Source: an uncultured Verrucomicrobiae bacterium (GTDB lineage Bacteria; Verrucomicrobiota; Verrucomicrobiia; Chthoniobacterales; UBA10450). Taken from it: a stretch of 64,000 nt of DNA. Below the pieces are notes generated by a model. The model was not told the origin of the DNA. It did no database searches and saw only the letters and a program-made list of their open reading frames with translations. This document shows positions 1 through 64,000 of the stretch, one piece after another. The stretch's first letter is position 1. Each line of letters begins with the position of its first letter. The DNA lies in NCBI GenBank assembly GCA_963756875.1, contig CAVWPA010000003.1, positions 1,312,001 to 1,376,000 of the forward strand, read 5' to 3'. Made by a program: the position numbers and the translations under genes.

Positions 1-837
1 CCCCATAAATAGCGCGCCGATCGCCAACATCGTCCAAGTGGATGGCTCTGGAACTACCGTGAATGCGATAGCGTCGGAGTTATTTGGTAACAGACCAATG
101 TTGGTGATAGAACCAGTCGTGGTGTTGATGCTTATCAAGCTCACGGTTCGGTCCGGCGTAGTCTGGCTGTTATTCGATCCAAACAGCACACCCGCGGCGT
201 CGATGGCGAACGCGTTTATTCGGAAACTCTGCGGAGCGTTCGTCAGGGTTGGGCCCGTGGTCAGTGCGCCGTTGGAGGGATCCAGCGTGTCAAGCGTGCC
301 CGAGGGGCCTGAGTTCGAGGAGTAGAGTGTCCCGGTGGGACTGAACGCCAAGGCATCGCCCTCGCCGCCGTTTCCAGAGGAGCCAACCGCCGTCAGGCCG
401 CCCGTCGAAAGATTAACCGTATACAAAGTTGATCCGCTATAGCCGAAGAGCGTCCCGTCCGATCGAAATGAAATGTCGCCCAGCCCCACGGATCCAAACG
501 GATCGATCAGGCTGCCGATCACCGAAGCCGCGCCCGTTGCCGGATTGATCGTTACCAAGGTGCGCGGGGAATTTGGCGATTCTAAACCGGTGACGCCATA
601 GAGCAGACCATTCAAAGGATCAAAGGCCAGGCCGGTGATGCCAAGCGGACTGGCGCCCGCGAGAATGGGACCGACCTGGGTAAATACCGCTGTCGTCGGA
701 TCGACGGTGTAGAGAACGCCGTTCACGCCCCGCGAACCCGTTGCCGCATACAAGAGTTCCTGCGCCTGGAGAGGCGTGGCCAAAGCCCAAACGACGCCGA
801 TCCCGACCAGCAGAAATCTGAACGCGCATTTCGGCAT
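1..837 (-). CDS. PEP-CTERM sorting domain protein, secreted beta-repeat type (3' end runs off the window)
   Basis: Hand translation from ATG 837 is open to base 1: MPKCAFRFLLVGIGVVWALATPLQAQELLYAATG...FTVVPEPSTWTMLAIGALFMG. It has a signal peptide and a VPEP motif followed by a hydrophobic helix. Absent from the ORF track because no stop lies inside the window. Confidence 0.9.
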   Translation of the reverse strand, partial: MPKCAFRFLLVGIGVVWALATPLQAQELLYAATGSRGVNGVLYTVDPTTAVFTQVGPILAGASPLGITGLAFDPLNGLLYGVTGLESPNSPRTLVTINPATGAASVIGSLIDPFGSVGLGDISFRSDGTLFGYSGSTLYTVNLSTGGLTAVGSSGNGGEGDALAFSPTGTLYSSNSGPSGTLDTLDPSNGALTTGPTLTNAPQSFRINAFAIDAAGVLFGSNNSQTTPDRTVSLISINTTTGSITNIGLLPNNSDAIAFTVVPEPSTWTMLAIGALFMG

Positions 838-1039
838 CTCGCCATCATGCGATTTTTAACCACGCACAGTCAACAGCCGAAACAGCTTTCCGTGTTTCAG
901 TTTTTAGCTTTTCCAACGCCTCAACGCCTCTCTCTGCTCTTGGCTCTTCGCCCTTCGCCCCCCCGCATATTCTCTGGTGTCGCGGCGAATTGTGGGGCGT
1001 CTGTGTCAGACGCCAAGCGCCTTTCCGGCCCTGCGCTCG

Positions 1040-1315
1040 TTAAAGCGCGAAACTCGGTTCCCCGAAACCTGTGGAATCGAGTTGTTGGCGTGCACGAATT
1101 CGACCGAAGCCTGACGGAGCGATGTCAGCCGTTCTTTCTGGACGACTATCTACGGGCAAACCCGGAACACCACCATGCAAGTCCGGGCAGTTGGAGAAGG
1201 ATTTAGGATTGAAAGTGAGTTCCGCCAGACATGCTGCACGGCTGGTAATGTTCGAGGTCATGAGGTCCTTTTTCGTTGGTTCAAATGGGTCCAGGCCCGG
1301 AATGGAACTATTCAA
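1040..1315 (-). CDS. hypothetical protein
   Basis: 91-aa ORF co-oriented with its neighbours; no recognised motif. Confidence 0.3.
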   Translation of the reverse strand: MNSSIPGLDPFEPTKKDLMTSNITSRAACLAELTFNPKSFSNCPDLHGGVPGLPVDSRPERTADIAPSGFGRIRARQQLDSTGFGEPSFAL

Positions 1316-1391
1316 GATCGACGGACACCCTTGCCAGGCCGAGGCGCTGTTGCGCGGGGAGCAGGCAAGCGTGCCGTTGATACGTTACTGA

Positions 1392-1625
1392 TTAACTTTT
1401 CCCGGCCAGGACTCCCTCGACCTTGCTCTTCACGAAACCGCCCGCTTGCTGGGTAATCCCGCTCGTGTTTCCGGTTCCACCGGTAAGGAATGGTTCCAGT
1501 TGGCTGGCGATCGGCGCCGGCAATTTCGTTTTCAGGAAATCAAACACCACGAGCACCGCCTTCTGGGCGTTCTCCTGGGTGATCCCTGTTTTCTTTACAA
1601 TCAGGTTTATTACTTGTTCGTTCAT
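1392..1625 (-). CDS. small conserved hypothetical protein (DUF2267-like)
   Basis: MNEQVINLIVKKTGITQENAQKAVLVVFDFLKTKLPAPIASQLE resembles a common small helical family. Confidence 0.7.
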   Translation of the reverse strand: MNEQVINLIVKKTGITQENAQKAVLVVFDFLKTKLPAPIASQLEPFLTGGTGNTSGITQQAGGFVKSKVEGVLAGKS

Positions 1626-1724
1626 GCAGGACTCTCGGCCCGCGCATGATGAACTGCGCGCTGGATATTGCCAAAAGCAGCCCGCTTATTGCAGTCCGGG
1701 CCCGGACCTCTGACCTGTGCCCGC

Positions 1725-1871
1725 TCAGAGCCCTCGCCTGCCTTGGATCAGGTTAATGATGATGACGATGACGGCAATCACCAGGAGGAGATGGATTAGA
1801 CCGCCGCCGATGTGGGTGAGGAAGCCGAGAAGCCAGAGTACGACCAGGATAACAACTATAGTCCAGAGCAT
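1725..1871 (-). CDS. lmo0937-family (DUF5670) small membrane protein
   Basis: Hand translation MLWTIVVILVVLWLLGFLTHIGGGLIHLLLVIAVIVIIINLIQGRRGL, with the GGLIHLLLV signature. Confidence 0.9.
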   Translation of the reverse strand: MLWTIVVILVVLWLLGFLTHIGGGLIHLLLVIAVIVIIINLIQGRRGL

Positions 1872-2420
1872 GATTTTCCTTTCGATTTATTGAATTGGCC
1901 GCTATTGCGACACACCGTGGAGATTCGATCAAGCAAAAACCGATCAAGCAAAAGCTTTGACTGCCGCCAGCTAAAACGTCCAAAGCCCGCCTGCCGTGTG
2001 TGGGTCGCTCCGCGTCGTCCTGGGCCGGCTCCGCGCTTCCTCAGCTCTTACCGCTCCGCCCTTACCCCTTTGCTTCCCGCCGCCCGCGCCTCAGTTCCGC
2101 AATTCTGACTGGCATCCTCCCTGGCTCACCGTAGCTAACGGAGGCAGCTGCCCTGCGCTATGCGCTTGAACGTTTCTAGCGACGGCGGTTCGTCCATAGG
2201 CTGAGTTCGAGTTGACGATGAAATTCCCTGGAGCGCCGTGCCCAGAGCCAGCGAAACAGACGATAAACGTTCATGTGAACATATAAGCCTGTACAGCCAC
2301 GCTCGGCAACCCAAAATTTCAGCCGCCGGCTATTTTGCAACCGGTGGCGCCTTAAAAAGATCGCCTGCGCGCTTCATTCTTACTTCTTAAGTCTTACTTC
2401 GTTAGTACAGTTCCGGATTC

Positions 2421-3143
2421 ATGAGCGCCGATTTCGCCGAACTTGATTACCGCCAGACCCCGCTGGGCGAGCTCATCCTGCGTCGCCGCCGACTTCTCTC
2501 GCTTGATCGCCTTGAGATCTTCGAAGTCAAACTGGGCGACTACTTTCTCATGTCGAGCCTCTTCCACGACGTGGAAGTCGCGCTGGCCGATCTCGGGCTC
2601 GCCGCGCTGAACGCGCCGGAGCTCGATGTCGTAGTCGGCGGGCTCGGGCTCGGCTACACCGCCCTCGCGGCCCTGAAGAATCCGGCTGTGCGCTCTCTTA
2701 TTATAGTGGAAGCGCTCGCCCCGGTCATTGAGTGGCACGAGCGTGGATTGGTTCCGCTCGGTCCGCTGCTCACGTCCGATCCGCGCTGTCGCTTCGTGCA
2801 GGCCGATTTTTTTGCGCTAGCCGCCGTACCGGAACAGGGGTTCGATCCGGAAAGTCCCGGCCGCAAATTCCACGCTGTCCTGCTCGATATCGACCATTCG
2901 CCGCGCCATCTCTTGTATGAACAGAATGCTGCCTTTTACGAAGTGGACGGCCTGCGCCGTCTCGCCGCCCAGCTTCATCCCGGCGGCGTTTTCACCCTGT
3001 GGTCGGACGACCCGCCCGACCACGATTTTCTGGTTAATCTTCGCCAAAGCTTTACTGAGGCCGACGTGCGCACCGTTTCTTTTTTCAATCCGCTCCTGGA
3101 AGAAAATTCCTCCAGCACGGTTTACATTGCGCGCCGCGCCTGA
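2421..3143 (+). CDS. spermidine synthase-like SAM-dependent transferase
   Basis: VVVGGLGLGYTA SAM-binding motif and LLDIDHSP. Confidence 0.85.
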   Translation: MSADFAELDYRQTPLGELILRRRRLLSLDRLEIFEVKLGDYFLMSSLFHDVEVALADLGLAALNAPELDVVVGGLGLGYTALAALKNPAVRSLIIVEALAPVIEWHERGLVPLGPLLTSDPRCRFVQADFFALAAVPEQGFDPESPGRKFHAVLLDIDHSPRHLLYEQNAAFYEVDGLRRLAAQLHPGGVFTLWSDDPPDHDFLVNLRQSFTEADVRTVSFFNPLLEENSSSTVYIARRA

Positions 3144-3303
3144 GCCCGTTAGGCGTGCCCCTCGTCGCTCCGGAGAGGCGAAACTCGCGTTCGCTGAGAT
3201 CGCCATATGAAAACGCATTCCGGTTCCACGGAGATTCGTCCCGGCACAAGATCGACAAGGTGTAGAGGTGGCCGTGTCGGCCGCAACGCGCGACGCGAGC
3301 GCA

Positions 3304-3711
3304 TCACCGTTTCAGCTTCGCTCGGAGCTGTCGTTCAATGTCGTCGTCGTCGTAGGTTCGCCGCACCGGAACGCGCAAAATCGGTAAGCTGGCGATCTCA
3401 AGTATTCGATCAACGTCGCGGTCTCGTGCTTGGCGATCTGGGCGTTGATGCGAGGAATCGTCAAGCTCGACAGCGATGATCGGGCAGAGTGCTGCGTCGC
3501 AGACCACAAAATCGACATGTTTTGAGCAGATCCGCCTGAAGTTTGCTTGCCGCAGGCGATGTCGTTCGTCGGCCTCGACTAAATCAGCCAGCCTCACTTT
3601 TGCGTGGACAGTGTGTGGGACTACAATGCGGCGAAGAACTCCGTAGAAGTATCTTTCGGCCCGCGATAAAAGGAATTTCCGGCGAAAAAATGGCTTCAGT
3701 GCAACGTCCAT
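3304..3711 (-). CDS. DUF2726 domain protein
   Basis: LLSRAE...AKVRLADLV...KHVDFVVCD...AVELDDSSH...RD pattern. Start trimmed to Met at 3711 to avoid overlap with the divergent gene. Confidence 0.85.
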   Translation of the reverse strand: MDVALKPFFRRKFLLSRAERYFYGVLRRIVVPHTVHAKVRLADLVEADERHRLRQANFRRICSKHVDFVVCDAALCPIIAVELDDSSHQRPDRQARDRDVDRILEIASLPILRVPVRRTYDDDDIERQLRAKLKR

Positions 3712-3815
3712 CCATGAAATTTCAGCAGTTGATATGCCGACCACAGCAATTGCGTGCCCGAACAGTGGGGACGAAACTTGCTCTTTAAAGCCTTTTCGAA
3801 GAAAGTCCTGAAACG

Positions 3816-4520
3816 ATGACGAACACAGAGACCCAAGACGTGAGAGAACTGCCTGCGTACGGAGTTGCGGAGGCAGCGCACTACCTTCTGGTCCCCCGCG
3901 CGACTTTGCGTTCGTGGCTCGCGGGAATGTCATACGGTACAGGCTCCGGACGAAAACTATTCAAACCCGTGATTCAGCCGGCTGCCAGGTCCCCGGTCGC
4001 ACTTTCGTTTGTTAATTTGATTGAGGCCCATGTCCTGGCCGCCATCCGGCGAAAATATCGAGTCGACATGCCGGCCGTTCGTAGATCCATCGACTTTTTG
4101 AAAAATAAGCTTGGCTCGGCGCATCCTCTCTCTGATCACAAATTCGAAACCAACGGTGTTGACCTGTTCATAGAACGTTACGGGCAGCTCATGTCTGTAT
4201 CGCAAGGTGGGCAGCTTGCAGTGAGAGAATTGCTGAAAGCACATCTGCGCAGAATCGAACGCGATGAGAAAGGATTTCCACTGCGGCTTTATCCATTTAC
4301 GCGCGTGGGTGACACCGATCAGCCGAGGAACATCGTCATCGATCCGTTTGTGTCATTTGGTCGTGCCGTCATTTCTGGAACGGGAGTGAGCACCGAGTTG
4401 GTTGCCGAACGCTTCAAGGCCGGCGAATCCGCGGACGAACTCGCCAGCGATTACGGCTGCGAACGGGAAAAGATTGAAGAAGCGATCCGTTGCGAACTCA
4501 GCCTCGCCGAAGCCGCCTGA
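3816..4520 (+). CDS. DUF433-containing antitoxin (VapB45-like)
   Basis: N-terminal HTH (YGVAEAAHYL..PRATLRSW) and C-terminal DUF433 (IVIDPFVSFGRAVISGTGV...ERFKAGESADELASDYG). Confidence 0.9.
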   Translation: MTNTETQDVRELPAYGVAEAAHYLLVPRATLRSWLAGMSYGTGSGRKLFKPVIQPAARSPVALSFVNLIEAHVLAAIRRKYRVDMPAVRRSIDFLKNKLGSAHPLSDHKFETNGVDLFIERYGQLMSVSQGGQLAVRELLKAHLRRIERDEKGFPLRLYPFTRVGDTDQPRNIVIDPFVSFGRAVISGTGVSTELVAERFKAGESADELASDYGCEREKIEEAIRCELSLAEAA

Positions 4521-4908
4521 AGAACTCACTTTCTTTCTCGATCGCCAACTTGGCCGTTACAAGATGGCTGGGGCGCTTCGGAATGCCGGTCTCAAGGTCG
4601 AGATACACGACGATCATTTTCCGCAGAACGCTCAAGACCCGGAGTGGTTGGCAGCGGCTGGGAAGAACAACTGGGTTGTAGTCACGAGGGATGAACGCAT
4701 TCGCTACCGTGTCGCCGAGAAACAAGCGATCCGCCGCGCCAAAGTCCGGGCATTCGTGATCGCTGCTCAAGGCGATTTGCGAGCAGAAATACTGGCAGAC
4801 ATTTTTCTCAAAGCGCTTCCCAAAATTCGGCGAACCGTGAAACAGCGGAAGCCGCCCTTCATCGCAAAGATTTCACGCGGCGGCGACGTCGTTGTCCTTG
4901 AATTCTAA
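4474..4908 (+). CDS. PIN-like toxin (VapC45-like)
   Basis: TFFLDRQLG...HDDHFPQNAQDPEWL...VVTRDERIRYR; overlaps the DUF433 gene. The TTG start at 4474 is uncertain. Confidence 0.85.
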   Translation: MKKRSVANSASPKPPEELTFFLDRQLGRYKMAGALRNAGLKVEIHDDHFPQNAQDPEWLAAAGKNNWVVVTRDERIRYRVAEKQAIRRAKVRAFVIAAQGDLRAEILADIFLKALPKIRRTVKQRKPPFIAKISRGGDVVVLEF

Positions 4909-4947
4909 TCTCTGACTTGTGACCGTCGACCTGCGGGCTTTCAGCCA

Positions 4948-5242
4948 GTGTCGATAGTTAGCTCAGACCCCTTTTTGCCTGACCCGTTGTGCGACGTCTT
5001 CGCCGGCTCCGCGCCCTTAGCCCTTACCGCTTCGCCCTTACCCCCTTGCTTCCCGCAGCGCGCGAATACGAAGCCAAACTCAAAATGCGGAAAAAGAACA
5101 AAATGGAGCGAAAGGGTTGAGCGACATAGAAGGTAAAGCCGTAAGGGTAGCGGCGAGAGAGCGTAGGAAGCGACCGAGTTTCAAAGCCCGCGCGTCAGTG
5201 CCGCAGTTCTGACGCAGCAGTGTCGATAGTTAGCTCTGACCG
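4948..5242. repeat. direct repeat GTGTCGATAGTTAGCTC(A/T)GACC bracketing repeat modules
   Basis: Copies at 4948-4969 and 5220-5241 with one mismatch. Confidence 0.8.
5105..5187 (+). repeat. 83-bp dispersed element, copy 1
   Basis: Ungapped hand alignment to 51711-51793 gives 65/83 identities. Confidence 0.8.
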
Positions 5243-5263
5243 TTAGCTAGTTTCCGTGGTAAT

Positions 5264-5896
5264 TCAGTGGGGCGTCTTGGGCGGCAGGCCTTTAAAGAAG
5301 ACGACCGGCTTGAGCGCGTTGAGCTTTGCCGTCACACTCCTGCGACCAAGTTGATATTCAATTACGGGAGTCATATCAAAGACTCCTTCGGACTTTCCGC
5401 GGACGACAATTTCAATCGATTCCTGATCGTTTGCTTTAACGACGTTAAAGTTAGCGTTCGGGTCCGTCACGTGTGCATCAAAATCTCCCGTGCGACCTTC
5501 GACAGCGCATTCGTATTGCCTATATTGGCTTCCCGCGACCATCTCTCCGTTACCGACATATATTTTCCCCTGTCGGTAACTTGAGACTTGGATGCGGATG
5601 CTAGTCAGAGTAACGGTGAACGGGTTCCGGTTTGTTACCTGGAAACGAACAATCGGCGCCTGTGTCTCGCGACCTGTTCGGAAAATCGGGTTATCGATCG
5701 TAGGAAAACCATAAAGACCCTTCAGCTGTTCCCCGTTGCGGAGGTCGACCCCGTTAATGTCGTAACCGCGTTGCGGCGCTGCTACAGCTTCGCCGAATTC
5801 GAGAGGCTTAGAACGTTCTTTTAGCCAGTAAAGCAGAAGAGATACTGAAGCGCCCGCGACGATCGCAATTATCGCTACCCAAACGGCAGGAGTCAT
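5264..5896 (-). CDS. hypothetical protein with an N-terminal membrane anchor
   Basis: MTPAVWVAIIAIVAGASVSLLLYWLK followed by a beta-rich soluble domain; starts 5 bp after the hsdR stop. Confidence 0.7.
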   Translation of the reverse strand: MTPAVWVAIIAIVAGASVSLLLYWLKERSKPLEFGEAVAAPQRGYDINGVDLRNGEQLKGLYGFPTIDNPIFRTGRETQAPIVRFQVTNRNPFTVTLTSIRIQVSSYRQGKIYVGNGEMVAGSQYRQYECAVEGRTGDFDAHVTDPNANFNVVKANDQESIEIVVRGKSEGVFDMTPVIEYQLGRRSVTAKLNALKPVVFFKGLPPKTPH

Positions 5897-5901
5897 GGTC
5901 T

Positions 5902-9072
<3,171 letters not shown>

Positions 9073-9075
9073 GGA

Positions 9076-10189
9076 CTAGACTGGTTCTGAAAAGAGACTC
9101 GCTGAATCGCAGACGCATCCAACCGAGCATCACGAGGTGATGAATGGCGCTGGCGACCTCCAGCTGTTTCTCGTCCGTCCGCCACGCCTTTTTCCAGTCC
9201 AGAATGAAATCGTAGAGCTGCTGTTCGGCGACTTCCTCTCCTGGTCTTGCGCGCTTGAGCTCCCGGCTCGCGAAGAGAACTGTCAGGACTTCCTCGGCTT
9301 GATCCGTATTCTTGATTCGGCTGAAAAGGTCGACCGTTTTCGCGATCCGTTTCGCGTGCCGTTCGATCACCTCGGTGTATTTGAGCCGATCCTCTTCGTA
9401 TTGCGGGGCTGCGCGCAACGCGGTCATTTTGCCCAGCTGCTCTTCGCGCACCCAGTTCCGGTTCGCCAATTCATGAAGGGCGATTTTTACCTCATCCGCG
9501 AATGGTCCGTAGCTTCCTTTTTCAAAACGGAAACCGGTTTGAACTCCCGTCTCCGTGAGGACGTAGGCAATTTTTTGTAAAATGGTTCGCCCCACCGGAT
9601 TCGTGTACGGCTGCTGACCCAGTTCACGCACCACCTCCACCAGCGCCACCCATTCAGGATTAAGCTTCTCTGGCGACGGCCTTTGCCGCTCAGGCTCATC
9701 TGCGAATTCGCGCCGAGGAAGTCCAGAGTGAGTTCATTTTTTGGCGTGCCGTAGGGGGCATAAACCTCCACATCGAAGTCGGCGTCGCGCAGCTTCGAAT
9801 AAATAAGCGGCCCAACCTCCGACCAATCCAGTCCGCCGTTTCCGCAGCCGAGAGGTGGAAAGGCCACGCTTTGGACGCCCCACTCCTCAGCGTGCGCGAC
9901 GAAGTAATCCAGGCCCCGGTTCATATCCGCGAGCCGCGATGCGGATCGCCAGTGATCTTTGGTCGGAAAGTTCACGATCATCGCACCGCCTGGATCGCGG
10001 TAAAGATACGGTTCACCCAACCGCACTTGTTTGCGCATGCACCGCGCGGCGTAATCTTCGAACATCGTCGGGTAGGCCTTCTTAAACTCCAGCGCGACGC
10101 CTTTCCCCATCACGCCAACGCAGTTCACGGTATTGATCAGCGTTTGAGCTGGGCTGTCGGAAAATGTCTCCGATCAGAGGTTTGAACAT
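9076..10189 (-). CDS. darG: DarG antitoxin (macrodomain DNA ADP-ribosyl glycohydrolase), frameshifted
   Basis: GDIF..AQTLINTVNCVGVMGKGVALEFK, IVNFPTKDHWR, SVAFPPLGCGNGGLDW, and C-terminal LQKIAY...GSYGPF. Confidence 0.92.
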
Positions 10190-10201
10190 GCGAATGCGGG
10201 A

Positions 10202-10788
10202 TTAGTGAAAGAATAAGGCCGAATCGACCACAATGGATAGTCCAAAGCCGAGTGCTCGGAGACGTTCCTCCGAGGTTTTGTCTACGCGGTACGCCCCCAG
10301 AAGGTATTCGGGTCCCACCCGATGCGGCACGAGCACTTCGGCGCATTTATGCGCGCTGTGCCTCCATTCCGCGATTTGGTCGTCAGGATGCTTCCAATTC
10401 AAGGCAAAGATATCCTCAAACGCGAGCACCCGCCACTGCGATGGAGCGAGGAACCGAACATACTTGCTTGAAGCATTGGAGTCGGCCAGGACGACGCCAT
10501 CTAAATTGAGCACATCAATCGAGACACGCAGAACACAAAGTTCCGTGGCTTCTTTTCTTCGCTTGGAGAGCATCGGATTTCGCGCGTGAAAATAGAGATT
10601 CGCATATTGATGCAGTTTTAGGCCGCTCGGCACCTGCTTCGATCCCGCAAATCTTGGACTGCCTGTAACGCCACCGAGCGGTGCTCCAGGCGGGCCGCCT
10701 GTTCGTGGGAGAGAATGCCGTGCTTCAAGACCGATGAGACGTTCTCAAGCGGCATGATGCACTGAAATTCGGTTACGCGCGGGTCCAT
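10202..10788 (-). CDS. darT: DarT ssDNA ADP-ribosyltransferase toxin (DUF4433), frameshifted near 10640
   Basis: ENVSSVLKHGILS, LHQYANLYFHARNPML, ADSNAS, catalytic KCAEVLVP; directly upstream of darG. Confidence 0.92.
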
Positions 10789-10854
10789 CGGTAGGTCGTA
10801 GCTTAGCGAGAGAACTCTATTCCCGAGGAGTCAATCTTCTGCTTCGCATCCATG

Positions 10855-11633
10855 TCATGGATGCTTCTCTTCAGACCAAGCTTCTGACGACATTTTCGGC
10901 AAAAGAGTGGCGCATCGAGCCGGGAGAAATTCCTTTCAACTCGAAGGTTTCACCCGTGATTTCGTGCGTCATGCGCGAAGCAAAACCAGCAATGAAATTC
11001 AGGATTGATCGAAATTCTTGCTCGGTTACTTCCCGAGCAAGCACGCCGAAAAGCTCCACCGAGTCCGTCCTTTGGCTCTGCTCCGGGAAGCGTGTGAAGT
11101 CGTTTCGCCAAGTTCACCGACTCACCCAAGAGAGTCCACTCACTATAGCCTTTCCTTCAATGCGATCCACGAACTGTAGGCCGGACCAGAGGCCGATTCG
11201 GAACGGATAGTTTGGTCCCAAGGGTGCGCTGGAGATCGTGCAGACTCCCGAGCAAGAAGCTCATGTCAAAGATTCCGGGAACTCCGCCGTCTGCCTCCAT
11301 GTCCGGTACAACAAACATAACTTCGTCTCCGATGGTCTTATCAACGAGTGCGCCGGCGTCGACAGCCTTATCCGTGATGCCGACAAGGAATGGCTTCAGG
11401 TATTCGCTAATTTCCGATGGCGATGAACCTGCAACGCGCGTCGAGAAACCGATCAAGTCTACGAAACCGACGAAGCCCTTAATTTCCCGCTGGCCGAAGT
11501 AAGCATTGGCAAACGCCGCGCCGCTGTCGGTAAGTTCGAGAGCGCGAGTGGAGTAAGCCCGAGGGTGGCGGCCGAGTCGATGTAGACCGGCTCGATGTTC
11601 AAGCCATTCATCCGTCTTTCGTCCAGCAATCAT
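10855..11633 (-). CDS. stand-alone class III adenylate/guanylate cyclase-family protein (frameshifted)
   Basis: Rebuilt across frames: GFVDLIGFST, LVDKTIGDEVMF, FRIGL, EWTLLGESVNLAKRL, ELKG. All canonical class III cyclase motifs are present. The stop is either 10855 or 10871. Confidence 0.85.
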
Positions 11634-11723
11634 GCGGTCACCTGAATCATGTGCGTTCGAAACTCCACGAACCAGCTTGACGCTTCTTCAATTCTTGCAT
11701 CGTCCAACAAGGTCATGCTCAAG

Positions 11724-12623
11724 TTACCAACCGGCTTTCTTAGCTTCCGCGATCAGCGCCGCTGCACTGTAATTCATTTGGTTTTCGAAATCATTCCGTA
11801 ACCATCGGAAAATGCGGTCAAACACGAGCGGGCTCTTGCGGCGATTGTCGAAGACTTCGTCCTGAAGAAGCCGCGAGGTTGCCGTGACGTCGGCCTCCAC
11901 CTTCCCAACTAGTGCATCAGTCCACAGTTGCTGCGCATGATCTTTCAAAGCATCAAGGCGCTTTGCCGCCTCCAGTTGCTCGGTCAATTGCCTAACACCG
12001 AGGATCAGCAGCGGCGCCAAGGGGGCCACCACGCTGACAACAAATGTTCCAGGCTGAGTTGCCTTTGCAGCGCGACGCACAAAACAAGTCCGCAGATGAA
12101 AAGCACAAGCGATATGATGATAACGGCGTACCGGCGTCTCTGTTTTGCGTCCCACCAGCAATTCGAGCGTTGACACACGATGCGCCCGAGATGGAGCGGC
12201 AGCTGTGAGACCGAAGGGGCATACCAGTCGCGGAGAGTTGGCATCTCAGCCCGGAAGGGCGTATCGCCCTGATTTGTTCCTTTATCAGTTCCGGGTCCGG
12301 TCTGTGGCCAGCCTTGACTGAATTCCATGGGAGCTGAAGCACGTCACAGTCGAACTCCTCTTGGACTCGCGCCGCTCGTTCCCTGAGCAACTTCTGCCAT
12401 GGGGTCAGCCAGAGCACGTCGCACAGTGCGACGCCGATTCCGAAAAGAGCGGAGTAACCTTTTAGGTTTGGCCAGATCAAGCCAATCACGGCGGAAACGA
12501 CAGCGCCAGGGCCGCTCAGTATGATCAAGGGGTACTAAAGACACGCTTCGCTGGACCGGACAGCTGCCGTTGAGCGGCCAGTCGCTCGAGCTGTAGTGGC
12601 GAATTCTGTTCCGCAGCGATCAT
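11724..12623 (-). CDS. SMODS-associating 4TM (S_4TM) CBASS membrane effector, frameshifted
   Basis: MIAAEQNS..QLERLAAQRQL, AARVQEEFDCDVLQLPWN, LRDWY, CQRSNCWWD, SRLLQDEVFDNRR..PLVFD; four hydrophobic segments; starts 2 bp after the nucleotidyltransferase stop. Confidence 0.88.
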
Positions 12624-12625
12624 AC

Positions 12626-13497
12626 CTAGTAGGAGTAGGTCGGAAATTCGTAGTTATATAAAAGTCGCCACCAGTCGAACGCTTCGGAGATTTTCCCCTT
12701 GGCAGATTCATCACGAGCGTTTTGCGCGCGGGTGTATGCGGTTTCCAGCTTCGAGAGGGCGTCTGTCCGTGCGGCATCACTCTTGCAGGGTGCGATGTAT
12801 CCAGAAACTCCCATGGGATCCTGCAAGCTCGGTAGTTGACCATCCCAAAGTAACTTCAGAACGTTTCTGACATCATACTCATACATGATCGTAGTTTCTC
12901 CAGACGCATACTTCGCTACTCGAATCTCCAAATAGAATGACGAGATCGGAACAGCGCGGAAGTATTTCCAGGCTTTTAGATATCGAATGAGGGGCTTGAC
13001 CCTTTTGGCTAATTTGTCATCGACGGACCGCACGTACGCATTGTGCGCGTCCGGACTCGCTTTCATCCAACCGCCTGAACAGTCTGCGATATCGTAGACC
13101 TTGAAGCCGTTGGTCTCTCCAGTGCAATCTGCCGGCACGATCTCTGTTATTTCCGACTTCCTGGTGCCGAAAGGAACAGCAACCGCTGGACAGTTGACCG
13201 CCACACCAGTGTCGGAAACCGCGTATCCAGCGCGTTGCGAACCTTGACCAATGATGAGGTAGAAACCTGCGTCAGTTGATCGGTAGGAAGAGAGGCCAAG
13301 TAGTCGACATCGCTATATCTCGATATGCTTGTCCAGTTACCAAAAGAGCCGATACGAGCGAACCGCTTCAACCCGAAATTATTCTTGAGGCATGCCTCGA
13401 TTGACGCGCGGTGGCTTTTAGCGGCATCGGACTCGCCCGTTTGGGGTTTCAGCTTCGACAGGAAATCGTCAAAGCCTTCTTCGATAGTTCGCGGCAT
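12626..13497 (-). CDS. cGAS/DncV-like nucleotidyltransferase (SMODS, CBASS cyclase), one frameshift near 13205
   Basis: GSFGNxTSISRYSDVDY (GS...DxD), EIVPAD, WMKASPDAH, VKPLIRYLKAWKY, ISSFYLE, LQDPMG. Confidence 0.9.
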
Positions 13498-13499
13498 AT

Positions 13500-14758
13500 C
13501 TATTGCCTCATTGACTTCTGTTCTGTACTCTTCCCGCTCAGCAGCTTCGGCAGCAGCGTGTCGCGCAGGGTGTCAGAGTGCGGGCTTCTCTTCATTGTTC
13601 CGAATCTGAAAACCAACGGCTTGCAAACCGGCCAAACGCGTCGTAATTCGCCGGCGGTACGGGACGACTGACTTGAATCACAGAAGTCGTGCCAATGCCC
13701 TTCGTATTCGGAGAACGACGAACGGCCCATCGGTTGCATAGTAGAGCCCAAAAGGTATCAAGGCCCGAAACCGACGAACGGCAGGACTTCTGACTCGCGG
13801 AAAAAGAATATCGTGATCAGCCGCATGTAGCGGTGTGATTTGCAAAAACCGCGACTAGGCCTTTTGGGTCGCTGATCACGTCCCGGCTCGTTGCTGTGAA
13901 ACGCTCATTATGAAGCCGATCGCCTTGGTCCAGAGACTGATATTTTCGCACCGGGGATAGGTCTCTGTTAGTGCTTTTGCCCGACGAAAGGGCTTGATGA
14001 ACTCCCCAATTTTCATCACTTTCCAGCCTTTCGGAATGTGACCAAGCTCTGAATTTTCGAACTCGTTAGGGAAGAGAGCGGCGGTGGCGGGGTCGAGGCC
14101 GGCGGGTTGGCGGCCGTCGAGTTTGGCGCGGACGGGGTCGAAATCCACGAACCAGCTCTGGAACAGCGCCCGCGCCATCGCCTCCAGCGTCGCGTTCATC
14201 CGCCGGTTCAACTCGATCTTGTCGTCCAGCGCCCCAAGCACCGCCGCGATGGCTTTTTGCTCGGCGAGGGGTGGGACGGGATTGAAACTCGATAGATGTC
14301 GTCGCGACGTAAGTGCTTCCTGACTGTCGCGTACCGCGGCAGTGCCACCAATGAAGGCTGATCGTGCGCAGTGATTCAGAAAAGTAGCAGAAGCGCTGGT
14401 CTGGCTCGCCCCTTGCAGCTAACGGACTGCTTGATTAAGCAAACGCGTTGCCTTCGCAACGCAACACGGTACTGCCGACGTCCGATCAGCCGAGTTAATC
14501 AGCGTTCAGCGAGAACGCCAACAGTCGCGATGAAACAGCATCACCTCTCGTGAGTTGTAGCTTCAGCTACTTCGGCGAACCTTCGTAATCGAAGTCGTCC
14601 ACTCGTCGCGCGCATGCCATCGCCGATACTTGAACGTTCACGCATCAACGAAGGCATCGCGGCTCGGACCGATAGTGATCGCTCTTGAAGAGGCAAACCC
14701 TTTCCATGTGGCGCAACGCCTTCACAGCGAGTTCAACGTCTGTCCATTCACTCGCCAT
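13500..14758 (-). CDS. hsdS: type I restriction-modification specificity subunit; conserved blocks readable, both TRDs garbled
   Basis: Start MASEW overlaps the hsdM stop; central [48 protein letters not shown]...IPKGW; end [13 protein letters not shown]. Confidence 0.85.
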
Positions 14759-16358
14759 AACCCAACCCCCTCAGGTTTGCTTTGATGGCCTGCTCCAGTT
14801 TCGCGGACTCGGCGAACTGGGCGTGCAGTTCGGCGACGAGGCGCGGCATCTTTTCCTCGAAGGGGTCGCCGTCGTCTTCGACTTCCTCGGCGCCGACGTA
14901 GCGGCCAGGCGTCAACACATAGCCATGCGACGCGATTTCGTCAGTCGTGGCTGACTTACAGAAACCGGCGACATCTTGTATGTCGCCGGAGTTCGTTATC
15001 GGTCCTGTGTTACGGTGGTCGCCTCTCCATGCGTGATAGGTGTTCACGATCTTCGCGTGATCGGCTTCGGTGAGTTCGCGGTGGACTCGGTCGATGAGCG
15101 TTCCCATTTTGCGCGCATCGATGAAGAGGGTTTCGCCTTTGCGGTTGCGACGTTTCAAAGCAGACGGCCGGAACTCGCCCCGCCGGTTTTGTTTTTCGCC
15201 AAAAACCAAAGGCAGACGGGAATCTGCGTGCTGTAGAAGAGCTGGCCGGGGAGGGCGACCATGCAGTCGACGAGGTCGGCCTCGATGAGGGCTTGCCTGA
15301 TTGTCCCTTCGCCGGACTGGTTGGAGGACATGCTGCCATTGGCGAGGACGAAGCCGGCCATGCCGTGGGGCGCGAGGTGGTGGATGAAGTGCTGCACCCA
15401 GGCGAAGTTGGCGTTGCCCCGGGGCGGGACGCCATACTGCCAGCGCACGTCGTCGTCTTTGCGGAACCAGTCGGAGTCGTTGAAGGGCGGGTTGGCGAGG
15501 ACGTAGTCGGCGCGGAGGTCGGGATGGAGGTCGCGCCGGAAGGTGTCGGCGTGCTCGGGGCCGAAGTCGGCCTCGATGCCGCGCAGGGCGAGGTTCATGA
15601 CGGCGAGGCGGCGGGTGGTGGGGTTGCTCTCCTGGCCGTAGATGCTGATGTCGCCGAGCTTGCCGCCGTGGGCTTCGACGAATTTCTCCGATTGCACGAA
15701 CATGCCGCCGGAGCCGCAGCAGGGATCGTAGATGCGGCCTTTGTAGGGGGCGAGCATCTCGACGAGGAGGCGGACGACGCTCTGCGGGGTGTAGAACTGG
15801 CCGCCTTTCTTGCCTTCGGCGCTGGCGAATTGGCCGAGGAAGTATTCGTAGACGCGGCCGCAGGACGTCTTTCGAGCGGCGGCCTTGTCGCCCAGGCCGA
15901 TCGTGCCGATGAGGTCGATGAGTTCGCCTAAGCCGATGTTTATCGAGCGCGGGCCGGGCGTATTCTTTCGGGAGGACGCCTTTGAGGCGCGGGTTGTCGC
16001 GCTCGATCGCGACCATCGCGTCATCGACGATCTTGCCGATCTCGGGCTGCTTGGCGCTGTTCTGGAGATAGGTCCAACGCGCGCCAGGCGGAACCCAGAA
16101 GACGTTGACGGCTTTGTATTCGTCCTGGTCTTCGGGATCGGCACCAGCGTAATCGCCTTTGCCTTCTTTCAACTTTGCGTGGTGCTCTTCAAAAGCGTCG
16201 GAGATGTACTTCAGGAAGATGAGGCCGAGGACGACGTGCTTGTATTCGGCCGCGTCCATGTTGCTGCGCAGCTTGTCGGCGGCGAGCCAGAGCTTGGCTT
16301 CGAATCCGATATTGGCGGAATTGTTGTTCGACGAGGCTTTGGATTTCCCGCGCGCCAT
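14748..16358 (-). CDS. hsdM: type I restriction-modification methyltransferase subunit (frameshifts near 15930 and 15190)
   Basis: [50 protein letters not shown]. Confidence 0.95.
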
Positions 16359-16426
16359 TTGAAAGGCGAAACCTAACAGAAGCGTTGTTCTCTGTAGAGC
16401 GGAAAAAGCGTCCGCCAGGCGGACGC

Positions 16427-16900
16427 GGTTATCGGTTAATCGTTAACGGTTATCGGGGGAAGCAAGAAAGCCAAGGGGCAAGAGGTAAGGGGGAAGAGCG
16501 AAAAGGGCATGGAGCAGGGAGCGCGGAGTGCAGATTTTTCACAGAAGGAAACGAAGGCAGCGAAGGAGGGGGAAACGGCGAAGCGGTAAGGGCTCGCCAC
16601 GGCGAGTAAACTGCGGGCGAGGAAGGACGACAAGACCGCGGACTACGGGACAACGAGGACGCGGAAAAGCCGAAAACGAAAGAAACGTCGAACCCTCCTT
16701 CGCCATGCTCCGGCGGGCAGGCTGCCCAACGTCCAATGTCGGAAATGCAGAGGATGAGGTCATTTGGGAAGTGGCGAGTGACCCACCGCGGCGGGTTCGT
16801 CTAAGCGAACATGTGGCGAGTGACGAGAAGGAACGAAGGCTGCAATCTTCGAGGACGATCAGCGAGCGAGTTTCAAATTAAGAATTAGAAATTAGGGAGC
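16427..16900 (+). repeat. modular intergenic repeat array (heptamer tandems plus hairpin modules)
   Basis: GGTTA(T/A)C tandems, GGGGCAAGAGGTAAGGG, CTCGCCACGGCGAGTAAACTGCG and AACG(T/C)C(G/C) tandems; the same modules recur through the window. Confidence 0.8.
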
Positions 16901-16920
16901 AGATGCGTTATTCTTGTGCT

Positions 16921-17124
16921 ATGAGCGCGACGGAAATCATCGAGCAGTTCAAGGCTCTTCCCGCCACTGAGCGGGCCCAAGTGGCCAAGTTCGTTGTGGA
17001 AAACGATGATTCCTGGATTCCGGATTCCTTTAAGCAAGGTATGGCCGATGCCGCTGCCGGTCAGTTTGTGGATATGAAAACCGCGCTCAGCGGAGCAAAA
17101 CCGCCGTCTCGAGCGGCGGAATGA
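16921..17124 (+). CDS. small antitoxin-like protein
   Basis: MSATEIIEQFKALPATERAQVAKFV; its stop overlaps the next start (ATGA). Confidence 0.75.
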   Translation: MSATEIIEQFKALPATERAQVAKFVVENDDSWIPDSFKQGMADAAAGQFVDMKTALSGAKPPSRAAE

Positions 17125-17390
17125 AATACTTTGCTACCCAGCGATTCTGGGAAAGCTTCTACGCCCTTTCATCAAGCCAGAAGGAGTCTACGCGTCGAGC
17201 TTGGGCAATCTTCAAGGAGAATCCTTTCGATCCACGACTGCGAACTCACAAGATTCACAGGCTTTCGGCCCGGTTCAATCGCACGATTTACGCGGCCGAG
17301 ATTGAAGCTGACTTGCGAGCGGTATTTTACATCGAAGCCGATGTCGTGGTGACGGTGGATATCGGCTCGCACGATATTTATCGCGGGTAA
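17121..17390 (+). CDS. RelE/ParE-superfamily toxin
   Basis: MKYFATQRFWESFYAL...FKENPFDPRLRTHKI...DLRAVF...VDIGSHDIY. Confidence 0.85.
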   Translation: MKYFATQRFWESFYALSSSQKESTRRAWAIFKENPFDPRLRTHKIHRLSARFNRTIYAAEIEADLRAVFYIEADVVVTVDIGSHDIYRG

Positions 17391-17447
17391 ATAGATCTGG
17401 GGTTGCTTGTTCTTCCCAAAGTGTCGCGGGGTTCGAAGCCGCGCTTC

Positions 17448-17963
17448 GGGTTAATTGTTATCGGTTCTCGGTTATTGGGGGGAGCAACAAAGCCAAGGGG
17501 CAAGAGGTAAGGGCGAAGGGCGGAGCGCGGCGAAGCAAACGTCGAACGCCGAACTCTCAAAGCAGAAATGGAAAATGGCAACCGGAGCGGTTGCCCTACA
17601 ATTCAGATGTCCCGCCGCGGCGGGTAAACTGCGGGGAAAGGGCGAAGGTCATCCGCCTACGCCAAGGCTTCGGCGTGATTCGTCCCGCTTCGCGGGCGAA
17701 AAAGAGGTGAGGGTTAGCGCAAGGCGCCGTTGAGGAGGGTAAGGGGCTTGGCTCCCCGAGCCAAGTCGCCGGCTTCCCTAGGTCGCGGTTGCGACCTCCC
17801 GCCGTAGAGTTCGCGCCCTGCGAACCGTAGAGGTCGGAGGACGGAATTTGTTCGGAGGGAGAACAAAACAACGAAGGGCGACCGCCTACGCCAAGGCTTC
17901 GGCGTGATTCGTCCCGCTTCGCGGGCGAAAAAGAGGGTGAGGGTCAGCGCAACGCGCCGTTGA
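17448..17963 (+). repeat. modular repeat array containing an ~81-bp direct duplication (17653-17733 and 17882-17963)
   Basis: CCGCCTACGCCAAGGCTTCGGCGTGATTCGTCCCGCTTCGCGGGCGAAAAAGAG...AGCGCAA.GCGCCGTTGA appears twice. Confidence 0.85.
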
Positions 17964-19968
17964 TGGAAGTGATCAATTTTTCCCAGCTGGTGCGTTCGGT
18001 GTCGGACAGGTTGGCGGCGGTGTGGTCTCGGGTCCAGCGCACGAATGCTTTGGCCAGGCGGTATCGGGAAAAATCGCCGATCTGGGTTTTGAAAATATTG
18101 ACCACGGATCTGCCGGGCTCGGCGTTGGAAGCGGCTGCGACGTCCCAGTTCAGCTCGGTCCGGGCGACGTGGACCAGGGTGTCGCGCAGCAGATCTTCAA
18201 CTGCCGGGCGTTCGAGCGGGCCGTCGTAAACATCTTTGGTCCGGAGAACGGATTTGTTGCCGAGCGCTTGCACGAGGCGTTCCTGGTGCGCGGCCTGGTC
18301 GGGAAACATTTCCGAATCCAATAGTGCTGCGACTTTGAGTTTGGATGCGTGCAAAACCGTGGCGTAATAAACCACCTTGCCGGCGCCGCTCGCGGGCAGA
18401 AGCGAGATCTTGTCACTGAGATCGGCAATGCCGGCATCGCGCAACAGTTGGGCGACCGCGTCGAGGTACCAGTAATCGGTCAGGCTCTCAAGAACGAGAT
18501 TGCGCTGCTGCGCGAACAGACTCTGGGCAAGATCGTACCCGAGCGATTCTCGTAACGGCAAAAGCGCAACCGGGTCTTCGGCGGCAATGCCGGTGTGGAC
18601 CTTGGTGCCAACGGTGCGGTCGGTCATTTCCACGACCCGAACCAGATTCAACTCGTCCGGCCCGACCAGAAACGGCGAGTGCGTGGTATACATGGTCTGA
18701 TTAGATTCGGCCAGGCGGGAAATGGTGTTGCGGAATTCGCGTTGCTTGAGCGCGTGCAAACTCAGGCCTGGTTCGTCGAGCAGCAGGATGGCGTTTTTGT
18801 GATTCTTCGCGGCCTCGGCGAAAAAGACGATGAAGAACGAGACCAGCCACTGAAAACCTTCCGAACGCTGGTCGAGCTCGATCTCAACCCCGACGTCATC
18901 CTCGACAATCATTTTGAGATACTGACCATCGCACACGATGCGCAAGCGCTCAGCTTCATCGCGTTTCGAATCGGGCATCCAGGTGGCGCGCAACTCGTCG
19001 GTCAGCCGGACACTGGCGGCGTTCAGTTGGTAGGAGCGACGATCGAGTTGATCGCGATAAGCCTGGAGCGCGGCCGGATCACCCATCGGCGGTTCCTCGC
19101 CCTTGCCGAGATCGGAAAGCTCGCGGGCGCTGAACCCGAGCAATTTCAAAAGACATTTGTTTCCGTAATCGTAGTAATCGTCGTCGATCAGGTTGCGTTC
19201 GATGCGTGTGGCGAGATGATCGAGATGAATCAGCGGACGAACACGGAAGAAATCGCGGAACCGAATGAACAAGGGTAAACGCCGGCCCAGGGTCCAGAGC
19301 ACGTTTGAGCGCTGGTCGTTCGCCTCAATGGTCTTGACCAGGTCGTCGTAGCGTTTTTCTTCGACTTCGTTTTTTTCTTCGACGTGCGGGAAGGCCTTTT
19401 CGATTGCCGCCTTCAAAATCCGCGCGGGCTCGCCAGCGAGCTCGTAATCGTCTTTCCAATCGTGGGCCAGGGCAACGATCGGGGTGCTGGGAGGATCGGC
19501 CGGCGACATGTCCGGTGCCGGCGCCGGCACATGGCTGTCGATGTGCGCGCAAAAACGGGCCAGATCCTTTTTGATGTCGCCGAATTTCTTTGCCGGTGGC
19601 GCGCCGAGAAAATCGTGCCAGAACGAATTATCCAGTTTCCGACCGAACACGTAATCGTATTGGCGATATTCAGCCGGAATTGTCTCCTTGTCCTCGTCGG
19701 TCAGGCCGAAGTGCGCTTCGACCACTGTGACCTGGCTGGGCAGGATTTTTCCAGAATTGATATCGTCGTATTCCGAGCGCGGATAATCGCGCAGCGGATC
19801 GAAGGCGCGAATGCCAACCGGAGGATTGATTCGCTGGATCGCTTCCAGGAGAGCGGTCTTCCCGGCCTCGTTAGGCCCGATCAAAATAGTTTTGCCTTTC
19901 TCGAGATCGAACCATCCGCTGTCGCGAATGGAACGATATTTTGTGACCCGAACCCTTTTTAGAAGCAT
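17944..19968 (-). CDS. OLD-family-like ABC ATPase with a C-terminal TOPRIM-like domain
   Basis: RVTKYRSIRDS, Walker A GPNEAGKT, signature QRSEGFQW, Walker B LLLDEPGLSLH, TTHSPF, then LVLESLTD and ALLDSE. Start trimmed to Met 19968. Confidence 0.88.
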   Translation of the reverse strand: MLLKRVRVTKYRSIRDSGWFDLEKGKTILIGPNEAGKTALLEAIQRINPPVGIRAFDPLRDYPRSEYDDINSGKILPSQVTVVEAHFGLTDEDKETIPAEYRQYDYVFGRKLDNSFWHDFLGAPPAKKFGDIKKDLARFCAHIDSHVPAPAPDMSPADPPSTPIVALAHDWKDDYELAGEPARILKAAIEKAFPHVEEKNEVEEKRYDDLVKTIEANDQRSNVLWTLGRRLPLFIRFRDFFRVRPLIHLDHLATRIERNLIDDDYYDYGNKCLLKLLGFSARELSDLGKGEEPPMGDPAALQAYRDQLDRRSYQLNAASVRLTDELRATWMPDSKRDEAERLRIVCDGQYLKMIVEDDVGVEIELDQRSEGFQWLVSFFIVFFAEAAKNHKNAILLLDEPGLSLHALKQREFRNTISRLAESNQTMYTTHSPFLVGPDELNLVRVVEMTDRTVGTKVHTGIAAEDPVALLPLRESLGYDLAQSLFAQQRNLVLESLTDYWYLDAVAQLLRDAGIADLSDKISLLPASGAGKVVYYATVLHASKLKVAALLDSEMFPDQAAHQERLVQALGNKSVLRTKDVYDGPLERPAVEDLLRDTLVHVARTELNWDVAAASNAEPGRSVVNIFKTQIGDFSRYRLAKAFVRWTRDHTAANLSDTERTSWEKLITSINGALR

Positions 19969-20304
19969 CCTGAACCGAGAATATGTTTTTGTCGGTTTAA
20001 AGGAAAGATTTCTTTGGGCCTGTGAATAAGTCTGATGTGAATAGTTTGTGAATAACAAACTGAGGACGGAGGTCGACGAGCCGTCCGTTAGCAAAGGGGG
20101 AAGAGGTAAGGGGTAAGGGGGAAGAGCTTTGCGCGGCATGATTCGGACGAACCGGTCTTTGAGGTCACAAATTGTGACCAGTTCCGGATGCGGGAGATTT
20201 AGCGCCATAGGCGCCGGTAAGCGCGAAGAGGCAAGGGCGAAGCGTCCGCATGGCGGAGGCGGAATTGCTTGCTAAAGTACGCGGTTTAAAGGTACAACCA
20301 TCCC

Positions 20305-20451
20305 ATGGGGCTAATCATTCTTATCATTGTGATTTTGTTGTTGATCGGAGCTTTCCCGACAGGCGGTTATGGATTCGGCTACCGGTCGCACGGCTTGATC
20401 GCAACCATTCTCATTATCGTTCTGATTTTGTGGCTGCTCGGGCGGTTGTGA
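20305..20451 (+). CDS. DUF3309-family small membrane protein
   Basis: Hand translation MGLIILIIVILLLIGAFPTGGYGFGYRSHGLIATILIIVLILWLLGRL. Confidence 0.85.
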   Translation: MGLIILIIVILLLIGAFPTGGYGFGYRSHGLIATILIIVLILWLLGRL

Positions 20452-20506
20452 CGAAACAGGAAATGTTTCGGGTTAATCGCCACGGCCATGCCGTCCGTTG
20501 GCGGAT

Positions 20507-20835
20507 CGGTTAATTGTTATCCGTTCTCAGTTGTTGGGGGGAGCGAAACGGCGAAGTGGCGATACGGCGAAGCGGTAAGAGGTAAGGGCGAAGGGCGCGG
20601 CAAACGCCTCTCCGAGCCGTATGGCTCTACGAGCAGGAGGCGAACGCTCAACGCCCAACGTCCAACGCTTAACTCAGAAGGCAGAGGCTAGACATCAGAG
20701 GTCGGATTTTCACAAAAGGAAACGAAGGGAACGAAGCGGGGAGAAAAGGACGACAGGACGACTGGGGAAAGCGAAGCGGTAAGAGCGAAGGGGTAAGGGG
20801 GAAAGGCGTGGGCGGGAGCAGGGAGCAGGGAGCGT
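20507..20835 (+). repeat. modular intergenic repeat array
   Basis: Shares modules with 16427 and 17448; CTCTCCGAGCCGTATGGCTCTACGAGCAGGAGGCGAAC is identical at 20607 and 28996. Confidence 0.8.
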
Positions 20836-21070
20836 GGAATTTCGATTGGCGATTTTCGATCTGGCGAGCGGAAATAATCAGAGATGTTTCCCAGCCTTCG
20901 CATAACCATTCCTACGAGGTATAGGCTGATAGATTTTAAGTATTACGGGTTAAGTTTCAGAGTGGGTGATTGTCCGGGGTTGAATTCCTTTCCGCTCACG
21001 CGGCTTAGCGAAAATTAAAGGAAGCGGCTGAATAGATCGCGAAAGCCCAACGACTAACACATTAAATAAT

Positions 21071-22147
21071 ATGAAAAAGTTTACCAGTTTACTAATAGGG
21101 TGCGCGCTGGCTCTGGCTGGAGCCGCGTTGGCTCAAGGGCCTACTGAGCAGCAGTCACCAACACAGCAACAGGCTCAGGCCCCGGAAAAAACCCACAAGG
21201 GCAAAGCAAACCGCGGTGAGAACGCAAATCGCGGTAAGAAGGCGGCAAACCCAGAAGCAACGGGCATGACGAAGCAGCGCGGGGCGAAGAAGAACGAGCG
21301 GGCTGGATCGAAGATGCAGAAAACCGAGGCGAACACACCAAACCCGGAGGCTACCGCCGCGATGAAGCAGCACGGAATGAAGCACGAACGGGCTGGGTCA
21401 AAGGGGCTGAAAACCGAGGCGACGCCAAAATCTGAAACCTCGGCTAATAAGACGGGCACGAATGTTTCCGGTCAGGCGGGCTCCAGTGCGGCTCCCGAGG
21501 GCAAAAAAGGGAAAAACGCGCGTGGTGGTGCAAACGCAGAGACATCGCCAAGTGCGACTTCGGGAACATCAGTTGCGGCTACCGGCCAGGAAAAGGGGAA
21601 GCGTAAAGGGGCCGGCGCGGCGAAGAAGCTTGAACCGAAGAAAGTCCAGCAAATCAAATCGCAGCACGCGAACTTCAAAGCGCAACCAAGGCCTGAGAAG
21701 GTTCCGGCGGTCACGTTCAGCGCGAGCTATCGGATTCAAGGAAGCGATCACTGGCAGGGTCCGAAATACGAAGTGTTTCGCTCGTATCATCCGGAACGGC
21801 ACGATCGCGGTTGGTATCATTCGCGTTACCATCGCGTGGAGTTGATCGGTGGCGGTTACTACTACTTTAACAACGGCTACTGGTTTCCGGCATGGGGTTA
21901 CAGTCCTTCAGCCGAGTATTACGCCTACGATGGACCGATCTATGTGGGTCACCGCGCTCTGCCGCCGGACCGCGTGATCGCGGACGTGCAAGCCGAGCTG
22001 CAGGAGATGGGCTATTACACGGGCGAGGTGGATGGATTGCTCGGGCCATTGACCCGGGAAGCGCTCACCGCCTACCAGGCCGATCAGGGGCTGGACACGA
22101 CGGCAGCGATCGACGAGCCGACGCTCGATGCCCTCGGGATGGGATAA
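21071..22147 (+). CDS. secreted peptidoglycan-binding domain protein
   Basis: Signal peptide, K/A/T-rich linker with an internal duplication, C-terminal VQAELQEMGYYTGEVDGLLGPLTREALTAYQ. Confidence 0.9.
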   Translation: MKKFTSLLIGCALALAGAALAQGPTEQQSPTQQQAQAPEKTHKGKANRGENANRGKKAANPEATGMTKQRGAKKNERAGSKMQKTEANTPNPEATAAMKQHGMKHERAGSKGLKTEATPKSETSANKTGTNVSGQAGSSAAPEGKKGKNARGGANAETSPSATSGTSVAATGQEKGKRKGAGAAKKLEPKKVQQIKSQHANFKAQPRPEKVPAVTFSASYRIQGSDHWQGPKYEVFRSYHPERHDRGWYHSRYHRVELIGGGYYYFNNGYWFPAWGYSPSAEYYAYDGPIYVGHRALPPDRVIADVQAELQEMGYYTGEVDGLLGPLTREALTAYQADQGLDTTAAIDEPTLDALGMG

Positions 22148-22206
22148 GGGACGCGACGCTGCTGGTTAATCGTTAATCGTTAGCGGTTAACGGGAAGCAG
22201 TTAACG

Positions 22207-22241
22207 AAAAGCCGCCGATGGAATTTCCTCGGCGGCTTTTT
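22207..22241. terminator. intrinsic terminator, possibly bidirectional
   Basis: AAAAGCCGCCGA-tggaatttcc-TCGGCGGCTTTTT downstream of the PG-binding gene. Confidence 0.8.
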
Positions 22242-22305
22242 CGTTTTGGAGGACAACGGTTCGCAGGCGCGAACTTTACGGCGGGAGGCGGTGAGCCAAG
22301 GGCCA

Positions 22306-22510
22306 AGGGGTAAGGGCTCGCCACGGCGAGTAAACTGCGAGCGAAGAGGTAAGAGCACGGAGCTAGGAGCACGGAGGCGGAAAACGCCGAACCCCGAATG
22401 GTTTCGGGGCCGTCCTGCGGCAGGCGCCGAACGCCGAAGACCAGAAGTCAGAAGTCGGAGGTGCTCAACGTATCGAGCATCCAGCATCGAGCATCCAGCA
22501 TCCAGCATCC
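22306..22510 (+). repeat. long modular repeat, copy upstream of the DUF2059 gene
   Basis: Near-identical to 23143-23295 except for an extra hairpin module at ~22391-22430. Confidence 0.85.
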
Positions 22511-22582
22511 CGTCGGAGAGGCAGTAGACAGTTGGCAGTTTAGGCTTTTAATGGGAGAGCCTCGGTTCTAGCTTGCCGCCCT

Positions 22583-23101
22583 ATGTTTACACGAATCTTT
22601 CTCGGTCTTCTTTTAATCACATTGGCTTTTTCCTCCGCGCCGGCGGTTCGGGCAGCGGGCTCCGAGCCGAGCGAGGCGTCGGTCAAGCAGTTGATCGGTA
22701 TCATGCAACTGCACAAATCGCTCGATTCGTTGGTGGCGCAGATGAATAAGATCATGGAGACCGCGGCAGAGCAGGCCAGCCAGGGTCAGCCGCTTTCGAC
22801 TGTTGCGAAGGCGAGCCTGGATAGATGCCGCACCGACGTGCATACGTTAATAAGACACGATGTTTCCTGGGAGAAAATGGAGCCGGTTTACATCAAGATC
22901 TATCAAAACACGTTCAACCAGAGTGAAGTCGACGCCATGATCGCCTTTTACAAGACTCCCGTGGGCCAAAATGTCGTCACCAAGCTGCCAGTCGCCATGC
23001 AGAACGCGCAGAACGAAACGATGCAAACGATGCGTCCGATGATGGAGCGGATTAAGCAGATGCAACAGGAAGTGGCGGCGGCAGCGCAGGGTTCGCACTA
23101 A
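22583..23101 (+). CDS. DUF2059 domain secreted protein
   Basis: Signal peptide and IYQNTFNQSEVDAMIAFYKTPVGQ. Confidence 0.9.
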   Translation: MFTRIFLGLLLITLAFSSAPAVRAAGSEPSEASVKQLIGIMQLHKSLDSLVAQMNKIMETAAEQASQGQPLSTVAKASLDRCRTDVHTLIRHDVSWEKMEPVYIKIYQNTFNQSEVDAMIAFYKTPVGQNVVTKLPVAMQNAQNETMQTMRPMMERIKQMQQEVAAAAQGSH

Positions 23102-23142
23102 GGCGCAGGGGCGGAGAGCAAAGGGCCAAGGGCAAGGGCTAA

Positions 23143-23295
23143 GGGGTAAGGGCTCGCCACGGCGAGTAAACTGCGAGCGAAGAGGTAAGAGCACGGAGCT
23201 AGGAGCACGGAGGCGGAAAACGCCGAACGCCGAAGACCAGAAGTCAGAAGTCGGAGGCGCTCAACGTATCGAGCATCCAGTATCCAGTATCCAGT
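23143..23295 (+). repeat. long modular repeat, copy downstream of the DUF2059 gene
   Basis: GGGGTAAGGGCTCGCCACGGCGAGTAAACTGCGAGCGAAGAGGTAAGAGCACGGAGCTAGGAGCACGGAGGCGGAAAACGCCGAA. Confidence 0.85.
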
Positions 23296-23364
23296 GTCGG
23301 CCACAGACTGACTCTCAACTAAAGGAGGCTTGCCGTCCGTTCTCTCAGCTATCAACTTCTCCCA

Positions 23365-25855
23365 ATGCGTGGTTTTTATCTCGGGGTTGTCTTTGCGGTT
23401 CTCGTTTCGTCATCGGCTTATGCCGACAAGAAAAAGCAGCCTAACGAGAACGATGAAAATAAGCCGTTGCCCACGATTGCGCAGAAGACGCGCGGGATGC
23501 AGGCGATGCCGGGCTTCTTCAATATTTATTGGGATGCGCCCGCCGGGAAAGTGTGGCTCGAGATTCCGAAGTTCGATTCGGAATTTCTTTACGTTGTTTC
23601 GCTCGCGGCGGGTGTCGGTTCGAACGATATCGGATTGGATCGCGGGCAGTTCGGCGATCTGGAAAGCGAGGTACGTCCGGCCCGAGCACCTGGTAAAGTT
23701 CGAGCGCGTGGGACCAAAGGTCCTGTTCGTCGAGCGAAATCTCGCGTTTCGCGCGGTCACGAAAAACGTCGACGAAAAGCGCGCGGTCGAGGAAGCGTTT
23801 GCGCGCTCGGTGCTGTGGGGATTCAAGGTAGAAGCCGAAGAGAATGGGCGCGTCCTGGTCGACGCGACGCCGTTCCTGCTCAATGACGCGCACGGCGTCG
23901 CTGAGAAGCTGAAGGAGAAGAAACAGGGGAAATACAAAGTCGATGACGCGCGGTCGGCGATCTATCTCCCGTTCACGAAAAATTTCCCGAAGAACACGGA
24001 GTTTGAAGCGACGCTGACTTTTGCCGGTGAGCCGACCGGAAAATGGATAAAGTCCGTCACGCCCGTTCCCCAGGCGGTGACGGTGCGCGAGCATCATTCC
24101 TTCGTCGAGCTGCCGGACAATCAATATCAGCCACGCGCTTTCGATCCGCGTTGCGGCTATTTCATGATGAGCTACGCGGACTACGCGACGCCGATTCAGG
24201 ATCCGCTGGTGAAACGGTTCATTATCCGGCATCGCCTGCGCAAGAAGGATCCCAACGCGGCCATGAGCGAGCCGGTGCAACCGATCGTTTACTATGTCGA
24301 TTCCGGCGCGCCGGAACCGATCCGGTCGGCGTTGATCGAAGGCGCCTCGTGGTGGAACCAGGCATTCGAAGCGGCCGGCTACAAAAATGCGTTCCAGGTG
24401 AAGGTGTTGCCGGAAGGAGCCGATCCGATGGACCTGCGTTATAACGTGATCGAATGGGTGCACCGCTCGACGCGCGGCTGGTCGTACGGCAATGCGATCA
24501 TCGATCCAAGGACGGGCGAGATCATCAAGGGACAGGTGTCGTTAGGCTCGCTGCGTGTGCGGCAGGATTTTCTCATCGCGCAAGGGTTGGTGGAAGCTTA
24601 CGCCAACGGCGCGACGCCCGATCCGCGCCTGCTCGAATTGTCGCTGGCGCGGTTGCGGCAACTGGCGGCGCACGAAGTCGGCCACACGCTTGGATTGCAG
24701 CATAACTTTGCCGCCAGCACACAGGACCGCGCGTCGGTGATGGATTATCCGCCGCCGGTGGTGACCATTGATAAGAACGGCAACATCGATCTGAGCCACG
24801 CCTACGCGACCGGTATCGGCGCGTGGGACAAGCGAACGATTCTTTACGGTTACCAGGATTTTCCGCGCGGGACCAGTCAGTCGGCAGGGCTGGCGGCCAT
24901 TCTGAAGGAAAATATCGCGAAAGGTTTTCGTTATCTGACCGATGCCGATGCGCGGCCGCCGGGAAGCGCGAATCCTTTCGCGCACTTGTGGGACAACGGC
25001 GCATCGGCGACAGACGAATTGAATCGCCTCATCAAAGTGCGCGCGCTCGCTTTGGATCGCTTGAGCGAGAAGAACATTCCGCCGGGCGCGCCGGTGGCGA
25101 CGCTCGAAAACGTGCTGGTGCCGGTTTATTTGATGCATCGTTTCCAGGCCGAAGCTGCGACGAAACTGGTGGGTGGAGTGAATTACACCTACGCGGCGCG
25201 CGGTGATGGCCAAACGACAATGAACGAACCGCTTCCGCCGGACCAACAACGCGCCGCGCTCACCGCGGTGTTGCAAACTTTGCGGCCCGATTTTCTCGAG
25301 CTGCCGGCGAAACTGGTCGCGATGCTGCCGCCGCGGCCGCCCGGTTATCCGCGAGACCGCGAATTGTTCGATTCACACGACGGGCTGGTGTTCGATCCGC
25401 AGGCGGCGGCGGAAAGCTGGATCAATGCCGAACTGGATCTGTTGCTCAACCCGGAGCGTCTTTCGCGGATTGTTGCGCAGAACGCGAACGCGCCGAAAGG
25501 GCTTTCGTTGAACGAACTTTTCGACGCGGTTTTGCAAACCGCGGCGCGCACCGCCAAGCAAACAGGGCCGCAGAAAGAAATCGCGCGCGCGCTGGAAAAG
25601 CAGTTCCTGAATCATCTCCTCAAACTTGCGCTCAATCACGAAACCGAGCCGCAGGTCAACGCGTTTGCCTTGCAGCAGATCGCCGAGTTGGACGCGAAAT
25701 GGAAAGCGCGTTCATCGAACGATCCGGCGGAGAAGGCGCAGAATGCGTATTTGCTCTCGCAGATCGATCAGTTCCGGCGCGATCCGAAAGCGCTGGAGAT
25801 ACCGAAACCGCCGCGCATTCCGGATGGATCGCCGATTGGGGAGGCAAAGTGGTAA
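23365..25855 (+). CDS. secreted zinc-dependent metalloprotease (DUF5117/DUF4953 type), frameshift near 23670
   Basis: Signal peptide MRGFYLGVVFAVLVSSSAYA; AHEVGHTLGLQHNF zincin motif; ASVMDY Met-turn. Confidence 0.92.
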
Positions 25856-26148
25856 GGGCGAAGCGCGAAGCGCTAAGCGGTAAGGGGCAAGGGCGAAAGA
25901 GCTTGGAGCGGGGAGTAAGGAGCGAGGAGAGATTGCGGATTGCGGAGGGGATGTCGGAGATCTTGGAGCCGGCGCCAGGACTTCGCGCAACGCTATAGTT
26001 TACCAAGAGGCTGCCAGCTATGGGGAGCGGGGAGCAAACGCCGGACGTCGTTGTGGAAGGCGCAGCACCAGGGGCGTTTTGTCTATTCTATATATAAATT
26101 ATGGGATTTTCCAGAATTTCTGGCACGGATTTAGCAGTATTAGGACGC

Positions 26149-26403
26149 ATGGCCAGGGTTTTTGAAGGGGCAGGGGAAGACGCGGGGCACGAGTCTGCCG
26201 CGACGTTCAAGAGAATGTTTGTGACTCTGATCGTTCTTGGGATTGTGTATGCCTTTTGCGAAGGCCTGATGCTGACCGTGCTCACAACCCATCGAGCGCT
26301 CGGCTTGCTGTTTTTGAGTGCGATGACCGCCGCCTTTCTTTGGTGGCTCGCCCATTACGCGAATAGACGGGGCGTCGACGCGGAGAAGAAGAGCAAGGGC
26401 TAA
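26149..26403 (+). CDS. hypothetical two-helix membrane protein
   Basis: Two hydrophobic segments; start uncertain (26101 or 26149). Confidence 0.55.
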   Translation: MARVFEGAGEDAGHESAATFKRMFVTLIVLGIVYAFCEGLMLTVLTTHRALGLLFLSAMTAAFLWWLAHYANRRGVDAEKKSKG

Positions 26404-26601
26404 GGACAAAAAGGTAAGAGCGCGGAGCTAGGAGCACGGAGGCGGAAAAGGGCAAACGCCGAACGCCCAACTCCGAAAGCCTTCGCGAGCAGGCGCCCAA
26501 CGCCTGCCTCTACAGAAGAGAAGGGCGGAAGTCCGAGGAGGCTAAGGGCTGAAAGGGTTGGATATTTAGACGGTTCACGCGTTACTTCAACGCAAACGCG
26601 C

Positions 26602-27762
26602 GTGAAGGTAGGCGGACAACATTTTCGGACGATCTGGCTTAAGCCGGAAAATGAGCAGGTCGTGCAGTTGATCGATCAGAGATTTTTGCCGCACCGTTTC
26701 GTGATCGAGGAAGTCAGCACGGTTGCGCAGATGGCGACCGCAATCCGGGAAATGCATGTGCGGGGAGCGGGCTTGATCGGCGCGAGCGCTGGATACGGGA
26801 TGTACCTTGCGGCAATCGAGGCGGCAGGGAGCGATTCGTTTGATCAACACCTGGCCGACGCAGCGGTCCGACTTAAAGCTACCAGGCCGACAGCGGTGAA
26901 TCTGACATGGGCGGTTGAGCGGCAATTGACCAGTATCGCCAAAGGAAAGTCCGAGCTCGCCACCGGACGAGTCCGTCCGACTGGCGGACCGGACTGGCAC
27001 GATACGGCGCGGGAAAAGATTGATGTTGCTCTGCGCACAGCCAAAGAGATTGCCGAGCAAGATGAGGAACATTGCCGGATGATCGGGCAGCACGGTCTAA
27101 ATCTCATCGAGGAGATTGCCCGGAAGAAGGAAGGGAAGCCGGTCAATGTCTTGACGCATTGCAACGCCGGATGGCTGGCGTTTGTGGATTACGGGTCCGC
27201 TCTGGCGCCCGTTTACGCCGCTTACGATCGCGGTTTAGCGGTTCATGTATGGGTCGACGAAACCCGGCCACGAAACCAGGGATCCAAGCTCACCGCCTGG
27301 GAACTGGGTCAACATGGTGTGCCGCATACGATCATCGCGGACAACGCCGGCGGGCATTTGATGCAGCGTGGGGCGGTCGATCTTGTGATTGTCGGATCGG
27401 ATCGAACCACCTGCACCGGAGACGTGGCGAACAAGATCGGAACGTATCTGAAGGCGCTGGCTGCGCACGACAACGAGATTCCTTTCTACGTGGCGTTGCC
27501 TTCATCTTCATTTGACTGGACCATCCGCAACGGCTCCGAAATTCCGATCGAGGAACGCGGCGCAGAAGAGATCAAGCGCGCTGACGGCTGGCGGAACGGC
27601 CAAATGCTGGAGGTCAGCGTTGCGCCGGAAGGCAGTCCCGCGGCGAACTATGGATTCGACGTGACGCCGCGACGCCTGGTGACCGGGCTCATTACCGAGC
27701 GGGGCGTTTGTAAAGCCAACGAAAAAGGCATCCTCGAACTTTTTCCCGAGCACGCGTCGTGA
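26602..27762 (+). CDS. mtnA: S-methyl-5-thioribose-1-phosphate isomerase
   Basis: DQRFLP, MHVRGAGLIG, TRPTAVNL, LTHCNAGWLA, DETRPRNQG, GDVANKIGTY, FDVTP. Confidence 0.95.
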   Translation: MKVGGQHFRTIWLKPENEQVVQLIDQRFLPHRFVIEEVSTVAQMATAIREMHVRGAGLIGASAGYGMYLAAIEAAGSDSFDQHLADAAVRLKATRPTAVNLTWAVERQLTSIAKGKSELATGRVRPTGGPDWHDTAREKIDVALRTAKEIAEQDEEHCRMIGQHGLNLIEEIARKKEGKPVNVLTHCNAGWLAFVDYGSALAPVYAAYDRGLAVHVWVDETRPRNQGSKLTAWELGQHGVPHTIIADNAGGHLMQRGAVDLVIVGSDRTTCTGDVANKIGTYLKALAAHDNEIPFYVALPSSSFDWTIRNGSEIPIEERGAEEIKRADGWRNGQMLEVSVAPEGSPAANYGFDVTPRRLVTGLITERGVCKANEKGILELFPEHAS

Positions 27763-28364
27763 GCGAAACGGGCTCAGTAAAGTTCACATGCCAACAGGTG
27801 GCGGCGGAGAGCCCCCGCTTCGCCGGATTTGCCGAACTGAACAAATGCCGGCGCAAACTTCTTGAACTTGGGATGATCGGCGTGGATGCGAGTGGCGTCG
27901 GTTTTGGAAATCTAAGTATACGAGACGGCGCGACCTCGTGGTTTTACATCACAGGCTCGGCAACCGGAGGGATCGCCGAGCTCACTGCGGCGGATTATGC
28001 GAAAGTGGTTGCTTACGATTTCGCGAGGAACTGGCTCCAGTGCGAGGGATCCACAGTTGCGTCATCGGAGTCGCTTACACATGCGGCTGTTTACGAATCG
28101 GATCCAACCGCTCGCGCGGTGATTCATTGTCATGACATGAAGTTATGGGCGGCGCTTCTGGACAAAGCTCCGACGACGCCGAAGAAGCTGGACTATGGGA
28201 CACCCGAAATGGCCTACGCGGTTCGGCATCTTTTCGGCGTCACAGATGTGAAAAGGAGAAAGATTTTTGTTATGGCGGGGCATGATGGAGGTGTGGTGAC
28301 GTTTGGGAGAGATCTGCAAGACGCATTTCGAACCTTGATGCGCTCCGGCGGGCGAAGCCTCTGA
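27759..28364 (+). CDS. class II aldolase/adducin family protein (possible MtnB-type dehydratase)
   Basis: GNLSIR, ASSESLTHAAVY, AVIHCH, AGHDGG; overlaps the mtnA stop. Confidence 0.85.
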   Translation: MSETGSVKFTCQQVAAESPRFAGFAELNKCRRKLLELGMIGVDASGVGFGNLSIRDGATSWFYITGSATGGIAELTAADYAKVVAYDFARNWLQCEGSTVASSESLTHAAVYESDPTARAVIHCHDMKLWAALLDKAPTTPKKLDYGTPEMAYAVRHLFGVTDVKRRKIFVMAGHDGGVVTFGRDLQDAFRTLMRSGGRSL

Positions 28365-28402
28365 AGTCGGAAGTCAGACGTCGGCCGAGAAAGTTTTGAG
28401 TT

Positions 28403-28840
28403 TTAAGCGGCGGAAGCTCGGGAGCTGACGGTGAGGTGCTCGCTGGGAATCGTGTTTTCGCTTTCTGTCTCTGCTTCTTCTTCCTGCTGGAGTGTTCGAG
28501 CGACGGCGTCGAGCATTGCCTCGAGCCGTTCCAGACGCACCGGTTTTGCCAGGAGAGCCATGGCGCCCGATTTGTCCGTTTCGTACGACGGCGACCATCC
28601 TGAAACGAGAATGATGCGAGCCGAGGGATCCCTGGCCAGAATGTTGCGGCACGCGGTCGCTCCGTTGAGTCTCGGCATCAGGTAATCCATCAACACGACA
28701 TCCGGATGATGCCGGGTGTAGCCCAGGATAGCTTCCAAGCCGGAACCGACCACCTCCACCACTTCGTGGTTACAGTAGCCAACAAGCTCCGCCAGTGAAG
28801 TTCCCACGCTTCTTTGATCGTCGGCGATCAACACCCGCAT
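28403..28840 (-). CDS. single-domain response regulator
   Basis: MRVLIADD, PDVVLMDYLMPRLNG, LVSG, LAKP. Confidence 0.9.
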   Translation of the reverse strand: MRVLIADDQRSVGTSLAELVGYCNHEVVEVVGSGLEAILGYTRHHPDVVLMDYLMPRLNGATACRNILARDPSARIILVSGWSPSYETDKSGAMALLAKPVRLERLEAMLDAVARTLQQEEEAETESENTIPSEHLTVSSRASAA

Positions 28841-28877
28841 ACAGCTTTTTGCAGAAGCTTCCGTGCCAAGCCCGCCG

Positions 28878-29155
28878 GGGGTAAGAGGTAAGGGCAAAGG
28901 GGGAGGCGTTCGCCACGGCGGACGCGGTTATCCGTAATCTGTTATTGGTTATCGGGAAGCAGACGCGGGAAGTCGGATGGCGGAGAAGCAAACGCCTCTC
29001 CGAGCCGTATGGCTCTACGAGCAGGAGGCGAACACTCAACTCCGAAAGCCTTCGCCCACCGCGGCGGGCAGGCTGAGCAGGCGTCCAACCTTAAATACAG
29101 ATCAGAGGTCTCGCCACGGCGAGTGAACTGCGGTCGGAAACCGGACGTCGAAAGT
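28878..29155 (+). repeat. modular intergenic repeat array
   Basis: GGTAAGAGGTAAGGGC, GGTTATC tandems, CTCCGAGCCGTATGGCTC and TCGCCACGGCGAGTGAACTGCG modules. Confidence 0.8.
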
Positions 29156-29182
29156 AGACTGACGCTTTTTCCGGTCTGCTGT

Positions 29183-30160
29183 TTATCTTATCATTCTCGG
29201 CGACGGCGACGGCGTTGGTTTGCCCTTGGTCTGTGGCGTCCTCATCCTTGTCGATCTGGTATGCGAAACGGAATTGCCAGACTGCGTCGGCGTAGCGTGT
29301 GTGCGTAACCTTCTCCGCGGCTTCGGAGTCGACTTTACATTACGGAGCGGACGCTTTGTGTGACTCGGAGTCGGCGTCTGACGGACTCTAACGGGAACTC
29401 CTGTGATTCCCGGCGGCTGGTTTGGCGTCGGCGTGCGGCGCACAGGCGGCGGGAGCGTTGGCGTTGGCGTTGGAGTCCAATTCGGCCGTGTGGGCGTGGG
29501 CGTCGGCTGACGTCTCGGCGGAGTTGGCGTTGGCGTCGGCGTGCGTTCGGGCGGAGTAGGAGTAGGAGTGGGAGTGGGCCGGTGGCAGGGAGGAGGGCAC
29601 GGTAGCGGGAACCACCAGCAGGGAGGCGGCTCGCGCGGACACGGAGGGTGCCTGCCCGGCGGGCCATGCCATTTGTAACAACCACAATTGCTTTCCCACC
29701 ACCAACCGCCGCCCTCTTGAATCCAAACCCATTGACAACAGACGTACGACCATTGCCCGCCAGCCACGGGGATCGGCGTCAGCAAAAAGGCGTGTTTAGC
29801 GCCGTTCGTAGTGATTCCTTCGCCCACGATGAGGCAGGAATCGTTGATCGTCTTCGCTACCGTAAGGACACGAAAATCGCTTTTCGAAAGGTCGCACAGC
29901 GTGTTGAGATCAAACATTTGGCCGTTGGCATAAAGGAACGCGTGTTCAGAGTTGTCGTTCGTGGTCGATGATCCAACGATCATCCCAGCTGCGTTGGTGC
30001 CCTGCGCGGTGATGCCGTTGGCCGTGCTGGTAGCTCCACCGAGTGTTCCCAGATCGACGACGTCGTAGCTTTCACTTACGACCGTTTGCGCCTGTGCTCG
30101 GCTGAAAGCCAAGAGGAGGAGGAATATTGCTGCAAAACCGACTTTGTTTTTCGCTTTCAT
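29183..30160 (-). CDS. secreted HAF-repeat protein with a Cys/Trp-rich segment and a Pro/Thr tail
   Basis: Signal peptide, VDLGTLGG, EHAFLY, DLNTL, KHAFLLTP, then PTPTP repeats. Confidence 0.8.
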   Translation of the reverse strand: MKAKNKVGFAAIFLLLLAFSRAQAQTVVSESYDVVDLGTLGGATSTANGITAQGTNAAGMIVGSSTTNDNSEHAFLYANGQMFDLNTLCDLSKSDFRVLTVAKTINDSCLIVGEGITTNGAKHAFLLTPIPVAGGQWSYVCCQWVWIQEGGGWWWESNCGCYKWHGPPGRHPPCPREPPPCWWFPLPCPPPCHRPTPTPTPTPPERTPTPTPTPPRRQPTPTPTRPNWTPTPTPTLPPPVRRTPTPNQPPGITGVPVRVRQTPTPSHTKRPLRNVKSTPKPRRRLRTHATPTQSGNSVSHTRSTRMRTPQTKGKPTPSPSPRMIR

Positions 30161-30375
30161 GGCAGTGGTCCGTCTTAATCCGACTTACCCAGTGGTTGCC
30201 CCTGTAAGCTTCGGCGTTACGTTTATGCTTCGGCTTCAGATTTGTCAATTCCTTTGCCGAGGCCGGAGGTCGGACGTCGGACGAAAGAAGACAGAGATAG
30301 CAAAAGCAAACGCAAACGCCGAACGGCGGTCCGGCAGCTGCCGGACCGTGGCTACAACTGAAACCGAAAGTCTGC

Positions 30376-30816
30376 CTAACTGCTCGGGGGAGTGGTCGAT
30401 TGGCTGCCGAGACTTTGCAGGAGCGACGGGATCAGACTGGCCAGGCCTTGTTGATGGTCGGCATTGGGATCGATCTTTCCCGCAGGCGTCAGTTTATCGA
30501 CAACTTTGGGAAGGTATTCAGCCAGAAACTGCGAGGCTTGGTTTGGATCGACGCCCAGTTTTGCGGCGAGCGCCCTGACCTGGTCCGACCCAAGCACCTT
30601 TTGGATTTGATCGCTGGAAATCGGCTGGTTTTGTCCGGTGCCGACCCAGGAACTAAATGTGTTCCCATGACCGGCTTGCGAAAATTTGCTCATCAGGCCT
30701 TGCAGCCCACCGCTCTGTTCGAGGAGGCCGCCCAAAACTCCGACGATTGGGTTCGTGCCGCCGGGGGCTCCAGTCTGCCCGCTCACTGCGCCGAGTATTG
30801 AATCGAGTAATCCCAC
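30376..30816 (-). CDS. YidB/DUF937 family protein
   Basis: GGLQGLMSKF...SWVGTGQNQPIS...LPKVVDKLTP. Confidence 0.9.
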   Translation of the reverse strand: MGLLDSILGAVSGQTGAPGGTNPIVGVLGGLLEQSGGLQGLMSKFSQAGHGNTFSSWVGTGQNQPISSDQIQKVLGSDQVRALAAKLGVDPNQASQFLAEYLPKVVDKLTPAGKIDPNADHQQGLASLIPSLLQSLGSQSTTPPSS

Positions 30817-30911
30817 AACTTTGTTCCTTTCTTGGTTGATTGGTTTAGCAATGAAAATCGTACCAAAAGGGCGAACTGTCTATCTGTCATCCGGATTCAG
30901 AGATTTGAGGA

Positions 30912-32030
30912 TCAGCGCGATTGTGAAAGTGTCGGCGATGTAAATCCAGAACTAAACGGCAACGCACGTTCGTACCAGCGTTTTGAGCCGACGCAGGCGC
31001 GGCACACCGAGAGCATCACCGGCACCTCGACAAGCACACCTACGGCCACGGCCAGGGCGGCAGGGCTGGTCGCGCCGAAGAGCGTGATCGCCACTGCGAC
31101 GGCCAGCTCGAAGAAGTTGCTTGCACCGATGAGCGCGCCAGGGGTCGCGACGTTGTGCCGCACCTTGAACAAGCGCATGAGCAGGTAGGTGAGACTCGAG
31201 TTAAAATAAATCTGAATCAGAATGGGGATTGCCAGCAGCACGACCGCGAACCAGTTGTTGAGGATGTTCTCGGCTTGAAAGGCGAAGATCAAAACCAGCG
31301 TTCCAAGCAGCGCCACGATAGTCACAGGCCGGAACTTCGGCAGGAAAATCAAATCGAACCACGCGATACCTTTGCTGTTGATAAGCATGCTTCGACTGAT
31401 CCATCCGGCGGCCAAAGGAATCACGATGAATACCAGCACCGAAATGAACAGCACATGGCCGGGGATGTGGACGCCGGTGACGCCGACGAGGAACATCACG
31501 ATCGGCGCAAAGGCAAAGACCATGATGAGGTCGTTTACCGCTACTTGCGCCAGTGTGTAAGCTCCGTCGCCATCGGTCAGATAACTCCAAACGAACACCA
31601 TCGCCGTGCACGGTGCCGCCGCGAGGATGATCAATCCGGCGATGTAATTGCCTGCGGTTTGCGCATCGAACAATCCGAGCCAGCCGGAGAAAATCATCTT
31701 CACGAACACCCATCCCAACAGCGCCATGCTGAAAGGCTTGATCAGCCAGTTAACGAACAAGGTAATGAATAACCCTTTCGGCCGGGCGAACACACCCTTG
31801 ATGCCGCCGAAATCAATCTTGAGCATCATCGGATAGATCATCAGCCAGATCAGAATCGCGATGACGATGTTGACGTGGGAATCACTGCCAAACTCCCAGT
31901 GCGCGAGCGCAGTGGTGACATTCGGCAGGAGCTTGCCGAGGGCGAGTCCTGCCGCCATGCACAGCAGGACCCAGAACGACAGGTTCCGCTCGAAAAAGTC
32001 GAGGTGTCTGGGCGCATGTGCTGTAATCAT
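30912..32030 (-). CDS. acr3: ACR3-family arsenite efflux transporter
   Basis: IWLMIYPMM, NWLIKPFSM, APCTAMVFVWS, GASNFFELAVAVA, GVLVEVPVM. Confidence 0.95.
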   Translation of the reverse strand: MITAHAPRHLDFFERNLSFWVLLCMAAGLALGKLLPNVTTALAHWEFGSDSHVNIVIAILIWLMIYPMMLKIDFGGIKGVFARPKGLFITLFVNWLIKPFSMALLGWVFVKMIFSGWLGLFDAQTAGNYIAGLIILAAAPCTAMVFVWSYLTDGDGAYTLAQVAVNDLIMVFAFAPIVMFLVGVTGVHIPGHVLFISVLVFIVIPLAAGWISRSMLINSKGIAWFDLIFLPKFRPVTIVALLGTLVLIFAFQAENILNNWFAVVLLAIPILIQIYFNSSLTYLLMRLFKVRHNVATPGALIGASNFFELAVAVAITLFGATSPAALAVAVGVLVEVPVMLSVCRACVGSKRWYERALPFSSGFTSPTLSQSR

Positions 32031-32122
32031 GGGCGCCGAGATGAAATTGGAATCCTGCTGATTGTCTCGCTGGCCGATCACTTCGCCCCCGGAAACCTGA
32101 GAAGGGCCAGATGTGTTCCTGC

Positions 32123-32144
32123 TATTTGGCATAATGTCCAAGTA
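32123..32144. promoter_or_regulatory. second putative ArsR operator, upstream of acr3
   Basis: TATTTGGC-ataatg-TCCAAGTA, a degenerate copy of the palindrome at 32491. Confidence 0.6.
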
Positions 32145-32165
32145 ATGAAGTGGGAGCTGAAAGGA

Positions 32166-32489
32166 TCATGCGGCAGCCCTCCCGCGCGATCGCGTCCGCG
32201 TTCGGACGATCAGATCCACGCAGCGGAAGAACTCCAGCAGGCACGGGCAACGCAAGCGATAAAACTGGTTGAGGCCGCGCTTCTCCACCTCAACCAGTCC
32301 GACCTCCTTCATCACCGCAAGGTGCTTGGAGACTGTGGACATGTCGGCAGCAACGAGCTCGGTAAGTTCGTTGACGCATTTTTCACCGTCGGTGAGCGCT
32401 TCCGCGATGAGAACACGAGACGGATGAGCGAGCGCCTTGATGACTGCGGCGCGTCTCTTCGTGCGAGCGCCTATCGAAGCAAGTTTCAT
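32166..32489 (-). CDS. arsR: ArsR/SmtB family transcriptional regulator
   Basis: KALAHPSR, EKCVNEL, STVSKHLAVM, C-terminal CPC...C. Confidence 0.9.
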   Translation of the reverse strand: MKLASIGARTKRRAAVIKALAHPSRVLIAEALTDGEKCVNELTELVAADMSTVSKHLAVMKEVGLVEVEKRGLNQFYRLRCPCLLEFFRCVDLIVRTRTRSRGRAAA

Positions 32490-32490
32490 A

Positions 32491-32520
32491 AAAGTATTTG
32501 GCATATACGCCAAATACTTT
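32491..32520. promoter_or_regulatory. putative ArsR operator (perfect 12-bp inverted repeat)
   Basis: AAAGTATTTGGC-atatac-GCCAAATACTTT immediately upstream of the arsR ATG. Confidence 0.8.
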
Positions 32521-32828
32521 GCGCGTCAACCGTTGTTTTGCCCGGTCACCACGCCTGCGCCGCCGACCTTCCCCGACTGCTAAGTCCCCGATGCTCGACT
32601 CCGCTTAGGGGTCAGTTGGAAAATGCACCGACTATTACCGTGAATCCAATGGCAAGCCCATAAAAGGAATTGTTTGCCGTGTCCGTGGAAGTCCATCCCA
32701 AAGAGACGCTTAGACGGGTCTTGACCTGGGAGATTGCTCCCCTTCATGATTGGCTCTTACTCGCCCGGCGGGCAATTACCGCCTTTTTTCCGAATCGAAA
32801 CTAGAACCAAGAACAGAAAGGAAAAGTT

Positions 32829-33212
32829 ATGGGATTATTCAGCAATCTGATGTCGAAAATATTTAGTCATGCGGCCCCGGCCGCGGCCACCGCTGCCGGA
32901 ACGCAAGCAGCCGCGCCAGCGCCAGCAGGCGCGGGGCCTGCTCCCGCGGCACCGGCGGTGGATGTGGCTGCCATTCTCAACGGGTTGGCCGCCAAGAATC
33001 CGGAAAAACTGGATTGGAAACACTCGATCGTGGACCTCATGAAACTGGTGGGGATGGATAGCAGCCTTGGGGCGCGGAAGGAACTGGCCAAGGACTTGAA
33101 TTACAGTGGCGACATGAATGATTCCGCCTCGATGAATATCTGGTTGCACAAAGAGGTGATGAAGAAGTTGGCGGAAAATGGCGGGAAAGTGCCGCCAGAA
33201 CTTCTGGGGTAG
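32829..33212 (+). CDS. DUF3597 domain protein
   Basis: LDWKHSIVDLMKLVGMDSSL.ARKELA...DSASMNIWLHK. Confidence 0.92.
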   Translation: MGLFSNLMSKIFSHAAPAAATAAGTQAAAPAPAGAGPAPAAPAVDVAAILNGLAAKNPEKLDWKHSIVDLMKLVGMDSSLGARKELAKDLNYSGDMNDSASMNIWLHKEVMKKLAENGGKVPPELLG

Positions 33213-33519
33213 ATCGTAGAGCGAAGAGCGAAGAGGTAAGGGCGGGGTTCAGAAGAAAACGCTGAACGCCCAACGCTCAACGTCCAACGCCGAAGTCAGA
33301 GGTCCTGCGACGCCGGGTAAACTCCGGTCGCAGGTTGGAAAAAGGCAAGCAAGCGTCCGCCCCCGCGCAGGCAGAGGCTTCGGCGTGGCGAGCGCCTGAC
33401 TCTTATATATATAGAGAGGGCTTTTGGCGGGCTCTTTTCTGGTTCTTCTGCGGCCCGACTCGGCCTTTGGGAAACGTCTCCGGATTGACAGCCCTTTGTG
33501 TGGACGTACGCTGCGCGTT

Positions 33520-34500
33520 ATGAACGAAAAACAGATCGAAAATGGCGTCACGCGCCGAACATTTCTTGGGATGACTCTCGCAAGTGGAGCGACACTTCTG
33601 GCGGGTGGATCGGGCAGGATCTTCGGCGCTTCGGCGACAGCAGATGAGACAATTAATTCTACCTGGAAAATAGGCGGCGATCTCACGGTCGATCGGCTCG
33701 GGTTCGGCGCAATGCGCATCACGGGGCCGGGCATTTGGGGCTGGCCGGCCGACCGAAACAACGCGCTGAAAGTTCTCAAGCGGGCCGTGCAACTCGGTGT
33801 GAACTTGATCGACACATCCGACGCATATGGCCCTCACACAAGCGAACTGCTAATCGCTGAGGCGCTCCATCCCTATCCCAAAGGGCTGGTGATCGCGACG
33901 AAAGGCGGGCTCACCCGGCCGGGACCGAACCAATGGGTGCCGGATGGTCGTCCTGAATATCTTAAACAGTGCGTCGACGGGAGTTTGAAGCGACTGCAGC
34001 TCGACCGGATCGATTTGTATCAATTGCATCGGATCGATCCGAAGGTCCCTGCGGAAGATTCGTTAGGCGCGCTCAAGGAAATGCAGGAAGCCGGAAAAAT
34101 TAGGCACATCGGATTATCTGAGGTATCGCCGGAGCAGATTGAGCAGGCGCGCAAGGTGGTTCCAATTGTGACCGTGCAGAACCGGTACAACATCGCTGAC
34201 AGAAAATGGGAGAACACCCTGGATTATTGCGAGAAGAACAGCCTTGGTTTTATGCCGTGGTCTCCGATCGGTGGAAACAGAGGGCTGAAATCCGGCGCAG
34301 CGCTGGAAGCTGCGGCCAAGGCCCATGGCATCAGCATGATTCAACTGGCGCTCGCGTGGCTTCTGCATCGGTCGCCGGCGATGTTGCCAATTCCCGGCAC
34401 CTCGTCCGTTCCGCACCTGGAGGAAAACGTCGCGGCAGCCAAAGTGAAATTGAGCCCGGAGGACTGGAAGCAGATCGATGATTTGGCGGCCCAGGGGTAA
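33520..34500 (+). CDS. aldo/keto reductase with a Tat-like signal
   Basis: TRRTFLG; RLGFGAM, IDTSDAYG, IATKGG, DLYQLHRID, IPGT. Confidence 0.92.
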   Translation: MNEKQIENGVTRRTFLGMTLASGATLLAGGSGRIFGASATADETINSTWKIGGDLTVDRLGFGAMRITGPGIWGWPADRNNALKVLKRAVQLGVNLIDTSDAYGPHTSELLIAEALHPYPKGLVIATKGGLTRPGPNQWVPDGRPEYLKQCVDGSLKRLQLDRIDLYQLHRIDPKVPAEDSLGALKEMQEAGKIRHIGLSEVSPEQIEQARKVVPIVTVQNRYNIADRKWENTLDYCEKNSLGFMPWSPIGGNRGLKSGAALEAAAKAHGISMIQLALAWLLHRSPAMLPIPGTSSVPHLEENVAAAKVKLSPEDWKQIDDLAAQG

Positions 34501-34645
34501 GGGCTAAGAGCGAAGGGTAAGGGGGAAAGACGAAGAAAACGCCGAACCCCGAATGGTTTCGGGGCCGTCCTGCGGCAGGCGCTCAACGTCCAACGCAGAA
34601 GTCACAGGTCGATCGCTCTCGGCTCTTGCCGCTTTTCTCTTTGCC

Positions 34646-36077
34646 CTAGGTCCGAGCGGGCTGTCGCGACGACAAGTAGTTGTCAATGGCGGCGGCGGCT
34701 TTGCGGCTGTCGCGCACGGCGCGCACGACCAGATCGGGGCCACGCACCAGGTCTCCGCCAGCGAACACGCCGGGCACACTAGTCATTTGGTTCTCGTCAA
34801 TCACGACGCCGCCCCATTTGTTGACCTCGATCTTGTCCGAATTGCCTGCGGGAAAGATCGGTACCGGATCGAAACCGAAGGCGACCAACACGACCTCGAC
34901 CGGCACGCTGAATTCGGAGCCGGGAATTTCTCTCGGTTTGCGGCGGCCCTCGGCGTCGGGTTCTCCCAATTCCATCCGCACGCAGCGCGCTTCGGTAACC
35001 TGACCGGTTTCATCGCTTGATAGCGCGACCGGGTTCGTGAGAAACATGAAACGCGCGCCTTCTTCCACGGCATTGGTGTATTCGCGCCGGCTGCCCGGCA
35101 TGTTCTCGAGGTCGCGCCGGTAGATGCAGACCGTTTCGCGCGCCCCGCAACGAACCGCCGTCCGCAAACAATCCATCGCCGTATCGCCTCCGCCCAGGAC
35201 TGCGACGCGTTTCCCTTGGACGTCGATCGGCGGACCGCCTTCCGATGTCTTCGTGCAAATTCTTTTGAATCAAGAACGGCAGCGCATCAAAAACGCCGCG
35301 CAAATCGGCGCCGGGAACATGAAGCTCCTTCGATTTTTGTGCGCCGATCGCGAGATAAACCGCGTCGAATTGCGCGCGCAGATCGGACAACGAAACATCG
35401 CGCCCGACCGTGACACCGCACCGGATCGAAACTCCGCGTTTGCGCAACAGGTCGAGCCGCCGTTCAACGATCCTTTTCTCGAGCTTGAACGACGGGATGC
35501 CGTTGACGAGGAGGCCGCCGGGACGGCTTAACGATTCAAATATGGTGACGGCATACCCGAGCTTGGCGAGTTGATCCGCGCAGGTCATTCCACCGGGACC
35601 GCTGCCGACTACCGCAACCTTGAAGCCGTTCGCCGGCGCGACTGCCGCATCAACGGCGTCGTGCGCAAATGCGTATTCATTAAGAAATTTCTCAATCGCG
35701 CCGATCGCAACCGGCTCCGAGCGCGCGTTCAGAATGCAAGCGCCTTCACAGAGACGTTCCTGCGGACAGATGCGACCACAGATTTCGGGCATGTTGCTGG
35801 TGGAGCGCGACAGTTGTGCCGCTTCAAGGAAACTGCCGTCTGCTACAAGGGCCAGCCATACCGGGATCCGGTTGCCGAGAGGACATGTGTTGGCGCATGG
35901 AGGGTCCGGGCAATTAATGCAACGGCTGGCTTGCTCGCGCGCGGTGGCTTCGTCGTAGAAGCCGTAGACCTCGTCGAAGTCGCAGACGCGTTCGGCGGGA
36001 GGGCGTTTCGACGGCATTTCACGCGAGATGTAGCGCCAGTTATGTTTTGCCGGCCAAGAGTGCTCTGCTGGTTCCAT
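34646..36077 (-). CDS. gltD: glutamate synthase small-subunit-like NAD(P)H oxidoreductase, frameshift near 35235
   Basis: RCINC...C...CP, CGRICPQERLCEGAC, VVGSGPGG, GGGDTAMDC, FAGGD. No gltB nearby, so the symbol denotes family only. Confidence 0.8.
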
Positions 36078-36218
36078 GTAACTTTCCCTTTTAAAGCCAT
36101 ATTCGCACCAACGATCGCGGCGGCTATGCATTGCTTGTGAAACATTGCGCATTTATTGAGCCGCCGCGCAGGGGGCGGAGATGCTCGACCGGTGAAAGCG
36201 AAACGCGGAATAGCGGGG

Positions 36219-37934
36219 CTACGGGCCGTAACTGGCGTATTTCGGCTCGAACATCATCGATTTGATATGAGGACGCAGATCATCTGGTACGTCCCGCGTG
36301 GCGAGATTTTGCCGGCGCGCTGTTTCGACCACGGCCATTGCCACGGATGTTGAAACATCTCGGATCGTGTTCAGGCGCGGATAAACGCTGCCCTGGTCCA
36401 GATCGCTCTGTAAAACCTGGTTAGCGAGAGCATGAGCAGCGGCGAGAAACATTTCATCGGTAACAAGCCGGCTCGCACATGTGATCACACCCAGACCGAC
36501 GCCAGGAAATATGTAAGCGTTGTTGCCCTGCGCCGGCACTAATTCCTTGCCGCCAATAGTAACTGGATCAAAAGGACTTCCGCTGGCGAAGACTGCGCGA
36601 CCATCGGTCCAGCGGTAGGCCTCTTCGGCAGTGCATTCCGCCTTTGAGGTCGGATTGGAAAGAGCGAAAACAATCGGGCGCGCGTTGACCTTCGCGGCGA
36701 CTTCAAGCATGGGTTGCGAGAACGATCCGGCTGTCCCCGTCGTCCCAATCAGCGCGGTTGGTCTGAGAGTTTCGATGATTGCGACTCCATCGGACAAGAA
36801 CTCGTGATCGTGCGCAAATGGTCTCTTATACTGTGCGAGATCATCGCGACTGTTGACGACCAGCCCTTTGGAATCCACGAACCAACAGCATCGCCGGGCC
36901 TCGGCCTCAGACACACCGTGCTCGGCCATGCCTGCGATGATCAAGCTTGCGATGCCGGTTCCTGCTTCGCCCGCTCCGAAAAACAGAAATCGTTGGTCGG
37001 CTAATTTCCCGCCGGTGATGCGCAATGCACCGTGCAAGCCCGCTAAAACAACGGCAGCGGTGCCCTGTATATCATCATTGAACGAGCAGATGTGTTCCCG
37101 ATATTTTTTCAGCAGGCGAAAGGCGTTGTCACGCGCGAAATCCTCGAATTGGACGAGCGCTTGCGGGAAAATCTTCGTTACAGTTGTCATGAACTCATCC
37201 AGCAAGCTGTCATACTCGTCACCGCGAAGCCGTCGCCGGTGCAAGCCGAGATAAAGCGGATCCGCCAGCAGTGCCGGATCGTTGGTGCCGACATCGATTG
37301 TTATGGGAAGACATTGCGCCGGGGGAATGCCCGCGCACACGCTGTACAAAATGAGTTTGCCGATCGGAATTCCCATGCCGTTCGCGCCCAGATCACCGAG
37401 TCCCAAAATCCTTTCACCATCAGTGACCACGATCACGCGAACGTCACGCTCCGGCCAATTGCCCAGAACTTCTGCCACCCGTCCGCGATCCTGGGCTGAA
37501 ATGAAGAGGCCCCGCGCTTTTCGGAAAATGTGGCTGTATTCCTGACATGCCTGTCCCACGGTCGGCGTGTAGATGATTGGCAGCATTTCTTCGACGTGGT
37601 CGATCATGGTGCGATAAAAGAGCGTCTCATTTCGATCCAGCAGGGCGATGAGGAAGATGTAACGCTCCAGAGGCGTCGATTTTTGCCGCAGATTCGCAAG
37701 CACCCGGTTTGTCTGCTCCGATTCCGTTTGGGTATGCGCCGGTAACAATCCGTGGAGTCCGAGCAAGTCTCTCTCTGCTTCGGTAAACGCAGTCCCTTTG
37801 TTAAGTTTCGGATCGTGCAGGAGATCCAAACCACGCCGCAATTTCTCAATCACAATTTTATTCCAGGTTTCAACAGCAATCTCACAAGCGGGAGCACGCC
37901 CGATTTCCCGATTCCTCAACGACGATAAACCCAA
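36219..37934 (-). CDS. maeA: NAD(P)-dependent malic enzyme
   Basis: NKGTAFT, PIIYTPTVG, VTDGERILGLGDLG, FNDDIQGT, ALSNPT, QGNNAYIFPG. True start may lie ~80 bp downstream. Confidence 0.92.
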   Translation of the reverse strand: MGLSSLRNREIGRAPACEIAVETWNKIVIEKLRRGLDLLHDPKLNKGTAFTEAERDLLGLHGLLPAHTQTESEQTNRVLANLRQKSTPLERYIFLIALLDRNETLFYRTMIDHVEEMLPIIYTPTVGQACQEYSHIFRKARGLFISAQDRGRVAEVLGNWPERDVRVIVVTDGERILGLGDLGANGMGIPIGKLILYSVCAGIPPAQCLPITIDVGTNDPALLADPLYLGLHRRRLRGDEYDSLLDEFMTTVTKIFPQALVQFEDFARDNAFRLLKKYREHICSFNDDIQGTAAVVLAGLHGALRITGGKLADQRFLFFGAGEAGTGIASLIIAGMAEHGVSEAEARRCCWFVDSKGLVVNSRDDLAQYKRPFAHDHEFLSDGVAIIETLRPTALIGTTGTAGSFSQPMLEVAAKVNARPIVFALSNPTSKAECTAEEAYRWTDGRAVFASGSPFDPVTIGGKELVPAQGNNAYIFPGVGLGVITCASRLVTDEMFLAAAHALANQVLQSDLDQGSVYPRLNTIRDVSTSVAMAVVETARRQNLATRDVPDDLRPHIKSMMFEPKYASYGP

Positions 37935-37970
37935 ATCGTCGGCGATTCACTCTAGTTTTGCCTCCTCAAG

Positions 37971-38648
37971 TCAGGGTTTGAGTAATTTCACTTTGCCGGT
38001 GTGCAGATCGTACCGCGCGCCGACGATCGTGACTTTTTCTGATTGCACGCGTTCCGCGACGATCGGTTGCGCGGCGCGCAGTTGTTTGACCACATCAAGC
38101 GCTTGCGCCCGAACGGCATTGTCCAGCGGGTCGCCCGGCTTGCCCTTCGTTTCCTCGACGGCCGGTTGAATGGCTTTCAAGACGTCCGCGATGTGGCCAG
38201 GTTCGTTCGCGTGGGAAACGGCGGCCGCGACCGCCCCGCAACTCTCGTGTCCCAGGACAACGATCAACGGAGCGCCAAGATGCTCGACCCCATATTCGAT
38301 GCTGCCCAGCGCGATTGCGTCCACCACTTCGCCCGCCGTGCGAATCACAAAAATGTCTCCAAGCCCCTGGTCGAAAATCAGCTCCGGGGGGACGCGTGAA
38401 TCGGAGCAACTCACTACAATCGCAAACGGCTTCTGACCGTTAACAAGATCCGCGCGGCGCTTGAGTGCATTTTTGCCATCCGGTCGAGCCGTCTTCGCGG
38501 CAACGAACCGGGCATTTCCATTCATCAGCTGTTTTAGCGCCTGATCAGCGTTTAAGTTGTTTGATGGCTCAGTGGCCAGGACATCGGTGAGAGTGACCCA
38601 GCACATCAGCGCTGCCGTCATGACAATCTGCAAGCATCTGGTTTTCAT
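37971..38648 (-). CDS. beta-class carbonic anhydrase with a signal peptide
   Basis: CSDSRV and GHESCGAV zinc ligands. Confidence 0.93.
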   Translation of the reverse strand: MKTRCLQIVMTAALMCWVTLTDVLATEPSNNLNADQALKQLMNGNARFVAAKTARPDGKNALKRRADLVNGQKPFAIVVSCSDSRVPPELIFDQGLGDIFVIRTAGEVVDAIALGSIEYGVEHLGAPLIVVLGHESCGAVAAAVSHANEPGHIADVLKAIQPAVEETKGKPGDPLDNAVRAQALDVVKQLRAAQPIVAERVQSEKVTIVGARYDLHTGKVKLLKP

Positions 38649-38756
38649 TGTGGTGACATCATGAATGGAGCGGCACGCGGTTGCACGTCATGTTATCTGT
38701 TTTCTTCCCTGCCAGTTTCGGACCACGCAAAATACAAATGGCCAGACTCTTAACCT

Positions 38757-40290
38757 GTGACTTACAATGAAGTGGTGAGGTTGTTTGGGGTATTTTTTTT
38801 GGCGATTTCGGTGGGCTCAGTGCTGGGGCAGAGCATTGCCATTCCATGGAGCGGCCATGGGCACGATCCCCAGCATACTGGAATCTCGAGGACCGCTTCG
38901 CAGCCGCTCGGAGCAAATCCGATGGCAGATGCCGGTGGACCTCATGCCGCATTACAACGGCAATGATCTGCTCATCCATTACGGCTCGCCGCTGGTTACT
39001 CGTCAGAACACGGTGCTTGTGCCGGTGAAAACCGGCACCACGGATGGATTTCGTGTTGAAGCGCGCGACGCGACCGATGGCTCGGTAAAATGGATGCAGG
39101 ATTCCGATTATACGCTCCCGTCCCATAATTGGGTGCCGAGCTTTGGAATCGCGCTTACGCCGAAAAACCGCGTCTATTTTCCGGGCGCGGGCGGCACCGT
39201 TTACTTTCGCGACACGCCGGATTCGGCAACGGGCACAACCGGCCAGCTCGCTTTTTACGGTCTGGCGAATTACCAGGCCAACCCAAGTACATTCAACTCT
39301 TACGTAAAGATTAATACGCCGATCACCTCGGACCGGTATGGCAACATTTATTTCGGCTTCATGGTGACGGGCACGACCACCCCGGCATTGCAGAGCGGCA
39401 TTGCGCGGATTGCAGAGGATGGAACGGGGTCCTGCGTAGCTGCTACCACCGCGGCGGACGACTCAAGCATCACGAAAGTGGCGCACAATTGCGCGCCGGG
39501 GTTGAGTAACGACCAGAAGACGCTGTACGTGGCGGTCAGCACAGGTAGTTATGGCAGGGGATATCTCGTCGCGCTGGACAGCCGTACGCTGGCGCCGATT
39601 TCAAGAGTGCGTTTGATGGACGTCCTGCATCCGACGCGCGACGCGATCATGCTGGATGACGGTAGCGCGTCGCCTACCGTGGGACCGGACGGCGACGTTT
39701 ACTACGGCGTCCTCGAGAATTTCACTTACACAAATAATCATTACCGGGGCTGGATGCTTCACTTTGACAAGACACTCGCGCAAGTGAAGACGCCCGGGGC
39801 CTTCGGATGGGATGATACGCCCTCGATTGTTCCCGCGTCGCTCGTGCCGTCGTATCATGGCTCCTCCGGCTACCTGGTGCTGACGAAATATAACAACTAC
39901 GTCGACGGCGGCGGTGATGGCGTAAACAAAATGGCAGTGCTCGATCCGAACGACACAATGACCGATCCGATCAGCGGTGCCACGGTGATGAAGGAAATCC
40001 TCACCATCGCCGGCCCGACGCCGGATAAGGAATACATCAACCAATATCCCAACGCGGTGCGGGAGTGGTGTATTAACTCGGCCGCGGTGGCCCCGTTCAC
40101 GAAGTCGGCCATCGTGAACAGCGAGGACGGCAAGGTTTACCGATGGGATTTCACGACCAATACCCTGCAACAGGCGCTTAGGCTTACGAACGGCATCGGT
40201 GAAGCTTACACGCCAACGCTCATCGGCGTGGACGGAAGCGACTACGCGATTTCCAACGGGACTCTTTTTGTCATCCGTGCGGCGCCATGA
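38757..40290 (+). CDS. secreted beta-propeller-like hypothetical protein, frameshift near 38910
   Basis: Signal peptide with WSGHGHDPQHTG joins IRWQMPVDL...HYGSPL in the long ORF. Confidence 0.75.
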
Positions 40291-40922
40291 AAACATCGCG
40301 AAGCCTTCTGCTCCTGTTTTGCGTTCTGCCCTGGGTGACATCTGCGCGCGGGGATTTAACAATTTCGCTTTCGCCTTCCACGCGGTACGGCCCCGGAGGA
40401 ACAGAGATTGTCTTTAGCGGCACGCTGACAAATACGAGCCCGACCGAGAAAGTGTACCTAAACGATGTGCACGCTGCGCTCAGCGGTGCAGCTGCGACCT
40501 ATCTCACGTTCGAGCCGAATGCGTTTTTCTCGAACGTCCCGGGAATCCTGTTGCCGGGAGAGAGCTACAGTAACAGCGAAGTTTTCCGTGTACTATTAAG
40601 CGGGATGACGCCCGCAGCGGATTATCCCGGCACGTTTGTGATTAGCGGCGGCGCGGACATTTTTGCAAACAGCGATTTAACGAGCGCCGGGTTTGTGGTG
40701 TCGTCTCCTGGGAAAATCTACTCGATCACGCACCTGGCGAATGGCCATGTTCTTTTGCAATGCTTCGGTGCTCCGAATGCCATGAACACGATCCAGGCTT
40801 CGCCCGATTTGCTGACACAATTCACAACCTTGGCCACGGTGATGGCTGACGATCAGGGCGCGTTCCAATATGAGGATACCGACAATTTCCAGGCCAGATT
40901 TTATCGGCTCGCATTTCCATAG
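40287..40922 (+). CDS. secreted hypothetical protein with a C-terminal FYR-motif domain
   Basis: Signal peptide; ends FQYEDTDNFQARFYRLAFP; overlaps the upstream stop. Confidence 0.75.
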   Translation: MKTSRSLLLLFCVLPWVTSARGDLTISLSPSTRYGPGGTEIVFSGTLTNTSPTEKVYLNDVHAALSGAAATYLTFEPNAFFSNVPGILLPGESYSNSEVFRVLLSGMTPAADYPGTFVISGGADIFANSDLTSAGFVVSSPGKIYSITHLANGHVLLQCFGAPNAMNTIQASPDLLTQFTTLATVMADDQGAFQYEDTDNFQARFYRLAFP

Positions 40923-40953
40923 AGCCGCCTCTTGCGGGCGTTTGTGATCGCTC

Positions 40954-41703
40954 TCACCACGTCCAGTAGAGGCCGAAATACCAGAGTGTATGCTGATCAC
41001 CAGCTACGCTATGGCCTGCAGTAAACAACAAATCGAAGTGGTCTGTGACCTTAAGGGTGCCGCCGAAATTAAGCGCGGCGAATCCCCTGTCAGTGTCGGT
41101 ATCCGCGCCTTGTGCAAAAATTTCCCCGCCAAGCGTGAGATGTTTGCCGAGATCCCGCTGCAGCAGCCAGCCGCCAAACGGATAGTTGCGCTGACCGGCA
41201 GCGGAATTCAGCACCACGCCACCACCACCGTAAGTCGTCCAGGGGTCCCAACTTTTTTGGACCCACAACGGCAATCGAAACCATGCGCGCCCGTTTCCCA
41301 GACCGCGGTCTGCGTCGCCGGTTGGCAGTTCCACCATTGGGAAAACTCCGATTTGCGGACGGTCGCTTGTTTCGTGGAGGAAACGGTACTTAACTCCGAA
41401 CTCCGTATCGCCCAGACCGGAACGTGTGGAGTCGCCGCCGCCGCCAATCGTTGTCACCGGCACGACCAGGTGTAATTGCGTGTCGGGTAGCACGCCATAA
41501 TTCAGTTCCATTGCCGGGCCATTGATCGTATAGCCACTGCCGGCATGATCGCCTTGGCCAAAGAGATAAGCTTCCCAGTGTCGATACTCCACCGGTTCCG
41601 GGTCGTCGGTCAAAAAAGGCGGCCCGGCGACAATGCGTGTCGTGATAATTGGACTCAGGCAAACGGCCAGCAAGATCGTTTTGACGACGTTACTCATGAA
41701 CAT
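40954..41703 (-). CDS. outer-membrane beta-barrel (MetA-pathway/'transporter' family)
   Basis: AGPPFLTDDPEP, GLGDTEFGVKYRF, terminal aromatic YWTW. Confidence 0.8.
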   Translation of the reverse strand: MFMSNVVKTILLAVCLSPIITTRIVAGPPFLTDDPEPVEYRHWEAYLFGQGDHAGSGYTINGPAMELNYGVLPDTQLHLVVPVTTIGGGGDSTRSGLGDTEFGVKYRFLHETSDRPQIGVFPMVELPTGDADRGLGNGRAWFRLPLWVQKSWDPWTTYGGGGVVLNSAAGQRNYPFGGWLLQRDLGKHLTLGGEIFAQGADTDTDRGFAALNFGGTLKVTDHFDLLFTAGHSVAGDQHTLWYFGLYWTW

Positions 41704-41772
41704 CGAAGCCTACACGATCCGCTGATTCCCAGCAGAACTAACCTCCGACCTCTGGCCGCTGTTCAATTGGGC

Positions 41773-43353
41773 CTAGCTCCCGATCATCATTTTCTCGGTA
41801 ACGTTCTTTGCGGATACCGGAGTTGCGGCGGGTGCTTCTTGCGGACGCTGGCCCCAGGAACGCCAGCCTTCAGTTAATTCGATCCAGACCCACTTCGCTA
41901 CTGCACCGAAAAGCCGCCTGCTGTCGCTTCGACTCAGCGTAAAGCTGGGAATCAGGCAACGTTTTCCTCGATTGGTTTTTCCCAACGCATTCACGTGGCG
42001 CCGGTGCCGTGCGATCTGCGCAAAACGGCGATTGTATAGTCGGATGAAATGAAACGCCGGACGCGACCTCGTCTGGGTAAAGGGCGGACTCAGGAGCCCC
42101 CGATCTCCGTGTTTATAAATGTCCGCGACTGGGCCGAGATAATAGAAGCCCAGATCCAGCTGGAACGCCGTGCTCATCAGGTCCCATTCTCCCATATATT
42201 CGTACTTATCCTTATAGAGAGCCTCGAACCACGAGTGGTAGCAGAGGTTAAAGTCGCGATTATGACGTGCGATTCGCTCGGCCATCGGCTCGCCGCGGCG
42301 CTGCGCAGTGATCAGCTCGGCCGCGGCACTCGCGCTGAATGAAATCCAATCCATGCCGGGGCTGTAAAACGGATCGATGAATCCGGCGGCGTCGCCCACA
42401 AGCACGAACCCGTCACCCGCAAACGTTGTGCTGTAGTAAGCGAGATTCTTGCGCCAATGCACGTCGTTCTCTTCGAATTTGGCGTCGCCAAGCATCTCGC
42501 GCGCAACCGGATGCTGCATCAGGAAGTTCCTCAACCGTTCGCCGAGTCTGCCGTCATCCTGTGGCCATTCCACCAGGCGTTGATCGAAGACGACGCCGAC
42601 GCTGACATCGCCGCCTTTCAATGGAATCCACCAACTCCACCAGCCGTCGCCGATGATGTGATTTGTCGCCGTGCCGCGAATGCTGTAAACGGCTGAAGCC
42701 CACTCCGGATATTTTTCCGATAGCTCGCGACTATCCCAATCCTTCACACCTTTCCACCGCGCCCAGGCCGCTGCCGTCGGATGCTCGGCGTTGTGGCGCC
42801 ACCAGCCTTCCTTGCGTGCGAGCATTGCTGCCGTGCCGGAGGCGTCCACGATCCAGCGGGCGCGCATCGTTTCGGTCGTTTCGTCATGCCGCAAAGTGAC
42901 GGTCTGTTGACCGCCGGCCGAGAGCTCTACTTTGACGACACTTGCAGGCCGCAGAAGTTTCGCGCCGGCTGCGCAAGCCTGGCGTAGAACTTCTTCGTCG
43001 AATGTCGCGCGATCGAGTTGATAGGACGGCAGTCGAACCTGGTACAGTCCGCCGAGTTCGCTGGCATCGGCAACGGATTCGACGTCGTTGTTTTTGAACC
43101 AGAACCGCAGCCCTTGTTTCACGATGTGCGACTCATTGAGATACCGGGTGAGCCCCAGCACGCGTCCCATGAAAAATGCGCTGATTTCGACTGTTGCCTC
43201 CCCAACCCGCCGCGCGAGCTGCGGAGATTTCTCGACGATCAGAAGACGCAGCCCGGGATTTTGGCGTAGTAAGAGCGTGGCGGTCGCCGCGCCGGAAAGC
43301 GCGCCGCCAATTACGATGACATCATAATCGGAAGTATGTCCGGGGTCCGCCAT
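41773..43353 (-). CDS. flavin-dependent halogenase-like oxidoreductase
   Basis: IGGALSG, VGEA, QLDRATFD, WSWWIP, VGDAAGFIDPFYSPG. Confidence 0.85.
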   Translation of the reverse strand: MADPGHTSDYDVIVIGGALSGAATATLLLRQNPGLRLLIVEKSPQLARRVGEATVEISAFFMGRVLGLTRYLNESHIVKQGLRFWFKNNDVESVADASELGGLYQVRLPSYQLDRATFDEEVLRQACAAGAKLLRPASVVKVELSAGGQQTVTLRHDETTETMRARWIVDASGTAAMLARKEGWWRHNAEHPTAAAWARWKGVKDWDSRELSEKYPEWASAVYSIRGTATNHIIGDGWWSWWIPLKGGDVSVGVVFDQRLVEWPQDDGRLGERLRNFLMQHPVAREMLGDAKFEENDVHWRKNLAYYSTTFAGDGFVLVGDAAGFIDPFYSPGMDWISFSASAAAELITAQRRGEPMAERIARHNRDFNLCYHSWFEALYKDKYEYMGEWDLMSTAFQLDLGFYYLGPVADIYKHGDRGLLSPPFTQTRSRPAFHFIRLYNRRFAQIARHRRHVNALGKTNRGKRCLIPSFTLSRSDSRRLFGAVAKWVWIELTEGWRSWGQRPQEAPAATPVSAKNVTEKMMIGS

Positions 43354-43356
43354 CTG

Positions 43357-44622
43357 TTATTTCTCGGGCTCTGCGGGAAGCTGCGGCGACAGCGCCAAAA
43401 AGCGTTGGGCGTGCACAAAGAAATAGAACACCCACATTCGCAGCCGGACGCCGAAGTCATTGCCTTCGTTACCGGCAAGCATTGCATTAACGCCGGCGGC
43501 GATTTGCATCGTGTCGGTCGGATTCAGAAACACTTCCAGAAAATCCTTGCTGCGACGGTACCATGAGTTCACGAAGGTGAGATAGAGATCCATCACGTGA
43601 TTGACGCGGCGCGAGTATGCTTTGAAAAGACGTCGTTTGCGCGATTCGTCGCGCAGAATTTGATCCAGCGTATCGGCTGCCTTTTCGGCCGACAAGATCG
43701 CAAGGAAAACGCCGCTGCTAAAAACCGGATCGATGAATCCCGCGGCGTCGCCGGCGAGCAGCCAGCGATCGCCGAAGAGTCTCGCGTTGCGATAGGAAAA
43801 ATCGCCGGTGGAATAAACGGGTGAGACACGCTCCGCCCGTCGCATTCGCTCCAGCACCATCGGTTGTTCGCCGATGCATTTTTCCAGGGTCGCTTCCGGC
43901 GAGAGTTTCATGGCGCGGAATGTCGTCGTATCCATGACGACACCGATGCTCATGCGCGTGGGCGTCAGGGGGATCATCCAAAACCAACGATCGAATCCGC
44001 GCACCATGCGTATGAGCGTGCCGTCGATACCTTCCGCGCGATCGACATTCTCGTAATGGGCGAACACGGCAAATTTCTGAAGATGATTGTAAGTTTTTTT
44101 GAGCTTGTAAAAATTTCCAAGCATCGTTTGGCGGCCGCTGCAATCGAGTACATAGCGCGCCTCGATTTCCAATGTCGCCCCGGCGGCGGATTCGATCTCG
44201 AGCTTCATGTGGTTGCGGGTTGCCTCGATCTTCTTCACTGCGGTTTGCTCGCGCACCTCCGCGCCGTTCTCGCGCGAGTGGTCGAGCAGCAATTTATCAA
44301 ACTCAGACCGCGTGACCTGGTAGGCATGATCTCCGCTCGAGCGCAGGCCGTCTTTGAAATAGAATTTCACCCCCTTTGCCCCGCACGAGGCGACAACTTC
44401 GGCGCCATATTTCGGCAAAAAGGCGCGGTCCAGTTTTTCGCGCACGCCCAGCCGGTCGAATGTTTGCGTGCTGAATGGCAAGAGCGATTCGCCGATGTGA
44501 AACCGCGGAAATGTTTCGCGCTCCAGCACGACAACGCGACGGCCCGCGCGGGCGAGCAACGTGGCAGCGGTGCTGCCGGCCGGGCCGCCACCAATAATCG
44601 CGACGTCATAAAGTGAGTCCAT
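43357..44622 (-). CDS. flavin-dependent halogenase-like oxidoreductase
   Basis: GGGPAG, FPRFHIGESLLP, WFWMIP, GDAAGFIDPVFSSGV. Confidence 0.88.
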   Translation of the reverse strand: MDSLYDVAIIGGGPAGSTAATLLARAGRRVVVLERETFPRFHIGESLLPFSTQTFDRLGVREKLDRAFLPKYGAEVVASCGAKGVKFYFKDGLRSSGDHAYQVTRSEFDKLLLDHSRENGAEVREQTAVKKIEATRNHMKLEIESAAGATLEIEARYVLDCSGRQTMLGNFYKLKKTYNHLQKFAVFAHYENVDRAEGIDGTLIRMVRGFDRWFWMIPLTPTRMSIGVVMDTTTFRAMKLSPEATLEKCIGEQPMVLERMRRAERVSPVYSTGDFSYRNARLFGDRWLLAGDAAGFIDPVFSSGVFLAILSAEKAADTLDQILRDESRKRRLFKAYSRRVNHVMDLYLTFVNSWYRRSKDFLEVFLNPTDTMQIAAGVNAMLAGNEGNDFGVRLRMWVFYFFVHAQRFLALSPQLPAEPEK

Positions 44623-44753
44623 GGACGGATAAACCTAGCCGATTCGCCGACGAAGCAATCCTCAACTTATCAAAAAGCGAACGCGGCGCACGTTCGCATT
44701 TTAAACGCCCGGCGCGTCTGTCGGAATCGTGACCGAAAGATCACGAACAGCGG

Positions 44754-44948
44754 TTAAATCCGGTGTTGGCGTGGGGCCGAATCTTCGGCGAAAAGACGAT
44801 GTCGTGTATCTCTGACCGGTCGCATTTCGACGGGCACTCCAACAGTACAGACATCGCACCAGTGGCGGCTGGCGCTTTCCATGCGTTTGCGCGTTCCGCA
44901 TTTGTCGCAAACAAATACTTCGCTCTGAGCTCTTGTCAGTTTTCTCAC
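44754..44948 (-). CDS. small zinc-ribbon-like protein
   Basis: CDKC...CDVC cysteine pairs in 64 aa. Confidence 0.5.
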   Translation of the reverse strand: MRKLTRAQSEVFVCDKCGTRKRMESASRHWCDVCTVGVPVEMRPVRDTRHRLFAEDSAPRQHRI

Positions 44949-45157
44949 TGTTTTACTTGGTTTGGACTGTGCCCCGGTTCCAAGCCTGTCTCATCCCATC
45001 ATAGACGCGGATTGAAACAAAGCGAATCCTATCGAGCGTTCAGAGCCTGCTTTCAATATCAGCAACGCCACGGCGCAATGACCAAAGCGCTTTGCAAGGC
45101 AATCACCATACGCATACGCTGATCGATGGCGCGTGGTGACTCTCGGAAAAAACGCTT

Positions 45158-46192
45158 ATGAAGACTGTGCGACTCGTGCAGATCGGAAAACCGCTGGAAG
45201 ATGCCGACATTCCGGTTCCACAAATTGCATCGTCTGAAGTTTTGGTCCGTGTCGCCGCGTGCGGGATCTGTCACTCCGACGCGCACTATCGCGCCGGCAT
45301 TTCCACGATGGATCGTTTGCCGGTCACCCTCGGACACGAAGTCGCCGGCCGGATCGAAGCGGTGGGCGAAGAAGTCCATTACGTTTCACCCGGAGACCGC
45401 GTCTATGTGCACTACCTCGTAAGCTGCGGCAGCTGCGATCTCTGTCTTCGCGGCGACGAACAATTCTGCGTCAAAGTGCGAATGATCGGAAAACATCGCG
45501 ATGGCGGCTACGCCGAGTTCATTAAAGTCCCCGGTCGAAACGTGTTCGTTCTTCCCGATGAAATTCCCTCCGAAGTGGGTGCGATCATGATGTGTTCGTC
45601 GGCAACGGCTCTTCATGCTTTGAACAAAGCCCGCCTGAAAAGTGGTGAAACCGTCGCAATTTTTGGGTTTGGCGGATTGGGATTTTCAGCGTTGCAACTG
45701 GCTCACGCAATCGGCTGCCGGAAGGCATACGTTGTCGAGATCAACCGCGCCAAACGGGATTCAATCGCGGCCATGGGCGGCGTGCCGGTCGATGCCAGCG
45801 CCCGCGATCCCGTTGATCAGATCAAAGAAGCGACCCACGGAAAAGGAGTCGATGTCGCCATCGAATTGGTTGGCTCCGCTGTTACGATGGCGCAGGCGGT
45901 ACGGTGCCTGGGGGTTCACGGCCGCGCGGCTCTCGTCGGTCTCACCGCGGAATCAATGTCGATTCTCCCGTACACGGAGCTCATCAACAAGGAAGTGGAG
46001 ATTATCGGAGTCTCCGATCATCTGGCGGCCGAACTGCCTTCGCTGATGGAGTTCGTGCGCAGCGGTAAACTTTCTTTTCCGCCGGGAACGCTGCGCACGG
46101 TCGGTCTTGACGCAGTGCAGATCAACGCTGCGCTCGATGCGGTTGCGAAATCCACCGATCACATCAGAACAGTGATCGTTCCAGGGATATGA
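45158..46192 (+). CDS. zinc-dependent alcohol dehydrogenase
   Basis: CGICHSD, GHE, CGSCDLC...C, GFGGLG. Confidence 0.93.
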   Translation: MKTVRLVQIGKPLEDADIPVPQIASSEVLVRVAACGICHSDAHYRAGISTMDRLPVTLGHEVAGRIEAVGEEVHYVSPGDRVYVHYLVSCGSCDLCLRGDEQFCVKVRMIGKHRDGGYAEFIKVPGRNVFVLPDEIPSEVGAIMMCSSATALHALNKARLKSGETVAIFGFGGLGFSALQLAHAIGCRKAYVVEINRAKRDSIAAMGGVPVDASARDPVDQIKEATHGKGVDVAIELVGSAVTMAQAVRCLGVHGRAALVGLTAESMSILPYTELINKEVEIIGVSDHLAAELPSLMEFVRSGKLSFPPGTLRTVGLDAVQINAALDAVAKSTDHIRTVIVPGI

Positions 46193-46236
46193 TAGGTGGA
46201 ATTGAACCGCGTCTCGATGTGGGGTAACGTCAGATC

Positions 46237-46464
46237 GTGACCGCCGAACAGATCATCGAAGAGATCAAGCGTCTCGATCCGAAGGATCAACTGGGCGTCA
46301 TTCGATTTGCCTATCAACTCGACGCCGAACGAAAACTCACCGGCAAAGAATTGTCGAGTCTAGCTGTGCGCATGACGGAGACCGACGATCCCGCCGAAGC
46401 GGCTACGATTCGGGAAAGCATCGTTCGCGGCTTCTACGGCCGGAAGCAAGAGAGCAATGCCTGA
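46237..46464 (+). CDS. small antitoxin-like hypothetical protein
   Basis: MTAEQIIEEIKRL N-terminus resembles the 16921 antitoxin. Confidence 0.7.
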   Translation: MTAEQIIEEIKRLDPKDQLGVIRFAYQLDAERKLTGKELSSLAVRMTETDDPAEAATIRESIVRGFYGRKQESNA

Positions 46465-46703
46465 GATTCGGCGGCAGAATCTTCCGCCGGCGCTGCTTCA
46501 TCATCTCCTCGACCGGATCCGTTCGCGCGAGATTTCGGCAGATCAGCTAAGGGTTGTTTGCCGACTGGCTCGACACCGAGCCTGAAGTGCCGAATGAGAA
46601 ATGGTTCAAACGTTTCCCGAAAATAACCGTCTGCGGCCAGGGCGATCTGGTGAAGACTTTCCTGAATGCCAGCCAGGTTCCGGTTGGAATAGAAATTCTC
46701 TGA
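46457..46703 (+). CDS. small hypothetical protein, putative toxin partner (one frameshift near 46550)
   Basis: Hand rebuild MPEIRRQNLPPALLHHLLDRIRSREISADQL/GLFADWLDTEPEVPNEKWFKRFPKITVCGQGDLVKTFLNASQVPVGIEIL; 8-bp overlap with the upstream gene. Confidence 0.65.
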
Positions 46704-46778
46704 TCTCTTCCATTGGACGCCAGCTCGCAAACGCATTCGGAGTTGGACGTTCGCTTCAAGATCCTTCGTCCGCGCGCT

Positions 46779-47348
46779 TCATCTCGCTTTCAGTAACGCC
46801 TGACGAATCGACTCGGGATCGATACGCTCCTTGTAGCCTTCCAGGAAGAATTTTGCGCGGATAACGCCATCGGTTCCGACAATGAACGTGCCGGGGTAGG
46901 GGATTCCTTTGGCACGTCCCTGCGCTTCCTTGTTAAGAATCCCGTAGGCTTCGATGGTTTTGCTGCCGGCATCGGAAAGCAGGGGAAATGTAATGGAATG
47001 TTTCGTCGCGAACCGTCTGAGAACGTCCGTGGAATCGTAGCTGATGGCGACGACCTGACCGCCGGTCGCTTTCAGTTCTTTTAAGTGAGCTTGCAGTTGG
47101 ACCAACTGCCTCTGGCAGAAGGGTCACCAATCCGCCGACCGAAAAAAGACCAGCGCCACCGGACCCTTTTTGAGAAGCGCCTCAAGCGAGACGTCGTGGT
47201 TGGCTTGATCTTTGAGAGTGAACAACGGCGCTTTTTTTCCGACAGCCAGTCCGGCGTGTTCCGGAGGGGCGGGTTCCGCCGCACTCGCTGCCTGTGCCAG
47301 AAGAACTCCGGAAACGGAGAGAGCCAAGGCGAGTCGAATCAATTTCAT
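46779..47348 (-). CDS. peroxiredoxin-like (AhpC/TSA/redoxin) selenoprotein with a UxxC motif
   Basis: The two track ORFs are in frame across TGA 47126-47124: FFRSADW-U-PFCQRQL. Signal peptide MKLIRLALALS; GKKAPLFTL, AISYD, FPLLSD, PGTFIV. Confidence 0.88.
47100..47126 (-). promoter_or_regulatory. bacterial SECIS-like hairpin
   Basis: mRNA UGACC-CUU-CUGCC-AGA-GGCAG-UU-GGUC directly 3' of the UGA, with a G in the apical loop. Confidence 0.6.
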
Positions 47349-47523
47349 GTGTGGAAAGGTAGCGCAGCAGGCGAGCCGAGTCATTTTTTTCCGACCCTGA
47401 CCGACGTTTACCGGTGACGCGGGTTTTCACGGTAGTGGGCGAGTCGTTAGGGCAATGTGGAAAGTGGAGATCAGGCCCTTTTCCTTCTTTTCTTGCACGG
47501 TGAAGAAAGATAAAAAGTCGTTA

Positions 47524-48313
47524 ATGACCGACCTGCGAATAAAAGATTTTAGTAAACTGATGATCAATGTCGTTTCGGGACTGCTTGCAAACCTTCTTTT
47601 CACTGCGTGACAGTCGGGGTGCTTTGCGGGTTGTATTATCTGTTTCGCAGGAAGCCTCTTTTCATTTTTTTTGGCCTTACAGATACGCGTGAAGTCAGAA
47701 TCTACTTATCGCACCTCCGCGTGCGGCCGTCCGGCGCTATCGGGGCCGACGGTACACCTCGATCTTTTCAAGGCAGCGCGATCCCTAACCTTGAATCGCT
47801 TGCAGCTTCCGATGTCGTTTCACTGTTCCGCGTTTCGCTTCCTGGCGGGCGGTACAACCATCTTGGCTCAATGACATTTTGCTGAACGATGTCTCAGTTT
47901 CGATTGGCCCGGCTCCGTTACTGCCTCCTCACATTGCCTTCCCTTGCACAACAATCGTAGTCGGATCTCCGGGTGATAATCGAGCATCAGCCGTCGTGCA
48001 GAACGAGTTACAATCACCGATTCAGTTCAATGTGGATAACTCCGCAATCCAAATTCCAAGATTGCCCCTTGTTGTAAACCTGCGCCACGCATTTATCGTT
48101 AGGCTGCGACATGGTTCTCATTTCGTCTTTTATTTGGCTGGACTTTCAGAGGGCGGAACCGCGGCGGCGTTAACCTATCTGGCCTGTTTTTGGCAAGAAT
48201 TACATCGCCGTCACAAGCTGATACCCTCATTCTACGTGCTCATTGAATTTGTTGGCGAAGACTACACGAATAGTCAGGTCATCGCTCAAGCCGGAATCAA
48301 CATCCGACAATAG
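47524..48313 (+). CDS. hypothetical protein with an N-terminal membrane segment (frameshifted)
   Basis: Joins NVVSGLLANLLF, VGVLCGLYYLF...RIYLSHL and IVVGSPGDN...FYLAGLSEGGTAAALTYLACFW. Confidence 0.6.
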
Positions 48314-48481
48314 AAATGGTAATAAAGATCTCGCAGCCTCGGCAGAGACTGCGCTAGGCTACGGACCCACCCGCTCAGATTGAGTAGAACGTTTATTTGG
48401 TAAAAGGTGGAACTGGATGAAGTAATTAGTGTAATTGTGAATTGAAATGGCAATCCCAACCCACGATGGGTTTTTCGATTT

Positions 48482-49330
48482 GTGACTGCGCGCGTTACCA
48501 AGCGGACGAGCCGTGTCCGGCACTATAAACAAAAGAAAATCGAAGGATACGTTGCTGCCTGTGATGCTCTGGAGTTCTTGAAACTCATTGACAAAGAGAG
48601 TGCGGATATTGTATTCCTTGACCCTCCATTCAACCTCGGAAAGCGGTACCACGCTCGAAGACAAACAGATGTAATGCCTCTTCGAATATATGAAGGCTGG
48701 TTGAAGGAGATTCTTTTTGAATCCGTGAGGATTCTGCGACCCGGAGGAGCGCTGTATCTGTATCATCTACCGGTCTGGGCGATACGGCTTGGTGAATTTC
48801 TTGATGGCCATCTTGAATTTAGACATTGGATTGCGATTGCCATGAAAAACGGTTTCATCCGCGGGAAAAGTCTATATCCCGCACATTACGGGCTTTTGAT
48901 GTTCACCAAAGGCGAACCGGCGCGATCAGGCCGACCTAAATTGCGACCGTCCAAATGCCGTCATTGTGGGGAATATATCAAGGATTACGGCGGCTATTTG
49001 CCAATAATTGAGAGGAAGGGTATCAATCTCAGCGACTTTTGGGACGACTTGAGTCCCGTTCGCCACGCAAACCGCAAACACAGGCGAGCAAACGAGCTAC
49101 CTGAAATATTGTTTGAGCGCATCATTGCGATCAGTGGCTACCGTGGCGGGTTGGACGTCGACCCTTTTGCTGGTACTGGTTCCGGCGTAATTGCCGCCGT
49201 TCACAAAGGCCTTAGGTTCGCTGCCTGTGACTTGGTGCGCGCTAACTGCAACATCATATCACGTCGGCTCGACACGCTAATGGCTCAACTCTCAAGAAAG
49301 AAAAAAAATGCCAGAACAAGCCAACGCCTT
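48482..49330 (+). CDS. N6-adenine/N4-cytosine DNA methyltransferase (beta class); 3' end uncertain
   Basis: VFLDPPFN precedes DPFAGTGS; a CRHC knuckle lies in the variable region. Confidence 0.9.
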
Positions 49331-50638
49331 TCCGAGGAAACATTTTTCCTAGAAATGTTCACGCGCGACATTTCTCTAGAAGACTGCATTTTGGACCTGA
49401 TCGACAATTCGATAGACGCCTTGGTTAAAGCGCGCCAAGTAGATATTTCTTCTGCCGTTTTTCAAAAGAATGGCTCCAAGCCAGATGCTAGCTCATTGCC
49501 TTCGGTGCATGTCAATTTCTCACCGACTGAGGTCAGAGTCGCCGATAATTGCGGCGGTATCACTTTCGAGGAAGCCAGAACGAGGTCTTTAATTTCGGTC
49601 ACGGCACTGAGCCTGTGCGTGGTCAGCTGGGCGCGTATGGAATTGGCCTCAAACGTGCCCTCTTCAAAATCGGGAATGATTTCCTGATCAGAATCGCGCG
49701 CGGAAAAGGATGGATTCTCGGCTCATTTGCCAGACGTTCGCAAATAGGCCTCTTCTGACACAACTCTGGATGATTGGAAGATTCTGATAAAGCCGCTCCA
49801 GCGAGCAAAGTCACCCAAGCAGGCGGGGACGGAGATAACAATCCGCGGTTTGCGTGACGAGGTCAAAATGCGCATTGCTGACGGTACCCTCGGCGGTCGA
49901 CTGCGGGAACTAATCGAGAAAACCTATGCGTTGTTCTTGGATCGTTACGTTCGGGTCTACCTGAACAATAAAATAGTAGAGCCGTTCGAGATTCCGCTAG
50001 GACAATCGAGGGATGTAACGCCTGGGCATGATGATTTTGAAGATGGCGGAGTAAAGGTGAAGTTATTTGCAAGCCTTTCGTTGCAGCCGCGAGCGGAAAC
50101 CGCCGGATGGTACGTCCTTTGTAACGGGCGAGTCGTTGTCCATGCCGATAAGACTGAGTTAACAGGATGGGGAGCTGCGTTACCTCAATTTCATACCAAA
50201 TTTGTCCGGTTTCTTGGCTTGGCGTTTTTCCAATCCAAAGATCTGCTGCTGCTGCCTTGGACGACGACAAAACGCGGATTAAATCGGGAATCCCGGATAT
50301 TTCAAAAGGCTAGGAATCGCATGGCGGGCTTATCGCAACCTATATTGAAGTTTCTAAGTAGCATGTATCGAACCGAGCTTAGTGAAGAGCCAAAGGAGCG
50401 GCGCGTTGCCGATACTATCAAGCCAACGGACATACGAAGAGTTGCCTCGCAACCGAGCTCCGTATTCAAAGTCGCGATGCCCGCCGTGTCTTGGCAGCCG
50501 AGAACGGTAAGAATTCTATATGACGCGCAGAGGAGGGATATTGAGAGAGTAAAGAAGCAACTTCGAAAGCCATCAATGCCTGCGAATAGAATCGGAAAAA
50601 TAATAGATCACTTCTTGAAAACCGAATGCTCCGAATAG
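49308..50638 (+). CDS. GHKL/MORC-like ATPase (HATPase_c_3 type), several frameshifts
   Basis: MPEQANAFPRKHFFLEMFTRDISLEDCILDLIDNSIDA, VADNCGGI, GAYGIGLKRALFKIG, AGWYVLCNGRVV..ADK, LPWTTTKRG. Confidence 0.88.
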
Positions 50639-50644
50639 ACGCCG

Positions 50645-51569
50645 GTGAGCTCTTTCAAGGTTCGGTCCGATCTTAGACCTGCCAAGCAGGTTGAACGCCG
50701 TATGATTATCGACGCGTGTAACTGCTGTCTCTGTCTAATTTCCCAATTCGGGACTACCAATATACCGGATTCGGATTGTTTACTTCGTCGATTTTATTCT
50801 ATTCCACAAGTTTTTGGGACTTAGAGATTTGGTTAGCGTGGAACGCGATGACCGAATCGAAAAACGAGTAAAGTACAACCGGCCTTTCGGCTGCCTGAGA
50901 ATTGTGATGGGATCTGCGGCCGATGTGATTCGACGTTGTCGCAAGATAAAAGACACATTCTTTGGCTCGACTACGATTCAATTTTGTCTTCGAGCCACAT
51001 TCTTGACCTCAGATTGGCGGGCACTTACTTAACGCCTGGCTCGCTATTGCTGATAACTATCGATGTTGAACCGCCGGGGGATGATCAAGCCGGTCCAGCC
51101 GAGTGGAAACGGCATTTTCACGAAGAGGGTGGTGAACTCGCCCTGCCTCTCAATGACGTTTCCGATTTCACCGAGTCCAAGTTACTCGGCGTCAATACCG
51201 GCTGGTAGAAGCAGCCATTACTGCGGGTTTGGGCGGTCGAGAAGCTGCATTTTCTCCACTGTTCAATTTTCTGTATGCAGATGGCCACAATATGCTGACC
51301 ATCGGCGGGATGATCACGACAGACGTGGAGAGAAGGCTGCTCTCCGCTAGTCAACTCGAGAAAACGGAATACGCCCGATTTAACCTGCGCAAAAAGCCGT
51401 TCTCGATTCGAGTGCCCCGAGTGACCCGTAAAGAACGCTTACATTTGGACAGTGTAATGCCTTGCCGCAGCGGTTGGCGTCCAACAAATTCGAAATGCTC
51501 AGCAAAGACATAGACGCTTATCGAGCAATCTTCCCCTTTTTGCCGGCTTACGCGGAGCTTTTGCTCTAG
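50645..51569 (+). CDS. putative O-methyltransferase (Methyltransf_35-like), several frameshifts
   Basis: DLRPAKQVERRM, YQYTGFG..YFVDFILFHK.LG, KRVKYNRPF, ILWLDYD, FNFLYADGHNMLTIGG, FLPAYAE. Confidence 0.8.
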
Positions 51570-51710
51570 CTGGGATGACGGTGCCCCGTGGTGGGCTGCG
51601 GCGTAGGTTAAAGCGTCTTCCTGCTCACGCGTTCCAGACGCTTCTATCGGTTTTTCGTTTCGAGCGAGACGGGCTGCTGTTCTAAAAAGCTGAAAACTGA
51701 AAAGCTGAAC

Positions 51711-51793
51711 GGAGCGAGTGGGACGAGCGACGTAGAAGGTAAAGTGACGAGGGTAGGATCGACTGAGCGTCGGAAGCGAGGGAGTTTCAAAGC
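51711..51793 (+). repeat. 83-bp dispersed element, copy 2
   Basis: Aligns without gaps to 5105-5187. Confidence 0.8.
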
Positions 51794-51918
51794 TGAAACG
51801 CAGCTGAAGGCCAAGTCGGCGGCGCCGATGACCCCATTTGAGCGACGCTTACATTCAATCGGGAAATCTCGCGTTGCTCGACATCTCGTGAGAGGTCCGT
51901 TACCGTGACCTCGTCGTC

Positions 51919-52934
51919 ATGCGGAGAGGTTTCCAGAACCAGTGGGCTTTCATGAGGCTGGATTGCGGGCGTCAGATCGCGCGGTTGATCGTTGCGACGC
52001 TCATGCTGGTCGGCTGTTGCGTTTCAGTTTTCGCGCAAACGAACGACTGGCCATTCCCCGCACAATCTCCCGCTGGATCGCTGCCGTTCGCCAGGCCTGC
52101 GTCCTCTTCGCTTGCAAATTCAACCCCGCCACCGCGCGGCGCGACCATGCGCCAGGAGAGATGGGATCAACTTTCGAACAGGGAGATCAGTTATGTGGGC
52201 AGTCAGGCGCTGGCCATGAATCCGCGGAGCTGGTATCACGGCGAGACCGAGGATTTTATCATTCACTACCGCAATTTCAGCGACGCGCTCGAGATCGCTC
52301 GCGAGATTGAATTCGACCTCTGGTACGTCGCGAAAACCCTGGGCGCGACGAAGGAACAATACGCGCGCAAATCGCACGTTTACGTTTTTCAGGACGACAG
52401 GGAGTGGCAGGTATTTGTTAAACAAGCGCGGCACCAGGAGACATGGGCGCACAGCTTCGCGCTCGGCGATGAACTTTTCTTGAATGTCCACGGGACCGGG
52501 CAGGGGTTTGAATCGCACACCCTGGCGCACGAGACCACCACGCAGTAGTCGCACGCATCTATGGCAACCGCCACTGGCCGGTCTGGTTGAGCGAAGGTTT
52601 CGCCGATTATATGGCGGACGCTTGTGGCGCGGTCCGGCGCGGACTATCGCCGGGCGCGAATCCGCGAAATCTCCGCAACGCCACGATGAACTTGACGGAG
52701 CTGATCGCGGTCTCGCGTTATCCCACGGACGTGGCGAGCGTCACGCGACTCTACGACAGCGGGACGAAGTTTGTTCGGTACCTGTTCGCTAAATACCCGG
52801 CGGAGCTATTTCCAAAATTTGTCGATCGTCTCCTTGATGGCACTTCCCCAGAGGTCGCGCTGACGGAGGTCTACGGCGACGAGTTTCGCGATCCCACTGC
52901 ATTCGACAAACGATTTCAAAGTTTAATCCGCTAA
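51919..52934 (+). CDS. secreted peptidase MA-like (gluzincin) protein, frameshift near 52540
   Basis: Rebuilt LAHETTHAVV...WPVWLSEGFADY (HExxH...E). Confidence 0.75.
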
Positions 52935-53052
52935 CTGGCGCGTAACGAGCGCCTCCATCGGTTTTTCGTTTCGAGCGACACGGGCTTCTCTAGTGAAAAG
53001 CTGAAAACTGAAATAACCTGAGATCTAGGCCGGGATTCGGAAGGCGGTTCCC

Positions 53053-53274
53053 TCAGCTCAGGAAGAGCGAACGTGCCAGTCCACTTTGGTCGATAATGCT
53101 CTTCAACGTGCCGCGTCGAATCTCGGAGTGATTTGGCACTATGACAGTTCGCCCGCCGTCTGCCGTTTGCTTGCGCATGACGATGTGACCGCCGGATTGC
53201 CGCGACTTCACAAATCCGTGCTCCTGCAGGAGCTGGCAAACCTCGCGCGCCGAGAGGACGCGAAGTTTAGGCAT
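53053..53274 (-). CDS. hicA: HicA-family toxin
   Basis: LSAREVCQLLQEHGF..SRQSGGHIVM...VPNH.EIRRGTLKSII. Confidence 0.92.
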   Translation of the reverse strand: MPKLRVLSAREVCQLLQEHGFVKSRQSGGHIVMRKQTADGGRTVIVPNHSEIRRGTLKSIIDQSGLARSLFLS

Positions 53275-53491
53275 GTGCCGGTTCGAGCGAAGTCACCTTT
53301 ACGCCCCGATTGAGCCGCCGCTTGATTTCTTCTTCGTCAGCATCCTCGAGCAGGAGCTCAACCGCTTCTTTGATCATTTTTTCCGCCTCTTCAATCGTCC
53401 GGCCCTGACTGGCAACGCCGAGCTCCGGACACGTGGCTACGAACCAATCCTCTTCGCGCTCAATCACGGCAGTCAGCTTCGGCAGCTTCAC
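53267..53491 (-). CDS. hicB: HicB-family antitoxin (short form, upstream of the toxin)
   Basis: TAVIEREEDWFVATCPELGVASQGRTIEEA..MIKEAVELLLE. Confidence 0.92.
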   Translation of the reverse strand: MKLPKLTAVIEREEDWFVATCPELGVASQGRTIEEAEKMIKEAVELLLEDADEEEIKRRLNRGVKVTSLEPAHA

Positions 53492-53831
53492 GAGAACAAC
53501 CTACCAAAGTTGCGTTCCGTCGCAAACGGTCTGCCAGGTCGGAGGTCGGAGGTCCCGCCGTCGCTAAAGCTATGGCGTGGCATGCAGAGGTCAGAAAGGG
53601 AAGTTGCGATGCGTAGCAGAGTTTCAATTTCCAGCTCAGCGGCTTTGCGTCTTGCGAGAGACTTTCTGGAAGAGTTTTTCCACGCAAGGCCGCGGAGGAG
53701 ATGGGCACAGGTCGGAAACCGTCCCGGCGGCGGAGAATCCGAAATGTCTTGACCGGGAGGTTCGCCCTGTTCAGACCAGCGATGTAACGCGGCGAAACCG
53801 CGACACAAAAAAACGAGAGAGAACAAACATT

Positions 53832-54275
53832 ATGAAAATCATCCAAAGAATTGGGATTCTGTCTGTTGCCTTCTGCCTAACGGTTGCGTTGGCCCAGGCG
53901 GCAGGAAGGCCGATGCGGCCGGACGCAACTCTCCAGCTTCGCAGCGGCGCGGTCGCCGCCGGCATCGGTATCAGCTGGGGCAAGGGTATCCTTACCTATA
54001 AAGGCAGGGAGTATCCCGTCTCCGTCAGCGGCTTATCGTTAGGCAAGGTCGGGATCACCAGGGTCACGGCTTCAGGCGACGTTTATAACCTGAAGAGGCT
54101 TCGGGATTTTTCAGGCAATTACACCTCAGCCAACGCCGATATCACCCTGGCTGGCGGTCACTCGGCCGTCGTCATGAGGAATCAGAACGGTGTGCAGGTG
54201 GTCGTGCGCGCGACGTCGAGGGGTGTTGATCTGACGATCGGTACCTCAGGGGTCGACATGAAGCTCAAGAGATAG
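53832..54275 (+). CDS. secreted DUF1134/EipA-like protein
   Basis: Signal peptide; GIGISWGKGILTYKG, GDVYNL...DFSGNY, MRNQNGV. Confidence 0.75.
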   Translation: MKIIQRIGILSVAFCLTVALAQAAGRPMRPDATLQLRSGAVAAGIGISWGKGILTYKGREYPVSVSGLSLGKVGITRVTASGDVYNLKRLRDFSGNYTSANADITLAGGHSAVVMRNQNGVQVVVRATSRGVDLTIGTSGVDMKLKR

Positions 54276-54290
54276 CGAATCGAAAGGGGC

Positions 54291-54318
54291 GGCCGCCTCG
54301 TGACGAGGCGGCTTCCTT
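54291..54318 (+). terminator. hairpin after the DUF1134-like gene
   Basis: GCCGCCTCGT-g-ACGAGGCGGC followed by TTCCTT. Confidence 0.5.
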
Positions 54319-54431
54319 CGGCAGCGGCCTGTTTTTGGCCGACTGGGGCCGGGCCGGATTTTGTTTCCTGCGGAAAGCGTCGGGGAAACCAATGGGGGTA
54401 AAAAGAGTGAAAAAAGTGTTTGCCTTCGGCG

Positions 54432-54457
54432 TAGTGTTGTAGTTAAGTAATACACTA
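54432..54457. promoter_or_regulatory. YtrA/GntR operator-like palindrome
   Basis: TAGTGTtgTAgttaagTAatACACTA upstream of the GntR-ABC operon. Confidence 0.7.
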
Positions 54458-54531
54458 TATGAGACCGGAGGACGGAAAAACAGACGGCAACAGGACGCCG
54501 TCCCTGCGGCTGAGGTGGGCCAGGACACAGA

Positions 54532-54918
54532 ATGGATAATGAATGGAACGATAGTCAGCCGATTTATCGACAACTGCGGGATCGTGTCGTCGCTATGATT
54601 CTCGACGGCATTCTCAATGAAGGCGATCCGCTGCCGTCGGTGCGCAATGTCGCGGCCGAGTATCGGGTCAATCCGCTGACCGTTCTCAAGGGGTATCAGC
54701 AACTGGTCGATGAGCGGCTCGTCGAGACGCGGCGAGGTCTCGGCATGTTCGTCAATGCCGGCGCGCGCGATCGACTGCTAAAGGGCGAACGCGGAAAATT
54801 TCTGGCCGAAGAGTGGCCGCGGGTGGCCGCTACAATTCAGCGGCTCGGGTTGACACAGAAAGAACTCGAAAACGCCGCAAATCGGCGGGTGGCCAAATCT
54901 GGAAAGGAAAAGAGATGA
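54532..54918 (+). CDS. GntR (YtrA subfamily) regulator
   Basis: PIYRQL, LPSVR, VNPLTV.K.YQ.L, RRGLGMFV. Confidence 0.93.
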   Translation: MDNEWNDSQPIYRQLRDRVVAMILDGILNEGDPLPSVRNVAAEYRVNPLTVLKGYQQLVDERLVETRRGLGMFVNAGARDRLLKGERGKFLAEEWPRVAATIQRLGLTQKELENAANRRVAKSGKEKR

Positions 54919-54948
54919 CGCAGATGAGTTCCAGCCGAACGGCCGAAA

Positions 54949-55018
54949 TTGTAGGGCAAGCAGTCGCCGCGGCGACCTTGCCCGTTTGGAGGCGGCAGGC
55001 GGAGCGCCCGCCCTACAA
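54949..55018. repeat. REP-like doublet TTGTAGGGC...GCCCTACAA with a nested hairpin
   Basis: Terminal inverted repeats with the GTAG motif; inner GGGCAAG..GTCGCCGCGGCGAC..CTTGCCC. Confidence 0.7.
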
Positions 55019-55057
55019 TCAAGAATGGCAAGCGAGCCGAGGAGGAGCGTTAAAACC

Positions 55058-55987
55058 ATGGCAACGATAGAAGCACGCGGGCTCCGCAAAACGTTCGGAA
55101 CGACGGTCGCGCTGGACGGCGTCGATTTGCGCGTGGAAGAGGGCCGCATTCTTGGAATCATCGGGCCGAATGGCGCCGGCAAGACGACCGCGCTCAACGC
55201 GGTTCTCGGCCTCACGTCATATGAGGGGACATTATCGGTGCTGGGACGCGATCCGTGGAGCGCGCGCGAGGTTCTCATGCGCGATGTCTCGTTCATTGCC
55301 GATGTCGCAGTGTTGCCGCGCTGGATCCGGGTTACGCAATTGCTCGATTACGTCGCCGGTGTGCATCCGCGATTCGATCGCGCGAAAGCGGAGGGTTTTT
55401 TGGCCAGGACCGCGATCAAGCGCACCAGCAAGGTCAGGCAGTTATCGAAAGGCATGGTGGCCCAGCTGCATCTCGCCGTGGTCATGGCGATCGATGCGAA
55501 ATTACTGGTCCTGGACGAGCCGACACTTGGGTTGGACATCCTGTTTCGCAAGCAGTTCTACGATTCGTTGTTGAACGATTATTTCGACAAGACCCGCACC
55601 ATCGTGGTGACGACGCATCAGGTGGAAGAGATCCAGGATGTGCTGACCGATCTTATGTTCATCGACCTCGGCCGGATTGTGCTCGAGTGCAGCATGGAAG
55701 AGTTCGATGCGCGCTATGTCGAAGTAATGGTGCACCCGGACCATGTGACCGGAGCGCGGTCGCTCAAGCCGATGCATGAACGCCAGGTGTTCGGGCGCAG
55801 TGTGATGCTGTTCGAGAATGTCGATCGTGGCCAGCTCGCCGCGCTTGGCGAAGTGCGGAGGCCGAGCATTGCGGACTTGTTCGTCGCGGTGATGGGCAGG
55901 GGCGGCGGTGCCGTCCCAGAAGTCGGAAGTCGGACATCGGAGATCAAGCATCCGGAATCCAGGATCAAGGATCACGTAAATGAATAG
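55058..55987 (+). CDS. ABC transporter ATP-binding protein
   Basis: GPNGAGKTT, LSKGM, LVLDEPT, TTH. Confidence 0.95.
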   Translation: MATIEARGLRKTFGTTVALDGVDLRVEEGRILGIIGPNGAGKTTALNAVLGLTSYEGTLSVLGRDPWSAREVLMRDVSFIADVAVLPRWIRVTQLLDYVAGVHPRFDRAKAEGFLARTAIKRTSKVRQLSKGMVAQLHLAVVMAIDAKLLVLDEPTLGLDILFRKQFYDSLLNDYFDKTRTIVVTTHQVEEIQDVLTDLMFIDLGRIVLECSMEEFDARYVEVMVHPDHVTGARSLKPMHERQVFGRSVMLFENVDRGQLAALGEVRRPSIADLFVAVMGRGGGAVPEVGSRTSEIKHPESRIKDHVNE

Positions 55988-56909
55988 TCTATCGAACACA
56001 GTTGAGGCGACGCCCGGAGCAGGGCCGGGGTCAGCGACCCCGGCGACAACAAAGCCGTTCTACTGGTCGGTGTGGCGGGAGCTATGGGAGAACCGCTCTA
56101 TATATATAGCGCCGCTAATCGTGGCTGCCGTCCAGGTGTTCGGTTTCGCGATAAGCACGATTGGCCTGGCGGATCGCAGACGCGCGGTGTTGCTCCTTGA
56201 CCCGGCAAAACAGCGAGCCGTCATCGAGCAGCCATACGATTTGGCAGCGATGATGATGCTCTTCACGGTGTTCGTCGTCGGCATTTTCTACTGTCTGGAT
56301 GCATTGCACGGCGAACGTCGGGATCGCAGCGTGCTGTTCTGGAAATCGCTGCCGGTCTCGGATCTCACCACGGTACTCTCCAAGGTCACGATCCCGCTGG
56401 TCGTTCTGCCGTTGATCGCCTTTGCGATGGTGGTGTGCGTGCACGTGATCATGCTGTTCGAAACCGGCGTGGTCCTCGTCGTCCACGGTATGAGCCCTGC
56501 CACCACCTGGGCCCATTTTCCCGTGATCGAAAACTGGGTGGTCCTGCTCTACGGACTGGTCGTGCTCGCGCTCTGGCACGCGCCGATCTACGGCTGGTTG
56601 TTGCTGATCTCTGGCTGGGTGCGGCGAGCAACCTTTCTCTGGGCGGTGTTGCCGTTCATCGCGCTCCAAATCTTCGAGAAGATCACCTTTGGCACGAGCT
56701 ATGTCGGGAAGATGCTGACCCATCGGTTGGTAGGATTCGCGCCGCACGCGTTCGGCTTTCACGGCGGGGGCCACCCCACGATCGATTCGCTATCACAACT
56801 CACCGTCGGGCGATACCTGAGCAGTCCGGGTCTTTGGATTGGGCTCATCGTCGCCGCGGCATTCATCGCCGCCGCTGTTCGGTTGCGCCGTTATCGAGGT
56901 CCGCTCTAA
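55980..56909 (+). CDS. ABC-2 type permease
   Basis: RELWENR, LHGERRDRSVLFWKSLPVSD, several TM helices. Confidence 0.9.
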   Translation: MNSLSNTVEATPGAGPGSATPATTKPFYWSVWRELWENRSIYIAPLIVAAVQVFGFAISTIGLADRRRAVLLLDPAKQRAVIEQPYDLAAMMMLFTVFVVGIFYCLDALHGERRDRSVLFWKSLPVSDLTTVLSKVTIPLVVLPLIAFAMVVCVHVIMLFETGVVLVVHGMSPATTWAHFPVIENWVVLLYGLVVLALWHAPIYGWLLLISGWVRRATFLWAVLPFIALQIFEKITFGTSYVGKMLTHRLVGFAPHAFGFHGGGHPTIDSLSQLTVGRYLSSPGLWIGLIVAAAFIAAAVRLRRYRGPL

Positions 56910-56948
56910 TCGATTTAGAAAATCCGAAATCCTGAAAATCTGAAACAT

Positions 56949-57668
56949 ATGCATCCCACTGACAAGGCAGCGCGCGTTGCCGGCTTCGTATATCTATCAA
57001 TGGTCCTGACCGGCCCGTTAAGCCTGATCTACATTCCGGGCAAGCTGATCGTTCGCGGAAATGCGACCGCCACGGCAACGAACATTCTAAGCCACGAAAG
57101 CATGTTTCGGCTATGGATTATCGGCGACCTTTGGACGTCGGTAATTTTCATTTGCCTGGGCATCTCGCTTTACCATTTGCTAAGCAGCGTAAGCAGGCCC
57201 TGGGCGCTGCTGATGCTCAGCTTGGTCCTCGTTTCCGCTACTGTCGGTTTTCTGGATACGCTGAACAATATTGCCGCCGGTCTTCTGTTTCGGGGCGCGG
57301 ACTTCTTGAGCGTTATCGATAAGGCGCAACGCGACGCGCTGGGCATGCTCTTTATCCGATTGCACAGCCAGGGAACGTTTATCAATGAACTCTTTTGGGG
57401 CCTCTGGCTATTTCCATTCGGTCTGCTCGTCTTTCGCTCAGGATTTCTGCCGCGGTTCATCGGTGTCTGGTTGATGATCAATTGCGGCGCTTATCTCGTC
57501 CTGAGCCCGACCGCCTTATTTGCGCCGGCCTATTATGGGACTGCGTTTCGCTACGCGACGCCGATCCTGTTCGGTGAAATGGCGATCATGCTCTGGCTTT
57601 TGATCAAGGGCGCGAAGGTGCCGTTGCAAAGCAAACGCCCAACGCTCAATGCACAAGCCTCGGTTTGA
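56949..57668 (+). CDS. DUF4386 membrane protein
   Basis: ARVAGFVYL, ATATNIL, FWGLWLFPFGLLVFRSGFLPR, GE...LWLLIKG. Confidence 0.88.
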   Translation: MHPTDKAARVAGFVYLSMVLTGPLSLIYIPGKLIVRGNATATATNILSHESMFRLWIIGDLWTSVIFICLGISLYHLLSSVSRPWALLMLSLVLVSATVGFLDTLNNIAAGLLFRGADFLSVIDKAQRDALGMLFIRLHSQGTFINELFWGLWLFPFGLLVFRSGFLPRFIGVWLMINCGAYLVLSPTALFAPAYYGTAFRYATPILFGEMAIMLWLLIKGAKVPLQSKRPTLNAQASV

Positions 57669-57748
57669 AATTTCGATGTTTAGCGTTCGTTGTTCGACCT
57701 TGAATGTTTTCCTTTTTGCCTCGTTAGGTTATAGAGTCCTTGTTCATT

Positions 57749-59410
57749 ATGAAAATACACCCACAAACCCTGATCACTGCATTTTGCATGGCTGCGTTTT
57801 TGTTCGGCGAAGCAGCGCTGGCCCAGGAAACGAGTCCGGAGTCATCGACCCCGGCTATAACTGGATCGCCAGCCCCGGCCGTAACAGAGTCACCGACCCC
57901 GGCTACAGCAGAGTCGCCCGGGGCTACGAAGCTGGGGCAGGGAATGGGACCGGGGTCATCGACCTCGGTTACAGCTACGACCGGTGGGCGAATGAAAGCG
58001 ATTGTTTATCATAACTTTGGTTCGCCTGATGTCCTTCGGCTTGAAGAGGTCCCAAAGCCCGTTCCGAACGACGATCAAGTCCTGGTGAAAGTTCGCGCGG
58101 CTGCCATCAATCCGCTCGACTGGCATTTCATGGAAGGCTCGCCGTACATCGCACGCCTGTTAGGGTTTGGATTGCTCAAGCCAAAGGAGACACGACTCGG
58201 CGTTGATTACGCTGGGACCGTTGAAGCAGTCGGCAAAAATGTAACGCGGTTCAAACCGGGCGACGATGTGTTCGGCGGGAGAGACGGAGCCCTGGCCGAG
58301 TACGTGTGTGCTCTTGCTGATAAGGGAATCGTGCTGAAACCGGCCAGCGTAACGTTTGAGCAGGCGGCTTCCGTGCCTATCGCGGGAGTCACCGCACTGC
58401 AGGGTCTTCGCGACAAGGGACGCGTCAAGCCAGGAGACAAAGTTCTCATCAACGGTGCGTCCGGAGGCGTGGGAACGTTTGCGGTGCAGATCGCCAAGTC
58501 GTTCGACGCGGATGTAACCGGCGTGTGCAGCACGCGGCATCTGGACCTGGTGCGATCACTCGGCGCGGATCGCGTGATTGATTACACGAAAGAAGATTTC
58601 ACCAAAAGCGGGCAGCGTTACGACGTGATTATCGACAATGTTGGGAACCGTTCGTTGCTGGAATACAGACGCGTCTTAAAGCCCAACGGCAGATACGTCT
58701 TGATCGGAGGTGGAGGAGTTAACGACGGGCGATGGATCGGGCCGTTGGCTAATCCAATCAAGATGCTCGTCTTAGCACCGTTCGTGAGCCAGCAGATGGG
58801 CATGATGATGGCGGTAATCGACAAGAAGGACCTTGCGATTCTCGGCGATCTCATGCAGAGCGGAAAAGTGACGCCGGTCATCGACAAGACTTATCCGTTG
58901 AGTCAGACCGCTGAAGCGATGCGATATCTGGAGAAAGGCCACGCTTCAGGAAAAGTGATCATCACGATGTCAGAGACAAACGCACCTTCGCCGGTGAGCA
59001 CCGAACTCGCAGCGAGCTCCGCGAACACGACTGCGCCCGGTCTCGTTGCCTTTGTTCTCATCGGCGTCATTCTTGGTGTGACCATTGTGCCGATTATCAT
59101 CGCGTTCGTTCTCAATCGGCGCTTTCGGCAGCGTAATCCCGGAAATAGGGGGTACCGATGGGGTTACTATTTTAGTATTATGTCGTTTATCGGCGGAATT
59201 GTCCTTGGCAACTTCCTTGGATATGGCGTCGGGGCAGTGATCGTCTGTGGCGTCATTTACGCAATCCCGGCATGGTTCTTCGCGCAGCGTCACCACTGGG
59301 CCTGGATCGCGCTCACGATTTTGAGCTTCAACCCGGCCGCGTGGATTATTAATTCCATTTACCTTTGGAAGCGGTGGGGGGAGAAACCGGTGGCTACGGC
59401 AACGGCCTAA
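57749..59410 (+). CDS. NAD(P)-dependent MDR oxidoreductase with N-terminal signal/linker and C-terminal membrane domain
   Basis: Core MKAIVY..FGSPDVL, NPLDW, GVDYAG, INGASGGVG, GKVII with extensions at both ends. Confidence 0.88.
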   Translation: MKIHPQTLITAFCMAAFLFGEAALAQETSPESSTPAITGSPAPAVTESPTPATAESPGATKLGQGMGPGSSTSVTATTGGRMKAIVYHNFGSPDVLRLEEVPKPVPNDDQVLVKVRAAAINPLDWHFMEGSPYIARLLGFGLLKPKETRLGVDYAGTVEAVGKNVTRFKPGDDVFGGRDGALAEYVCALADKGIVLKPASVTFEQAASVPIAGVTALQGLRDKGRVKPGDKVLINGASGGVGTFAVQIAKSFDADVTGVCSTRHLDLVRSLGADRVIDYTKEDFTKSGQRYDVIIDNVGNRSLLEYRRVLKPNGRYVLIGGGGVNDGRWIGPLANPIKMLVLAPFVSQQMGMMMAVIDKKDLAILGDLMQSGKVTPVIDKTYPLSQTAEAMRYLEKGHASGKVIITMSETNAPSPVSTELAASSANTTAPGLVAFVLIGVILGVTIVPIIIAFVLNRRFRQRNPGNRGYRWGYYFSIMSFIGGIVLGNFLGYGVGAVIVCGVIYAIPAWFFAQRHHWAWIALTILSFNPAAWIINSIYLWKRWGEKPVATATA

Positions 59411-59631
59411 CCGAAGGACTTGCAGAAAACGTCCAGCGCTCAACGCCGAACGTTCGACGTCGAATGCAGAAAGCCGGTTCGCTCGATCTCTTCGAGAAGT
59501 TTTTGTCGCCGCAGCGGCGTTGCTCGTCGGTCAAAGATCCATGAAGGATATTCTTCCTCCTCGCGCCTTGCTGCCGCACCAAATCTCCAGCAACGCACCC
59601 GTTCCCTATTTATGAGATGGGTTATAGTGAA

Positions 59632-59669
59632 AAAGAAAAAGGGACACGCGATGCATGTCCCTTCTCTTT
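59632..59669 (-). terminator. intrinsic terminator
   Basis: AAAGAAAAAGGGACA-cgcgatgca-TGTCCCTTCTCTTT just past the lipoprotein stop. Confidence 0.65.
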
Positions 59670-59685
59670 GTTAAACTCGAGATGC

Positions 59686-59841
59686 CTAGTTGTGAGTGGT
59701 GGAGTGTGTCGTAGTCGTGCTGCTTGTTGGTGTCTCCGTCGTTGTCGACGTGCTCGTCGTAGGCTTTTCTGACGCACACGAGCTCAGCCACATTATGGCT
59801 GAAAGCAGGAGCAGTGAAGTAACGATGATAGGTCTTTTCAT
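59686..59841 (-). CDS. small Thr/Ser-rich lipoprotein
   Basis: Hand translation MKRPIIVTSLLLLSAIMWLSSCASEKPTTSTSTTTETPTSSTTTTHSTTHN, lipobox LSSC. Confidence 0.75.
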   Translation of the reverse strand: MKRPIIVTSLLLLSAIMWLSSCASEKPTTSTSTTTETPTSSTTTTHSTTHN

Positions 59842-59854
59842 GGTTCGTGAGGTC

Positions 59855-60229
59855 TTAATCGCGAGGTTCGGTCACGATCACTTTATCGACCACCATGTTG
59901 TCGCCTTCTCTTAAGTAGTGAACGCGCACGTTCGAATCTTTCCTGATTGACGAGGCTTCGATTACGCGTCCATCTGACGTCACATAGGTGACCGTTTTGC
60001 CGAACGTGTAGTGCAGCGGCTCAGTTGCTTCCGTTTTTAGAATCAGGGTTCGCCCCGGACTGTATTCCGTGACGATGCCTGCATTCTCGGTTGTTGTGGT
60101 TGTTGTGTTTGTGTCAGTCCTTCCATGTTTGTCCGTTGAAGTGGTGGACGAAGACGTGGTGGTTTGCCCGAACGCCATTGCACCCATAAGGGCGGTGGCG
60201 AACGTGACACTAAGGATTGCTTTAATCAT
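59855..60229 (-). CDS. secreted Thr-rich hypothetical protein (small beta domain)
   Basis: Signal peptide MIKAILSVTFATALMGAMAFG; GIVTEYSPG...VRVHY...VVDKVIV. Confidence 0.8.
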   Translation of the reverse strand: MIKAILSVTFATALMGAMAFGQTTTSSSTTSTDKHGRTDTNTTTTTTENAGIVTEYSPGRTLILKTEATEPLHYTFGKTVTYVTSDGRVIEASSIRKDSNVRVHYLREGDNMVVDKVIVTEPRD

Positions 60230-60732
60230 AAGACTTAACTTTCTAACTACTAAGTTGCTGCAGTGATCGCAGCTAAAGGCCATCTGGTTCGTACTTCCGA
60301 TGTAAATCGGCGGGCCAGGTAGGTAAATGGATGCGGCAGTAGCTGTAAATACGGCGTTTGCACCTATCCGCCAATACTTCGTAAGCTAGGCGTGATACTT
60401 CTTAAGCATGAAGGCAGGCGTATCTGGTCGATGCAAATCGGGGCTACGTCACAGATCAGCGTGAAGATCCGGATTGGTGACTGGCCCCATTCTGGCAAAC
60501 TCATGGCAGGCATCTGCCGCCGCCGATGATGCGATTGACAAGTCGCCCAACTGGGTCTATAGAGAGGTCCATTCGCCGCGGCGAATGGTCGTCAGATCCG
60601 CGCGTCCCCCCGAAGGTTAGCGCGCCGGGGCTGTTCCGAAACCGAACTAAAAGCTGCTTCCTGCGGCCTTCGGCGTCGAGAATGGCGTGCTCCGCCCGAA
60701 AATCAGCAACATCGGAGCAATACTGGAACATC

Positions 60733-61149
60733 ATGAAACTATTTTGCACAGTCATACTTTTATTGTCGTTGGGTCTCTCCGCGTTCGCGCGCGGGGAGTC
60801 GGTCCTTGCCCGCGTGACCAGTTACTGGGCGAGCGAGGGCTCTAAATTTGCCAGTACCGGGCGACGATTACGCCCAGGGCACTGCGCAGTCGATCCGAAA
60901 CGAATTCCGTACGGCAGTAAAGTTATTTTTCCCGACGCAGTCTGTACCGCGGTCGACACGGGAACGGCAGTCGTTAGTCGCAAAGCTGCTCGTCTGTGCG
61001 GACGAACTGCGAGTCAGCTCAAGGCAATCGTGGTCGATCGATTTTTTGAGACGAAACGAGAAGCGGACGCTTGGTCAAATGCGCATCCGGAATTCATGAT
61101 ACTTCGAGTTGTTCCACCCGGATCTCGCGTGGAATCGACCGATCCGTAG
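60733..61149 (+). CDS. 3D-domain-like secreted protein
   Basis: ARVTSYW, CAVDPKRIPYGSKV, AVDTGTAV, VVDRFF. Confidence 0.8.
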   Translation: MKLFCTVILLLSLGLSAFARGESVLARVTSYWASEGSKFASTGRRLRPGHCAVDPKRIPYGSKVIFPDAVCTAVDTGTAVVSRKAARLCGRTASQLKAIVVDRFFETKREADAWSNAHPEFMILRVVPPGSRVESTDP

Positions 61150-62096
61150 TCGACTACGGACGAATCTAATGACGATAGATGACGTTGAGGTCTGGTTTCT
61201 CGCTCCGCTAGGAGAATTTTCTCTGCCGGGACGCGGCGCAGATTTCTGACAAGCCCAAACTTAGAAAGTGTCCAGATAATCCACTTGGTTGGATCGAACT
61301 GCCATGGCTTCACGCCGTTGCGGTAGTCATGCTGAAACTCGTGGTGATAATTATGATAGCCTTCCCCCATGGTGAATAGAGCAAGGAAGAGCGAGTCGCG
61401 CGCAGTGCATTTCCTGGAATAGGGTTGCCGCCCGATGGTGTGACATGCGCTGTTAATCAGAAACGTGCAGTGTTGTAGAAAAACGATGCGCGCGACGCCG
61501 GCGATCAAGAACCCACCGAGTGCTCCCTGCCATCCATTCCATAGAAAGCCGAGTATAGCCGGGATGCCAAAGCTGACCAAAACCGCGATCCACTGCACAT
61601 ATCGATCTTGCCAGCAGACGAGCTTGTCCTTCTGAAGGTCGGCCACGTTGTCGTATGGCTGATCGTTTTTTAGCTTAAAAAGCAGCCAGCCGATGTGCGC
61701 GTAAAAGAAGCCTTTGGAGATGCAATACGGATCATCGTCATGATCCACATGCTTATGATGGCGTCGATGTTCGCTCGCCCACATCAAAACTGAGTTTTCA
61801 AAAGCGCCCGCGCCAAAAATAAGTGTGAATAGCCGGACCGGCCAGCTTGCCTGGAAGGCGATGTGGGAGAAAAGCCGGTGATAACCCAGCGTGACGCTAA
61901 ATCCGCAGGCGGCAAGCATCGCAAAAAACAGCGCGACCTGAAACCAATCCAGCCCGAAAAACCAGAGGTAGAGCGGAACAGCGGTTAGGGTTAAGGCGAG
62001 TGTCCCGATAAGAAACGAACTGGTGATCCAGTTAATGCGTTCGAGAGGCAAACGCAGCACCATGCGCTTAGGCGGCCTCTGTGCGTTTTCTGCCAT
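61014..62096 (-). CDS. delta-9 acyl-CoA/acyl-lipid fatty acid desaturase
   Basis: Histidine boxes GYHRLFSH, HRRHH, GEGYHNYHH. The 3' end overlaps the convergent gene and may be shorter. Confidence 0.93.
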   Translation of the reverse strand: MAENAQRPPKRMVLRLPLERINWITSSFLIGTLALTLTAVPLYLWFFGLDWFQVALFFAMLAACGFSVTLGYHRLFSHIAFQASWPVRLFTLIFGAGAFENSVLMWASEHRRHHKHVDHDDDPYCISKGFFYAHIGWLLFKLKNDQPYDNVADLQKDKLVCWQDRYVQWIAVLVSFGIPAILGFLWNGWQGALGGFLIAGVARIVFLQHCTFLINSACHTIGRQPYSRKCTARDSLFLALFTMGEGYHNYHHEFQHDYRNGVKPWQFDPTKWIIWTLSKFGLVRNLRRVPAEKILLAERETRPQRHLSSLDSSVVDYGSVDSTRDPGGTTRSIMNSGCAFDQASASRFVSKNRSTTIALS

Positions 62097-62141
62097 TGTG
62101 GTTTTCCGGTGTCTTGCAAGTCCGGCAGCTAGCCAGTTTCT

Positions 62142-62404
62142 CTATCGAGCAGGAAGGTGAAGATGCAGTTCGCTCCGGAGAAATAGAACAAGAAGCGAGC
62201 CCAAGATGGAAAACATAATGCCAGCCGGATGAAACAGACTTCCTCCCATTGGGCGAATAAACAAATGGGTCACAAGTTGCCGACGAGCGAACCGACAAGG
62301 CCAAGGACTATCGTCCAAGCGAGCGGTAGACGCAGATGCATGGCCGACTTGGCCGCAAACCCCGCGATCAAACCAATAATTATGTACCAAACTAAATGTA
62401 ACAT
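62142..62404 (-). CDS. GlsB/YeaQ/YmgE (transglycosylase-associated) membrane protein, one frameshift
   Basis: MLHLVWYIIIGLIAGFAAK...TIVLGLVGSL joins HPAGIMFSILGSLLVLFL. Confidence 0.8.
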
Positions 62405-62578
62405 ATTTCCTTCCTTTTCATTCTTCGAACTGCCGAGGCTTCCAGGCGCAGGCTGTCGACTCGGATTACCTTGTTAGCGAGCATCCATTTTCCGTGCCTC
62501 CTGCGATAATGGTTGCCTGCGTCATGTTGCAGGGCATAGAGCGCGCCGTTTTGAGTGATGGTAGGTTCTGTCATAGGC

Positions 62579-63406
62579 TTACAATCTGTTGTTTTCCGAT
62601 TCGATGGAAGCTACGATGCTCGTCACTATCGCTGGCGGCGGATTGTTCTCGATGAGCAATCGATCCTGCCCCGTGAGATCGGCAAGCTCATTAAAGTAAC
62701 GAACGAGGCGCTGAAGGTTACTACGGATATGTTGGAATGCTGCGTCGTCGAACGCGGATGTCGTTTCTTGCAACGGCCTTACGCTGGCGAGTTTGTGTCC
62801 CAACTCGGTCAAACCGGGCATTGACGTAACTGCCGAGAACGGACGCCGCAAGTTTTGCGAGTGCGCGATGAGCCAGCCGTCTTTTGTGCCGTTAGCGAAT
62901 TCGAGCGCCGCCAGATGGTCGTGGGAACCGGTTCGCTTCTCGGCCCGGGCAGTGATGTCTCGGATATAGCATTGAATGACTTTGTCTGCTTCGACCCAGT
63001 AAACGTTACTCACGAATTCTACTTGGATCTGCTTGCCGTCTTTCCGCCGCAGCGGGAGGTTTTCATAACGAATATATTCGTTCTGTTTAAGTTTCTCGAA
63101 GGCCGAACGATTGGCAGCGATGTCTTTGAACTGCCCAATCTCCCAGAGCTTGCGGCCGCGGAGCTCTTCGAACGGGTAATCAAGCAGGTCGATCAGAAAT
63201 GGGTTTACGTCCATGATCTCTCCGGTTTCCGCATCGAGAATCAGGATTCCGTCCTGAGCGGTTTCAAACAAACGTCGATAGCGCAGTTCGGATATCCGTA
63301 GAGCATCTGTCCAATAATCTTCTCCGCTTTGCGCATGAGTTGGGTCAGTTGATCTTGCCTGTTTTTTTGGAGTACTTGTTTTCATAGGTCGAGGCGCCGC
63401 GGTCAT
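62579..63406 (-). CDS. PAS domain protein with a degenerate HisKA-like tail
   Basis: SELRYRRLFETAQDGILILD..TGEI.DVNPFL, VEFVSNVY, IRDIT; no HATPase domain. Confidence 0.8.
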   Translation of the reverse strand: MTAAPRPMKTSTPKKQARSTDPTHAQSGEDYWTDALRISELRYRRLFETAQDGILILDAETGEIMDVNPFLIDLLDYPFEELRGRKLWEIGQFKDIAANRSAFEKLKQNEYIRYENLPLRRKDGKQIQVEFVSNVYWVEADKVIQCYIRDITARAEKRTGSHDHLAALEFANGTKDGWLIAHSQNLRRPFSAVTSMPGLTELGHKLASVRPLQETTSAFDDAAFQHIRSNLQRLVRYFNELADLTGQDRLLIENNPPPAIVTSIVASIESENNRL

Positions 63407-63419
63407 CGAGATTTTCGTG

Positions 63420-64000
63420 TTAAGCCGCTGTGCGATCGGGCTGTTCGCTTTCGATACCGTCGTTGTGAAACATTTCTGCGTGGTTTCCGCCTCCGTTAGC
63501 AGAAGGCGCAGACCCGCGGGTATTGGCTACGCCCGAGATGTCGGCCGGCGTGATTTTTCCCGAAATCGAATCGTCTATTTGGAAACGCGCGGTAAACTTC
63601 GCGCCTTGACCTGGTCCCTCGCTCTCCACTTCCAGAGTGCCCTCCTGCGCTTTTATTAAAGTACGCGCGATCGAAAGGCCCAGACCAAGACCGCCGTAGC
63701 GCGGATGAATAGACGAATCCCCTTGCTCGAACGGCGCAAAGATTCGCGAGAGCGCGTCTGCCGGAATGCCGATCCCGGTGTCGCTCACTTCGACAACAAG
63801 CCCGCCGTTTGCCTCGTTGCGAGTGATAACTGAAACCTTGCCGCCTTGCGGCGTGAACTTCAGTGCGTTGCCAATTAAATTCGAGAGAACCTGTTCGAGC
63901 TTGACCGCATCGGCTCGGATGTGGCTATGCCGAGCGTGCAATTGGAGGTCGATCCCAATTCTCGCCCCGTTTTGCTGACCCTCGAGATTCTTGAGAGCGA
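63420..64000 (-). CDS. sensor histidine kinase, HATPase domain (5' part outside the window)
   Basis: QVLSNLIGNALKFT, VSDTGIGI, IFAPFEQ, GLGLGLSI, GQGAKF. Confidence 0.92.
   Translation of the reverse strand, partial: ALKNLEGQQNGARIGIDLQLHARHSHIRADAVKLEQVLSNLIGNALKFTPQGGKVSVITRNEANGGLVVEVSDTGIGIPADALSRIFAPFEQGDSSIHPRYGGLGLGLSIARTLIKAQEGTLEVESEGPGQGAKFTARFQIDDSISGKITPADISGVANTRGSAPSANGGGNHAEMFHNDGIESEQPDRTAA

Follow-up and report, generated by a model that had tools for sequence, protein, structure and literature searches.

A 64,000-nucleotide stretch of DNA from an uncultured Verrucomicrobiae bacterium (hereafter the window) encodes a CBASS synthase, a CBASS membrane effector, a small class III nucleotide cyclase and a DarTG pair in one row, which raises the question of whether the cyclase serves either of its defence neighbours or stands apart from both. 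An earlier note on this DNA proposed a hybrid, in which a cyclic mononucleotide (cNMP) acts as a second input or modulator for the 4TM effector or for DarTG, and kept an independent single-gene insertion as its fallback. The evidence presented below favours the fallback, with a restriction-modification (RM) operon as the recurrent host.

The genes lie in a Type I RM operon that runs on the minus strand from 16358 to 5905, with hsdM first and hsdR last. The methylase gene hsdM (14748..16358), assigned by reading of the translation alone, is covered by ORFs 14748..16358 and 15155..16144, its N-terminal, catalytic and C-terminal parts lying in alternating frames with two frame changes. The specificity gene hsdS (about 13500..14400) is fragmented (13876..14241 and 13500..13751); tblastn with hsdS from a homologous locus, L010, matched 14277–14143 at 82% over 45 aa. 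Its stop abuts the start of the CD-NTase gene of a two-gene (type I) CBASS (12626..13497), which is read in two frames with one frameshift near 13147–13204 and matches PADLOC PDLC00776 (E 2.2e-32 for the N-terminal piece and 6.7e-80 for the C-terminal piece) and Pfam SMODS (E 1.8e-8). The S_4TM CBASS effector (11724..12528) occupies at least two frames with at least two frameshifts; its two pieces match PF18159 (E 3.8e-22 at profile positions 34–123 and 6e-24 at 180–290, with positions 124–179 covered by neither) and the PADLOC 4TM model PDLC00721 (E 8e-25 and 1e-32). The gene for the minimal, IIIb-like cyclase (10855..11633, ∼259 codons, four frameshifts) starts with an ATG at 11633, 90 bp past the S_4TM stop at 11724, and ends with a TGA at 10857–10855. 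On the same strand, 66 bp further on, lies the ssDNA ADP-ribosyltransferase toxin DarT (10202..10788, one frameshift; PF14487 E 1.3e-18 and 0.0028; PADLOC DarT E 6e-18), followed by the macrodomain antitoxin DarG (8972..10128, one frameshift; PADLOC DarG E 1.1e-58 and 1.5e-20; Pfam Macro E 4e-16). The restriction subunit gene hsdR (5905..9075) contains at least five frame changes, and residues about 3–1063 of the intact hsdR of L010 and L014 map by tblastn to 9075–5905, in pieces that alternate among three frames. The CD-NTase, S_4TM, cyclase, DarT and DarG genes thereby all fall between hsdS and hsdR. The earlier note is silent on the RM operon enclosing this set.

A search for repeats around the CBASS pair or the cyclase yielded short, chance-like matches only and no att-like pair. 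Between 8800 and 16600, promoter-like sites numbered 1 against 2.3 expected, and the intergenic gaps held no convincing minus-strand terminator. Two-gene CBASS and DarTG are each a complete known system, and the copies in the window are ordinary members of those systems. We consider it rather likely that the operon carries three cargo modules (the two-gene CBASS, the cyclase and DarTG) and that the cyclase is part of neither neighbour. Three defence genes in a row inside a Type I RM operon would then be co-embedded cargo and not one system, which bears on how such islands are annotated.

The catalytic motifs FVDLIGFS, DKTIGDEV and EWTLLGESVNLAKR are legible in the window's copy of the cyclase, and a frameshift-aware alignment to P0002, an intact homologue of 264 aa, gives 235 identities over 255 aligned positions (92%). 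The family comprises 57 proteins at E ≤ 1e-3, mostly of 247–269 aa, the best intact relative being 89% identical, and its alignment contains 25 invariant columns, including the metal aspartates D58 and D102 as well as K98, R144 and R177. In class III cyclases, two aspartates hold the metals, an Asn/Arg pair serves the transition state and Lys/Thr at the base-specifying positions is the ATP-type pair. In the family profile, K98 (DKTIGDE) is matched to DKFVGD, T166 (EWT) to D(Y/F)T and N173 (VNLA) to the VN(L/I)A column of CyaB and CyaC. All catalytic residues are kept in the window reading, and K98, T166, N173 and R177 share columns with CyaB and CyaC, in agreement with the class IIIb signature that the earlier note had recognized from Lys/Thr.

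Structural comparisons gave the same picture. The best solved profile matches were CyaB (3r5g, E 1.2e-14) and CyaC (1wc0, E 3.4e-12), and the top Foldseek matches were CyaC, CyaB and Cya2 (E about 1e-11, probability 1.00). The AlphaFold model of P0002 (mean pLDDT 89.7) shows a single cyclase fold with an N-terminal extension of ∼48 residues, in which W10, H13, R14 and G16 are conserved, and no additional domain. Transmembrane (TM) segments were absent from four homologues (maximum Kyte-Doolittle 19-residue mean ≤ 1.08), which bears out the view of an enzyme without a sensor, TM or effector domain. A head-to-tail homodimer was predicted with an ipSAE of 0.58, compared with 0.13 for the best control; 20/30 solved homomers but only 1/23 single chains attain the mark that it passes. 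This outcome may reflect solved class III cyclase dimers already known to the predictor. At least 74% of contacts were common to the homodimer runs, with partner pLDDT of at least 75, and the predicted interface includes residues 96–101, 166, 172–173 and 176–177. The window pieces gave no match to the Pfam cyclase model (PF00211) at E ≤ 0.01, its 21.9-bit gathering cut-off was passed by L021 (33.9 bits), L018 (24.1) and L023 (22.9), most other homologues gave no match at E ≤ 1e-4, and four family members had no NCBIfam match. We conclude that the family has a class III cyclase fold with class IIIb-type catalytic residues, and that its closest known enzymes are the class IIIb adenylate cyclases CyaB and CyaC. 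Its product would be a cyclic mononucleotide, most likely cAMP in view of Lys/Thr at the base-specifying positions. The gene identities given in the earlier note (CD-NTase, S_4TM, class III cyclase) are borne out by the PADLOC and Pfam matches, motifs and fold, the 90-bp gap and the cyclase end at 10855 by the coordinates, and the splitting of the cyclase over several ORFs by the four frame changes relative to P0002.

Neighbourhoods were compared for 80 homologous cyclase loci, 17 from genomes and 63 from metagenomes. An RM or Hma operon contains or adjoins the cyclase in 21 of them, in several operon types and phyla, the counts being inflated by near-duplicate loci (L076/L077, L097/L098, L082/L084 and L009/L050). 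RM or Hma genes lie within 4.2 kb in 8 of the 17 genome loci (L010, L011, L013, L014, L021, L022, L023 and L024) and likewise in 13 of the 63 metagenome loci (L049, L051, L057, L059, L063, L064, L066, L076, L077, L084, L088, L097 and L098); among loci of at least 3 kb the fraction is 17/43. Host operons are of Type I, Type IIG/ISP, MTase-REase fusion and Hma types. The cyclase is nested inside a multi-gene defence operon in the window (hsdS..cyc..hsdR), in L059 and in four further loci, with the order hsdS–cyc–PDC-M03A–PDC-M03B–hsdR in L010, hsdS–cyc–GmrSD–hsdR in L063, HmaA–cyc–HmaB–HmaC in L023 and HmaA–..–cyc–HmaB in L024. Almost every other gene that fills these slots belongs to defence (PDC-M03, PDC-S05, GmrSD, Abi, dCTP deaminase, DarTG, CBASS). 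As a control, 23 loci of distant cyclases from the same scan had an RM or defence neighbour in no case, at slightly stricter settings (ORFs ≥ 100 aa and E ≤ 1e-8 vs 70–80 aa and E ≤ 1e-4 to 1e-5).

Members next to RM genes are dispersed across the family tree; at least six changes are required even when only well-supported branches are counted, and a single RM-adjacent member occurs in a clade of 18 tree rows. No RM gene is present in 59 of the 80 loci, many of which are contigs shorter than 3 kb, and several long loci have housekeeping neighbours (L017, L071, L080, L092 and L094). Searches of 40 relatives of the source genome, a tally that takes in the unpublished genomes G002, G007 and G014 and is the sole statement here to draw on them, revealed no orthologue. 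The matches were weak (E 1e-3 to 3e-6) and confined to the catalytic core of larger cyclase proteins, whose open frames span about 290–1040 aa, mostly ∼700; viral contigs contained no relative of the cyclase. These data are best explained, in our judgement with reasonable though incomplete confidence, by a rare, horizontally spread family of stand-alone class III cyclases of ∼250–260 aa whose recurrent home is inside or at the edge of methylation-based defence operons.

That the cyclase provides a second cyclic-nucleotide input gating or modulating S_4TM or DarTG, with the genes from 13497 to 8972 forming one system, is suggested by its position 90 bp past S_4TM and 66 bp before DarT, on the same strand and with no convincing terminator between. 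There is also a precedent for inhibitory or decoy nucleotide signals made by a sensor-less synthase in the miniature Cas10 system, as reported in the abstract of PMC12657230. However, the recurrent link to defence or CBASS loci on which the earlier note had staked this proposal held for defence (RM or Hma operons in 21/80 loci) and failed for its proposed partners: a CD-NTase, S_4TM, DarT or macro gene was detected by Pfam in 0/80 homologous loci, tblastn with the CBASS and DarTG pieces from the window itself gave no match in 113 loci (799 kb), and the cyclase occurs in none of the nine genomes bearing this CD-NTase clade (400 other genomes of the phylum were searched). Moreover, a short-read contig fuses the cyclase start to the end of hsdS (11633|13533), the CBASS pair being missing, and the two-gene CBASS and DarTG are each already complete. 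Because cyclase and CBASS do not co-occur, the hybrid is largely refuted and we assign it almost no probability; the cyclase sits beside the CBASS pair by chance only. An orphan or degenerate Pycsar, whose PycC-type pyrimidine cyclase has a cNMP-binding effector that was lost or is encoded elsewhere, also seems improbable to us. PycC models are the sole defence models matched (PDLC00734, E 1e-6 to 2e-12; PDLC02367 and PDLC02368 for L020 and L021), and the size of the cyclase and its missing sensor resemble short PycC forms, but these matches, obtained with PADLOC-DB v2.0.0 for two proteins and 17 locus copies, are weak and limited to the catalytic core (profile positions 190–320 of 374). A cNMP-binding, TIR or PycTM-like gene lies beside 0/80 loci, and the operon in the window likewise has no PF00027, TIR or comparable gene, as expected from the earlier remark that a PycTM or PycTIR effector is absent here. 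Furthermore, the nearest solved relatives, CyaB and CyaC, are adenylate cyclases, the 45 profile matches and the Foldseek matches listed include no chain named as a uridylate or cytidylate cyclase, and Lys/Thr is the ATP-type pair. It is unlikely, too, that the gene is foreign to defence, that is, a small regulatory cAMP cyclase or a selfish hitch-hiker in RM operons that serve as permissive insertion hot spots. Housekeeping neighbours at some long loci (L017, L061/L062 after sufS, L080 and L094), the absent effector and the nature of cNMP receptors as general regulators (nine cNMP-binding domain matches in the source genome, G000, none in the window) are consistent with such a role, whereas the overlap of the cyclase start with the stop of an RM gene in several operons and the defence character of nearly all other occupants of these slots argue against it, as does the main text of a survey of embedded genes, in which the majority are neither housekeeping nor mobilome genes (bioRxiv 10.1101/2024.01.29.577857).

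Independently of function, the cyclase and the whole RM operon in the window could be true pseudogenes in a decayed island. Frameshifts are confined to 5.9–16.4 kb, with at least four in the cyclase, at least five in hsdR, two in hsdM and one or more in every other gene, while flanking genes of 501–841 aa are intact; since the source genome has 113 stop-free frames of at least 800 aa, a uniform sequencing error rate does not explain them. By long-ORF cover the island belongs to the bottom 4% of 11-kb windows; spurious open frames in the hsd genes (64–67% GC) make this measure less sharp. On the other hand, the four single-site frame changes of the cyclase relative to P0002 (near 11222, 11152, 11051 and 10924) all fall in homopolymers of 2–4 nt, and the gene has no in-frame stop, retains all catalytic residues and is 92% identical to an intact homologue. 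Short-read data were consulted as Logan contigs from four soil runs (word shares 0.07–0.14), none of which spans the region. A 787-nt contig over 12742–13517 differed by 21 mismatches and one gap, and a 161-nt contig over 13152–13311 by one gap and no mismatch; among the indels listed, contigs 97–100% identical to the window have single gaps in the stretches where its frames break, and one window base at position 7062 is missing from at least 11 contigs in X1 and at least nine in X2. For the window cyclase, local consensus errors are more likely than real decay, and we regard a decayed island as possible but doubtful.

Since its relatives recur in RM operons and never with CBASS, the cyclase is a candidate new 'embedded' anti-phage gene. 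We lean towards an independent, RM-embedded minimal enzyme that is likely defence-linked and is not a component of CBASS or DarTG, and we infer that, embedded as it is, it works on its own in defence or in the control of defence. The start/stop overlaps with the upstream RM gene in L010, L011, L023 and L049 suggest a transcript shared with the RM genes. By analogy with PrrC, the cyclase would most likely be silenced by, or report on, the restriction complex encoded with it. Its nucleotide output may be read by receptors encoded elsewhere, or it may act through NTP consumption; this step is a guess, because no conserved effector or receptor adjoins the cyclase. More tentatively, and with less than an even expectation of being right, bare class IIIb cyclases may form an unlisted anti-phage module in RM and Hma operons that couples restriction to cyclic-mononucleotide signalling. 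Such a cyclase could be a PrrC-like guard, triggered once a phage has inactivated the restriction complex and working either through general cellular receptors for cAMP (or a different cNMP) or by draining NTPs. To our knowledge, all nucleotide-signalling defences (CBASS, Pycsar, Thoeris, type III CRISPR) consist of a synthase with a dedicated effector; the proposed module, if real, would be a nucleotide-signalling defence without a dedicated effector gene. A cyclase recurring alone in restriction operons would imply either a signalling arm wired to restriction or defence via the general cAMP machinery of the cell.

Compared with known systems, the family differs from two-gene CBASS with a 4TM effector and from DarTG in that the cyclase co-occurs with neither elsewhere. 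With PycC it has in common that a class III cyclase occurs in an anti-phage context and gives weak matches to the PADLOC PycC models; it departs from PycC in its ATP-type specificity residues and in that neither the window nor any of the 80 loci places a cNMP-binding TM or TIR effector next to the cyclase. Its placement recalls PrrC, HEC-01 to HEC-09 and the PDC candidates (bioRxiv 10.1101/2024.01.29.577857) in that the cyclase gene, too, lies within a Type I RM operon (hsdS to hsdR) or an Hma operon (HmaA to HmaB), in many cases with other embedded systems beside it; the word 'cyclase' occurs nowhere in the main text of that preprint, and the cyclase matches none of the HEC or PDC models in PADLOC-DB v2.0.0. 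In the literature searched, which included that main text, we found no description of class III cyclases nested within RM operons. The closest likeness is to CyaB of P. aeruginosa (3r5g) and CyaC of Spirulina (1wc0), which share the fold, the metal aspartates, Lys/Thr, Asn/Arg and the predicted head-to-tail homodimer. Identity to these enzymes is nevertheless ∼20%, and whereas they carry regulatory or membrane modules, the family consists of a bare catalytic domain with an N-terminal extension and has its genes within restriction operons instead of housekeeping loci.

The row of reverse-strand genes read in the earlier note, a CD-NTase, an S_4TM effector and, after 90 bp, a class III cyclase, was confirmed from the window coordinates and from PADLOC and Pfam matches. 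The CD-NTase (13497–12626) lies in two frames (PADLOC PDLC00776, E 2e-32 and 7e-80; Pfam SMODS, E 1.8e-8) and the S_4TM effector (12528–11724) in at least two (PF18159, E 4e-22 and 6e-24), while the cyclase runs from an ATG at 11633 to a TGA at 10857–10855 and is followed by DarT (10788–10202) and DarG (10128–8972). What the earlier note missed is the surrounding Type I restriction–modification (RM) operon. Since hsdM (16358–14748) and hsdS (about 14400–13500) lie upstream of the CD-NTase and hsdR (9075–5905) lies downstream of DarTG, all on the same strand, CBASS, cyclase and DarTG sit together inside one operon, between its hsdS and hsdR genes. GC content is 64–67% in hsdR and hsdM and 53–56% in the nested cargo, the genome value being 57%. 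On the far side of the operon are a DUF2726 gene and a toxin–antitoxin-like HTH_66/DUF433 plus PIN_10 pair (3307–4905); on the other flank are a small intact two-gene pair without a family match (16903–17390) and, at the island edge, an intact 754-aa AAA_15/AAA_21 ATPase (17947–20208, reverse strand) weakly matching the retron effector PtuA in NCBIfam. Considering that defence-type genes occur on both flanks, the island extends over ∼3.3–20.2 kb; housekeeping genes are found past 21 kb. An N6_N4 DNA methylase gene (48482–49684, forward strand) is distant from the island.

Dense single-base frameshifts break every gene of the RM operon, cargo included (5905–16358). At least five switches among all three frames were counted in hsdR, and alignment of the cyclase with the unbroken 264-aa homologue P0002 (BLASTP identity 89%; 235/255 aligned residues identical) revealed four frame changes, all in 2–4-nt homopolymers, and no in-frame stop. 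The damage is local, since intact genes of 501–841 aa lie outside 5.9–16.4 kb and the whole genome holds 113 stop-free frames of at least 800 aa. Among contigs from four soil short-read runs are pieces 97–100% identical to the window that have single gaps relative to it in the stretches with frame breaks: one over 13152–13311 shows no mismatches and one gap, another over 12742–13517 shows 21 mismatches and one gap, and the window base at 7062 is missing from 11 contigs of one run and nine of another. Local consensus error is the probable origin of the frameshifts, and real decay is a possible but doubtful one; intact members of the cyclase family exist elsewhere in either case.

A search with the 158-aa N-terminal piece of the cyclase matched 57 proteins, mostly of 247–269 aa and without a further domain. 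Longer forms were seen at L016:7566–8744 (an ORF of 392 aa that matches GNAT at its N terminus and precedes a dCTP deaminase defence gene) and L022:7908–9068 (an ORF of 386 aa, whose locus also holds a GajB-like helicase, an ATPase resembling HEC-01A and a Type III methylase). Both metal aspartates, K98, R144 and R177 are among the 25 columns that are invariant in an alignment of 25 members, and all cyclase motifs listed by the earlier note were found in the window. The AlphaFold model (pLDDT 89.7) consists of one cyclase homology domain preceded by an N-terminal extension of ∼48 residues, and no hydrophobic segment at transmembrane level was detected in the members checked. By profile and fold, the nearest solved proteins are the class IIIb adenylate cyclases CyaB and CyaC; the Lys and Thr singled out in the earlier note align by profile with Lys/Thr of these enzymes, which we take to be base-specifying. 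These residues lie in the interface of a predicted homodimer (ipSAE 0.58 versus 0.13 for the best control; contacts agreeing to at least 74%, pLDDT at least 75). The mark was passed by 20 of 30 solved homomers, as well as by one of 23 single chains; since cyclase dimers have already been solved, this prediction is a likeness only. The Pfam cyclase model did not match the window's cyclase pieces. In PADLOC, family members gave weak matches to PycC only (E 1e-6 to 2e-12), and none of its HEC or PDC candidate defence models matched.

Family loci were recovered from species-representative genomes (17; L009–L025) and metagenome contigs (63; L049–L111), and none from the viral contigs scanned. Neighbouring ORFs of at least 70–80 aa within 3.6–4.2 kb were scanned with Pfam (144 genome, 212 metagenome), and 74 of the 144, those closest to the cyclase, also with PADLOC. 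RM genes, or genes of the methylation-based Hma operon, were present in 8/17 genome and 13/63 metagenome loci, and in 17/43 loci of at least 3 kb. In the clear cases the cyclase stands between hsdS and hsdR with PDC-M03A and PDC-M03B following it (L010, L059) or with GmrSD following it (L063), directly after hsdS (L057), before hsdR (L088), after hsdR (L014, L051), after a Type IIG/ISP enzyme (L021, L049), beside an MTase–Mrr fusion (L013, L064, L076/L077), between HmaA and HmaB–HmaC (L023), or before HmaB in a locus where HmaA lies further upstream (L024). Its start overlaps the end of the upstream gene in L010, L011, L023 and L049. Further defence-type neighbours are AbiJ/Abi_C, dCTP deaminase, PDC-S05, PDC-M66A and toxin–antitoxin pairs. 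Around 23 control loci of distant cyclase-domain proteins, recovered by the same scan (L026–L048), no RM or defence neighbours were found, at slightly stricter settings.

For a quick maximum-likelihood tree, 66 rows were entered and 14 partial loci left out; ten rows whose matched stretch contained a stop were dropped, as were two identical rows. Among the 54 members, RM-adjacent rows are scattered, with at least six changes on well-supported branches and clustering no greater than with shuffled labels; one clade of 18 rows contains a single RM-adjacent member. The family is rare: a search of 400 other genomes of the phylum did not find it at E ≤ 1e-20, the only two matches at that level being domains of proteins of 700 aa or more.

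HipA-like kinase candidates follow the cyclase in three loci (L010:8001–10493, L059:101–2677, L009:1484–3737), whose cyclase copies are 62–69% identical to the query; L010 and L059 have PDC-M03A and the HIRAN protein PDC-M03B, whereas L009 has PDC-M66A. Either a conserved block of three genes or only a common ancestry of the operon may lie behind this. In one subclade a pentapeptide-repeat protein adjoins the cyclase (L012:2015–2854, L069:755–1882, L093:1421–2902); its fusion to an ion-channel domain (Ion_trans_2) in L069 is a hint, and the sole one, of a possible membrane effector beside the family. A Type I hsdR with a fused C-terminal Peptidase_S24 (LexA-like) domain lies immediately upstream of the cyclase at L014:4253–8014.

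The earlier note had proposed a hybrid in which the cyclase product is a second input to, or a modulator of, the 4TM effector or DarTG, and had asked how often cyclase homologues neighbour SMODS/S_4TM or darTG. The count was nil: Pfam found no SMODS, S_4TM, DarT, Macro, cNMP_binding or TIR domain on neighbour ORFs in 80 cyclase loci, and pieces of the CBASS and DarTG genes of the window, used as tblastn queries, gave no match in the 113 loci of both collection scans (L009–L121). Nine of the 400 phylum genomes carry this CD-NTase clade, none with the cyclase. A single contig of soil run X2 (depth 3.9, likeness threshold 85%) joins the cyclase ATG at 11633 to position 13533, which lies 11 codons short of the hsdS stop, and 32 other letters separate the two points; as in L010, hsdS leads straight into the cyclase without the CBASS pair. 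Weak by itself, this contig is in line with all other evidence. We conclude that the adjacency of CBASS and cyclase is co-embedding in an RM operon; despite the 90-bp spacing, the hybrid is highly improbable.

The recurring partner of the cyclase is a restriction or Hma operon. In the best account, the cyclase would be a minimal homodimer with cAMP as its probable product; expressed together with the restriction genes, it would serve in defence, or in the control of defence, from its embedded position. Readout may be through receptors encoded elsewhere (cNMP-binding matches number nine in the genome and none in the window) or through NTP drain. An orphan Pycsar cyclase, to which the PycC matches could point, is quite improbable, the 80 loci being free of TIR and cNMP_binding neighbours. 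That the cyclase has a regulatory role outside defence, and merely occupies a permissive slot, is unlikely. An embedded role in defence or its control is the reading we prefer.

The cyclase family, not found in the literature searched, is a candidate for an embedded defence gene; it has no entry in PADLOC-DB v2.0.0, and NCBIfam holds no model for it. Both the two-gene CBASS and DarTG are known types of system and complete in themselves; the orphan is the cyclase. The locus in the window combines known kinds of gene in a new arrangement. Type I RM operons are known to collect nested defence genes, with PrrC as the classic case (bioRxiv 10.1101/2024.01.29.577857, in whose main text the word cyclase is absent). 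The cyclase may follow a PrrC-like guard logic.
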